Of a stretch of 64,000 nucleotides of DNA, positions 1 to 64,000 are shown piece after piece; position 1 is the stretch's first letter; the number at the start of each line of letters is the position of its first letter. The notes below the pieces were generated by a model. That model was not told the origin of the DNA, ran no database searches, and was given only the letters and a program-made list of their open reading frames with translations. A program made the translations under genes and the position numbers. Origin of the DNA: Narcine bancroftii (lineage: Eukaryota); NCBI RefSeq assembly GCF_036971445.1, contig NC_091469.1:102610001-102674000 (forward strand), in the 5' to 3' direction.

Positions 1-275
1 CTTCCAGTGTTGTTGATTCCCCTACAATTCTATGAATTAATTCATGTCTGTAATTCTACTTGAACACAAAGATGATCCCTGATCTAGGGGCTGGATCTTT
101 GAGAGGTAAGAAACTCTGATCTTTCCATCACGGCTTAATAGGTTGGCAGCTGGCGGGTGGGCGGGATAGTTGTCAAGCAAAATAAGAGCTTTGAGTTATA
201 GCTTTTGGTTACATAAATGAGTGCAGAGAGCAGGGACAAAAGTTATGTAAAAACAATCCTCAAAGATGACACTGG

Positions 276-995
276 TCATCCAAGCATTGTAGTCGAATGG
301 TGGAAACAGCAGGGTGAGCGAAATTTGCCAATCATGAGTGGTTTTAACATATGTATTCCAGTCTTGTTAACAGAAAACAACAATATCACGTAATCTTTGC
401 ATTGTTTGAACCCTTCATGTTGATGGGCATCATCTTTGCTAGACATTGTGTCATCTGGGATCATCTTGTAGCAGAGGCCTGTTTCGTCACAGTTGTGCAC
501 TTGCTCTTCGACATAGCCATCTTCTTTAAAGAGTGTTTTTAGTTCTGCTGGGTGTTCACTGGTGACAGCACTGTCGGCTGAGTGAATTTCTCCAGACACT
601 AACACTTGAGAAATCCAATGACGGCGTTTAAAACAGTTTAGCCATCCATTGCTAGCTTTGAACAGTGAGATTTCTCCATTGATCACCTGGTCAAACTTCT
701 CAGTTTGAGCTTTGAGAATAGTCCCAGAATTTTGGAAGGCCTTCTGAGTGCGCTTGAACGAACCACTCGTACAGGGAGTCATCAAGGCTGACATCTTTGG
801 CTGTCTTCATACATTTGCCCTTTACTCCCGCCTCTTCTCCAACTTTCCAAAGCGACATGCATAGCTTAACTTCCTGAGATTTCCAGCCACAAAGTGTTGA
901 TTCAGGTATACCGAGGTTGCGTGCAACTTAGGTTTGACTTTCATTTTTGATCACATCATTCACAAAAAAGATTATTGTCTTCTAACAGTGTGTTC
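276..995 (-). mobile_element. Degenerate pogo/Tigger (jerky/CENP-B-like) DDE transposase
   Basis: ORF 276-794 has FKASNGWLNCFKRRH, SGE and NCDETGLCYK motifs typical of Tigger/TIGD. The upstream frame gives an HTH-like VARNLGIPESTL. Frameshifts and stops are present. Confidence 0.85.
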
Positions 996-1822
996 TGTTA
1001 TGAGCCAAGAAGACCCATAAACCCAGCAGCAATAGATATTCACCAAGACAAATGGCTACTTAAACAAAAGTTCCTTTTAATTATCTTTAAACATGAAAAG
1101 AGAATCACACTTTAACTTATCACTATTAACTTAACTAACCTAACTTAACCTCCTTCTAATTCTAAGTCCACATTTGTCATCTATATCAATGATCTAGATG
1201 ATAATGTGGTAAATTAGATCAGCAAGTTTGCAGATGACACAAGGGGAAGAGGTATTGTGGACAGTGAGGAAGATTTTCAAAAGCCAATTTCCACTGGCAT
1301 CCCAGTTAATTGGCCGTGTGATGTGTCTAAGTTCAGAAAAGTTCTTTGGTTCACAGTCCAATCTCACTTCTCATTCCTCCAAGTTCACTGGTTGCAGGCA
1401 ATTTTTATACTGTGCACAGAATTTTACATTTATGAATTTCACCAGGCTTTGGTGCTTGAAAGGTAAATGGTTACCACTCAGGAAGGTTCTTGACGGTTTT
1501 CAGAGAGAGATTTGTTGTTCCAGGACATCCACAACTGATCCCTTTTTAATCAGCCACTCCAGTGTTTTGCTGACGAAACTTGCCCCCTTCAGGGTTCTCC
1601 AGATGATAACCTCTTTCTTTCAGGTCACCACAGAGTTCCTTTTTGTTTCTCTTATTCCAAGTGAAACATTAGACAACCAGTCCTCTCCTCTTGCATGAAT
1701 TACAAGTGTTTTGACCAGGCTGAAATAAGAACTCATCTTCCAAATGGGGTTTTCCACAAGCTTGCCTGCTTGTCCTGTTCCAGTCCCAGCTGCTGTTGCT
1801 GACTGTAACACTGTAGAAGTCT

Positions 1823-1859
<37 letters not shown>

Positions 1860-2175
1860 TGCACACACACACACTGAGGAAAAGCCTGTTTGACTCTCTG
1901 CTTGCAAAACCACATGACCCTCTTAGAACATCTCCAGACAATCTGCAGTTCCAACAAGATCTTTCATCTGTGGCCTTTCTGCAAACAACAATCCATTTAT
2001 GAAGTCTCTTGGGCACTCTCCAAAGCTCTTGCAAAGGCTGTGAGGCTGATACGTCTAGCATTAGCAGAACTCCAGTATTTCAAATAAGATCTATTTTAAA
2101 GTGTTTGTATGTGACCTACTCTAACAAACCTTTCCCAATTTATCTCCCAAAAAGATATCTATATACTCTGTCACA
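996..2175. mobile_element. Solo LTR (probably Gypsy) inserted at the 5' end of the Tigger ORF
   Basis: TGTTA...TCACA termini flanked by a 4-bp direct repeat GTTC (992-995 and 2176-2179). Contains an internal (CT)n(CA)n tract. Confidence 0.75.
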
Positions 2176-2397
2176 GTTCCATTTTGATCTAAAAACAATT
2201 TAATTCCAGAAAGAGGTAAAAAAAGGGTCCGCTGGCTGATCGTGTTTTATCCAGGTTTGCATTAAATCAAGCTCCACTGTAAATTTGAAAATTTCTCTAT
2301 TGCTTTAGCTGAAATAAAACTGGTTCACATGTTCCAAGTAATATGTTTTGGTTATTATTGATTTCACACCTTTCTGTACAGCCATTCTGTCACCTAC

Positions 2398-2533
2398 CTG
2401 AAATAGCTCTCCTCTGAAGATCAGAAGGTTGAGTGGCTAAAAGGTGCTTGTCCTTATATAGATGAGTCCATGTTTCAGGATCCACATTTGCAGCTACAGG
2501 TTTCAGTGGCCTGTTCTCATTGGCAGTCACCAG
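2398..2533 (-). CDS. CIMIP2A: Ciliary microtubule inner protein 2A (FAM166A), coding exon 4; gene continues left of the window
   Basis: Acceptor ctttccctaccctag, donor CAG|gtaggt. 136 nt, phase 0 to 1. Encodes LVTANENRPLKPVAANVDPETWTHLYKDKHLLATQPSDLQRRAIS(G), matching the FAM166A QRKAISG motif. Phase fits exon 3. Confidence 0.85.
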
Positions 2534-2947
2534 CTAGGGTAGGGAAAGACACTTCATTATGTGTAATTAATTTCACATCCATCTTAATAATGTAGAGGTT
2601 ACTATGGAATGTAATTGATCACTGTGGTTTCCTGCTGCCTCTCTCCTTGTTCTACAGTTCAATATATGAGCCCAGGCATTAGATCAAATGCAAATTCTTC
2701 AAGGACTCATTAGCATGAATATAGGGAGAATGTCATCCTTGGCTGAGGAGTTTAGAACCAGAGTCCACAGTCTCAGATCAAGAGTAGGTAATTTAGGACA
2801 GAGATGAATAGAAATGTATTTACTCAAAGAGTGGTGAATCTTTAGGAACTCTACCCTGGAAGACTGGAAAAGATCAGTCATTTTACAACATTCAAAATGG
2901 AGATTGATGGGTTTCTGGATATTGGATAAAATGATTTTTTGCAATAG

Positions 2948-4305
2948 TATTTACTCAGAGTCAAGGAAAGTTGGAAAATAAGCAGCGAGGTCATGGGATT
3001 GATGCAGATTAAAGAGGAGGAAGTGTTTGCTGTCTTAAAGCAAATAAGGATGGATAAATCCCCAAGGCCTGACAAGAAATTCCCTTGGACCTTGAAGGAG
3101 GCCAATGTAGAAATTGCAGGGGGTCTGCCTGAAATATATAAAATATCCTCAGCCACGGGTGTGGAGCTGGTGGATTGGAGGTTAGCTCACGTTGTTCCAT
3201 TGTTTAAAAAAGGTTCCAAAAATAACCATGGAAATTATAGGCCAGTGAGCCTGACATCAGTAAGATAAATTATTGGAAGGTGTTCTAAGAGATCAGATAT
3301 ATAAGTATTTGGATAGCCAAGGACTTATTAAGGATAGTCAACATGGCGTTTGTGCATGGTAGGTCATGTTTAGCCAATCTGATAGCATTTTGAGGAGGTT
3401 ATCAGGAAAGTTGATGAAGGAAAGGTTGTGGATTTTGTCTACATGGATGTTAATAAGGCCTTTGACAAGGTCCCACATGAAAGTTTAGCCAGGAAGATTC
3501 AGACGCTTGGTATTCATGATGAGGTATTAAACTAGATTCAACGATGGCTATGCGGGATAAGCCAGAGAGTGATGGTGGATGATTGCATCTCAAATGGAGG
3601 CCTGTGACTAGTGGTGTGGCTCAGGGATTGGTTCTGGGACCATTGCTGTTTGTCATCTATATCAATGATCTGGATGATAATGTGGTAAATTAGATCAGCA
3701 AGTTTGCAGATGACACAAGGGGAGGAGGTATTGTGGACAGTGAGGAAGATTTTCAAAAGCCAATTTCCACTGGCATCCCAGTTAATTGGCCGTGTGATGT
3801 CCCTGGGATAGAAGCCATTTGTGTTGTTTCCACTGGGCCACCTTTAACTTGGACAGTGACTGCTTTTCCATTGAACACACTCATCCCTGGGGATTGGAGG
3901 GTTCTACCTTCAACTGTAAACAGGACACTTTCTGCTTTCCTTTTTCCTTTTTCCACTGGTTTAATTGGTATGCCGACATCAGCTGATGCCAGGGATATGA
4001 ATATCAATCCTCAGCGTGAAATGATGTAATTTGACATCAGTATGATGACTGTTTCTTTTTCCATTGGACCCTGTCCCATTTAATTCACCAATAATTCCTG
4101 GGACAATGTGCCAGTGGAAAAGGGGCGAATGCTTGCAGAGGGATCTGGATCAGCTGGAAAAATGAGCTGAAAAATGACAGATGGAATTTAATGCGGACAA
4201 GTGTGAGGTGTTGCTTTTTGGAAGGGAAAACCAGGAAAGGCCATGCACAGTAAATGGTAGGGCACTGAGGAGTGCGGTAGAACAAAGGGATCTGGGAATG
4301 CAGAT
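2948..4305 (+). mobile_element. CR1 LINE ORF2 (RT) fragment, interrupted by a MITE
   Basis: DWRLAHVVPLFKKG..NYRPVSLTS, KFADDT and MEFNADKCEV motifs, with stops. Confidence 0.9.
3759..4126. mobile_element. Non-autonomous DNA transposon (Harbinger-like MITE)
   Basis: Imperfect TIRs GCCAATTTCCACTGGCA / TGCCAGTGGAAAAGGGGC and repeated internal TTTCCACTG. It splits the CR1 RT. A second copy is at 22486. Confidence 0.7.
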
Positions 4306-4624
4306 AGAGCAAGATCCCCATTATCTAGCACCTATGGGGATCCTGGATGTCGGTTTTGCGAATTTTCCAATTGACTGAGACTCTTACAATGCCTAACTAA
4401 TTTAGAATACACGGTTTGGAAGACAAAAGACAAAATGTAAAGTAATTTGAAAAAGAAAATCAGTTTTGTATTCTTTAATTATATGAAGTTCACTTTAATC
4501 TGATAATTCCCTTAACTTACAAAAATTAAATTTGAACTCTGGTTGCTGGCGCTGAAACTATTTTGCATTAACTGCTATGCTAACTGTGCTGCCGTCAAAA
4601 TTAACCCCCTTCCCTCGCACTGAC

Positions 4625-6410
4625 AACCCGACTCACCTCAATGCCAGTGTCCCGGTCAGATCCTCAGTGCAACCTGACTCACCTCCATGCCAGTGTCCCG
4701 GTCAGATCCTCAGTGCAACCTGACTCACCTCCATGCCAGTGTCCCGGTCAGACCCTCAGTGCAACCTGACTCACCTCCACGCCATTGTCCAGGTCAGACC
4801 CTCAGTGCAACCTGACTCACCTCCACGCCAGTGTCCTGGTCAGACCCTCAGTGCAACCTGACTCACCTCCACGCCATTGTCCAGGTCAGACCCTAAGTGC
4901 AACCTGACTCACCTCCACACCAGTGTCCCGGTCAGATCCTCAGTGCAACCTGACTCACCTCCATGCCAGTGTCCCGGTCAGACCCTCAGTGCAACCTGAC
5001 TCACCTCCATGCCAGTGTCCCGGTCAGACCCTCAGTGCAACCTGACTCACCTCCACGCCAGTGTCCTGGTCAGACCCTCAGTGCAACCTGACTCACCTCC
5101 ACGCCATTGTCCAGGTCAGACCCTCAGTGCAACCTGACTCACCTCCACGCCAGTGTCCTGGTCAGACCCTCAGTGCAACCTGACTCACCTCCACGCCATT
5201 GTCCAGGTCAGACCCTAAGTGCAACCTGACTCACCTCCACGCCAGTGTCCTGGTCAGACCCTCAGTGCAACCTGACTCACCTCCACGCCATTGTCCAGGT
5301 CAGACCCTCAGTGCAACCTGACTCACCTCCATGCCAGTGTCCCGGTCAGACCCTCAGTGCAACCTGACTCACCTCCACGCCATTGTCCAGGTCAGACCCT
5401 CAGTGCAACCTGACTCACCTCCACGCCAGTGTCCTGGTCAGACCCTCAGTGCAACCTGACTCACCTCCACACCAGTGTCCCGGTCAGACCCTCAGTGCAA
5501 CCTGACTCACCTCCACGCCAGTGTCCTGGTCAGACCCTCAGTGCAACCTGACTCACCTCCACGCCATTGTCCAGGTCAGACCCTCAGTGCAACCTGACTC
5601 ACCTCCACGCCAGTGTCCTGGTCAGATCCTCACTGCAACCCAACTCACCTCCACACCAGTGTCCCGGTCAGACCCTCAGTGCAACCTGACTCACCTCCAC
5701 GCCAGTGTCCCGGTCAGACCCTCAGTGCAACCTGACTCACCTCCATGCCAGTGTCCCGGTCAGACCCTCAGTGCAACCTGACTCACCTCCACGCCAGTGT
5801 CCCGGTCAGACCCTCAATGCAACCCGACTCACCTCAATGCCAGTGTCCCGGTCAGACCCTCAGTGCAACCTGACTCACCTCCACGCCAGTGTCCCGGTCA
5901 GACCCTCAGTGCAACCTGACTCACCTCCATGCCAGTGTCCCGGTCAGACCCTCAGTGCAACCTGACTCACCTCCACGCCAGTGTCCTGGTCAGATCCTCA
6001 CTGCAACCCGACTCACCTCCACGCCAGTGTCCCGGTCAGACCCTCAGTGCAACTCGACTCACCTCCATGCCAGTGTCCCGGTCAGACCCTCAGTGCAACC
6101 TGACTCACCTCCACGCCAGTGTCCTGGTCAGATCCTCACTGCAACCCGACTCATCTCCACGCCAGTGTCCCGGTCAGTCCCTCAGTGTAACTCGACTCAC
6201 CTCCACGCCAGTGTCCCGGTCAGACCCTCAGTGCAACTCGACTCACCTCCATGCCAGTGTCCCGGTCAGACCCTCAGTGCAACCCGACCCACCTCCACGC
6301 CAGTGTCCTGGTCAGGCCCTCAGTGCAACCCGACTCACCTCCACACCAATGTCCAGGACAAACCCTCAGTGCAACCTGACTCACCTCCATGCCAGTGTCC
6401 TGTCAGGCCC
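4625..6410. repeat. 46-bp minisatellite, about 39 copies
   Basis: Unit CCAGTGTCCCGGTCAGACCCTCAGTGCAACCTGACTCACCTCCACG read directly from the sequence. Confidence 0.97.
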
Positions 6411-6869
6411 TTGGCACATCTTCCTTCATGTTCAAAACAGTGTTGCAGTAACTACTACGCTAAACCATGCTGCCGTCATAATGAGTTTACAGATAAAGCC
6501 TTACTAATATACTTAATAATTTACTGAAATAGTTAAGGACTCTAACTAGGCAGGGATAGGGAGACAGTTTGGGAGAGTCATCCCAGCAGCGAGAAGACCA
6601 GCCGGCTCTTCTTCCTGGGCACCACCATTTTATTTAAACACAACTTTATTGAAAATTTATTCAAACAGCTGCTGTGGGGGGGTGGGTGGGGCACGACCAG
6701 ATGCTCCACTGACTGAATGTTTGCTCCCAATGGGTTGTGTGTTGCTTCGGATAACATTTATATTTACAATTTTAAACTTCTATATAAACTTTTATTTAAA
6801 ACATTACTTATTTCCTCTTTATTTTGGCAGTTCTTTGTGTTTCCATTGATGGAGTGCTGGATAATAGGG

Positions 6870-7460
6870 ATTTTACTGTACATTGTTCCCTGAAAGTGGT
6901 GCCACAGGTAGATAGCGTCACAAAGAGATCTTTTGGCATATTGGGCTTCATGGTATTGAGTATAGGAGTTGGGATGTTATGGTTAAGTTGTTTAAGACAT
7001 TGGTGAGGCCAAATTTGCAGTACTGTGTGCAGTTTTGGTCACCTAACTACAGGAAAGATATCAATAAGATTGAAAGAGTGCAGAGAAGATTGACTGGGAT
7101 GTTGCCCAGACTTCAGGAACTGAGTTACAGGGAAGAATTAAACAGGTTAGCACTTTATTCCTTGGAGCTTAGAAGAATGAGGAGAGATTTGATCGAGGTT
7201 TTTTAAATTCTGAAGGTATAGACAAAGTAAACGTAGGTAGGCTTCTTCTACTGAGGTAAGATACAAACCAGAGGATATAGGTTAAGGGTGAAAGGGGAAA
7301 TGTTTAAGGGAACATAAGGGGGAACTTCTTTATACAGAAGATGGTGGGGGTGTGGAACGAGTTGCCAGCTGAAGTAAATACAGGCTAAATTTTCACATTT
7401 AAGAAAAAATTATTCAAGTACATGGATGGGAGAGGTATGGAGGGCCATGGACTGGGTGCA
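6870..7460 (+). mobile_element. CR1 LINE 3' fragment
   Basis: LVRPNLQYCVQFWSPNYRKDINKIERVQRR...RRMRRDLIEVF. Confidence 0.9.
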
Positions 7461-8192
7461 TTTAACATTCTCTGGTTCTAGATACATCAAGGGATATAGG
7501 GGAAGGAAGGAAGTTTTGAGGGAGAAGGTAATCCAGAATCTTGTTGGTGAATCAGGCTTGTGGGCTGAATAGCCTAATCCAATTATATTTTATTAATGTT
7601 CTTATATTGGTGTTTTCCCTTTGTGGAACACCCAAAGCTAATGTTTTTTGAATCTGTTGCTGTTGTGTAATAAGTTTTCCTATGAACTCTCATGCTAATC
7701 TGGATGAGACATTGGGAATGTACCACCTTCTGATTTCAGCCACTTTGTGTTAGCTTCAAGCACATCAAGGTTGGGTATAGAAGGTAGAGCTACAGCTGAA
7801 CGCTGTCTGCAGCTGTCCCAGCAGTGTGCTGTAGGCCTAATCTTGGAAGAACTGATGTGATCATTCTCCATTCTCCACCTGGCTCCTCAGAGCCTGGGAA
7901 TTGGTGCTGCACTATTTGCCCTGAGCAGTTGCACATGATTGCTTAAATTCACTCATCTTGAATTCCTCTAGCTAAGGGAGGCATTGATCCATTCAGCCTT
8001 CACTAGAATTAGATCCAAGTTTCTTCATATGCCCCATTATTAAATATTTATCCCATTATGTGGCCTGCAAGGTGTTCCCTTTTGTGCTTTTTAAAAGGCC
8101 ATTGCCAAAGCTCTCTTCTCTAACCCATGCATGCAACTGGCATGTAAGTGGGAGGATCAACCTTGCTGCCCTCAGTTTCCCACTGTGCTTAC

Positions 8193-8341
8193 CTTCCTTC
8201 TCCCATCCATATAGCTGATGAGCACAGGCTCTTTCATTTTTTGCATGTATTCCATTTGGTGTTTTTGTAAATCTAGTCCTGATTTTAGGGTCTCCTTGTA
8301 ATAGTTCCCACCATAGTTGAATAACTTCTGAGGGATGTAGC
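8193..8341 (-). CDS. CIMIP2A: CIMIP2A/FAM166A coding exon 3
   Basis: Acceptor ttttctgtctttacttaatag, donor AAG|gtaagc. 149 nt, phase 1 to 0. Encodes (G)YIPQKLFNYGGNYYKETLKSGLDLQKHQMEYMQKMKEPVLISYMDGRRK, completing a PGYTGYIP repeat begun in exon 2. Confidence 0.82.
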
Positions 8342-9542
8342 CTATTAAGTAAAGACAGAAAGAGATGAGATAACCAAGTAGTTTTGGAACTTACATTACA
8401 GTTGTAGAAGGCTGATTGGACCCCATTCAAGGAATTCTTTTCAATGTGGAGCACTGTTCCTCAGGAAGGATATACAGGGATTTATAAGTCAAGTCAAGCA
8501 AGTCACCTTTATTTATTGTTCATAAATTATAAAGATGAGATAGCGTTTCTCCAGGACCATGGAGCATATTTACATAAATATGTTAGAATAGAAGTTAAAC
8601 CCATTGAAATATTAAACTATTAAGACATATACAGTAAAAGTCCATGGTAGATGTCCTGCATGGATTCACCAGCATGTTACTGGGGCTTACTGCAAATGTT
8701 TATTGAGGCAGGTCACATTAACCTGGCTGGAACTGACTAAAAGACAGAGTTAAAGAAGCAATTAAAATACATAAAGAATTTGTGAGGGATGAAGAGGAGC
8801 AAAACATTTGATGCCAAAACAAAGGGGTATGACAGAATTGGAGGCTTCTTATTCAGAGGTCTTGTCAGCAGGAGTTTCTTCACCTAGAGCGGTGTGGAAA
8901 TCTGGCCATCCCTCTCCCTACCATATGAAGGAAATGTAAAACTGAAGTTGACAGAATTTTGATGAATGATGTCTCCAAATTAAACCCCCAGCTATAGATA
9001 GAGTGTGTGTACAATGAGTGGGGTTAGTATGTAGAGGTGAGTACACAGAGTAAGTGGAGTTAGTGAGTACAGGGGTGAGTGGAGAATGTATAGGGTGAGT
9101 GGGCAGACGATAGAGTGACACTAGAGTGAATTGTGAATTAGTGTAGCAGAACATACGTGGTATGAATATGTTCAGGTACTAGTCTCTGTTCAGGTTAAGG
9201 AGTTGAGTGTCTAAGATGAGTATGCAGAATGTGTGCAGAGTGAGTGGGGTGGGTGCATGATGAGATTCATGAATGTACACGAATAAATGGTTGGAGGTAG
9301 GGCAGTAGGGTAGAAATGGTATACAGAATGGAGATGAGGATGTTCATGTTTTGAAAGAAAAGGCAGACGCAAGGAGAGGTGGTCAATCTACCACCGAGGA
9401 AATGAAACTAGGGGTGAAGGTGTACAGGACTTGAGAAAAAAGGGCAGGGATGGAGGTGAAGCTGACAGGAGTGCTTGTGGAAGTGTACAGGATGGAGGTG
9501 ACGAGTGAATCTGCACAGGAGAAGAAGATGAGCATTAACAGG

Positions 9543-12500
9543 TGTTGTGAGCTGCTGTACACTCATTTATCTGGCTCCACCCTGTTTTCTGACTGTACCC
9601 ATGGCTCCTCTTTCTTGACCCTATATAAAGGCTCCAATACAATAACCCCTTTCTAGAAAGCCTGGGTCACAGCACAGGATGACCTTCAAGTTTACTGTAA
9701 ATGAAAGCCTATTGTTCTGTAACTCCAGTCTTTTGAGTTATTAATAGTACATCAATTTTATTTACAATAATATTTTTCCAACAATGGAACAACTCTTGAA
9801 GCCTGATAGGCTGGAGATCGACCCAGAATTGCCAGAAGCCTCAGACTACTTTGAACTCTGGCTATGCTGCTTTGAGGTCTTTATACAAAATTCCTCCAGA
9901 ATCGTGGCCATGGAGGCAAACAAGCTGCACCTACTCTTCTCCCGGGTTGGTCATCAAGTGGTCCTGATGATCAGGGATACCTCAATGTATGGGGAGGCAA
10001 TGGGCATACTCAAGGACCAATACAGGGAGAAAGTCAACGAAGTTTATGCCAGGCACCTGCTGGCCACCTGCAGACAGTGGCCGAGTGATGAGTTCCTCCA
10101 GGCCCTGTGGGAACTCACACGAGTGTGCAACTTCCAGTCGGTGTTGGCTGCCCAAAACATGGGGGACATTATCCGGGATGCCTATGTTGTAGGTGTCAGG
10201 TTGGACTATGTGCACCAGAGGCCAGTGGAATAGAGTAAGATGGACATAAAAGGGATGATTGAAATTGTGAAATCACTGGAGATCACCCTCTGTATCATGG
10301 AAACTTACTCACAAATGGTGTGATGTCCACATGGGGGCTGCCATCTTGGGACATGGGTTTACAGGCCAACAGTCCACTACTGCGTCCAACAAGCAATCCC
10401 ACCACAGCTACGGTTTCCCAGGAGCACCTGAAGTGCTACTTTTGTGGCCACTAAAGCACTCCCGAAAACGCTTCCCGGCGAAAGATGCAATGCGCTCAAA
10501 GTGCAGAAAGAAGGACCACTATGCAAAGGTATTTTGATCACAGCCACCTTCCAGCGCCAGTGCTGCTGCATGTGTGGCATGGGGGCTGCCATCTTGGCCA
10601 CCTTTATCTTACAGAGACGACCACGCCGCGACATGAGGCCACCATCTTGAACACTGCCAACTTCCAGCCAGGGATAACCACGCTGCGGCATGGGTGCCAC
10701 CATTATGTTCCCAGACTACAAGTCAGCATGAACCAGACCATGAACTGACACTGGCCTCCTTGGTCCTGGATCAAAACAGCCTGCATCAACTCTCACAGTC
10801 TATGGTGGACATCTCAAACAACGATGAGGGTGACAAGATGCCTTTTTGATAGTAGGAGCACTGGGAGTTTTATCCACCCCAATACAGTGTAGTGTTACTC
10901 CTTTAAAGCAAACCTAGTAATCTATAAAGTTGCCCTGGCTTCAAAGTCCCACTCAGCCGAGGCGCTACACCATCGTGACACTGACCGTGCAGGACACAAC
11001 TTACAAGGACTTTAAACTCTTCATTATGTCACAGTTCTATGTGCCAATGCTGCTGGGGCTGGACTTTCAGTGCCACCTCAAGAGTGTTACAATGTAATAT
11101 GACAGTCCTCTCCCCCCCATCATGTTCGGCAACCCACAGTTTGTTAGCCGGTTTCCCCCATCGCTCCCCCCACTGCTGGCCCAACTGTCACGTGGTCTCT
11201 CTGCACTCCATATTGATCCCCCACTGCTGTTCACGAACCTCACCCCCAACTGTAAACCAATCGCTACAAAAAGCAGGCAATACAGTGAAGGGAACAGGGT
11301 GTTTATTAAAGTGGAAGTGCAGTGACTCTTGAATGAGGGGATCATTGAGACTAGTACCAGCCCATGGAGAGCTCAAGTAGTGGTGGTGGGGGTAAACACA
11401 GGATGGTGATTGATTCTCGTCAGACCATTAACCACTATACACAGCTGGATGCATATCCCCTCCCTCGCATTGTGGATATGGTCAATCAAATTTCCCAATA
11501 TCATGTGTTATCCACGGTCGACCTGAAATCCACCTACCACCAGCTCCCCATCTGCCCAGAGGACCACCAGTACACCACCTTCAAGGCAGATGGCATCATG
11601 TAAAGGTTAAAACCTTGTGTTTTTTGATTTTTAGTAATTTTATGACTATCCCTTTAAGAAAAATTGTTGTTTCTAGTGTTACCATAGTTCCTAATGATAT
11701 CATATGTCATAATACCTGGGCATACAGGTAGCTTGCTTTCATCCTTTGAAGAACCATGGGGAGGCATAAGCATCGAAATATTTTTCTTTCAATTCATCTT
11801 ATTTTATCTTAATTTAATTTTAATCATCTATTAATCATCTCTTATTATTGTCTTATATTGTTTTGTCTTTAAATATAGCCGAATGCTTCATTTATCCATA
11901 GTTATGAAAATCTTGATCCGAAGTTATGCAAGATGTTTAAACATTATCAAGCTACTTACAGCTGCAATTACAAAGTTTTATTTATTGGATTAATAAGATA
12001 GTAATTCAGGATATTGTGGCTTACATTTCTGTGAAGATAATATGTTTCGAATTTGAGAAATATAAGAGATTGGAAGTGTCACCTACACTGCCTCTACGAC
12101 TTCCTTAGGGTACTCTTCAGTGTTACCAACAGTGTCTCTGTCTTCCAGCGGGAGATGAACTGGATGGTGGACCAAAATGACCTGCATGCCGCCTTCCCCT
12201 ACCTGGATAATGTTATGATCTGCGGCGACAACCTGCAAGATCATGACGCCAACCTCCATAAATTCCTCATAACAGCCAAATTCCTCAATCTAACCTATAA
12301 CAGGGATAAACGTGTTTTCCACACTACCCACCTGGCGATCCTTGGCTGTATTGTGGAGAATGGAGTCATTGGCCTCAATCCTGACTGCATTCTCCCCCTG
12401 CTAGAGATCTCCCTCCCCCACAGTTTCAAGGCCCTGAAAAGGTGCATGGGCTTCTTTTCCTACTATGCCCAGTGGGTCCCTAATTATGCAGACAAAGCCC

Positions 12501-14298
12501 GGCCCCTTATCAAGTCCCCACCCTTCCTCCTGACAAAAGAAGCCCGAGGAGCTTCCTTTCGCATAAAAGAAGACATCCTGGAGGAGTCACGTGATGGAGT
12601 AGTGGCCAGTCGGGGAACTCCAGCCCTCTCCGGAAAAGTTTAAAAAAAACACAGAAAACACAAAGGCACAAACACAAAAATTAAAATAAAGTGAAAGTAA
12701 AGGTGGGAAGAAAATGGCAGCGATTTGGACATGTGAGAAAGTGAAAAAATTTTGGGAAGATCTAAACCAGATATTAAATAAAATCACAAAAAGCAATATA
12801 CCAAAAAAACCCAGAGATCTTCCTCCTAAGTAATATAAAAAACAAAGAATTTGGACTTGATTTGGATGGTGCACAAAAAAGATTTGTTAGGATAGCCCTA
12901 GCTGTAGTAAAAAAATGTATTATGTCAGCCTGGAAATTAGAAGATAATTTGAGAATACAACAATGGTATATAGAAATGAATAAATGTATTCCATTAGAAA
13001 AAATAACATATCATTTAAGAAATAATATTACAATATTTGAACAAATATGGGAGCCATACATGAAACACAATAGAGAAAACCTACCGGGGACATCTACCAC
13101 CTAAAATGACAGAAGGAGAAGGGAATGAAAAGAATTGACTCAGTGGAATTTCTTGTTTATTTTTATTGAGTGACAACATTGTTTGACGGGTTTAATGTAT
13201 CTTAGATTCTGAACTTTAAATGAATGGGAGGGGAGGTAGGGAGGGTGGGATGGGTAGAGGGAGGGGGGGGGAGAAAACGACACTGTATATATTTGAAAAG
13301 GAAAATGTATGTATCTTGATCAATGTGGTTTATAGTGTGAAAAATTTAAAAATTTAAAAAAAAAGAAGACATCCTTAAGGCCACAACATATGCGGTGGAT
13401 GAATCTGCCCTGTTTCAGGTCAAGAGCAATGTGTCCAATTTCACCCTGGCCGCCACCCTTAATCAGACAGGTCGGCCTATGGCCTTCTTCTGCCGTACCA
13501 TCTAAGGCCCTGAAGTTCAACACTCCTCCATTGACAAGAAGGCTCAGGTAATAGTTGAGGCAGTGTAGCACTGGAAGTATTACTCGGCCGACAGACGTTT
13601 TACCCTGCTCACGGATCAACAGGCTGTGGCATTCATATTTAATAACAAACAGTGGGGTAAGATAAAAAATGATAAAATTTTGAGGTGGAAGATTGAACTC
13701 AACCTATAACTATGATATTCTGTATTGGCCAGGGAAGCTCAACGAGCCCTCAGATCCCCTGTCCCGAGAGACGTATCCCAGTGCCCAGATAGACCACCTC
13801 AAAACCCTCCACAATGAGCTCTGCCACCTCAGAGTCACGAGATTTTTCCTCTTCATCAAATCTTGTAATCTGCCGTACTCCATCAGGGATGTCAGAGACG
13901 GAGACTGCTGGCTTTGCATGGAGTGCAAATGCACTTCTACCAACCAGATAGGGCGCACCTGGTAAAAGCTACACGGTCTTTGGAATGCCTGAGTGTGGAC
14001 TTCAAGGGCCCCCTCCCCTCCACTAACTGCAATGTGTATTTCTTCATGGTCATGGATGTGTATTCATGTTTCCCCTTTGCCATCCCCTGCCCGGATATAA
14101 CCACCACCACAGTCATTAGGGCACTGTGCAACTTTTTCACCCTGATCGGCTACCTGTCATATGTTCACAGCAACCAGGGGTCCTCATTCATGAGCAATGA
14201 GTTGCACCAATGCCTGCTGGTCAAAGGTTTCGCCACCAGCAGGACCACTAATTATAAGCCCTGAAGGAATGGCCAGGTGGAGAGGGAGAACGCCACCT
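9543..14298 (+). mobile_element. Decayed, 3'-truncated Gypsy LTR retrotransposon (5' LTR about 9543-9754; gag, protease, RT, RNaseH, integrase)
   Basis: Gag ORF 9784-10233, a zinc-knuckle relic, RT motifs (LDAYPLPRI, YLDNV) and integrase LSVDFKGPLPS. Interrupted at about 11595-12089 and at 12580-13360. Confidence 0.9.
12580..13360 (+). mobile_element. Internally deleted L1-type LINE (5' end joined to ORF2 C-terminus and 3' UTR)
   Basis: 15-bp TSD AAAAGAAGACATCCT (12565-12579 and 13361-13375), an A-rich tail, and an L1 ORF2-like end IWTCEKVKKFW...IPLEKITY...FEQIWEPY. Confidence 0.85.
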
Positions 14299-15568
14299 GC
14301 TCGGTCTTTCTTCGAGATCATGGTTTTCATGTTCCAGCACTATTCCCATTTCCTTTGGTTCCCATAACTTTCAAAAATCTATCAATCTCAATTTTAAGTT
14401 GAGAATTGTAAAGTGAAGAAATCTCTCCCCATTTTAAATGGGTCACCCCTTATTTTGAGACTGTGTTTCTAGATTCCTCAAAAAGGAAAAAAACATCCTT
14501 CTTGTATCCAGGCCACTGAACCCAGTAAGAAACTTGTAAACTTCAATGAGGGCTCCTCTCATTCTTTAAAAGTGAAGTAGAATAAAATACAATAAAATAT
14601 AAATAATCAAGAAAATAAGGCCTTGAATTCCACCATACCTGGAACAAATTTGTTTAATATTACCTCCAGGAAATATATTTTTTGGGAAAGGAGACCAAAC
14701 AGTATGAAATACCAAGGTCCTATATAATTTCAGTACGACAGCTTTTCTCCTTCATTCAAAACATCTCATAAAAAAGGCCAGCACATTATTTGTCTTGCTT
14801 ATTGCTTTCTGCACTTGGATGTTGATTTTTTGTGATTTCAGTACATTGACACCTAGCTCCCATTGAACACCAGAGGATGTTTAGAGTGAATATGTACAGA
14901 GTGAGTGTGAGTAATATCCATGTTAAAAGGTTAAGTCTTACAGAGAGAGTCTTTAGAGGTGATTGTATAGAGGGCTACCTGCACTGAATGAGTTTGCACT
15001 GGATGTGTATACAAGGTGAATATAGGTGTGTATATGAGTGCAGTATGTATGCATGCAAGATGAGTGGATAAGTATGCATAGAATTTGTATACAGCATCCA
15101 TATGTACAGGATGAGTTATAATAAGTAACCTTGAACAGTGTGACAGTGTGAGTGGAGGTGAATGTGTACATGTGTAAAGGGCAAATCTCTCACAAGTTGA
15201 GCATTATTAAGGGCCTATGTGCATAGCAGAAGTAAATGTCATTGCACAAGCAGGGGAAGTGGGAACAGTGAAGTGTGGATGGGTGAGTGAGATGTGGATT
15301 TGAGTTTTGAACCAGGCTGGATCAAGTTTCAGTTTGTTGAACTATCATCCCTTTCCACCCCTCAGTCTGCCAGATAGGTTAATATATTGTTTTAGTCTGC
15401 AATATATTGTGTAAGTACTTACACCAAGGGAAGGAGAGCAACTACAGATTATCATTGCTTAATAAGGTGGAGGAGAGGGTTTAGGTATCTGGGAAGATTA
15501 AGGAATGATTGGTGACCCAGGCTTGTGGAGCATTCTCAATCATTGCAGTTCTGTTAGGTGCAACTCAC

Positions 15569-15789
15569 CAGTGTAGCCTGGAATGAGTTTCTGTGGATGG
15601 ATCTGGTCTGACACATCAGGTGTACAATTCTCCTCATATTTTGGAAGACACTTATCCAGAGTTTCAGTCATTGGTGACAGAATCGATTGGTCAGCTTTTG
15701 ACTTTTTAGGATCCTTAAGGATATCATGAGTAATCCTTCCGTAAGTCTTGCCAAACTGGAATGGAAATGTCCGGGAGTATCCTCCATAT
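15569..15789 (-). CDS. CIMIP2A: CIMIP2A/FAM166A coding exon 2
   Basis: Acceptor cacccatccag, donor CTG|gtgagt. 221 nt, phase 2 to 1. Encodes YGGYSRTFPFQFGKTYGRITHDILKDP...SILSPM...KLIPGYT, resembling FAM166A GNTYGRTT..LLTDP..SVLSPM. Confidence 0.9.
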
Positions 15790-16924
15790 CTGGATGGGTG
15801 ACAAAAGTAAATATCATTGCACAAGCAGCCTGGTGGCAACAGCTCCTGGACTACAGGGTTCTAGAGATATACAGCAAAGAAACAGCCCTTCACCCCTCTG
15901 TGTCCATACACTAATCCCATTTACCAGCATTTGATCTGTTGTCTCCTGTGCCTTGGCGAATCAAGTACTTGTCTGGATTCTTCTCAAATGTATTGACAGT
16001 ACCTGCCTTCTCTTCCTCTATCCACACAGACAGTGCAATCTAGATTCCAAATATCATCTCATGAAAAAAAATTCTTTGGATCTCCTCCATCCAATCTCCT
16101 CCAAACAACTTATCCTAATCCAGTGCCTTGAGGTTTCAGACACCTCTACTATGGGGAAATGTTTTTCTCAAACTATCCTATTTATGCCTTCATAATTTAG
16201 TAAGCCTTAATCAGGTCCATATCTCATCTTCTTGCACTTCAAGAAAAACAAAACCAGTACCCTATCAGTCACTGAGCAAAAATGTTCATGTCTTGGTTTG
16301 CACTGACTTATTAAAATGTGACATTCAAGGGAATAGAAGTTTCCAGACTGCTATAATTCTCATTTCTCCTCATCACCTTTACTCCTCACCTTCCCCACAT
16401 TTCCGAACCAGACAAAAACGATTTGTGCTCATTGTTAAACACACTCCTCTGGAGGAATTCAGTGGTTCAAGCAACATCAAAGGGAGAAAAGGAATGGTCA
16501 TTGTTTTGGGCCAAAACCCTTTATCAGTTGGCTCCAGCAGGTTGCATTTAGCTTCAGATTCCAGTATCTGCATTTTCCTGTGTGTCACTTTTGTGGTCTG
16601 TGTTTCTGAACAGAATTATTTTATCTCTTTGCACAATGCTAGCCATGGTATGGAAATCCAAATAAATAGGGAACCTTTCAGTTCTTCCTCATAAGAGTGT
16701 CCTAATCTGAGAGTCCGTGTGAATAGTGAGGAAATGTCACCTGAAGCACTCAATTAGGAATTCTTTGGCAAAGAACTTTGATAGAAATCTTAGTCCATTT
16801 AAGCAGTGCAAATAAGTGCCATGGAGAGAGGATGAATAACAAGCACAAAGTTGTCCTTATTATGGAAACATATAGAAGTGGAATTATGATCCTTAACACA
16901 AAGATTAAAAGTGGTTAGCTTTCG

Positions 16925-17765
16925 ACTTGCCCTAATGTGTTGGGGACCAAGATATTGGGACACACCAGTCAGGACATGCACAGTGAATGACGGGGCCCTG
17001 GGAAGTGTTGAGGAACAAAGGAAATGAGAGGTACAAATACATTGTGCCCTGAAAATGGCAACACAGACTGTCAGGGTGATGAAGAAGGAGAATAGCATGC
17101 TGATCTTTCTTGATCAGACCATTATGAAAGTTGGGATGTCATGTTACAATTGTACAAAACATTGATTAGGCCACACTAGGAGTGTTGTGCGTACTTCTGG
17201 TATTGTGGGAAGGTTGCAACAGGACTAGAGAGGATGCAGAAAAGATACAGTAAGGGTGCTGCTTGCAGTGGAGGCTTGACTTTCAAGGAGAGGTTGTTAG
17301 GTCGAGAGATGAGCTGATAGAGGTATAAAATTATGAGAGGCATAGATAGTCTGAGGCTGTTTCCCATGGTTAAACCAGAGAACATACATTTAAGGTGAGA
17401 GGGAGGAGGTTTAAAGGGGATCTGATGGGTAAATGTTTCTCACACAGAGTAGTTGGTATCTGGAATGAGCTGTCAGAGGAGGTGGTGGAGGCAGGAGGGG
17501 AGGAGGGAGGAAGGGAGAGAGGGGAGGGGAATGGGAAGGAGGGTGAGTGGGAGTTGGGAAGGAAGGAGAGAGATGAGGGAGAGGGGAAGAAGGGAAGGGG
17601 AGGGAGAGGGCAGGGAGGAAAGGAGGGGAGGTACCAACACAAGCGCATCTGGACAAGAACAAGTGGGCAGGGCACAGAGTGATATAGAATTAATGAAGGC
17701 ATGATGGTTGGCTCAGATACAGTAGGCGAAAGGTCCTGTTTCCATGCTGTACAACTCTATAACTA
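16925..17765 (+). mobile_element. Old CR1 3' fragments containing a purine-rich tract
   Basis: RGRRFKGDLMGKCFSHRVVGIWNELSEEVVEAG. G/A-rich tract at about 17490-17630. Confidence 0.75.
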
Positions 17766-18689
17766 GAAGACACCATTGTTCAGGTGTTTGTCTGCTACAT
17801 GATCAATGGGTCATATGTTTTGATGACATTTTCAAGAATCTTGAAATATTAATATAGGATGAAAAATAGTTGTCGTATATTGTTTATTCATGTGTATCTT
17901 CTTTCCAAAACATTCACTTCTTTCCAAAACATCTTGAGCAAAGAATTGCTGGAGGAACGTAACAGGTCAGGCATCATCCATGGAAGGCAATGGACAGCAT
18001 TTCAGGCTGAAAACCCTTCATCAGGAATAGCAAGAAATAAAAGGGTGAGGAGACGGGAAGGAGCACGAGCTGGCAGGTGATAGATGAATAGAGCTGGGAG
18101 GTGGAAGAAATGGGAAAGAAGTTAAAAGTGCTGAGTTCCTCCAGCAATTCTTTGTATAAAGAGGCTATTTTTTAAGAATTTGTAGAGAGCCAATTTCAAA
18201 GAGGAAAGATTAAGTTTCTTGCTAATGAAAAAACAGAATGGATATGTTAGATTATTTCTCATTATGTTCTCTAGTCAAAGATATTGGGAGCATCTGGATT
18301 TGGTTGGGAACAATGAAAGCTTGCAAATCTGTAATTGGGGCTTGGAAATGGAATTGTCTCATGAGGAGAGTTTGCTGATTTCAGAAGCCCAAAGGGGCAA
18401 TTAAACACTCAGTGAAGATAAAGGAAAGATCTGGAGTGGTTATCACACCGTTTGCAAAGAGGAATATGGTCACAAATAGAAATACACTGAACAGGACATG
18501 CAGCCAGTTACAGATACATGGGCCCTGGCGTCATCCCTCCCACCACATCTTCTACACTGACACTGTACACTTTCCTTACTCTGATAAAGAGTTTCAGCCC
18601 TTCCAGCAGATTGTATTTGGCTTCAGATTCAGCATCCTGTGTCTCCACAGTATACTTAGCCTGTTATAGTCATAAAGTCATTCAGACAG

Positions 18690-18971
18690 GCCCTTTGTCC
18701 AACTGCGTCCACACCAATTATCGAGCACCCATCTACACTGATCTGATTTTTTCTGCTTCGTGCCAGATTTTCTGCCACCTACCTACTCGAGGAAATAACA
18801 ATTAACACAGCAATTAGCATGTCTTTGGGGCATGGGAGGAAATTGGAGCACACAAAGGGAATCCACGTGGTCATAGACAGAAGATGCAAACTCCATCGAG
18901 ATAGCACCAGAGGTCAAGATCGAAAGGGGTTGCTGGAGGTGAGAGGCTGCAGTGCTAACTCCTGTGCCATT
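18690..18971 (-). mobile_element. tRNA-headed V-SINE/HE1-like SINE
   Basis: Minus strand reads TGGCACAGGAGTTAGCACTGCAGCCTC (A-box-like) and a V-core GGAGTTTGCATCTTCTG...TTTCCTCCCATGCCCCAAAGACATG. Confidence 0.75.
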
Positions 18972-19229
18972 GAGTCACCCCATACCTGATGAAGGGCCCA
19001 TGACCAAAACTGCTGGGAGACCTGCTGAATTTCTCCAACACTTTTGTGTATTGCACATTTACGCAGATTATATGGATAGGAAGGATTTAGAAAGATATGG
19101 ACAAAATGCAGGTAAATGCGACTAGCCCAGAAAGTTAACTTGGTGAGCATGGAGGTGTTGGGTCAAAGAACCTGTTCCATAGTGTATGACTCTGATTTTA
19201 TTCATACCCCTCCCATTAAGTCAAGTTCT

Positions 19230-19570
19230 TAGTCACAGCACAATCCTGATCAATCTCATCTGTATCTTTTCTAACTTAATAACATCCTTCCTATAGCTGG
19301 TTGACCAGAATTTCACACAGTACTCCACAAGTGTGGCCTGACCAACAAATTGCATAGCTATTATCATGATGTCCCAACCCAGGTATTCAAATGCCTGCCT
19401 AATGATGGCAAACATGTCGAACACCTTCTTTATCACGGTGCCCACTAATGCCGTCATTTTCAGGGAACTTGTGCCCCAAGGCCCCTCTCTTCTACAAGGC
19501 TCTCTAAGGATCTATCATTTACTGTGTGAGTTCTGCCCCATTTTGATTTAATTCATCACCTTGCATTTGA
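19230..19570 (-). mobile_element. CR1 fragment
   Basis: EYCVKFWSTSYRKDVIKLEKIQMR. Confidence 0.75.
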
Positions 19571-21017
19571 GGTGACACGGAATTTATTTCTTCATTGTTA
19601 GAATGAATAAGGAGTCAGTCCAACATTTGGAGAAGACACCTGTTGCAACCAACTGGTAGCTGTTCTCTTGCCGCTCTTTGTGGGTCTCCAGGCAATCTGG
19701 GCTAAAATGTTAATATTTACACTTTTACAAAGTGTCACAAATACTAGCACCATCACAATAGCCCCATACCTCTTCAATTATCCCTCCTCATAGCCAATAT
19801 CTTCCCCAGAGTTTCAGATGTGAGTCAGGTTTCTCCACTGCCGTAATTCCAACATGATAGGTTTTTTTTAAAGTCACTTGTGATATAACTTTTCTTCTTT
19901 GAAGCCTTAGTGTTGTTGTTCACACTAATCTCTCAAATGCCCCTCCAGTCCAGCTGAATGGACCATAATAGACTAAAAAAAAATCAATGGTGATGGCACT
20001 TAATTTCTCATCACACAATCTCCTTCAACCCCTGCTGCCTTTTAACTTGTCAGGCACATGCAGAGCCATGTTAAAATACAAATTTAATGTTACTCATCTT
20101 CCAACTCAGTTTACGCACTGAACAGTACATCTATCCATGAATAGATATTCAATCACATCCACACACCCTGTAAAAGACCTGAATGAGAATCGCACAAACA
20201 GTATATACTATTGTATAGACTTAAAAGAAGACTCTGGTCTAATGCTTCCTGAAGGAGTAAGTATTGAAAAACAAACCATCTGATAACAAAGTCCCAGTAC
20301 TGAGGCATCAAAGAAAAAGGCAGAGAAAACATTCCACCATTTCTCTCTCAGAAGCATAATGAAAGATAAAAGCAAACCAAAGGAGACACTGAAGGTTGGG
20401 GAGGAGGTTCACCTTAATCTGAGTCAAAGAGGTTTATTTTAAGGAGGAGGCAGAAAGAGAGGAACGTTTCAGAAAGGAATTCCAGAACTCGGGCACCAAA
20501 ACACCTGAGGATTGGAAAGTTGTGAGGAAGTGTAAGAAGAAAGCACAGGAGTTCAGAGATGGAGTGGAATGCGGCCTTGGAGAGGTATAAACTCATGTCA
20601 GGCGATGGAGTCTGTTGGAACATGGAGAATAGGAGAAGTGCTGAGATGAATTTAGTGGGGAATGTAAAGAAGGAGGTCAGCTGAGTGTACACGTTCGCAG
20701 GTAGGGAGGACGCCCCAGGAATCAAATGGCCTGACACATGGGGCAATAGCAGGAAATGTTACTAAGGTGATGGAGAGGAGGGGCAGTTGCTGTTGGTTCT
20801 CCACGTACTTCATCCAGTTATGAGGAAACACTGCAGATGCTAGAAGTCTAGATATAAGTAGAAAATGGGAGGAATAACAGTGTCAGGCAGACTGAAAGGA
20901 ATAACAATATCGTTTCTATAATTCTTGCTCCAGATTCCTGCGTCTGCAGCCTCTTCTGTCTCCATCAAGATTGTTTCTTCAAGACTTGCTTCTTCAAATA
21001 GTTTGATAGCTACTTAC

Positions 21018-21070
21018 CCAGGAATATAATGTGGCTCTGGAGTGAAGAGATGGTGTTTTTTTGTAGTCAT
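21018..21070 (-). CDS. CIMIP2A: CIMIP2A/FAM166A coding exon 1 (start codon)
   Basis: ATG at 21070, encoding MTTKKHHLFTPEPHYIP(G), close to human FAM166A MTTTQKHDLFTPEPHYVPG. Donor GG|gtaagt, phase 2, fits exon 2. Confidence 0.92.
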
Positions 21071-21153
21071 TTTTCAAATGCAGGTATTTTACTAACTCTT
21101 GATAGTTGGGACACTCAGGGGCACAGCCCCTTTCCTACTGTCAGTGTCAAGTA

Positions 21154-21166
21154 GTTACTAAGCAAC
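21154..21166. promoter_or_regulatory. RFX-binding X-box upstream of CIMIP2A
   Basis: GTTACTAAGCAAC (reverse complement GTTGCTTAGTAAC) is an imperfect palindrome matching the GTNRCN(0-3)RGYAAC consensus, 84 bp upstream of the ATG of a ciliary gene. Confidence 0.65.
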
Positions 21167-21181
21167 CAGCTGACAGTGCCC

Positions 21182-22294
21182 ATGACAAAAGCATGGGCAC
21201 CACTGCCAGTCAAGCTAGTCAACAATTTGCTGCTTGATGTCGAAGAACACTGTGCAGGAAAAATGATGGGTTCTTCAATCCCATTCCAGTCCCACTGGCC
21301 AAAAGTAAGTGTAGATAGTCATGGCCATTTTGTCAAAGTAACACCTGTAAACGTGGGTCAGTTTGACCCAAACAATCCAAAATCCCACAAACTAGCCTCT
21401 TGCAAAAAGACTCCCACTCATCCACCCTACCACCATTTCATGAAGGAGAAGTATTTCCCACATGGCAGCCAAGCATTTCTAACCCTTCTTGCTCAGTTCA
21501 AGGCAAAGGCAATAGCACAGTCTGGCCTGGAGTGTGTTGGGACACACATCCCATCCCCAGCAGAGTGGAGAGCTCTGGAAGAACTCCGTCAAGAAACTGA
21601 ACCGGGACCCTCATCAGCAACTGCCAGCAAAGCAGCTGACCCAGCCCAAAGATCTCAGCCAGCCAGCCAGAAAGGCCAAGAGGACACTGCTCAGGAAACT
21701 CAAGAAACAGCAACAGCTCAAGCTTCTGAAGTCCCGAAGGCAGTGACCACTCAAACCCCAGATTACCTTGTGATGCATGATCCAAGATACTTCCTGCGAG
21801 AAACTGGAGGGTGGGCCATCTGCCTAGACACCGCAAAGTCCCCATTACCAGGGTTTCAGCTACAATGTCCATGTGAGATGATAACTTTGACTTATTGTCC
21901 TTGTAAGCTACTGAAGGAACAGGAATTAAGCACAGTTTCAGGACAGGTCCCACCAGATCAGCAGGATGCAGAACCCAATGAACTAGTAGAACAGGCTGAC
22001 ACAGCTCCCACAGGATCAGCAGAGGATACTAACACTGTTCCTGCAGAACCAACAGAGCAAACTAATGAAGTTACCATTGAACCAGCAGAACAGATTGGCA
22101 CAGCTCCCACTGAACCACCAGAGGAGGCTGACACAGTTCCCTCTGAACCAGCAGAGGAGGCTGACACAGTTCCCGCTGAACCAGCAGAGGTGGTTGACAC
22201 AGGTCCCCCTGAACCAGCAGAGGCAGTAAATACAACTCCTCCTGAACCAGCAGAAGTCTTGGAAACATCTGCTGGTGAACTAGCAGAGAACTGA
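21182..22294 (+). CDS. Uncharacterised ORF (370 aa from first ATG) with C-terminal 11-aa acidic tandem repeats
   Basis: Uninterrupted 1.1-kb ORF with no recognisable TE motifs. Diverged 33-bp repeats keep the frame. A stronger Kozak context (AAAATGATGG) is at 21263. Confidence 0.5.
   Translation: MTKAWAPLPVKLVNNLLLDVEEHCAGKMMGSSIPFQSHWPKVSVDSHGHFVKVTPVNVGQFDPNNPKSHKLASCKKTPTHPPYHHFMKEKYFPHGSQAFLTLLAQFKAKAIAQSGLECVGTHIPSPAEWRALEELRQETEPGPSSATASKAADPAQRSQPASQKGQEDTAQETQETATAQASEVPKAVTTQTPDYLVMHDPRYFLRETGGWAICLDTAKSPLPGFQLQCPCEMITLTYCPCKLLKEQELSTVSGQVPPDQQDAEPNELVEQADTAPTGSAEDTNTVPAEPTEQTNEVTIEPAEQIGTAPTEPPEEADTVPSEPAEEADTVPAEPAEVVDTGPPEPAEAVNTTPPEPAEVLETSAGELAEN
21968..22291 (+). repeat. 33-bp coding-like tandem repeat, about 10 degenerate units (TVPAEPAEEAD-like)
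   Basis: Unit GAACCAGCAGAGGAGGCTGACACAGTTCCCGCT and variants. Confidence 0.85.
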
Positions 22295-22485
22295 TCATGA
22301 TCTCCAGGTAAACAAGTTCAGTGTTCCTTTTATTGTCACATAATGATACATTGAAATGTAACATACATGATATACTTCAACTTTTGTTTACCATAAGGCA
22401 GACAAAGCATCATAATTAGTAATGGCCCAGACCCCTTACAGTTCGAGAGAAAGAGAAGCAAATGAGAGATCCTTCAAAATCATTA

Positions 22486-22816
22486 GCCCTTTTTCCACTG
22501 GCATCCCAGTTATTTGACAGTTCAGTGTCACGGGATAGGATGTGTCATTTCCACTGGGACACCCTTAACTGCGACACTAATTGCTTTTCCACTGAACGCA
22601 CTCATCCCCGAGGATCGGAGTGTTCTACCTTCGACTGGAAACAGGTGAGTTTCTGCAGTCCCTTTTCCACTGGTTTTATCAACACTCCAACATCAGCAAA
22701 CACCGAGGATATGAGTAGGGATAGAGACAGTTAATCCCCAGCGTGAGATGACAGTGCTCCTTTTCCACTGGACCCTGTTTCAGTAAAATTCCAGTTAATT
22801 CCTGGGACAGGGTGCC
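22486..22816. mobile_element. Second copy of the Harbinger-like MITE, right end truncated, inside a minus-strand LINE 3' remnant
   Basis: TTA|GCCCTTTTTCCACTGGCATCCCAGTTA, colinear with 3759-4126. The host remnant begins at TTTATTGTCA near 22328. Confidence 0.7.
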
Positions 22817-23067
22817 TCCAGCAATCCTGCAGCCCCGCAGCCACACAGAGTCCTGTTTGATTAATCAGCAACCCAAGATCCAGATCTAAACCTTAAATCA
22901 AGAAGTTATCAGTGTCCGAGGCCCTTTGGAAGCCCTTCTTCCCCTCAGCATCCTCTTGAATCCTAACTCTGATGCCTGGTTCTCTGAGCCAGTGTCAAGC
23001 GGCCTGCAGCTCATGTGAGTCCCTTAGCCACTCAGCCCCTTGCTGCTCCGCTGCCGTGGTCACCTTC

Positions 23068-24129
23068 TGTGGTGCGCTGTTAGCCAGAATCAGACACACA
23101 CAAAGATAAAGGCTTTAATCCACAAAGACTTCCAATGAGCCAGGCTGGCTGTGGCTGCAGCAACTCTGAGTGAGGCCTTGGGAGGCCGGTGCAGGCTTAT
23201 ATCCCGGAGGGTGATTGACACCCGACCGGGTGGGGCTTGATCCATTCAGGCCGAGTGATTGACAGCGGCCAGGTGTTGTCCTGTCCTCTTATACTCCTGC
23301 AGGTACAGAGGTTGACCCCTGCAGTAGGCCGGTGGTGTACCACCACATTCACCCACTTCATTAAAATTGTCCCGGAGGGGGGGCGGCAGTAACAAGGAAT
23401 CGCACCCACTATGTACATACAATATTTAAAGGTTGAGACGACTCGGCGGCCGCCGGGGTCTCTGTAACCGTCGTAGGGCTGGCTCCTCGTCACTGGTCAG
23501 AGGGGAAGTGGGGGGGGGTGGTGGCAGGGGTGTGTGGGGCTGGTGTGGTGCTGCGCAGAGGGGTGGCCAGGGGGGCTGGGGTCGACGTATGCAGGTCGTA
23601 TTGGATGGGTGGGGGGGGGGGGTGGGTTTGTCTCCTAAGTCTGAAGCGGGCCCCTGGTGGTCAAGGAGGCCCTGCGTGCCCCATAGCTGTCTGTGGACAG
23701 GGATGTATGCCCGGTCAGCGTCGTCTGGGTTGGAGGGTGGCGTGGTGTGGTGGGTGCTCCTGCTGGCACCAGGTCCCTGGTTGAGACAGTGTCTTCCCTG
23801 CCACTGCCAAACCTAATGTAAGCGTAGTTACGGTTTGCATGAAGGAGGAAAACCTGCTCTACCAGGGCTTCGGCCTTGTGGGTCCGTACATGCTTTCGCA
23901 GAAGCACCGGTCCCAGGGACGTGAGCCACGCTGGGAGTGATATTCCAGTCGCCGACCTCCTGGGGAATGAGAATGAGGGGTCTCGTTGGTAGCCGTGCTC
24001 AGCAGTAACCGGTTGGGGCTTGATGCATTCAGGCTGACTGATTGACAGCCGGCTAGATGTTGTCCTGTCCCCTTACACTCCTGCAGGTACAGAGGTTGCC
24101 CCTGCAGTAGGCCGGTGTGTACCTCCACA
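23068..24129 (-). mobile_element. Internally deleted Gypsy element (one full LTR 23068-23347, integrase C-terminus, partial LTR about 24010-24129)
   Basis: TGTGGTG...CACCACA LTR termini, a 5-bp TSD CCTTC (23063-23067 and 24130-24134), and integrase tail LLRKHVR...LLHANRNYAYIRF..GREDTVSTRDL. Confidence 0.85.
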
Positions 24130-25699
24130 CCTTCCCTGTCTTCTCTAATTCTCCCTCTCAATGGGGGTGTTATTCCCATTTCTGGTGCTCTGCACTGGTC
24201 CACTGTTCCCCCGCAGTCTGCAATCCCTTGTGGTCTTGCTGAGCATAAACCCTACAGTTGCTGGGTTTTACTTACAAACACCTTCAACTCCATTAACAGG
24301 CCATTAAAAGCCTGTATGGAGCTGCCAGCATTGTGTCTCCACTCTCTGCCCTTCCGGATCTGCACTGGCAGGAGTGCTGCTGTTACACCTGCTCTGCCAG
24401 CACTCCCATTTTTTTGTTAAAAAGTGCCATTCTGAAGAATTATTTATCTATTCAGGTAGTTTAGATAGTTGTGGTATTGAATCTAACTCACCTTGAGTAG
24501 CCTTTTCCTGGTTAGAATATGAGTGTTCTCATCCCTGACCTGACACACAATAGTCCTGCTTCTGTATGGCTACAGTTCACCATGAAAAATAACACAACTC
24601 CCATGTGTTGTTCTTCCACACCTTTATAATATCACCTACACTCAATCAGTAGACAGTGGCTGTTCTTTTGCAAAGGGGAACTTGGTCAAATCCCCTTTCC
24701 AAGTCAGAGCTTACATACCATTCCAGTCATGGAAGATGATCAGTCAGGGTCGATCACAGTTCATCGAGGAGAAAAAGATACTTCCCATTGGAAAGGTCTC
24801 ACAACACATTGGGTGCAGTTAGACTGTTGGTGAGTGCAACCTCACACCATGTTGAATGGCTTTATGACATCACATGGAAGCAACTTTGGCATCATGAAAT
24901 GAATGTGACATACCACCTCATCTCCAGGGGTTGATGTCCCAACCAGTAAACAACCTGTGTAGTCAAGGTGATTGGGTTTCCTAATTATGTCATCCTGCCC
25001 CAAAAGTCCCCCTCCATCCACAGAACGTCCACTGATCCCTCTGACAGGATACGGTTTGATCCCCTTCTCGTTTACTATGTGATGGCCATCCAATCAATAA
25101 CCTAAAGTACTGTGGAGATGTGAGTTGCCTCCTGCAACAGACCTCAGTGGGCAGGAATTCCACACCATGCTCCATAGTTTGGGGCCATAGTCACACTCTA
25201 GGTAATAAAGAGCCAATCTGGTGTGATGCAATGGGCAGTATGGATTCTTTCACAGTTGCCACTGTCTCTGAGAGAGAGCAGAGCCATGTTGCAGGCCAGG
25301 AGCTGAGATTCCCTGCACCTGTGCATGTCCCGCGATCCCTTCTGACCTGCGATGTTGACATTGGCTGCTGTTTCTCAGAATGGTCAATTTTATTTGAAAA
25401 GGTTTTTTGGCGTTCCTATATTCACAGCTGAACCTCAGTCTCAGTACCATATTACTCATGTCCTCTAGATGCCTTTTTTGTGTCCAGCATAGAAGCACAC
25501 TTCCTTAAATAAATTCAGTGACTTGGCCTCCATTGCCCCTGTGGGGGAGAATTCCACCATGCTCTGAATGAGGAAGCTTTCCTTATCCAAGATCTGAATG
25601 TTTCATCCCATATTCTGAAGTTGTGATCCCTTTTGCTGGACTCCCCAACCCAAGGGGAATATCATCCCACCAGGATTGAGTCATGCCTACTTGGAAATG

Positions 25700-25975
25700 G
25701 GCCATTCAGGCCACCACATCTGTTCTAACCATCATCCATCCATTTACATTAATCCTACATAAATCCCATTTGATTGCAACCACATTCTCAACGCCTACCA
25801 TTATCCTCCGCACTAGGAGCTCTTTGCAGTGGCCAATTAACCTACTAAACCACATGTTTATTTCACCCATGAAGTTACAGTGAGAATATGCAAACACCCA
25901 TAGACGGCATGCAAGATCAGGTTTGAATCCAGGTTTCTGGCACTGTGAGACAGCAGCTTTACCAGCTGCACCAGT
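25700..25975 (-). mobile_element. V-SINE/HE1-like SINE
   Basis: tRNA-like head (GCTGCTGTCTCACAGTGCCAGAAACCTGGATTCAAACC on minus) and a degenerate V-core. Confidence 0.65.
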
Positions 25976-26142
25976 GCGCAGTCTTAATAAAGAAGAATGA
26001 TGGGGATAATCTGTGAGTCATATATTTCCTTTAGGATTCTGCACCCAGAGGGGTTATAGGTAATTGACAAATATCTCTGCCATGGAGAATGGCCTCTGTG
26101 AGAGGGAGAGAGGAGTGCATTTTTGCACAGTACAATGACTTA

Positions 26143-28420
26143 CCATATATACTCATGTAAAAATCGATACCATGTAAAAGTCCACGCCCTATTTTTGGCC
26201 CAAAAATCTGGTATTTTCCATGAGGCGTGGAAAAGTCAACCCCCTTTTTTCTCAGCTGCCCGCCCACTGGAGCTCCCATTGCCTTGACCGTGGACTCGCA
26301 CTTAAGCCCTAACAGCCCACCTCACGGAAATCCTGATGCCCCGACTGCAGACTTTCACCTAGGCCCCAGCCGCCCATCCATCCCAAGCTCCTGACCATGG
26401 ACTCTCACCTAGGCCTCGGCCACCTGCCCATCCAAGCTCTTGATGCCTCAAACCCGACTTCCACCTGGTCCTAACCACCCACCCATCTGTGCTTCCAACG
26501 CCTGAATGGTACAGGTACTTACTGTGGTCAAAATTAGTATTCATTTAAGAACATTAAAAGTAAAAGATTAGTGAGAGATAAAATTGGACCCCTTGTAGAT
26601 AGCGAGGGTAGGCTGAGTGAGAAGTCTGAGGAAATGGGGGAAATTTTGAATGATTTCTTTGCCTCGGTATTCACTAGGGAAAAAAATGTTGAACCAGTTG
26701 AAGTAAAGAAAAATAGTGGGGAGGTCATGAAGCATATAAGGATAACCGAGGAGGTAGTGATGGCTGTGTTAAAAAAGATAAAGGTGGATAAATCTCCCGA
26801 ACTGGACAAAATATTCCCTAGGACACTCAGGGAGGCTAGTGGACAGTTAGTGGGGCCATTAACAGAGATATTTAGGATGTCACTGGCTACGGGGGTGGTA
26901 TCAAAGGATTGGAGGGTGGCGCATGTGGTTCCTCTGTTTAAGAAAGGGTCCAAATGCAAACCTGGGAATTATAGGCCTGTAAGTCTGACATCTGTGGTGG
27001 GCAAGTTGATGGAAAGTGTTCTGAGGGATGCTATTTACAAATTTTTGGAGGTACAGGGATTGATAGGGAGTAATCAGCATGGTTTTGTCAGGGGTAGATC
27101 ATGCTTGACAAACCTGATTGAGTTCTTCGAGGGGGTTACAAAAAAGGTTGATGAAAGGAAAGCTGTGGATGTTGTCTATTTGGACTTTAGTAAAGCTTTT
27201 GACAAAGTTCTCCACAGGAGGTTAGGAAAAAAGGTGGAGGCATTAGGTATAAATAAGGAGGTAGTGAAATGGATTCAGCAGTGGTTGGATGGGAGGTGTC
27301 AGATTGTTTGTCCAATTGGAGGCCGGTGACTAGTGGAGTTCCTCAGGGTTCGGTCCTGGGTCCACTATTATTTGTTATATATATTAACGATCTGGATGTA
27401 GGGGTGGAGAATTGGATAAGCAAGTTTGCGGATGACACAAAAATTGGTGGTGTTGTGGACAGTGAGGTAGATTACCGTAGATTAAAAGGTGATTTAGGAA
27501 GGCTGGAGGTGTGGGCTGAGAAATGGCTGATAGAATTTAATACAGATAAATGTGAGGTGCTACATTTTGGAAAGGCAAATTTAAATAGGTCATATACATT
27601 GAATGGTAGACAATTGAGGAGTGCAGAGCAACAAAGGGATTTAGGAGTTATGGTAAATAGTACCCTCAAGGCTGATACTCAGGTAGATGGTGTGGTGAAG
27701 AAGGCATTTGGAATGTTGGCCTTCATAAATCGGAGTATTAAATTCAAGAGTAGGGAGGTTATGATGAAATTGTACAAGGCATTGGTGAGGCCAAATTTGG
27801 AGTACTGTGTACAGTTTTGGTCACCAAATTATAGGAAAGATATAAACAAAATAGAGAGAGTGCAGAGAAGGTTCACAAGAATGTTGACAGGATTTCAGGG
27901 TCTGAGTTACAGGGAAAGGTTGTGCAGACTGGGGCTTTTTTCTCTGGAGCGTAGAAGATTGAGGGGGGACTTGATAGAGGTGTTTAAGATTTTAAAAGGG
28001 ACAGACAGAGTAAATGTGGATAGGCTTTTTCAATTAAGAAAGGGGGAGATTCAAACTAGAGGACATGGTTTAAGATTGAAGGGGGAAAATTATAAGGGGA
28101 ACATGAGGGGAAATTTCTTTACGCAGAGGGTGGTGGGGACATGGAATGAGCTTCCGGCAGACGTGGTCGAGGCGGGATCATTGGTTACATTTAAGGAAAG
28201 ACTGGATCGTTACATGGATAGGAGGGGACTAGAGGGGTATGGACCGGGTGCTGGTCAGTGGGACTAGGAGGGTGGGGATTTGCTACGGCATGAACTAGTA
28301 GGGCCGAACTGGCCTGTTCTGTGCTGTAAGTGGTTATATGGTTATATGTAATTGTCTACCCCCTAAATTTTATCCTTAAAATTCGTCCATGAAAGTTGAC
28401 TATTACACAGGTAAAAATAG
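26143..28420. mobile_element. pogo/Tc2-like MITE split by a CR1 insertion
   Basis: TA-flanked degenerate TIRs CCATATATACTCATGTAAAAATCGA / TTGACTATTACACAGGTAAAAATAG. Confidence 0.55.
26536..28349 (+). mobile_element. Young 5'-truncated CR1 LINE (RT nearly intact; one frameshifting deletion near 27302)
   Basis: ORFs 26571-27329 and 27269-28267 carry NYRPVSLTS, GVPQGSVLGP and KFADDTK. 3' tail GGTTATATGGTTATATG. Confidence 0.97.
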
Positions 28421-28894
28421 TACTTTTCTATCTCTACTTTTGCTTTTATACGTTGTATGAGCAGATTAGGAACTTATTTGCTTCCTTTGTCACATCTCCC
28501 AGCTGGGAGAGATGGGGTTCGAGGTTCCTGCTAATTGTGGGACACCCTGAGTCTCTGCAATTTACTGCTATTGTGCCCATCTATTTCTTTTGCTGCATCA
28601 TGTCTCAGATAGAGTTAATTCCGGCCAACAGGGTCTTGCAGTGAGTGAGAAGCAGTATTTTGTTCTCAGGATGCTTCATGGGACAGTGCTTCAATAGTGT
28701 GATTACAGTTATTAAGTAACAGTGGTAGCCAGAAATGCTTAAGAAACTAACCCTGAGCCTTCTGGATGTTCCATGTGCAATATATTGCTCAAAGAAACTG
28801 TCTCGAAGATAATGTATGAACCTGTTTTCAAGGTTAATTTGCCAATTTCATTTGTTTAATTAATATGAAGACTAAACCTGTCCATGATTATCAC

Positions 28895-29405
28895 AGTAAA
28901 AACATAAAAATGCTGGAGGAACTTAGTAGGTCTCTCAGCATCCATGTTTTGGGCCTGAGCCCTTCATTAAGGTATGAACAAAAAGCCGACAGGCACCTGA
29001 ATAAAAAGGCTGGGGGAGGAGGAGCCCAGGCCAACAGGCAAAAGGTAGTAATTGGATATGGATAGGAGGACAGTTGATCGGGGGAGGAGATGGCCCTGAG
29101 AATGCAGAGCTAGAGACAGAGGCAAAGGGAGAGAGAGAGAGTGTCAGGGAGGGGGCTAATGAAAACCAGAGAAGTCGATGTTAATGCCATCTGGTTGGAG
29201 GGTGCACAGATTGAATATGAGGTGTTGTTTTTCCAGTTTGCATGTGGTCTCGGTTTGGCAATGATGTTGGCATGGGAAAGGAACGGGGAATTGAAATGGG
29301 TTACTACAGGGAGATCCTCGCTATTGTGGCGAACAGAGCCAAGGTGCTCAGCAAAGTATTTCCCTGTCTGCATCCAGTCTCTCCAATATAGAGGAGACCA
29401 CAATA
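28895..29405 (-). mobile_element. Penelope-like element 3' fragment (GIY-YIG endonuclease relic)
   Basis: FAEHLGSVRHNSEDLPVVTHFNS. Terminal segment carries a hammerhead-like relic at about 28946-28972. Confidence 0.8.
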
Positions 29406-29654
29406 GGAGTTCTCAACGAAGTCTTCAATGAGGCTTACTGGGCACTCACGCCAATGACTTCTTTCTTAATTCTACACAAATAACTCCAGAAGCTCCCAAG
29501 ATCATATCTCACCAGTGTATTGCTCTCATCCTTCATCAGCAGTTACCAACCTCTGTCTCTCCTCCAAAATGTTAATTACTCAGGGATATTCTGTTCTTAG
29601 TCTCAGTTACACAATTGTGTCATCTAAAAGGCCAAAAGCTCAAAGCTCAGTCCC

Positions 29655-29935
29655 AGATTTAGGGCAGAGATGAGGAAAAATAGTTTTTCCCAGAGAGTAG
29701 TGAATGTTTGGAATTCTCTATCCAGGGAAGTGGTTGAGGCTGCTTCATTAAACATATTTAAAATTCGGGTTAGATACATCTTTATATGATAGAGGAATTA
29801 GGGGATATGGGGAGAAGGCAGGTAGGTGGAGTTAGGTCATAAATTAGATCAGCCATGATCTTATTGAATGGCGGAGCAGGCTCGATGGGCCATTTTTGGC
29901 CTACTCCTGTTCCTACTTCCTATGTTCCTATGTTT
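29655..29935 (+). mobile_element. CR1 3' end
   Basis: FFSQRVVNVWNSL-like coding end and a (TTCCTATG)n-like tail. Confidence 0.8.
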
Positions 29936-30689
29936 CTACTTGTGCCAGCAATCTGCTGATATGTTATGAATCATGTGTAACAGATGTCTTGGCATCATAT
30001 TCCTTATTTTGGCTCCATTTATAGTTATACTATCACATTTCTCCACTCTGGTAGCCACCATGTACTTTCTAATCTTGCTCATTGGAAACATCTCAACTAC
30101 TATTTTGTTTAAAACTCAGTCTTCATCTTAGTTGATTTGGTGAAAGACTAGACCCAGTCCAATGCAGATGAAACCCATCACAATGGAACAGCTCTCCCTT
30201 CCTGTGTAAGTCCAAGTACAATAGTAAGTTCTGAATGTAAATCTGCAAATGATTTTGTGTCGAACTGGCCAGTTTGGATATATGAATATCTACCTGTAAC
30301 GTTAACTTTGTCTTTCTCTCTCTCTCTCTCTCTTATTTAATTTCAGTGACTGTTGTGTTCAGCATTTATCTATTTCTCCCTAGTTCTCCCTCCATTTATT
30401 TCTTAAGGAAGCTTAACTGTGAAAAATAAACGCTTATCACCCACACTTCCAACATCAATCCGTAACATTCAATCTCCCCACATTTCCATCCATCACAGAA
30501 ACACTATCTTTCTCTCCAACTCTGTCCTTTTCTTTCAATTTTGTAACTTTTCCAGGTTCTGAATCAAGATCAATGATGTGAAATGTAAATTCTGCTTTTC
30601 CTCCAAAGATTATGCCTGATGTCTGCAAATTTCCAACATTTTTTGTTTTTATTTCACATTTCCAACATCTGCATTTGTTTATGTTTTTG

Positions 30690-31050
30690 CCCATTAACCC
30701 ATGTACCCAATGATAGACAGTGTCTGACCTTCTGACCCATGTACTCAGTGATGGACAGTGTCAGACCCACTGGCCCATTAACCCATGTACCCAGTGATGG
30801 TCAGTGTCAGACCCACTGGCCCATTATTCCATGTACCCAGTGATAGTCAGTATCTGACTCACTGACCCATTAACCCATGTACCCAGTGATAGATGGTCTG
30901 ACCCACTGGCCCATTAACCCATGTACCCAGTGATACACAGTATCTGACTCACTGACCCTTTAACCCATGCACCCAGTGATAGATGGTGTCTGACCCACTG
31001 GCCTGTTGATCCAAAAACCCAATGAAAGAACAGTGTCTGATACTTTGACT
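30690..31050. repeat. Degenerate minisatellite of about 46 bp, about 8 copies
   Basis: Unit CCATTAACCCATGTACCCAGTGATGGTCAGTGTCAGACCCACTGGC. Confidence 0.9.
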
Positions 31051-32145
31051 GTTTGACCCATTGGGAAATTGACATCTGCAACACTTTACCTTTCAATTTC
31101 TACAAGGACAATAATTATCTGCTTGATCTCAGCAAACCCAGCCATCGTATTGCACTTCAGTAATGCTCTGGTACATTTCCTCCTGCTTGCAACAACAAAG
31201 AAGTAAAGAACAGCAGACATTGGTAAGTTCCAGTACTCTAACTAGCTGTATGGGGTCGGCATAATCACCTCCTCAAAATAATAATGTGGAGACGTGTTAC
31301 TTAAGATAACAGACAGCGTGGCAGACAAATGTATGGTTGTGGTCATCAGGAACTCAGCAGAGTCCAACCTATAATTAAGTTATAGAAGAGATTTAAAACT
31401 CCACATGTGAAGTAGCAGAAAACCTTAATATAGAATCTGCACAAACATGTAGCAAAGACTCAAGTTTAATATTTTATATAGTTTAAAAAAAGCAGACTGG
31501 CTCTTGTTTGAATTGTCGTTGTCATGGGTATCCCTCGGGTCCAGCATGATGGTCTTCATTCCATTGATCTGTTTATGGGCTCTCAAGTCCAATCTTGGAA
31601 AGTGGCCCACAAAACAAAGACTGTGTGTATATTTGTTTAACGTGTACTTAATGTTTCACTCTAAGAAGCACATGATACTTCACAAATCAACCAATTCCAA
31701 TGGCATGGAAACCATGATGATCGGAGCTGATGGATTTGTTGCAGCCTTCGTCCACCTTTACAGCCATTGAGTTCAAAATAACTTCATCCACTTGTTCCAC
31801 CATTGTTGTTTGTCAGGGGCCTTACCACCATGGATGGCCCTACCATGAACATAGCTCCTGACAGCATTGCTCCCAGGATCTCAGGACTACACAAGCTTCT
31901 CCATCACGACAAAGTGACAATCTACAGAAAAGTCTGAAATGTAGTAGATTTCTGGAATGAGTTATTGCTTTAATATATCCTAACAAGAGTATTCTCCACA
32001 TTAGACATATTGTGTAACCACAATTTAATAATGCATGAATGTTAGTTGAGCAGCGGGAATAGGGGTTGATAGGACTTGGTCTGAGATGGAACCATCACTG
32101 CCATGGCCAGCATAATGGTCCGCAGCCAACTGAAGGTTTACTGAG

Positions 32146-32385
32146 TGTAGAGCTCGTCGAAAGAATCAAAGACTTGTTGATCCAAACCAAGGCTTTTATT
32201 AGCAAAAGACAGGAGCTCTTCACAGGTGGCCGACCAGTCCAGAATGATCTGACCTGGCTAGGGACACAACCCTTTAAGGCCCAGACAGTAGGCGTGGCTA
32301 AGCTCTCAGCCAATCGCTCTAAGCACAGTCATTACACTCTAGATACTATAACTATATACATTGGTGATAGGTCTGTACTATCACA
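32146..32385. mobile_element. 240-bp solo LTR, copy 1
   Basis: TGTAGAG...ATCACA with 5-bp TSD CTGAG. Confidence 0.9.
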
Positions 32386-33029
32386 CTGAGACAGTCAGAG
32401 GGCAGTTAAGAGTGAATTAAATTCCTAGCAGCTGTCAAGTTGACCAAATGCAACTGATGCCACACAAAAATGTCACAGATCTTGCAACATATAGGAAGTA
32501 AAAGGTGACCAACATTTCAGACCTGAGCCCTTGTCAGGAATCAGGCAAAACAAGTAGATGCTTGAATAAAAATGTGGGGGAGGAGAGGAGAGGAGGGAGA
32601 AGGGAAAGAGGAAGGTAATAGCTGAATACAGGTGGGAGACCAGAAGAGAAAGAAGCTGAGAAGTGATAGGAAGAGACACCAGAGGGTAGCTCTCTGGAAG
32701 GAGAAGGAAGGGAAGGAGCTGGAGAGGTGGAGGAAAGGAGGCAGAGGGGTAGGGAGAGAGAGTGACTGGGGAGGGGAAATAACAGAAATTGGAAAAGCCA
32801 ATATTGATGCCATCTGGTTAAAGACTGCTGAGATGGAATATGTGTAGTTCTCACAATTTGTGGATGGCTTGATCCGGCAGCACATGATGAGATGGACAGA
32901 CATATCAAAGTGACAATGGTGTATGGAATTGAAATGGTCAGCTGTTGCAGCGGACAAAACGCAAGTGCTTACTGAAATGATCTCCTAATCAGCATCCAAT
33001 CTCCCTGTTGTAGAGAGGCTGCATCAGGA

Positions 33030-34296
33030 TGTTATGGGCCTGTAGAGCTCGACGAAAGAACCAAAGACTTGTTGATCCAAACCAAGGCTTTTATTAGCAA
33101 AAGACAGGAGCTCTTCACAGGTGGCCGACCAGTCCGGAATGATCTGACCTGGCTAGGGACACAACCCTTTAAGGCCCAGACAGTAGGCGTGGCTAAGCTC
33201 TCAGCCAATCGCTCTAAGCACAGTCATTACACACTAGATACTGTAACTATATACATTGGTGATAGGTCTGTACTATCACAGGGCCCTGCTGGTGAAGCAC
33301 TAAAGTAGCGCCGGGGAAGCGCTGAAACAGCCCTGGGAAAGCTGACGGCTGTCAAAAGCACAAGACCCATGCGCTGGAAGCCGGTGGGCTTGTGGAGACC
33401 GTGCTACTGCTGTCAACCTCTCTCCACCAATAGGGGGAGCTGAAGGCACGTGCTGGGGTAGTCAAAGAGCCCAGTGCGTTGAGTTTTTGAACAGGTTGGT
33501 AGTTGGTTGGTTGGTTGGAGAGTAGTTGGACAGACTGTCAGTGTGCTCGTCTAGTAGTATCAGTGGGAGAAAGAAGCCAGAGCTACTTTGTCTACGGGTG
33601 TCAGCACTGTTGTTCTGACAGCAGTTTGCGCCCCTCTGATACCCAGATGGTGTCTGTGACTGACCTGGGCTTCCCCAATCCCCTTCCAAAAGGAGGACTT
33701 TGTGTGACAGTAGTCACTTGACAATCCAAGACAGGGTGATTAGAGGGGAAGATCTGTGTGACAGAAAATCCCTTGTTAACCCTAAAGTGGGCTTCAGAGA
33801 TGTGAACCTTGTGTAGTGACTAGGAGGTCCCTGGATGCAAATTCCCTTGTGAAAAAATCAAAGGTGGTTGTTGCCACATTTAAAACTCAGGAATGTTGTA
33901 AGTTTCCAGTGTTTGTAAGTCTACAGTGATCATGGCCACCTGCCTTCATGTCCAACTAAAAGACCAGTGTGCAACCAAACTAAGAATCCCTAGCCTGGAG
34001 ACCAGACTCTACGAGCTGTTTCTTTTTGACTGACAGACTTGACGTGACTGACTTGAGGTTTTATATTGGGAGTTTTCATTTGGGGCCTTTTGAGCTTGGA
34101 CTGTAATGGTCTGGGTTTTTTTTCCCACATATACCTTATAAATATCTATTGTTAATGTAGAGTTGCCATAAAGGATTATGTTCGGGGGTTAAGTTTATTG
34201 AGGTAATTCTATTATTGTTAATTTGTTAATAAATTTTGTGTTAAACTTAACCCTTCTGTTTATGCTTCTCTCAATTGCTGCTGGTGAGGTGTAACA
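33030..34296. mobile_element. Solo LTR of about 1 kb containing the second 240-bp LTR
   Basis: TGTTATG...TGTAACA termini and a near-TSD AGGA/GGGA. The Penelope sequence resumes after it. Confidence 0.7.
33041..33280. mobile_element. 240-bp solo LTR, copy 2
   Basis: Same sequence as 32146-32385 with about 5 substitutions, and its own TSD GGGCC. Confidence 0.9.
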
Positions 34297-36144
34297 GGGA
34301 GCAAGAGATGCAGTGAATGACCCCCACAGATTCACAAGTGAAAAGTTGCTTCACTTGGAAGGACTGATTGGGGCCCCAAATAGTGTTAAGGATGGAGGTG
34401 TAGGTGCAAGAGCAGCATTCCTTGTAGTCACAGGTAGGTCACAAGGGGGCATTTGGTGGGATAGGATGAGTAGAAGTGAGAGTTTTGGAGGAAGCAGACT
34501 CTGTGGAAAACAGAGAGGGGAGAAAAGGGGAAGATGTGTCTGATGGTAGGATCATGTGTAGGAGGTGGAAATTGTAGAGGATAATTATGTTGGATGCAGA
34601 AGCTGGTGAGGTGGTGGTGAGGTCAAGGGGAATCCTGTCCTTGTTGCATCTCGGGCAGAAGGGGCCAGGGCAGATGTGTGGGAAATAGAAGAGCTGTGGG
34701 TAAGGGCTGAGTTTTGGCAGTTGAGGGAGAGCAATGTTTTCTGAAGGAGGAGGTCCTCTCAGATCTCCTTAAATGGAAGGTTTCATCCTGGGAACAGATG
34801 ATGCGTGAATTGAGAAAAATAAATTGAATCCTTTCAGGGGACAGGTTGTGAAAAGGTGTAGTCAAAGTAACTATGAGAGTTAATGGATTTATAGAAGATG
34901 TCTATAGATACTTTGTCTCCCAAGATGGAGACAGAGAGATCGAGAAAGGGGAGAGACTTGCCAGAGATGGATCAAGTAAATTTGAAGTCAGGGTGAAAGT
35001 AGGCAGCAAAGTTGATGAACTCATCATGGGTGCAGAAGGCAGCACTAATGTAGTCATCAATAAAGCAGAGGAAGGGTTGAGCCTTGCCTGTGTATACCTG
35101 TGGTATGGACTGCTCCATAGAACCAACAAAAAAAAGCAGACATAGTTGGGTCTCGTGGGTGCCCATGATACACCTTTAACTTGAAGAAAGTGGGATGAGC
35201 CAAAGGAAAAGATATTAAGGGTGTGAACAAGTTCTGTCAGGCAGAAGAGGGTGGTGGTGGAGGGGAACCGGTTAGGTCTGTTATTTAAGAAGAAGCAGAG
35301 AGCCTTGAGACTTTCTCCATGGGGGATGAAGGTTCATAGGGACTGGACATCCATGGTGAAAATGATGTGGTCCAGCCAGGAAACTAGAGGTTGTCGAAAC
35401 AATGGAGAGCACGTGAGATAGCTCGGGTTTCGGATGGAAGGGTGGTAAGATGATATCAGTTTGGTGGGGTAGAAGCACATGGAAACAATGGCTCTACCAG
35501 GACAATAGAGTTTGTAGATCTTCGATACAAGGTAGAATCGGACAGTGTGGGGTTGGGAAACAATGAGATTAGAGGCTCTGGATCTGGAAGGGAGATTAAG
35601 GTCAGTGTTGGTGCATGAGATGGTGGACTGATGTTTCTGAGTGGAATCTTGATCAAGGGATAATTAAGAGAAGGTGTCTAAGAGCTGTTGAGTGGCCTCG
35701 GCAAGGTAGAGGTCAGTGTGCTAGACCATAAAAGCACCACCCTAGTCTGCAGGTTTGATGGTGCAGGGAGAGGAAGGGTGGTGCGTACTGAGACGCAAGA
35801 TTGGAATAGTTGACTGAAATGATGAAGTGGAGAAGTTTAATGTCTCGGTGGCAGTTGGAAATGAAAAGATCCAGAGAAGGGAGAAGGCCCGAATGAGGTG
35901 TCTAAGAGGAGGAAGAAGGCTTAAAGTGGGAGAAGGGGTCCTCTGAGTGGAATGGGGAACTCTTACTAAAAAAGTAAGCACGGGGACTGAGGAAGAAGAG
36001 TTCGACATCGTGATGTGTGCGGAACTCATTAGGTTAACTGATATCGTTCTCCAAATAGAACCACAAAAATTCACCATACCTGTCAAAGCTTAACATGGCG
36101 ACAATACTACTCCAGTCACTAGATAATTCCACTGTCAGTCGTGC

Positions 36145-36735
36145 CATAAGACCATGTTATAGGAGCAGTAGGCCATTTAACCTGTCGAGTCTGCTCCATC
36201 ATTCCATCATGAGCTGATCCATTCTCCCACTCAACCCCACTCCCCATGCTTTCTCCCCATAAAATTTGATACCTTGACTATTTAGGTACCTATGAATCTC
36301 TACCTTAAATACACCAAATGACTTGGCCTCCTCAGCCACCTGTGGCAGCAAATTCCAGAGGTTCGCCACACTCTGGCTGAAGAAGTTCATCCACATTTCT
36401 GTTTTAAATGTTCAATCCTGAAGTTGTGCCCTCTTGTCCTTGACTCCCATGGGAAACAACTTTTCCACATTTACTCTGTCCAAGCCTTTTAACATATGAA
36501 ATGCTTCTATGAGCCCACCCCACCACCCCCCCCCCCCATCCCGTATTCTTCTGAACTCCAAGGAGGACAGTCCAAGAGCCATCAAACATTCCTCATATGC
36601 TAATCCCTTCATTCCAGGAATCATGGTTGTGAATCTTCTCTGAACCCCCTCCAATGCCAGCACATCCCTTCTTAAATAAGGAGGTCAAAACTGAACCCCG
36701 TCCTCGAAGTGAGGCCTCATCAGTGTCTTATAAAA
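36145..36735 (-). mobile_element. CR1 3' fragment
   Basis: LEGVQRRFTTMIPGMKGL and NFFSQSVANLWNLLPQ. Confidence 0.85.
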
Positions 36736-37161
36736 GTGTGGATGACTGATAGTGATTTTTGTGTGACTGCCTGCTTTTGTTGTTTGGTGTAATTGCTGTC
36801 AGATTTTGTTTCCTCAGTCATTTAAATTGATGCATTTTTAAATCAACCACATTTGCTCCAAGGTTGTCAGTTAACCAAGAGCTGGGACATATCACCTGTC
36901 CTGCTTCCAACACAACAGAAGACATTGATAAGTAACTTATAAGTAACTTATAAGTATCATTGATAAGTAACTTGTGTGATAGGATAGAGAGTCATGTGTT
37001 CACATTTTCCAATGGCATGGAGATTAGAACATTGTCAACAATGTGGTTGCAGAACAAAAGTCAGACAGAAGCCTCGTCGGCAGCTCTGAGGTTAGTACAC
37101 TGGACCTAATAATGATGAGCGAGTGCATTTTCCAGATGATATTGCTGAAACGGTGTTGAAA

Positions 37162-37265
37162 CAACCATAGAACCATTTACGGAGCGGAAACAGGCCATGT
37201 TGGCCTTTCGAGTCCGCACCGGTTCACTGATTTTGTGCGCCCTCTTCAGGCATTGGTGATTTTAA
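37162..37265 (-). mobile_element. Short retroposon 3' end with CR1-type tail
   Basis: 9-bp TSD GTGTTGAAA (37153-37161 and 37266-37274). Matches the reverse complement of about 50407-50500. Confidence 0.75.
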
Positions 37266-37384
37266 GTGTTGAAAATAAATAAAATTTAAAATAAAAGTTT
37301 AAAATTGTAAATGTCCTCTGAAGTAACACATAAACCTTTGGTGCACTGCACCTTGTCTAACCACAGTTTTCAAAGTTTCAAATA

Positions 37385-38082
37385 CAGTAAAATGCCTGCT
37401 ATCCAGCACCTACAAGGATTGTTAGATGCCAGATAAACAAGTTTTCTGGTTGCTTGAGACTCACTCTTACAATCCCTAACTAATACACCTGGATGAAGAA
37501 TAAACAGTTTAAAAGGTAAAAAATAGTATACTGTACTTACACTGAACAAACTTAATTTGCATGAATATATAAACCTTAAAGCATTTTACTTTATTTTCAG
37601 ACACATTCCTTTAAAACTTTTAATTGTTGCTGCATCTGCAGGTTCCACACCTTCCATGTGGCCATCAGAATGATGAATATAATAACACTGTAGATAGTTA
37701 ACCCTCTCCCCACCCCAGTTTACAGATAAAGCTTTATTAGTGTACTTAAATAATATACTAATAGAGATAACGACTCTTACTAAGCAGGGATAAGGAGACA
37801 CTTTGACAGTCACCCCAATGGCAAGCGGCTTCATCCTGGGAAACATCATTGCTGTTTCACTCAACTTTATTCAAACAGCTGCAAAGCACGACCAAGGCAC
37901 TCAACTGGCTGCATATTTGCTCCCATCTTCACCAAAGGTTTATGTGTTACTTCAGAGAACATTTACTTTCACTGTTTTAAACTTTTCTTTCATTTTTTAT
38001 TTATTATAATTTTATTTATTTTGTTTGCCCATTGCTTGAGGTTGCCAGTTGCTTGAATTCCCGATAACAAGGGTTTTTATTG
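37385..38082. mobile_element. Tigger-like non-autonomous DNA transposon
   Basis: TA|CAGTAAAATGCCTGCTATCC ... GATAACAAGGGTTTTTATTG degenerate TIRs. The internal part resembles 6484-6830. Confidence 0.6.
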
Positions 38083-38129
38083 TGTTACAATCTTCTATCA
38101 GGATCCAACTAAAACAACACAGATGCAAT

Positions 38130-40145
38130 TATTTTTTCAACATTCCCTTGTTTTAGAAATTTCTGTGCATCACAATTCTGATGGAATTGTGCACATCCAT
38201 TTGCAGTTCTTGCACAGCTGTGATTGTAGTCTGGTCCTCAAGTGGATCCTTGCGACTAACAAATAAGTGATTGCTGCGACTGGCAATAATCTGCGAAGGG
38301 CAGTGAGGGGGACAGAGGAGGGAGGAGTTATCTCTCCACCTGGCCCAACTTTTCACTGAACAATACCATTAAGAATGCCCATAGACAACATGTTTTTATA
38401 ATCCTTGAAGGAGAGTATCCTAAGAATTTTTGGAGATGCATGAAATCCAGATGGACAGACAACACTAGTGTCCAGATGCTTAAGGTGAATAACTGTTTGA
38501 TCACTGAGGGCCAGAAGAAAGCAGAAACACTTGCAAACCAATTCGAAAATGTCTTTTTCCGGGAAGATGTGGATCCTTCATCTTTTCCTGGTCTACTGCC
38601 CAGTCTGTATATAGACATGCCTTCCATCACATTTGAGGCTGAAGGTGTCAAAAAGTTACTACTTAACATCAATATGGCAAAAGCTATTGGACCAGACCAG
38701 ATTTAGAATCAAGCCATCGAGATTGCAGCTGAAGAACTAGCTCCTGTTCTGCAGTTTATCTGCTAGCAGTTGCTCGACTCAGGTGACCTTCCCCTGGATT
38801 GGAGAAAGGCAAACATCACTCTTCTCTTCAAAAAGGGCTTAATCACCAACCTGGCAAATTATCACCCTGCTTCATTAACAAGCACCTGCTGCAAACTCCT
38901 GGAGCACATACTTGACAGCAACCTGATGAGGCATCTTAGCAGCTGCAATATTCTTGCTGATAATCAGCATGCATTTAGGAAGCAGAGATCACGCGAGACC
39001 CAGCTTATCCTGAGAACAAATGACATGGACAAAAACTTTGATAACAATGTCCCCACTGATTTAGCGGTGTCTCTCCAAAGCATTCGATGTCATTCCCCAC
39101 CAAAGATTACTTAAGAAGCTTGACTACTTCGGTATTCGCTCCAACACAGTTTCTTGATGAAACGTCTCCAGCGGGTGTGTGTGAACGGAAAAAGCTCTGA
39201 ATGGCATCCAGTGTTAAATGGTACATCCCAAGCACAATGTTAGGCACACATTTATTTTCACTCTCCATCAACGACATTCACAGAAATGTTAAAAGCACCA
39301 CTAGATTATTCACGGACAACTGTTTGGTATACCGTCCAATTAAGTCAGCTGGTGATGAGGATGCTCTCCAAAAAGATCTTGATAGCATGGTAGAATGGTC
39401 ACAAAAATGGGGAATGCAATTCAATCCTTCCAAATGCGAAACCATGCAAGTCACCAGGAAGAGAAAACCAGGCAAAATATCATACAAAACCAAACAGACC
39501 AAATACCTTAGCATCAAAATCCAGAACAACCTGTGTTGGAATGATCAGACATATCATACAACGGTGAAGGCAACAGGAGTCCTACATTTTCTGGGATGCA
39601 ACTTCCATCATTGCTCAACTTCTGTCGAGGAGAAGTTGGACTTCACCCTCTTCAGACCACATTTGGAACTGCAAGGGATCCTTCACAAACAAAAACACTG
39701 CTACCACTGAACAAGTCCTGAGAAAGGCAGCCCGATTGTCACAAATATATATGGAAGAGAAGCGAGTGTTACAAAGCTCTTGGATTGATTAAAGTGGAGC
39801 TTTCTCCAATACAGATGTGAACCACACCACCTGACCTACTTTTACAAAATGATAAACTGCCAACTCAATATAGACGACCAGTTCGACACCGAACCCAAGA
39901 CCTCTAGGAGCAGACGAGGGCACACAACCCTATTTGTGGTGCCATCTTCCAAGACAGATGTGTACAGCAATTCATTCTTTCCTCGTACAATTAAAGCATG
40001 GAATAATCTTCATCCTGCCGTCTTCACACAACCAGACCCAGTTAAATTTAAGACAGCTCTTCTCCAAAAATCTCCTCTTAAGCTCACCCTCCTCACCTCC
40101 AGTTTAAATTCCATATGGAATCATTTGGAGGATCTAGAACCAAGA
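38130..40145 (+). mobile_element. Decayed non-LTR retrotransposon of a lineage distinct from the local CR1s (CR1/RTEX-like)
   Basis: EGVKKLLLNINMAKAIGPD, DWRKANITLLFKKG, NQHAFRKQRSRETQL, WGMQFNPSKC and NSFFPRTIKAWNNL. Confidence 0.85.
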
Positions 40146-41134
40146 TGTCAACATGTGGATGGAGAGAGACATACTAGGGATATTATGGTGAAGTTCCCGG
40201 ACTCACAGAATGAGTTCTGGACCATTGATCTAGAGATAGCATGGCAGGTGAGAAAGTTCCATATAAATAATTAAATTATGCCAAAATTAAAGTGAATATC
40301 ATCACCAAATCACACTCATTGCCACACAAACTGACATTCCCTCTGACACCCCACCCCCCCACCCCAGACACCATCACCCACACCCACACACACAGCATAT
40401 TATGCTGAAGCAGTTAGGCTGTATAACTTGATGTAATAGTTAACCTCAGGCCTTTAACGTCAAAGGAAACTTGCCAACCATAGAAATATAAGAATGACTT
40501 TCCTTGTGCTTACCTTTGGTTATGTCCTTCCTCCCCAGTTCACTGGTCTTGCACAGTTCCCTCAGTGGCTTCCACTAGGCTTTTGGAAGGACTCAGCCTT
40601 CACTGATTAATTGCAGAGATCTGTTTAGATGGGCAAAGGACTGGAAGGCTGGTGAATGCACCATTGAAGGCCAAGAATTGACAAGCTGGGGTCACCAGTT
40701 ACAAGACACAAGCATGGGCATTGCTGCAAATATAGATGTTAATTGGCCATGAAAAGAGAGCATTTTCTAGTTTGTCCTCCTGGGACAAGGCTGTCTGTGA
40801 TCCAGAGGAGCATGAACAAAGGTGACCAGCTACCGTGTGGCAATTGTTGGCTCCCCCATGGCAATAGTGGGCACCCAAGTGGCATCCCATCCTGCTCCAG
40901 GGTGTCAACTAATAAAATTGATTGGAGCCTCTTGAGTCTTCAATCCTTGCCAAGGGCTTGGGCAGCCTTGTATGCAGTACAAGCAAATGCCCATCGTGGG
41001 CAACACTGTGATGGCACCAGTTCCTGGAAAGGCTGGTGATGGTTGCTTCTTGCATCCTGTCTGCCAAGGTGGTCCATACATTAAACATTTCCACATACAG
41101 CTATCCCAGCTCCTGATCTACACAGTTCTCACAC

Positions 41135-42130
41135 GTTTATGTGTAGGTTTGAATGTGTAATCATGTGTTGTAGTGAGTTTTTTAATCAGTGTGTGCTGGT
41201 GTGTGTAGATGTTAGTGTAAATATGTGTTGGTGTAAATGTGTGTGTGTGTGTGTTAGTGCAACAGTGGCTGTTGGTGTGAGTGTGTGCTGGTGTGGGTGT
41301 TGATGTGAGTGTGAGTGTTGGTGTGAGTGTGTGTGTTGATGTGGATGTGTGCCTTAGTGTGAGTGTTGGTGTGAATGTGAGCATGTGTTGGTGTGAGTGT
41401 GTTTTGGTGAGAGAGTAGGTGTTAGTGTGAATAAGTGTGTGATGGTGTGAATGTGTGTGAGTGTGAGAGTGGGTGTGAAAGTGGGTGTGAGTGTGTAATG
41501 GTGTGTGTGTAATGTTGTGAATATGTGTTTGGGAGAGTATGTGTTGGTGTGAGTATGGGTGTTAGTGTGAGTGTTGGTGTGAGAGTGGATGTGTGCGTTG
41601 GTGTGAGTGTGCGATGGTGTGAGTGTATGATGGTGTGTGTAATGGTGTGAGTGTGTAATGGTGTGAGTGTGTAATGGTGTGAGTGTGTAATGGTGTGAGT
41701 GTGTAATGGTGTGAGTGTGTAATGGTGTGAGTGTGTAATGGTGTGAGTGTGTAATGGCGTGAGTGTGTAATGGCGTGAGTGTGTAATGGCGTGAGTGTGT
41801 AATGGCGTGAGTGTGTAATGGCGTGAGTGTGTAATGGTGTGAGTGTGTAATGGTGTGAGTGTGTAATGGTGTGAGTGTGTAATGGTGTGAGTGTGTAATG
41901 GTGTGAGTGTGTAATGGTGTGAGTGTGTAATGGTGTGAGTGTGTAATGGTGTGAGTGTGTAATGGTGTGAGTGTGTAATGGTGTGAGTGTGTAATGGTGT
42001 GAGTGTGTGATGGTGTGAGTGCGTGATGGTGTGAGTGCGTGATGGCGTATGTGATGGTGTGAGTATGTATTGGTGTATGTGTTGGTGTGAGTGTAGATGT
42101 GAGTGTGTGTGTTGGTGTGTGTGAGTGTGA
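41135..42130. repeat. GT-rich tandem array with a 16-bp core (AATGGTGTGAGTGTGT)n, about 23 copies
   Basis: Near-perfect period-16 core at about 41635-42010 with degenerate (GT)-rich flanks. Confidence 0.95.
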
Positions 42131-43084
42131 GATGCCTGATCCCATGGCTTGATTCCTGATTGACTGCACTGCCCTGTTTTCCGGATCCAGTTTTAAAACC
42201 CTCCAGTTTGTATTCTTGTCAATCCTTTCAGTTCTCCAAAGTATTTCACTGGCAACAAGCTCCCTGTAAAGTTTAAAGTCAGCTGGATGACAGTTTTTGG
42301 AGGGTTTGTACCCAAAGACCTGGAACCTGAGTTAACAAGAAAATGTGCAGATGATGGTGGTCGAGGGAAATACACAAATGTGCTGGAGAAACTCAGCAGG
42401 TCACACAGCATTCATCCTTTGACTGGGCCCAGGCCCAAAATGTTGGTTACTTTTTGAGGATGCTACATGACCTGCTGAGTTTCTCTAGAATACTTGTGGA
42501 TTGCCTGGAATTTGAGAGTTCGGAGTTAGTTCTACTGTAAAGACTACAATTAACAGAGTACCCCAAATTGTAACAAATAACCTCTGTGCATTCTCTTTCA
42601 GGAAAGTCGACGTGCATACTCCCTGTAACTGCTCGTACTTGAGGTGAGGTGTGGGCACCAACCATTCTTGCAGACAGTGACTCTCCCTCAACATCCAATG
42701 GGAAACTCAATAAATATCAGCAGCACTAGTACGAGTTTCTCACTGGCATCTTTCTCCAGAGAGAGCATTCAGTTGGGTATGAGATTCACCCATTTAAAGG
42801 ATGGCTAGAGAGGGATATAGTGGCATAAATGTTCACTGACATTTACACAGTTGGTTACATTGGCATGATTACACTACTCAAGAATTTTTTCCAAAATGTT
42901 TGCTTCCTGAAAAAAAATTGGGGATTAAGATAACTAATTTCAAACTGAACACAAATAATTTCATATTTACTGTATCACATTGGAAGTTGGAGAAACATTA
43001 AATTCATATTTATTAAATTTAGTATGTTTGTAATTATGCTAATGACGGCGACACATTGTGTTATTCAACTGTTTTGCTACTAAT

Positions 43085-43443
43085 TTTCAAATGTACTCAG
43101 CATCTGATGCCTCTCCTGTCAGTGTCCAACAATAGTCGGCCAACATTTCTGATACTGCTTCTCCAATGTCCTGGTGAAACCTTTCACTATTTTCGTCACT
43201 GACTGCACCAACATCAGGAGGGAGCAAGTGCAAATGCAGAAAATGAATTTTCACTGACAAGTTGCACTTCATGGTTTTGTATCCTTGAATCAGGTTAAAA
43301 ATGACAGGAAATCACAAAAATAGCTTGTATCTCAAAAACAGTACGTGATAGGAAAACGTTAAGGTGATTTGAGTGATCAGCAGCCCAAAATCCATAGAAT
43401 AGACCCAAAAGTGTTCAGGAAGCAAAATCTTCATTGTCCAGTG
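43085..43443 (-). mobile_element. Internally deleted DNA transposon, Chapaev-3/CMC-like
   Basis: SVKIHFLHLHL..GAVSDENSERFHQDI..MLADYCW transposase C-terminal motif and a CACTGGACAA terminus. Superfamily assignment is from memory. Confidence 0.65.
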
Positions 43444-46058
43444 TGTGCATTCCCCCAGGATGCTCGTTTCCTCCCATATCCTATGGACATGTGGATTCAT
43501 AGGTTGATTGTTAATCACTGTACACAGAAGTGCAGGAGAAACTCGGCAGGTCACGCAGCATCCACGTGAGGTAATGCGTAACCAAGGGTTTTGGCGTGGG
43601 CACTTTGCCAGGAATAAGAAAAACAGGGAGATGCCCAAATAAAAAGGTGAGGTGTTGGGAGGTGGGGGGGGGGGGTGGGGGGAGAAGGGAAGTGGAAGAA
43701 GTAGCAACAACAACACAGACTGACTTGTTTAACTTAGTTGTCTGCTGTAAACTGCCTCTATTTATAGGTGAGTGGGGGTGGGGAGAAATTGATGAGAATT
43801 TTAAAAATGGGATCATTGTGCAGTTGTTGCTGGTTACCAAGGACTCACCCGACTGAAAGGCCTATTTCAGTGCTGTACAACACTGACAACAATCCACGAT
43901 AGTGGAGTAAGGGGAGGGAAACAAGAACGCAGTCAGGTATATGCAGTTGTTGAGTGACTTTACAAGGGACGAGATCAAATTAAAACAACAACATTCAAGT
44001 TTTTTTTTAAAAAAGGCATCAATCAAAATGCTAAAACTAAAGATTGAAAATTCTTTCTAGGGTCCCTGACCTAGTAATGATCAATGTACTCTTAGACAAA
44101 TCCAAATTGTAACTCAACAAATGGAACTATTTTAGGCTTACAATCAAATGCAGCTGTGTTTAAAGATATTGGGTGTTCATAGAAATGAAGAACTAGAAAG
44201 TCAGAATTTGTGTCACAATGGTAAACTTCCCCCTCTCTTGTGAATGCTTGTGACCGAAGACCTAAAAATAGGAGGATCTTGGTTAAAGGTAATGACTTTA
44301 ACACAACTGGAATGGCTTAGAATAACAATGAATAATAACCTAAGGAAATAAAATAAACAAGACTTATAGTACATCATAAAGTAAGGATCATCTGAAAGCC
44401 CAGAGTGATACTCTGCTTCACAAGTTGCTTATCCCATATTTGATCCATCAAGGAGGACTGAAATGTTGGTTCAGGAAACCCCAGAATGATGCATCGGAAT
44501 GCAGTGACAAAGCAAACCAATCTCATGGTGGAGGGAGAGAAATGCACCTGAGTGGATTAGCCACAAATATTTAACGCAATTAATAGTATATTTAAAAGAA
44601 AATCATCTTCTGAAGGTTAGTCATTCACACATAAACTATCCACCCTCCCAATAAGACAATATTAGGAAGGTGTATAATTATGGCCCAAACACAAATGATG
44701 GAACTTTTGAGATCACGCTCCTCTCGTGATTTAATGCCTATCCAAGTAGATTGGACGGGTGACTCCACAAATCTGGCGTGCTCTCAGCAAGTAACAGAAC
44801 CTGTCTTCCCCCATGGACTACACATTAATCCGTGGGAATAGGGTTGGGGGGGGGGGGGGGTGCAGAATCACAAATGCTCAGGAGGACATGAAATTATCCT
44901 TGCTATTCAAAGGGGGTTGCAACCTTATGTAAAATCTTTTGCCCCTGGAAATAATTTTTCATGCCCGGTTATACAGCCAATTTTTTTTGTGTTAAATCTT
45001 TCATGTCATGCTTAAATGCTCATTCCTAAGGAAAGAAATTGGAATTGATGGGCTGATTGAGTTTCTAAGTTATACTGCTATGTTTGGTGACTTGCTTGAA
45101 CAGACATCCTGACTCTGAAGCTGAATGATGGTGACCTCAGCCAGCAGTCAGTGGGAGAACTAAAACAAAGACAAAATGAAAAGGAAAACTAAAGCTGAAA
45201 TAAATCATTGGATAAGAATTGTATCTCGTGCTACCTGTGATGCAACTGATTGTTATTGTATCTGGTAAATAACAGGACAGGCAGGGAGAGCAGATGAGGT
45301 TTTGGTTCAGCAAGGACAAGAAAAGATGACTTAAAAGTGACTGATGTCTTGAGGCGTTAGAACACCAGTCACATGTTTGGGAGGGTGAAGGGGGTTGGAC
45401 CCAATCACCACTTTTGCAGCAAGACCACATATAAACTCAAAGTAAACCAATGTTGAAGTCAAGCAGATGGATTGTGAATACAGTGGTGACCACATTTTAA
45501 ATAACTTTGTAAATTCTTCACCTTATTCATATTTCTAAAGCATCGTTCAAATCGAGGCACCTACAAGATTTGTCAAGGAAACTGTTTGCTTCAACACTCT
45601 CCAGAGCCCATGCAGTAGATGATCCAATACAGAGAGTTCTCTAGAGTAGGTACTGGTAACCTGAGAAACTTTTAGTCACTTTTAGTCACTTTTAGTCAGG
45701 AAATTTACTCACTCATTTGGATTGCCATCATCCAAGGGTCTTGTATCAATCAATCATTGCATGTGGTTTTTCTTTTTATAGCGAAAGGGTGTTAGTGGAG
45801 GACAAATTTAGAGCAACTTGAAAGAGATCCGAAGGCAGAGGTAAAGACCTAAAAAGATGGGGACAAGTTCATATGAGCACAAAGGCTGCACACTGCTCCA
45901 GTGCTGGCATCCAAGGGGCTCAGGAGGTTGGAACAGCAGGCTGGTTCTGATAGTTGAGACAAGGACTGAAGTTACAGAGTTCTTCTCGGGTCTCTAATGT
46001 ACCAATCCTTAATGCAACGCACACAAAACCATCAGACACAAAGTCCAAAGGCTTAAAC

Positions 46059-46064
46059 TTTATT
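46059..46064 (-). terminator. Probable EDF1 polyadenylation signal
   Basis: AATAAA on minus about 335 nt after the stop codon, followed by a GU-rich tract (TTTGTGTCTGATGGTTTTGTGT). Confidence 0.7.
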
Positions 46065-46396
46065 TCTACAGAAACCTGCAGGGAAAGTAAGAGGAGATCA
46101 TATGCACCTCCCTGGAGGTGGAAGAGTTTGGGAAATCGAGATTTAACACAAATAAAGTTTTCACACTTCTGTTCCTGGTTAGAGATTAATCACATTCAAA
46201 ACTATGCCTGGGAATCAGACAGAGCATCAGAGAGTAAGCTTTTCTTTGGGTGAAGTGCAATGCCAGCAGATGGATCGGTTACTCAGCTGTGGCAGCCCAT
46301 AATCCCTCCCGAATTCAGCTTGGCAATAATGTCATTCTGACTTCTAAAAAAGCCAGGGGAGACCAGTTCAGAAGAACTGATTTCGAGGCTTTGTTC

Positions 46397-46458
46397 TCAT
46401 TTTTTCTTCGGTCCCTTCTCCAGCGGTTGTCCAATATCCTTCCCACGCAACTTGAGGC
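46397..46458 (-). CDS. EDF1: EDF1 coding exon 5 (stop)
   Basis: Pyrimidine-rich acceptor ending taaag. Encodes (G)LKLRGKDIGQPLEKGPKKK*, 62 nt. Confidence 0.95.
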
Positions 46459-47019
46459 CTTTAAAAAGAAAAAGATAGTTCAGTTAATGCCAGGTAAGTC
46501 TGCACAGGACAATCAAACTTACTGGCTAAACTCAGAGTTGGAAGATGGTTAGGAATGAGACTACAAAAGGGCTGCCATTCACCATCAGCAGAATCCCTCC
46601 TTGAATCACTGCACTGTGAGACAAAATCTTGTTTGGTTGTGGACACAAGGGATTTTGACCCAGTCAGGAAGAACACAAAATAGTACATTTCCAAGTCCAG
46701 AGGATGTAGGAACTGGAAGAGAGCTTGCAAGTGGTAGAAAGCCCTTGTCCTCGGGCTGCTACAGAGTGCATGTTGGGGAGCAGAGTTAAAACATCTTGCA
46801 GTTGATGTAGAGCACAGGCAGGTGACAGAGAGAACACTTAGGTCAGTGGTCAGAATAGTGATCAAGTGGGCTGCTTTGTTCAGGCTGATGTGGAGCTACA
46901 AATTACCAATTTCCCTTGCATTAAAATAAGCACACTTCAACACATCAATCTCACTGTGTTCATCCTGTCCATCCTTTTAGATATGCTTCAGAAGCAGAAT
47001 TTTTTGTCATGAAACTCGT

Positions 47020-47770
47020 TGTGCAGATCTTTTAAAAGTGCTGATGTGCAGAGGTATTTGGGAATCCAGGTCCATGCAAGTGGCCACACCAGTAGATAGG
47101 GCAGTAAAGGAGACACATGGGATGTTTGCCTTCAAAGGGAAAGGCAATGGGAACAAGAGTAGGGAAGGCATGTTGCAGCTATATAAAAATATGTTGAGAT
47201 TACATTTAGAGTAGGAGTACTGTGTGCAATTCTGGTTATTAAAAGGATGTGGAAACTTTGGAAAGGGTGTAGAAGAGGTTTACCAGAATGCTGTCAGGAT
47301 TATGAGGTAGCAGGAGTGGCCAACCTTTTAATTTTGACATACAGCACAGTAACAGCCCATTTCAGCCCACGAGTATGTACCGAGGGTGTAGGTTAATTGG
47401 GCACCATGGAATTGTGGACCAAAATGGCCTGTTGCTGTGTTGTACATCTAAATTAAAAAGGTTGGCCACCCCTGAACAAGAGGTTGGACAAATTTGGAAG
47501 TGTTTTCTCTAGAATATCAGAGGCTAAAGGGAGACCTAAAATTATGAGAGGTATAGATAGAGTAGACAATCATGGCAGAATAATAAATCAGCACAGACTA
47601 GAAGGGCCAAAAGGCCTAATCAGAATCTTTTTTCCTGGGTAAAAATGTTAAATACGAGAGGGGTGTTTAAGATGAGATGAGGGGAGGTGTTGAAAGGAGA
47701 TTTGCTGGGCAAGTTGTTTACACAGAGTAGTGAGTGCCAGAATGGGCTGCCAGGTGCCGTAGTGGAAACC
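47020..47770 (+). mobile_element. Old CR1 fragment containing a small hAT-like MITE (about 47311-47475)
   Basis: EYCVQFW relic and TIR pair CAGGAGTGGCCAACCTTT / AAAGGTTGGCCACCCCTG. Confidence 0.65.
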
Positions 47771-48323
47771 ATCCCAATCCTTGCACATTCCCACATCACT
47801 GATGAAAGCTTTGCTGGGTCAGATAGACTATCACCTTGAAATCAGAAGCTGAGGTCAACGCTACACAATTTTACGTGATGGTGTTTTTTTTTTTGACACA
47901 TTATTTATTATGACAACAGCCATTTAGCCCAGTGCCTTTGCTGCCTGTCAGGCATCTCCATCAATTCCCTTCCCCCACATGTATCCAGAAGCAGTTCTCT
48001 CTCAAGTCCCTTAGTCCTCCCAGCCTTGATTCTCCAACACAAGTAGGAATCTTTGACTGTGGCCAATCAACCTACCATCATACCTTTGGGATCCCCAAAT
48101 TATATCAGCCCAGGTTAGGATCAAACCTCGAGCTCTGTGGCAGCAGCACGACTTGCTGCACTGCTGTACACCCAGTGCTAACAAAACAAAGTATGACAAA
48201 GGTACAAAGGGAAGCTCATGATGATCCAACTGAACTCCTGCCAGCAACGAGGTCGGATGAAGGAGGGCTGGAAACAGAGGTCTAGGTGTTCCTCGCCACC
48301 CTGAATAAAATTTATGCACTCAC

Positions 48324-48417
48324 CAATCACTCTTTCAACCTTGCCAAGAACCTGGTTGTTAGGAATAGCTTTTCCACACTCGTAGTCAGCAATGACTTGA
48401 GGCTTCTCGCTAATTCT
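48324..48417 (-). CDS. EDF1: EDF1 coding exon 4
   Basis: Acceptor gcctcttcag, donor G|gtgagt. Encodes [31 protein letters not shown] (HTH region), 94 nt. Confidence 0.97.
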
Positions 48418-50252
48418 CTGAAGAGGCAACAAGAAGCATGAATTAGACTGAAAGAAATTTACTTCCTGCAGCTTAGGATTTTTAAAGCAAGCTGAGACAA
48501 GGGTAATGGCTGTGAAAATATCCCATAAAGTGAGCCCTTTTGCTAGAACACCCTAAACAGAGCGACACCACAGTCGCCAGGAGTGGGTGTTACCTGTTCT
48601 CAGGACTTGAACCATCAATCAACTAATCAAGTCACATGTGGAGAACATTCTCTTAAGTGCACATATTTTAATGTAAGGAGCATTGTAAATAAGGAGGATG
48701 AGCTTAAGGCATGGATAGACACATGGAAATACGATATTGTGGACATCAGTGAAACTTTTGTTGCAGGAAGGGTGTGTTTGGCAGTTAAATATTCCAGGAT
48801 TCTGTTGCTTTAGGCATGATAGAACATTGGGGGATTAAAAGGTGGAGGAGTTGCATTACTTATTAGAGAGAACATTACAGCAGTGCTGTAGCACGATGGT
48901 TTGGAGGGATCGTCCAGCGAGGTTATTTGGGTAGAACTGAGGAATGGCAGAGGCATGAAAACATTAATGGGAGTGTATTATAGTCCACCAAATGGGCTAA
49001 GGGAATCGGAGAAACAAATTTATAAGGAGATTGCATAATAAACACAAAGTGGTAGTTATGGGAGATTTCAACTTTCTGCACATTAACCGGGATGCCCATA
49101 CAGTAAGAGGGCTGGATGGGGTAGAGTTTGTCAAGTGTATTCAGGAAAGTTTTCGTAATCAGTACGTAGAAGAACTGACTCAAGAGGGGACAGTATGGGA
49201 TCTCCTATTAGGGAACGAGATAGGTCAGGTGCCTGAGGTTTGTGGCGGGGAACACTTTGGGTCTAGTGATCACAATACTATTAGTTTTAGGCTAGTAATG
49301 GAAAAGAATAGAGATGGGTCAAAGGTTGATATTCTTGATTGGAAGAAAGCAAATTTCAAGCGAATAAGAAAAGATTTGGAGAGTGTGGTTTGGGATATGA
49401 TATTTTCAGGGAAGGATGTAGCAGATAAATGGAGGATATTCAAAGGAAAAATTTTGAGAGCACAAAGTCAGTATAGCCCCGTGAGGATTAAGGGAAAGGC
49501 TTGAAACTATAGGGAGCCTTGATTTTCAAAAGATATTGGGACTTGGTTGTGAGAAAGAGGGATGTGTACAATAGGTTTAAACAGCAGGAGAATTGTTTGA
49601 GGAATACAAGGAGTGTTAAAAAAAAAACAACAAAGAAATTAGAAAGGCTAAAAAGGGATATGAAGCTGCTTTGGTAGGCAAAGTAAAAATAAATCCAAAG
49701 GGTTTCTATAGGTACATTAAAAGTAAAAGAATAGTGAGGGATAAAATTAGGCCCCTTGAAGATCAAAGTGGGTAGGCTCCGTGAGAAGTCAGAGAAGATA
49801 GGAGAAATTATAAATGTTTTTATTCTTCACTGTTCACTAAGGAAAAGAATATTGAGCCAGATGAAGAAATATAGTAGGGAGATCATGAATAATATAAGGA
49901 TTAATGAGTAAGTAGTATTGGATATATTAAAAAAGATCAAGGTGGATCATCTCCGGGTCCCGACAAAATATTTCCTAGGACCCTGAGGAAGGTTAGTGTA
50001 CAAATAATGGGAGTATTGACAGAAATATTCAAAATGTCATTGGCCACAGGGGAGATGCCGGAGAACTGGAGAGTGACTCATGTTGTTCCGCTGTTCAAAA
50101 AAGTCTGACATCTGTGGTGGGCAGATTAATGGAAAGTGTCCTTAAAGATGGTATATCCAATTATTTGGAAGGACAGAGATTGATTCGGATAGTCAGCATG
50201 GTTTTGTACGGGGCAGATCACGTTTAACAAATCTTTGAGTTTTTTGAGGAGG

Positions 50253-50506
50253 GATATCTTCTACAAGCCCATCAACTCCTGCAGCTCTCTCAACTACACT
50301 GCTATTACATATGCTCCCAGGACCAGGTCTTCCATGCAAGATTATCTACGAATGATTCCACCTGCATTGAATTCACCCATCGTTATTGAATGAAGATCTA
50401 CCGGGACCAATGCCTGAAGACGGCGCACAAAATCAGTGAACCGGTGCGGACTTGAAAGGCCAACATGGCCTGTTTCCGCTCCATAAATGGTTATATGGTT
50501 ATATGG
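50253..50506 (+). mobile_element. Short mosaic retroposon with CR1-type tail inserted in the CR1 RT
   Basis: Interrupts GAGGAGG|TCACTAAAAAGG, ends in (ATGGTTAT)n, and shares its 3' part with 37162-37265. Confidence 0.7.
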
Positions 50507-50711
50507 TCACTAAAAAGGTTGATGAGCGGAAGGCTGTGGATGTTGTCTATTTGAGGACTTTAGTAAGGCTTTTAACAAATGGTTGGATGGGAGATGCCAG
50601 AGAGTAGTGGTGGAAAATTGTTTGTCGAATTGGAGGCTGGTGACTAGTGGAGTGCCTCAGGGATTGTTACTGGGTCCACTCCTGTTTGTTATGTATATTA
50701 ATGATCTAGAT

Positions 50712-51441
50712 CACACATGTCAAACTCAAGCCCGCGGGCCAAATTTGGCCCGTGATATAATTATATTTGGCCCGCAAGATCATATCAAATATGTATTAGA
50801 GCTGGCCCACTAGCCGCCGCGCCAGTATAGCGCATGTACAGCTAATACTACAAATCCCAGAATGCTTTGCAAATGCGTTGACGCCAGCCCGTCAGCCCGC
50901 TAATCGCCCCCACCTTCTCTCTTTACTTTCATTAGCATCTGCGACCTGTCGCCAAACTCACACGTAATAAACCCCTTACGAAAAATGGCCAAACGAAAGT
51001 CAGAAAACAGGACCTTTCAAGACAGGTGGGAGGCAGACTATATGTTCATCATTTTAAAAGACAAACCTGTTTGTCTTGTGTGTGGAGCCAACGTGTCTGT
51101 AGTTAAAGAATATAACATACGACAACACTATGAAACGAAACACCAGGACAAGTACAAGGATCTGAACGAGAAGTAAAAGCTCCAGAAGGTGGAGGAGATG
51201 AAAAGAAGTCTGGTTTTACAGTAAATTTATTTTATATTTTATTTCTCATTTGTTAATGCTTCTTCTGGAAAGAATTTAACCAAAACTATTATTAAACATT
51301 TATTTTAATAAGAAAAAGTTTAACATTACATATGTTGAAAGAAGAGAAAACATGCAGATGTTGTTGAAAATTTTCAATAAATATTTAGTTAGTCCAAGTT
51401 TTTAATTTTGGCCCTCTGTGAATTTGAGTTTGACACCCCTG
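50712..51441 (+). mobile_element. Internally deleted hAT (Charlie/Buster/SPIN-like) transposon
   Basis: Perfect 8-bp TSD ATCTAGAT, TIR core TGTCAAACTC / GAGTTTGACA, and a BED-finger ORF at 50985-51176 (PVCLVC...EYNIRQHYETKH). Confidence 0.92.
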
Positions 51442-54400
51442 ATCTAGATGATAGGGTGGCAAATTGGATTAGTAAATTTGCAGATGATACAAAGGTTGGC
51501 TGTGTTGTGAACAGTGAAGAAGATTATCAAAGCTTACAGGAGGATATAGGACAGTTAAAAGAGTGGGCTAGAAGATGGCAGATGGAGTTTAATACTGATA
51601 GATGTGATGTGCTACATTTTGGTAGGGCTAATCAAACCAGGACATAGACGTGAAGTGGTAGACAACTGAGGAGTGCAGTGGAACCTTTGCAGTTGTTGTA
51701 GGAGTCATGGTACATAATTCTCTGAAAGTTGAATCACATGTAGATAGGGTGGTGAAGAAGGCATTTGGTTTGTTGGCTTTCATAAATCAGGGTATTGAAT
51801 ACAAGAGTTGGGATGTTATGTAGAAATTGTATAAGGCATTGGTGAGGCCAAATATGGAATACTGTGTGCAGTTTTGGTCGCCGAATTATAGGAAGGATAT
51901 AAACAGAATAGAGAGAGTGCAGAGGAGGTTTACAAGAATGTTGCCAGGGTTTCAGGATTTGAGTTACGGGGAAAAGTTGAGCAAGTTGGAACTTTATTCC
52001 CTGGTGCGTAGACAATTGAGGGATAATTTAATAGAGGTATTCAAAATTATAAGGGGGACAGATAGAGTCAACGTGGATAAACTTTTTCCATTGAGAGTGG
52101 GGAAAATTCAAACAAAAGGGCGTGTAAGATGTAACAAAAGAGTGTAAAATGGGAAAAGTTTAGGGGGATCATGAGAGGGAATTTCTTCACATAGAGGGTC
52201 GTGGGGGTGTGGAATGAACTTCCGGGAGAGGTGGCAGAAGTGAGATCGATGTTAATATTTAAGGAAAAGTTGGATAGGAGAGGTATGGAAGGTTATGGGA
52301 CGAATGCAGGCCAGTGGGACTAGGTGGGAGAAATTGTTCAGCATGGACTAGAAGGACCAAACTGGCCTATTTCTGTGCTGTTAATGGTTATATGGTGTAT
52401 GAGAGGGCTCGCAAGAGTTCCCTTGGGATCAAGGACATTGTAAATACTACAAATAGTTCTCTAATTGTTAACAAAAGGGTTCGTACTTTGGATTTAACAC
52501 TGGCATCTGTTATTTCTCTCTGGGTCTAATAAGATGAAGCTTGTATTCCACACAACGCGTGCACAGCACAAACATTTGGCACATTTACAACATTTTGGCA
52601 ATGAGGAGACAGCTTCAGTCACAATGGAACAGTTGCAGGCTGTCCTCAAGCAGCAGCAGGAAAACTTTGAAAAACAGGCAAGGCCAATTGACCAGCTGGA
52701 AGAAAAAATGTCCGTTGGGACTTCAGCCGTTGTAGAAATCTGAAGTCGATTCAAATTCGGCGGATGGTTTAATAAGCTCTATCACTGAGTTCTCATTTGA
52801 CCCAGAGTCAAGCATGTTTGAAACTTGATTTAAAAAGCATGAAGACTTGCTTGCAGTCAACTTTGCCAAGTTCAATGATGCGTGGAAAATTAGGCTGTTG
52901 TTGCGAGAATACAACTGCTATACAAACTTCATTCTGCCAAAATTTCCCCGTGAGCTCAGCTGCAGGGAAACACTTGACATGTTGGCAGAGATATTTGGTG
53001 AACAGACATCACTGTTCAACATTTGGTATCAGTGCCTCAAAATGACTAAAGATACATACCGAAGATTTTGTAACATATGCGGGTATGATGAATTGACAGT
53101 GCAAGTGTTTTAAACTCCCTACACTGAATGAAGACCAGTTTAAGTGTTTAGTCTTTGTAGCGGGAATGCAGTCGCACCAAGATGCCAACCTCAAAATGCA
53201 TTTCCTAGTGAAGATAGAGTCAGATATGACTCTTCAAAGATTAACAGCCGAATGCCAAAACTTAATTAATCTGAAGCATGACAGCAAAATGTGGAAGCAT
53301 ACCAATCGTCAAGCAGTTGTGTCCAGACAGTCAAATCAGCAGACCTCACTAGACAAAAGTGTGATCCACCCAACAAAACCACCCAGCGCCTGTTGGAACT
53401 GCAATGAGAGGCACTACGCTTGTGACTGCCCATACAGACATTAATGCTGCAGTAAATGCAAGCACCTGGGGAAATAAAGCAAAATGCTGTAGAGCTGGAA
53501 GATGGAAAACACCTGATAAGTTCACTTCACCCTCAAAAATGAAACATACCACAGCTACTTTCAAGGTGGCTAATGCCAAATGTAGGGAATGTGTGAAAGT
53601 GCAAATTAATGGCATCCCAGTGAGGCTTCAAATTGATACAGGGTATGAAATTAAAATAATATTATCAAAGAAAATGTGGAAACTGATTGATCACCTAGAG
53701 GCAAATTCAACTGAAAAAACGGTATGGAACACTTCTGGGGTGGGTGGTGGGGGGGGGTGTGGAAGAGGGATTCTGGAGTTGTTAGGTTCAGTTGACTCTT
53801 CCGTCAGCTTAAACAGCACAGGAGAAAATGGAATATGTTATCTGATAAAACCTCCTAACCTTGATCTCATGGGTCTCCACTGGATCAAAAGGTGAAACCT
53901 TCTGGACCAACTACTCAACAATATTTGCCACAAGTTACAAGTGGCACATACCCCACAAGCAGCAAATACCCTGCAAAAGTTGCTGGTACAGCTAAAGCAA
54001 TGCCACGCAATGGTATTTTCCGAAGACCTTGGACGGAGCACTAAAACGTGAAACCGACTTTCAAGCCACAACTGCACTCTGCAAAAAGTGGAGCAAGAAT
54101 AGGAATGGCTAAAACATGAAGGATTAATTGAACAGGTCGACTACCCATCATGGGCTGCACCTATTGTGGTGGTTGGGGGTGCGGGGGGGGAGGGAGGTGT
54201 CGAATGGCTCCATGTCTGTGATGATTTCTTTGCTGGTCTGAAAGCAGCATTGGACACCCATCAATACCCACTGCCATTGCCTGATGACCTCTTCACTAAG
54301 CTGAGTGGTGGCAAATGCTTTGTGAAGATCAACTTAGCAGAGGCTTATTTACAGGTGAATCCAGAGAATTGCTAACCATCAACACACACTGTGGACTGTT

Positions 54401-56947
54401 CAGATTCACCTGTCTCCCATTTGGAGTTAAGACTGCTCCAGCTATCTTTCAACAGATCACAGACACGATGCTGAATGATGTTCCGGGAATTGTAGTGTAC
54501 CTAGATGACATCCTGGTAATGGGAGCAAGCACATGCTCAAGAATTGTTTGATTGTCTTGATTGTGTTTTGTCCCGCATCAAAGACTACATTTTTTAAGTG
54601 CATCCCGAAAAATGCATTTTGTTTCTTCATTGGCAAATGTGGATGATGGGCAGATCCACAAAATGCTGACGCTATCAAACACTTGCCTGCACCCACAGAT
54701 GTGACCACGCTACTTTCATTCCTTAGTTTTATCAGACATTACAGTTCATTTCTGCCAGAGATGCACAAACTCCGTGATCCATTTAACAAGCTCCTTACCG
54801 TGGGTAGCAAGTGGAAATGGACATTAAAATATTAAGAGTCGTTCAATTGAGCTAAGTCAATGCTAAACTCGAACCTTCTTTTGATGCCCTACGATCCAAA
54901 CTTGGAGATTGTCATAGCTTTGGATGCATCACAGGGCAGTCATTTCTCACATTTTCCCCAGATGGTATTCAAAAGGCCATAGCACACAGCACACTCTCTA
55001 ACAACAGCAGAGTGTAACTATGGACAAATTGAAAAGGAAGCTCTAGCAATTATTTTTGCAGTGAAGAAATTTGCCTATGGACAGCAATTTACTTTTCTGC
55101 TCAAAGAAAGGAATTCTCATTTACGCAGCAAACGTCTGCAAAGGTGGGCAACCATGCTACTTGGTTAGGACTTCAAAATTAAATACCTGCCGAACACAAG
55201 TCTCGGACAAGCTGATGTATTGTCACACTTATTAGCGAGCAGGAAACAGAGTCAGAAGATATTCTTGTTGTGGAACTCTCTGCAGAGGCAGAGGTCAACC
55301 TGGAATTCAAAGATGTTATCAACTCACTGCCGGTCACAGCAGAAAGAGTCAGACAAGCAACGAGCAAAGATGACCTCCTACAAGAGGTAATGCATTATCA
55401 TTGTTCAAGGGGGCCAAAAGCTTGTCCATGAATGGAAATCCAGCCATTCTTCAAAAGACCAGAATCATTGATAACCATCAATGACCGTCTTTTGTTTGCA
55501 GAAAGGATTGCAATTCCCCAAGTTCTACAATCCTCAAACCATTTCACAGTGGACATCCTGGAACGAATTGAGGGAAAGCACTTGCATGACGCCAAGTTTA
55601 TTGGCCTCTGATAGATGACCAGATTGAACAACTGACATGGTCATTCATCCTATGTGCCTAGGCTGCGAAATTCCCTTTTAAAACTAATCTACGTTCCTGG
55701 CCTCAACCAAGCGAGCCATGGAATTGACTTCATATTGACTATGCAGGACCAATTAATGGGGAGTACTACCTAATCATAGTGGACGGATACTCCAAATACC
55801 CTGCGATCATCAAAGTAGCCCGACCAACTGCATCGGCTACAATGATGGAACTCAAGTCCATATTCAATCACTTTGGTTCTCCTGTAATATTAGTTTCAGA
55901 TAATGGAAACTTTTTTGTGGAAAGCAATACAGCATCATGCATATTCGCTTGCCTCCCTATCATCCTCAGTTCAATGGTCAAGCAGAACGTTTTGTGGACA
56001 CATTCAGACGAACTCTGAACAAGGCCAAGGAGGAGGGTCCAATGGAGGAGATCCTGCAGACATTCTTGTTTAATTACAGGATCACTCCAACCCCTCGAAT
56101 TCCACGTGGCACTTCATCTGCTGAATATCTCTTTGGAAGGAAAATATGAGCACCGCATGATGTCACATTTCCATAAAGACCAGAATCTGGACTGAGAGAT
56201 TATGATATGGAACATCTGTACAATCGCTGGCATGAATCTAAAGAAGGCACTTTTCATGATGGTCAATGTGTGTTGGTGCAGAAATACAGAGATAAGTCAG
56301 ATGTATGGCAGAAAAATTGGAGATGTTCTCTACCATGAACAAGTTGGGCCATACATGCCAACCAGTTGAAACTAACAGAATGCAACCTCACTGAAGCAAT
56401 ATTTGCGCAACTCATCCTGAATGCCCTGTTGGACATATTTGAACTTCAGAAACAAGTGAACCACCAATCACACAGAAACGAGCCTAAGCCCTCTACATTA
56501 TAAGTGTCTCAAAGAGTTTGGAGACCAATGAAGCTCTTCGAAGTGGATCCCAGACTTGACGCATATGAGTAACTAGCTCACAAGGGAGGTGCTAGGATGC
56601 CCTAACCAAAGCAACCCCACTGTCGCCAGGAGTAAAGGTGTTATCGGGACTTGAGCCATTAATCAACTAATCCAACCACAAGTGTGTGAGATGGCTTGCG
56701 AGAGTTCTCTTGGGACCAAGGGCATTGTACATACTATAAAGAGTTCTCTAATTGTAAATAAAAGGGTTTGTTCTTTGGATTTGGGTAAACACCGGTGTTC
56801 GTCGTTTCTCTTTGGGTCGAACGAGGTGAAAGCTTGTATTCCACACAACTCGTGCACAGCACAAACATTAAGCAGATCCACAACACCTTTTCTCACCTGC
56901 ACACTACTGTGATGCACAAGAGTCACCAGCCAGCCCTATGTACTCAC

Positions 56948-57108
56948 CGTGGCCAAATCCTTTTGATTCATTCCCATATTTTGTCGCCCCTGTTGGATCA
57001 GTTTGCCAACAGTGAGTGACACGCGCTCGTGATGCAACTCCTCTGTTTCCCGGTCCAGTTTTGCAGTGTTCTTAGTTATAGTGTGTTGTTTATTTTGTCC
57101 TGCAGCCC
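56948..57108 (-). CDS. EDF1: EDF1 coding exon 3
   Basis: Acceptor tgttctcag, donor ACG|gtgagt. Encodes (W)[53 protein letters not shown], 161 nt. Confidence 0.97.
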
Positions 57109-58600
57109 CTGAGAACACAAAGTAGAGGTGTCCTTCAGTCAGTCACAACATCTACTCAGTACTCAACGGTGAATTTCCATCCAGCCCATCTAGTAAAAAT
57201 CCTTAATCCTTCACAGGACAGATATAGCCTAATTAAGATTGAAGCTTTCTCTGAGTCGTCTCATTCATACCCAGGGCAGATATGGGAAGGATCAGAAACA
57301 AAGTTCCTTCTGCATCTTCCAATGAAATCCTCACAAAGCAGGCCATCCCTCCAATGGGAAATGAAAAGCAAAAAACCCCAGATGCTGGAAAATCAGAAAT
57401 TATTTCTTTATGTATTAATGTCTTTCCCATGTCTCAGTTCAGTCGTGATTTTTAATAACGTCGCTTCATGCAACTTAAATTCTCTCTCAGTTGCTGGTTG
57501 TTGTTTATTTCCCAGCAGTAGAACATTTACAGGTCTGACTTTTAACTGATTATTCAGATTTGCCTTTTCATAAACAAAGTGCACAAGAGGGGGCTGTGGA
57601 GATAAAGGCGAGAGGGAAATCCAGAAATGTACAGATCAAATAGCTCATTGTCTATTGAGAATGAAGGTAAAGATGACAAACACCATGGAAGTTTCCAGTT
57701 TGACAAGTGTCTCAGATTATTAACAGATACATTCTGCTTGATGAACTACAATTGAACAACACTAGAATTTTTTTTAAAAGCCTTGAAAGTGACCAAGTAG
57801 TCATCAGGATACACGAATGTTAAATGCAGGGATTATCAGAAGGCAATTGTTCTAACTGCAAATGCCACATTAGTGCCTCGATGGGCTGGGTGGCCAGAGA
57901 CTGCACTGTGGATGCTCAGGTATTCCTATTGGCAGCATTTGACAAGTGGCCATAAAAAAAATTATCCTACTTATAAATGGTTCAAATAACAGAAAAATCC
58001 ATTCAAGATTCAGAAATGTCAATGTGAGCAGTAATGGTGAAAGAACTTAATGAGAACCAAATATCAAAAGATTATATCAATAAGGGAAACTGTAGATGAA
58101 GGATCTCAGTGTCGGCAAATGTAGTCATTTATTTTGAGACCTACAAAGATAAAGCAGAGAACATTCTTTAAAAAAAAATGGAAAAACTAGATACAGTGAA
58201 GCTGTATACAGATCTTGGGTTCATTATGTAAAATATGAAAAAAATAATCAAAAACTGAGAGAACAGCTCTCAACTGCAGGGCATTATACAGTGAATGATA
58301 ATGTACAGGTAAGTGGCTTGATACAAAGAATTGGAATGCATGGACACTGCTTGGAGGTAGTCAGGAAACACCTCTATACCTTTAGAGTGGTTCGAGCAGA
58401 GTACTCTCTCCTCCAAACAACCAAAGATGCAAGGTCATTTGTTAATTTTGTTAATCAAAGTTAAGAGACAAGGAAGAAAGACCATAAATATAGAATACTG
58501 TCAGAAATGAGGTATAATAGATGAGGAACAGGGGTTAATCAAGCAATTAAATACCCCACATTTCTAGAAATAGCAAGGTGCAATTATTAAATGTACTTAC

Positions 58601-58652
58601 ATTTTTTTGTTGTCTCTACATCTTCTCCTCTGCGTTGGGCAGATGTAATTGC
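58601..58652 (-). CDS. EDF1: EDF1 coding exon 2
   Basis: Acceptor tttttccctag, donor T|gtaagt. Encodes AITSAQRRGEDVETTKK, 52 nt. Confidence 0.96.
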
Positions 58653-58799
58653 CTAGGGAAAAAGAAAGTAAAGTAAAAAATCAAGACAAGGCATAAAATC
58701 ATTGCCAACTTCCTACCAAATCCACTTTCCTCAATGCCCATTATTCCTTTACTATCCAAAAACCCTCAGTTTATAGCCCTGAATAGTGCTCTAGCTACA

Positions 58800-59960
58800 C
58801 CCAGGAAAGACAAACATACCAAAGTACCCATCCCACCCAGATGTATTCATCTCCTGCAAGTTCAAAAGTGTTGTGGGGGGGGGGGGGGGGGGGAAGGAAA
58901 AATGCACACCAACAGGCTTATAACCAGTTTCTTTCCCACAGCCATTAGGCTCCTATTGAAGGAACCTATCAATAGTGTTCTTGTACTGCCCTTGTTATGC
59001 TCATCTTTTGATTCTAACTCTTTCCAGTCCAAGATGGTGGTGCAACAGCAGTCCACAGCTGCCTCTCCGGATCTAGTGTTACAGCGACTCACCAATTAGG
59101 CACTGTGGACAACCACTGATGGGATGATGCCGGACACTGGAACACTGAGATGGGTGTTGCAAGTCAAGAGATCAAACAAGAAGCAGACGCCCGAAAGTCA
59201 CTGAGAAGATGGGCAGACTTGATGTCTGAGACCAGACCACTGGTATGGTGATGTGGGACCGCAGCCCTCAAGTGTCAGAGGCAGGGGTGTGGCTGCCAGG
59301 GTCTCCACCATCAGAGTTGGCAGTGCAATCACCTGCAGTCGGCGGTGACTTGAAGAGTTGGAGTTGGCGGTGTTGCTGCCAATGGACAAGATGATGATGT
59401 TGGAGGAGGTGTTCTGAGGCATCCAGAGCAGTGGGCTGTGCCCCAGTTCAGGGATGTGTCAGCATGGATCGTGGGGTCTATTGATGGACAATGCCAAGGC
59501 TTAAGGACTACGAAGCGTCTGTGAATTGGGTGGTGGTTTCACTACAAGCTGGCGGACTCTTTTTAACATTAGTGGTCCAGCCTTCAAATCCTGGCCTTCG
59601 ATGGCAGCAGGCCGCAGCAGCCTCTTTGGACAAGGGCGATAGTTAACTACAATCTGAGCCCACTGCCTAGTCTCTATTAATATATTGTAACACTTTTTTT
59701 ATATATTCTAAAAAGTTTGTGTAATTGTAGTTTGTAAGTGTAAGAGGACTAGTTTAATTTATGATGTTTGATTCCTGTGAGGATAGAGACTGTGGTTTCA
59801 ATATGGCGGCACAGTTGCTCGCAGTGGCCTCTTGGATATGGTACTATTATATACCTTGCTGTGTTGTAGTCCTATATGTTCTTTATGTAGCACTTTGGTG
59901 TTGGAGCATGTTGTGTATTTTTTTTTTAAGTCTACTGTTTTAAAGTGACAAAGAAGGGTA
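58800..59960 (+). mobile_element. Rex1/Babar-like LINE 3' remnants
   Basis: TNRLITSFFPTAIRLL C-terminal motif and a degenerate TGACAAA-type tail near 59945. Confidence 0.55.
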
Positions 59961-60369
59961 CTTGAACTTGAATTCCCCACAAATATCCAGCCACTAAATT
60001 TTATTATTTTCAGCCAGTCTCTCAACAGCTAGCATCTCAATCCCCCTCAGAATTTTGTGTCTCAATAAATATTTTGGAGTGAAATTACAGTCAAACCACA
60101 GCTTGGGAGGTGAAAAAGGAACGTACATTGGTATCTGCAAGAGATGTCAATGCATGTTGGAGACAACTTCCCTGTAGTCCAGTGGCCATGTTTAGAGATT
60201 TCAAATTTGATAAATATCCCTGGTGTACATGTGACCTGCCCAGCATTGAAATATTCAGTATGGCCTGTTACACTGGCGTCCAGTAACCTTTGTGTGGTCA
60301 AATAAAAATAATGGCTCATACCAATATTGATGTCATCTTGATCTTTCAATTTCCAACCTGTGTCAAGAA

Positions 60370-61110
60370 TCTTGGGATAGTCAGCATGACATTATCGTAA
60401 GCATGGAAAAAAAAAATCACTCCTCACAAATTTGATAAGAATTTTTTTTTTGAAGAGGTGACTTAGAGGATTTACATGGACAAGTCAGTAGGCATTGTTA
60501 CTATGGGTTCAGCAAGTGTTTTTTTTTAAGGTCCTGCATGGGAAATTGGTATGGAAGGTTAGAACAAATGGCATTTAGGGTGAGCTAACCAATGGGATAC
60601 AGTATTGGCTTGGTTATGGGAGTCAGAGGGTGGTAGAAAATTTTGGTTAGGATGCAAATGGAATGGTATGTGCAGCTTTAGTTGAACTAGGAAAGTGATG
60701 TGATTAAACTAGGAAAAACGTAGAGAAGATTCACAAGGATGTTACCTGGATTAGAGGGCTTGAGTTATCAGGAGAGATCAAGTAGGCTGGGTCTCTATCC
60801 CTGGAGAAAAGTGGCTGACAGATAACATGATGTATGCATGTACAATTATCGGAGGCACAAATAGGGTAGATAACCAAAGTCTGAATCTAAAACAGATTTA
60901 AGGTGAGGGGAAGAGGTTTAATGGAGATCCAAGGTGTACATTTTTCCAGAGTAGTTGGCATCTGGAATGAGCTGCCAGAAGAGGTGTAAGCATCTGGGTA
61001 CTAGTACTTGAGAGATCAAGGAATATGGAATTAATGCAGGAAAGTGAGAGAGTATTGATAGACTTAATGGTCAGCATAGACATGATAGGCTGAAGAGACT
61101 ATATGACTCT
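60370..61110 (+). mobile_element. Old, internally deleted CR1 fragments
   Basis: Degenerate SQHG/TNL..FFEEVT, RRFTRMLPGLEGLSY and IWNELPEEV segments. Confidence 0.7.
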
Positions 61111-61969
61111 ATAACTTTATAACATCCAATTATAACACTGCAGTTACTCACTAGGCTACTACAAGACCAACTACCAAATCCACAACCTGTTACCAGAAGA
61201 GCAAGGCAGGTGCATGGTAATACACCACCTGCTAACTCAATTCCAGCTCATGCACCATCTTGACTTGAAAATAAATTGCCATTCCTTCAGCATCACCGGG
61301 TCCAAATCCTGAAGCTCTTTCCCCCATAGCTCCGTGGCAGCACCTTCGCATCTCATCACCTTCGAGGATTGTACCAGTTTACCACAGGCAACAAATGCTA
61401 GATGTGCCAGCAACATCCAAATAATTACAGATACTTCGTCATACACTCAGATGCAGCAGCTCTTCAAACATTTTAGAGCATTAAACTAGAAACAGGTTTG
61501 CAATGCCAGTCAGGAGAAGTGTCACACTTGCTCAACACAATCTCTGTGGGTAACAATGAGAATTAGAGGAAGAGGACCTCCCATAATCTCACTGAATAAG
61601 GGAGAACATTATCCTATTCCTGTTTCCATTATAAATGCCTCAATTCATGATCTCACTCACACAGATCTCCGAATAAAAAGGCAACTAAAAACATATCATA
61701 AAGATATGCGCTGCTATACAAAGCTGGCGCTCTTTTGTGGAAGTCTTAATTTGTGTCTATCCTATACTCTTCATGCCAAGGAATGTTTATTTTGGGTAAA
61801 GTTCTCTATACACTGCCATCCAGCCTGTACTGTAACTGTTTAGGTTCATTTTGACATCAATCCTTGCTCCCTTGTGCCATGTGACATTTAAAATTTTCAT
61901 AATTCACCAGAAAAAATATCTAAAAATTTGAAACATCACATACCTAGTAATCCTGGTGCTGCAATAAAT

Positions 61970-62300
61970 GTAGAACATAGGAATTGACAGCACAGTACAA
62001 TGTTGTGTCGACCTAATAACCTACTCTAAAGCAGCCTAGAATTTTCTAACTTCATAATTTTAAAATGTTCTCAGTTCCTTGTATCTATCTATCTAATAAT
62101 CTCAAAAGATCCTATTGTACCTGCTTCCACCACCGTTGCCAGCAGAGCATTCCATACACCTACCACTCGCTGTCGAAAAACTTACCTCTTACACCCTTCC
62201 AGTACTTACTCCCAAGCACCTTAAATTTATGCCCCCTCATATTAACCATTTCAACCCTGGGAAGAAGCCTCTGGCCATCCACACAATCAATCCTTTCATC
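61970..62300 (-). mobile_element. CR1 3' fragment
   Basis: Minus strand VVGVWNALLATVVEAG-like end followed by a CR1-type 3' UTR. Confidence 0.65.
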
Positions 62301-62639
62301 ATTTTATGCTAAAAAAATCAAATATATTTTTGTTTCCATCGTAATGAAGTTATAAAGTACATAAATAAGACACACAACATCAACATAAGCTTGTAGAATG
62401 AGGGACATGGGACAAAATTTGATCTACGTATTGCCATATATTTATACCAACAACCACAATCAGATCGTGGAAAGTTGAGCATCATTCAGAAACTGACACC
62501 ACGAAATGAATTTGAAGACACCTACAGCTGGGAATTTCCCCAGATTCCAGAAAGTTACTGGTTCAAAGCCACCCCACTGCAATGAGTTGAAGAATCTTTG
62601 ACTACGCTTTGGTTGTAGTTAGCCTCTGTATCCTAGAGA

Positions 62640-63260
62640 GAGCAGAAGGAGTCCCCAAGTCTCGGTTGCCTCTTTTCCTGTGCGCTCTGGCAGGGAGGCG
62701 AGATGAAGGAAGGGGGCTATAAAGCGGGAGTGGGGCTGCAGGGTTGAGGAAACGGGCCCGTGAGGCCTGCGCTCGCAGCCACATCAGGACCAATCGTGAG
62801 CAGAGGCCAGCAGAGAACAAGCGCCTAGATCACGGAGCTGGGAACCAGCTCCCGCCCGCTACCTGCTTGGACTTGGCCTGCGCCGCGCTCGGGCCCTTCT
62901 TACGCAGGACTGTCACCGTGTCCCAGTCACTCTCCGCCATCTTCAACCGCCTTTCTGCGCAACCGCTTCAACAAAACTTTATTTAACGAGCACAACTTTA
63001 TTAGAACAAAGCCCGGGCGACCAATCAGAGTGAGCGCTGGGCCGGAAGTGCTGACAGGTCAGAAATTGTCACCTCCTTGTAAAATTAGACTCCTCATGAT
63101 GACATCGCTTCGATAAAAACAGCGTGGACTAAATACTCGTCCATCTCAGTCACAAAACCCTTCGGCCCACCACGCCCCTGCTGACCCGTCTGCCCTGAGT
63201 CCATGTCCCAGCTCTGGCCCCGAGCTTTCCCTAACCATCCCAGGGCGGCAGCAGCGGAGA
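62640..63260 (-). promoter_or_regulatory. CpG-rich EDF1 promoter region
   Basis: The most CpG-dense non-TE stretch of the window. YY1-type CCGCCATCTT (62934-62943), CCAAT (63021) and ETS/GABP CCGGAAGTG (63042-63050). Confidence 0.8.
62863..62940 (-). CDS. EDF1: Endothelial differentiation-related factor 1 (MBF1), coding exon 1
   Basis: AAGATGG Kozak context. Encodes [26 protein letters not shown], donor CAG|gtagcg. The five exons sum to 447 nt (148 aa + stop). Confidence 0.98.
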
Positions 63261-63324
63261 GCAGCACCCATCCCTCTCACAGGATCTCTGGAACCTTTTC
63301 CCCACCCCCGGGATTTAAACAAGA

Positions 63325-63440
63325 AAATCTGACGATGCTGGAGAAACTCCTGACGAAGGGCTCAAGCCCGAAATGTTAACTGCGCCTGACTTTCGATGGA
63401 TGCTGCGGAACCTGCTGAGTTTCTCTGGCTCTTTTGGGTC
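63325..63440 (+). mobile_element. Short Penelope-derived element with hammerhead-ribozyme core
   Basis: CTGACGA-A-GGGCT-CA-AGCCC-GAAA at 63350-63373, inside inverted arms CTGGAGAAACTC / GAGTTTCTCTGG. Confidence 0.6.
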
Positions 63441-64000
63441 TCGCACTTTTATTCCTCCCCCAGCGTAGTGGAGGCAAGTTCAAGCTAGGTAGACATTTTT
63501 TTTAAATATTGAAAGTATCAAGGGATTTCGGGCAATGGGGAACTGAACTGGCACAGAAGAGGAGCTGAGAAATTAGCCACGACAATTGTGATTTTTCCGA
63601 TTAAAAGCAGGGTGCCGCAAGGATCATTTGTCATCTACAGTATTTATGTATTGTTAATTTTGTCATCTGGTTGAGCAAGTACAACACAATGTAGTCACAG
63701 TGGATCCTTCATGTGCAGCCACTAAGACACAGAGTCATCCACATTGGAAAAGGCCCTTCAGCCCACTGAATTTACCCTGGTCAACAAGCACCCACCTGAA
63801 TTAATCTCATGTCTTCTCACATTCCCATCATCTCCCAGATTCTACCACACACTTCCTCAAAGCCTATAAACAATGGCCAAATCACCCACCTATATGATAG
63901 AAAAACAGAAAATCAGCAGGTCAGGTCACATCTGTGGGAAGAGAAATGGCATTAATATTTGTCAGAACTGGGAAAACCCTCATTCAGCTGCAGAGTGGGA

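What the first reader, a model, noticed from the sequence alone, without database searches (positions are those of the whole stretch)
21070..22294. Orphan 370-aa ORF head-to-head with CIMIP2A across a shared RFX X-box
Seen: the CIMIP2A ATG (21070, minus) and the first ATG of a 1.1-kb plus-strand ORF (21182; stronger Met-Met at 21263) are only 112 bp apart, with a palindromic X-box (21154-21166) between them. The ORF has no TE motifs. It has an ordered-looking N-terminus, a Cys cluster (CLD..CPC..YCPC) and about 10 diverged 11-aa Glu/Pro/Ala/Thr repeats with no frameshift or stop, which suggests selection on coding. Established: RFX factors drive ciliary and sperm genes, and in human STPG3 lies divergent from FAM166A (from memory), though I see no convincing STPG3 similarity. 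Inference: an undescribed lineage-specific ciliary or sperm protein co-regulated from a bidirectional promoter.
Basis: partly seen in the sequence, partly recalled or inferred. Interest (0 to 1): 0.7.

Follow-up and report, generated by a model that had tools for sequence, protein, structure and literature searches.

The report
Shark-and-ray gene interleaved with CIMIP2A
This is a real, spliced, single-copy gene with relatives found only in sharks and rays; it sits back-to-back with, and partly inside, the sperm-tail gene CIMIP2A, and it likely makes a floppy structural sperm protein whose job has not been tested.

Summary
The ORF is a real gene, but neither a species orphan nor simply head-to-head. 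It is single-copy and spliced on the plus strand in run X1 (GT..AG joint 22307>31133). It has orthologues in bamboo shark and two catsharks, all starting at Met28 (21263), so the protein is likely 343 aa. In bamboo shark its locus number is next to FAM166A's on one contig. Conserved blocks are 54-85% identical; the acidic repeat tail has 11-aa units here and mostly 10-aa units in sharks. No relative outside elasmobranchs, Pfam family, PDB match or confident fold was found. The X-box is real and unique in the window by the strictest pattern. New twist: the four CIMIP2A 5' joints seen in X1 come from other exons, two of them beyond the ORF (24492, 24719), skipping the ATG exon. The ORF therefore also lies antisense inside a CIMIP2A intron, facing a second, convergent promoter. 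Tissue, start sites and RFX binding are untested. Best reading: an elasmobranch-restricted, likely spermatid-expressed disordered structural protein. Moderate interest.

The parts
21263..22294 (+). Likely true coding sequence, 343 aa, all in one exon, starting at Met-Met 21263/21266
   Evidence: All 4 homologous sequences begin at this position; purine at -3 for both ATGs
21182..21262 (+). In-frame 27-codon upstream extension, not conserved, weak start context
   Evidence: Absent from P0002, P0027, P0028, P0029; C at -3
21263..21322 (+). Conserved N-terminal block, residues 28-47
   Evidence: 17, 15 and 16 of 20 identical to P0002, P0027, P0028
21410..21583 (+). Conserved core, residues 77-134, with two low-confidence helices
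   Evidence: 38, 35 and 35 of 58 identical; helices 97-112 and 126-139, 10-residue mean pLDDT 37-51; residues 28-134 have pI 9.2
21854..21931 (+). Cys block CPCE-x5-[YC]CPCK followed by a helix, residues 225-250
   Evidence: 14, 16 and 16 of 26 identical; alignment
21932..22291 (+). Acidic Pro/Glu/Thr repeat tail; 11-aa unit here, mostly a 10-aa unit in sharks (read by eye)
   Evidence: 33-bp period at 21974-22254; net charge -31, pI 4.05; shark tails
21154..21166 (.). Palindromic RFX X-box-like site, 84 bp from the CIMIP2A ATG and 97 bp from Met28
   Evidence: Only site in the window for the both-half pattern, 0.25 expected per 64 kb; distances; binding untested
21090..22307 (+). Transcribed first exon of the ORF gene (5' end not mapped); splice donor 13 nt after the stop
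   Evidence: X1 contigs 21090-21899 and 21931-22241, joint with GT..AG ends
22308..31132 (+). 8,825-nt intron in the 3' UTR of the ORF gene; it contains the distal CIMIP2A exon on the other strand
   Evidence: Joint 22304/31130 cut +3, GT..AG, depth 1564; loose end mapped
31133..31222 (+). Second, non-coding exon; 3' extent unresolved (donor-like site at 31223, AGTAAA at 31202)
   Evidence: Start shown; end inferred from sequence only
21193..21237 (+). Out-of-frame 14-codon upstream ORF in strong context, present only if the transcript starts upstream of it
21018..21070 (-). CIMIP2A-like proximal first coding exon (full-length isoforms)
   Evidence: Matches residues 1-18 of P0010, P0015, P0016; GT donor
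15569..15789 (-). CIMIP2A-like exon 2; shared acceptor at 15789; contains Met58 at 15671
24719..25201 (-). Distal, single-copy, non-coding CIMIP2A upstream exon (alternative donor at 24492); splices across the ORF to exon 2
   Evidence: Joints 15789/24719 (depth 3261) and 15789/24492 (26), CT..AC; 18 ATGs in 483 nt, none reaching the CIMIP2 frame; single copy
19560..20544 (-). Two further non-coding exons (19560-19666 and 19770-20544) joined to CIMIP2A exon 2
   Evidence: Joints at depth 210 and 13.5; no in-frame ATG

Best explanation
This is a conserved, single-copy, spliced protein-coding gene found so far only in sharks and rays, which likely makes a 343-residue, largely disordered structural protein of developing sperm and is likely switched on by RFX through the X-box at the CIMIP2A proximal promoter. 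Shown: open frame, orthologues, plus-strand splicing, overlap with a longer CIMIP2A transcript. Inferred mechanism: RFX bound at 21154-21166 would drive transcription both ways in spermatids, giving full-length CIMIP2A on the minus strand and this gene on the plus strand. The short conserved basic blocks (residues 28-134) would fold only on binding a partner in the tail, the paired CPC motifs would cross-link or bind zinc, and the acidic repeat tail would act as a spacer in which charge and length matter more than sequence. A second CIMIP2A promoter near 24.8-25.2 kb fires back across the gene and yields transcripts lacking the ATG exon, which could only encode a form starting at Met58. My odds per step: real coding gene 0.95; mainly male germ-line 0.7; X-box functional 0.6; structural part of the sperm tail 0.4.
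For: Coding under selection: 15-17 of 20, 35-38 of 58 and 14-16 of 26 identities in three blocks against 6-8 of 23 in the linker between the first two; frame intact in 4 species. Adjacency kept: chiPu_0018792 (orthologue) and chiPu_0018793 (FAM166A-like) are consecutive loci, each on a 297,687-bp contig. RNA: X1 holds 0.83 of the sampled words and carries GT..AG and CT..AC joints over 4-9 kb introns; both genes are present as spliced RNA in this run. X-box unique and above chance; functional human X-boxes lie mostly within 500 bp either side of the start site (PMC5838959, passages). In mammals CIMIP2A/CIMIP2B is listed as a sperm-versus-epithelial paralogue pair (PMC11779644, passages), and mouse Fam166a is down in Rfx2-knockout testis at P30, logFC -1.30, p 3.1e-6 (PMC4498915, supplement rows). 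No hydrophobic segment (best 19-residue hydropathy 0.93) and pLDDT 35 fit a soluble disordered protein. RefSeq isoform X4 (P0017, two accessions) starts at Met58, as the distal exons predict.
Against: The tissue of X1 is not on record, and it is one run of one study. Contigs cannot give start sites, strand or level; strand is read from splice dinucleotides. All four CIMIP2A 5' joints listed in X1 bypass the proximal exon, so shared-promoter co-expression is not demonstrated. Mouse Fam166a is marked 'no' for an RFX2 ChIP peak. Nothing ties the protein to the flagellum: no PDB match among solved axoneme chains, no Pfam motif, no similarity to CIMIP2 (probability 0.2%). No orthologue was retrieved from several elasmobranchs whose CIMIP2A was retrieved (Hemitrygon, Mobula, three skates, Heptranchias, Stegostoma, Rhincodon, C. 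plagiosum; versus 10, 45); the search is lossy (one search missed P0027), but patchy loss is not excluded. No dN/dS was computed, as no orthologous DNA was held.
Confidence: 0.5

Rival explanations
1. A real elasmobranch protein, but not a sperm-tail part: it acts elsewhere in germ cells (head, manchette, cytoplasm) or in another ciliated tissue, and shares only a promoter region with CIMIP2A.
For: Tissue unknown; no axonemal motif or PDB match; two-way promoter activity is pervasive in mouse germ cells (PMC10760527, passages), so adjacency need not mean shared function.
Against: The adjacency to FAM166A/CIMIP2A is kept between a ray and a bamboo shark, and an X-box lies between the starts.
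Confidence: 0.3
2. The locus matters mainly through transcription: the plus-strand gene and the distal CIMIP2A promoter interfere with each other and with the proximal promoter, in a LUTI-like switch that turns off full-length CIMIP2A; the protein is secondary.
For: The distal exon is upstream, single-copy, holds up to 18 ATGs with none in frame, and its transcript crosses the proximal promoter. The C. punctatum RefSeq CIMIP2A model also has a non-homologous N-terminus joined at the exon-2 boundary (P0023).
Against: Block-wise protein conservation shows selection on the protein. A LUTI as described holds the entire ORF (PMC9754628, passages); this transcript skips the first coding exon. Both RNAs are found in one bulk run and may come from different cells.
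Confidence: 0.1
3. It is a highly diverged STPG3, which in human lies on the opposite strand next to FAM166A (recalled).
For: The neighbourhood matches the recalled human 9q34 block: beta-tubulin tail-to-tail with CIMIP2A, and ALAD, UAP1-like, SAPCD2 and ENTPD family hits within 200 kb. No SHIPPO-like gene was seen in the 170 kb read beside NELFB on C13, so an STPG3 orthologue is unaccounted for. Stpg3 is testis-enriched in mouse and human (PMC7401030, passages).
Against: No SHIPPO repeat by Pfam or motif scan in 4 of 4 sequences; the coding sequence is a single exon; a whole-library HMM search found no bony-vertebrate match to the N-terminal part; NELFB is on another contig. No STPG3 sequence was fetched, so no direct comparison was made.
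Confidence: 0.07
4. It is a transposon or viral ORF, or a chance open frame held open by the repeat.
For: Single-exon coding sequence in a repeat-rich region.
Against: 1 match in the 3.3-Gb genome by DNA; by protein only itself below E 0.5; 0 of 35 viral and 0 of 404 metagenome candidates confirmed; conserved outside the repeat in three shark species.
Confidence: 0.02

Closest known systems
Uncharacterised elasmobranch proteins chiPu_0018792 (GCC20186.1), LOC119955398 (XP_038637393.1), XP_072343870.1, scyTo_0023290 (GCB81483.1)
   Same: Same family: same start, same three conserved blocks, same acidic Pro/Glu tail; the bamboo shark one is numbered next to FAM166A-like.
   Different: The ray protein has an 11-aa tail unit against mostly 10 aa, a longer middle linker and fewer Ser/Thr-Pro sites (6 against 14-16).
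STPG3 (sperm-tail PG-rich repeat containing 3)
   Same: Recalled position next to FAM166A on the opposite strand; testis-enriched (PMC7401030).
   Different: No SHIPPO repeat, single coding exon, NELFB not adjacent.
CIMIP2A/FAM166A and other axonemal microtubule inner proteins
   Same: Likely shared promoter region; disordered with short conserved blocks, as recalled for such proteins when alone.
   Different: No sequence or profile relation; long acidic tail.
RFX X-box target genes and germ-cell bidirectional promoters
   Same: Consensus palindrome between two divergent starts; both phenomena are described (PMC5838959, PMC4498915, PMC10760527).
   Different: Here a second, convergent promoter makes the two genes interleave, each with a first exon inside an intron of the other.
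LUTI (long undecoded transcript isoform) regulation
   Same: Upstream exon with many out-of-frame ATGs whose transcript crosses the proximal promoter.
   Different: The long isoform lacks the first coding exon instead of holding the entire ORF; repression is untested (for the definition).

Membership tests
STPG / SHIPPO-repeat proteins | SHIPPO (PF07004) repeats | tested here: not met
   No Pfam hit at E<=1 for the whole ORF or E<=10 for 4 of 4 N-terminal parts; recalled motif absent in 4 of 4 proteins
STPG / SHIPPO-repeat proteins | Position between CIMIP2A and NELFB (human order recalled) | tested here: not met
   Next to CIMIP2A, but NELFB lies on contig C13; next Pfam-identified downstream gene is UAP1-like (150 of 1511 ORFs scanned)
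STPG / SHIPPO-repeat proteins | Direct sequence similarity to STPG3 | not tested
   No STPG3 sequence was returned by any search
CIMIP2/FAM166 | Profile similarity to CIMIP2 proteins | tested here: not met
   hhalign probability 0.2%, E 0.36 against 9 chondrichthyan CIMIP2A-like proteins; no PF10629 hit
RFX target gene | X-box consensus | tested here: met
   21154-21166 matches all 3 recalled patterns; expected 0.25-1.55 per 64 kb by pattern
RFX target gene | X-box within about 500 bp of the start site | tested here: inconclusive
   The X1 contig begins at 21090 and spans the site, but contigs cannot show a start
RFX target gene | RFX binding, and conservation of the site in orthologous promoters | not testable with these tools
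   No ChIP data and no shark DNA were available (searches returned no loci)
Bidirectional gene pair | Divergent starts less than 1 kb apart | tested here: met
   Coding starts 193 bp apart; RefSeq isoforms X1-X3 use the proximal exon
Bidirectional gene pair | Both transcripts start from the shared promoter in the same cells | tested here: inconclusive
   The 4 CIMIP2A 5' joints in X1 come from other exons; contigs show presence, not absence
Transposon or viral ORF | Multiple copies or mobile-element domains | tested here: not met
LUTI | Upstream start with out-of-frame AUGs | tested here: met
   the number of ATGs in the real leader depends on the unmapped start
LUTI | Long isoform contains the entire ORF | tested here: not met
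   The joints skip the ATG exon; first in-frame ATG is Met58
LUTI | Repression of the proximal start | not testable with these tools
   Needs stage-resolved start-site data
Taxonomically restricted gene | Homologues only within one clade | tested here: met
   2 of 9 hits among 1.84 billion representatives score below 1e-10, both elasmobranch; the other 7 match the repeat tail only. 3 of 716 candidates, all elasmobranch. Limited by search sensitivity.

The most novel reading that the evidence does not exclude
The protein is a building block of the paired helical longitudinal columns that make elasmobranch sperm corkscrew, and the locus is a two-state switch: the X-box first drives full-length CIMIP2A, then a convergent distal promoter converts CIMIP2A to a truncated or untranslated form while the column protein is made from the opposite strand.
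Probability: 0.12. Interest if true: 0.75.

Novelty: new member of a known kind. Interest (0 to 1): 0.45.

Why it matters
Elasmobranch sperm tails carry two accessory columns wound round the axoneme (PMC11856307, passages), and a review places the first structures at doublets 3 and 8 in cartilaginous fish (PMC11276731, passages). I saw no protein named for these columns in the passages read. A clade-restricted, conserved, disordered protein beside a sperm axoneme gene is a concrete candidate, and it can be looked up at once as XP_038637393.1 in the published catshark testis proteome (cited in PMC11173109; not held). The interleaved promoters also show that CIMIP2A output can be changed by promoter choice. 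If neither holds, it is one more uncharacterised, likely testis-expressed lineage gene, which is ordinary.

Tried and rejected
No RNA holder listed as RNA on record; I treat X1 as RNA because of its splice joints. X2 and X3 gave next to no cover of the ORF or of CIMIP2A exon 2; this is not counted as evidence of tissue restriction. No joint from the proximal donor (21018) to 15789 appears among the 8 joints or the 15 of 62 shown; contigs show presence only, so this is not proof that the exon is unused. The 3' end of the plus-strand transcript was not resolved: nothing listed beyond 31159 at 99% likeness, so whether a second 3' UTR intron exposes it to nonsense-mediated decay is open; the one shown joint is 13 nt after the stop, inside the recalled 50-55 nt safe zone. 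ESM Atlas: no feature hit and best TM 0.36 and 0.27. AlphaFold model too poor for a fold search, so none was run. PDB profile searches empty. The Pfam Mitofilin hit (15.4 bits, cut-off 27.4) was rejected as compositional. P0003-P0009 match only the repeat tail. Two weak own-genome hits (E 0.58, 0.94) were not followed. The antisense ORF 21498-22028 has no Pfam hit and is taken as a shadow frame. A CRE-like 8-mer at 24865 is one of 6 in the window and was not counted. Viral and metagenome scans found no locus, so no dN/dS and no X-box conservation test. No complex prediction was sent, since adjacency was the only reason for one. Literature: FAM166A with RFX2, 0 papers; LOC119955398, 0 papers; listings only. 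The catshark proteome paper and its supplements, which may bear directly on translation, were not held. Earlier scan findings: none in 3 look-ups.

Full report
Observation. The 370-codon plus-strand ORF at 21182-22294 is present; no ATG ORF of 250 aa or more appeared in 20 of 20 simulated 64-kb sequences. On the minus strand, 21070-21018 encodes the first 18 residues of RefSeq CIMIP2A-like proteins labelled Narcine bancroftii. The palindrome at 21154-21166 is the only site in the window for the strictest of three recalled X-box patterns, with 0.25 expected per 64 kb; the loosest pattern count was 3 sites against 1.2 expected. A 33-bp repeat covers 21974-22254.

It is a conserved gene. It is single-copy by DNA (1 match) and by protein (only itself below E 0.5). 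Homologues were found in Chiloscyllium punctatum (39% over 89% of residues 1-250) and in Scyliorhinus torazame and S. canicula. All four sequences begin at the Met-Met at 21263, so the likely product is 343 aa. Identity to P0002, P0027 and P0028 comes in blocks: 17, 15, 16 of 20 (residues 28-47); 6, 8, 7 of 23 (linker); 38, 35, 35 of 58 (core); 14, 16, 16 of 26 (Cys block); about 35% in the tail. This pattern across the shark-ray split (recalled as over 200 million years) indicates selection on the protein; dN/dS was not computed. The bamboo shark orthologue chiPu_0018792 and FAM166A-like chiPu_0018793 are consecutive loci, each on a 297,687-bp contig; orientation there was not seen. The window's own protein is held by NCBI and UniRef, so it is annotated, though its name is withheld.

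It has no detectable relatives outside elasmobranchs. An HMM search of 1.84 billion representatives gave 9 hits: the query, the bamboo shark protein, and 7 that match only the repeat tail. Pfam, PDB, ESM Atlas, viral and metagenome searches gave nothing usable. The word-based search is lossy (one search missed P0027), so the lack of hits in other rays and sharks whose CIMIP2A was found is unresolved. AlphaFold gives mean pLDDT 35.4 with four weak helices. The protein has a basic N-terminal part (pI 9.2), a CPC-CPC block, an acidic tail (net -31) and no hydrophobic segment.

Transcription. One run, X1, holds the stretch; its tissue and library are not on record. Contigs cover 21090-21899 and 21931-22241 with no mismatch, and a GT..AG joint links 22307 to 31133, which fixes the plus strand and puts an 8.8-kb intron 13 nt after the stop. 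Of the 8 joints, four are CT..AC joints into the CIMIP2A exon-2 acceptor at 15789, from 24719 (depth 3261), 19560 (210), 24492 (26) and 19770 (13.5); depth is only a rough figure, and the other three joints lie in repeats. The two distal joints bridge the ORF, the X-box and the ATG exon. None of the four upstream exons supplies an in-frame ATG; the first is Met58, where RefSeq isoform X4 starts. The distal exon is single-copy. So the ORF is head-to-head with the proximal CIMIP2A exon, lies antisense in the first intron of the distal isoform, and holds the distal exon in its own intron.

Neighbourhood. Two beta-tubulin genes lie tail-to-tail with CIMIP2A, and ALAD, UAP1-like, SAPCD2 and ENTPD family hits lie within 200 kb (the 150 longest of 1511 non-repeat ORFs were scanned). 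This matches the human 9q34 region as I recall it and favours CIMIP2A over CIMIP2B, which exon 2 alone does not separate. NELFB is on a separate 799-kb contig, and no SHIPPO-repeat gene was seen near either place (78 of 140 listed ORFs scanned).

How it likely works. RFX at the X-box would drive both genes in spermatids. Support is indirect: X-boxes cluster within 500 bp of human start sites (PMC5838959, passages); CIMIP2A/2B is a sperm-versus-epithelial pair in mammals (PMC11779644, passages); mouse Fam166a falls in Rfx2-knockout testis but is not a ChIP target (PMC4498915, two supplement rows). The protein would bind a partner through its short basic blocks, cross-link or bind zinc through the Cys block, and use the acidic tail as a spacer. 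All of that is inference. I give 0.5 to this reading, 0.3 to a non-tail role, 0.1 to a mainly regulatory LUTI-like role, 0.07 to a diverged STPG3 and 0.02 to a mobile or chance ORF.

Comparison and novelty. It fails membership tests for STPG/SHIPPO, CIMIP2 and mobile elements, and meets those for a taxonomically restricted gene. Two-way promoters are common in germ cells (PMC10760527, passages), and many testis genes, Stpg3 among them, are dispensable in mouse (PMC7401030, passages). I found no paper naming the catshark gene in the library searched. It is a new, uncharacterised protein family of a familiar kind. What lifts it above routine is the interleaved two-promoter layout and its candidacy for the elasmobranch sperm columns (PMC11856307 and PMC11276731, passages). 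Interest 0.45.

Noticed in passing
window 24492-25201 (-), 19560-20544 (-): Four non-coding upstream exons join CIMIP2A exon 2 in X1; they would give a protein lacking the first 57 residues, including the first IPGY-type repeat.
   Followed up: yes
P0023 and P0018: The C. punctatum RefSeq CIMIP2A model has a non-homologous N-terminus joined at the exon-2 boundary, and the Mobula model has an insertion at the same boundary, hinting at variable 5' splicing in other species.
   Followed up: no
window 31133-31228 (+): The second exon of the ORF gene has a donor-like site at 31223; a further intron would put the stop more than 55 nt upstream of a junction.
   Followed up: partly
L043:6146-7210 and L044:8666-9748 (+): Two tandem beta-tubulin genes with open last exons (355 and 361 codons) just beyond the CIMIP2A 3' end.
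   Followed up: partly
G000:C13:32325-59322: NELFB lies near the end of a 799-kb contig, away from the TUBB-CIMIP2A block on C1; rearrangement or unplaced scaffold not resolved.
   Followed up: partly
window 4624-6411: 46-bp tandem array, 38.9 copies, 93% matches, in a CIMIP2A intron; a related-looking 46-bp array lies at 30735-31040, just before the ORF gene's second exon.
   Followed up: no
window 26538-28267 (+): LINE-like reverse transcriptase fragment in two frames (recognised by eye) inside the ORF gene's intron, with very high contig depth in all three runs.
   Followed up: no
L047:6263-6973 (+): ORF near the start of contig C13 matching Pfam LED repeat above its cut-off (65.7 bits).
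   Followed up: no
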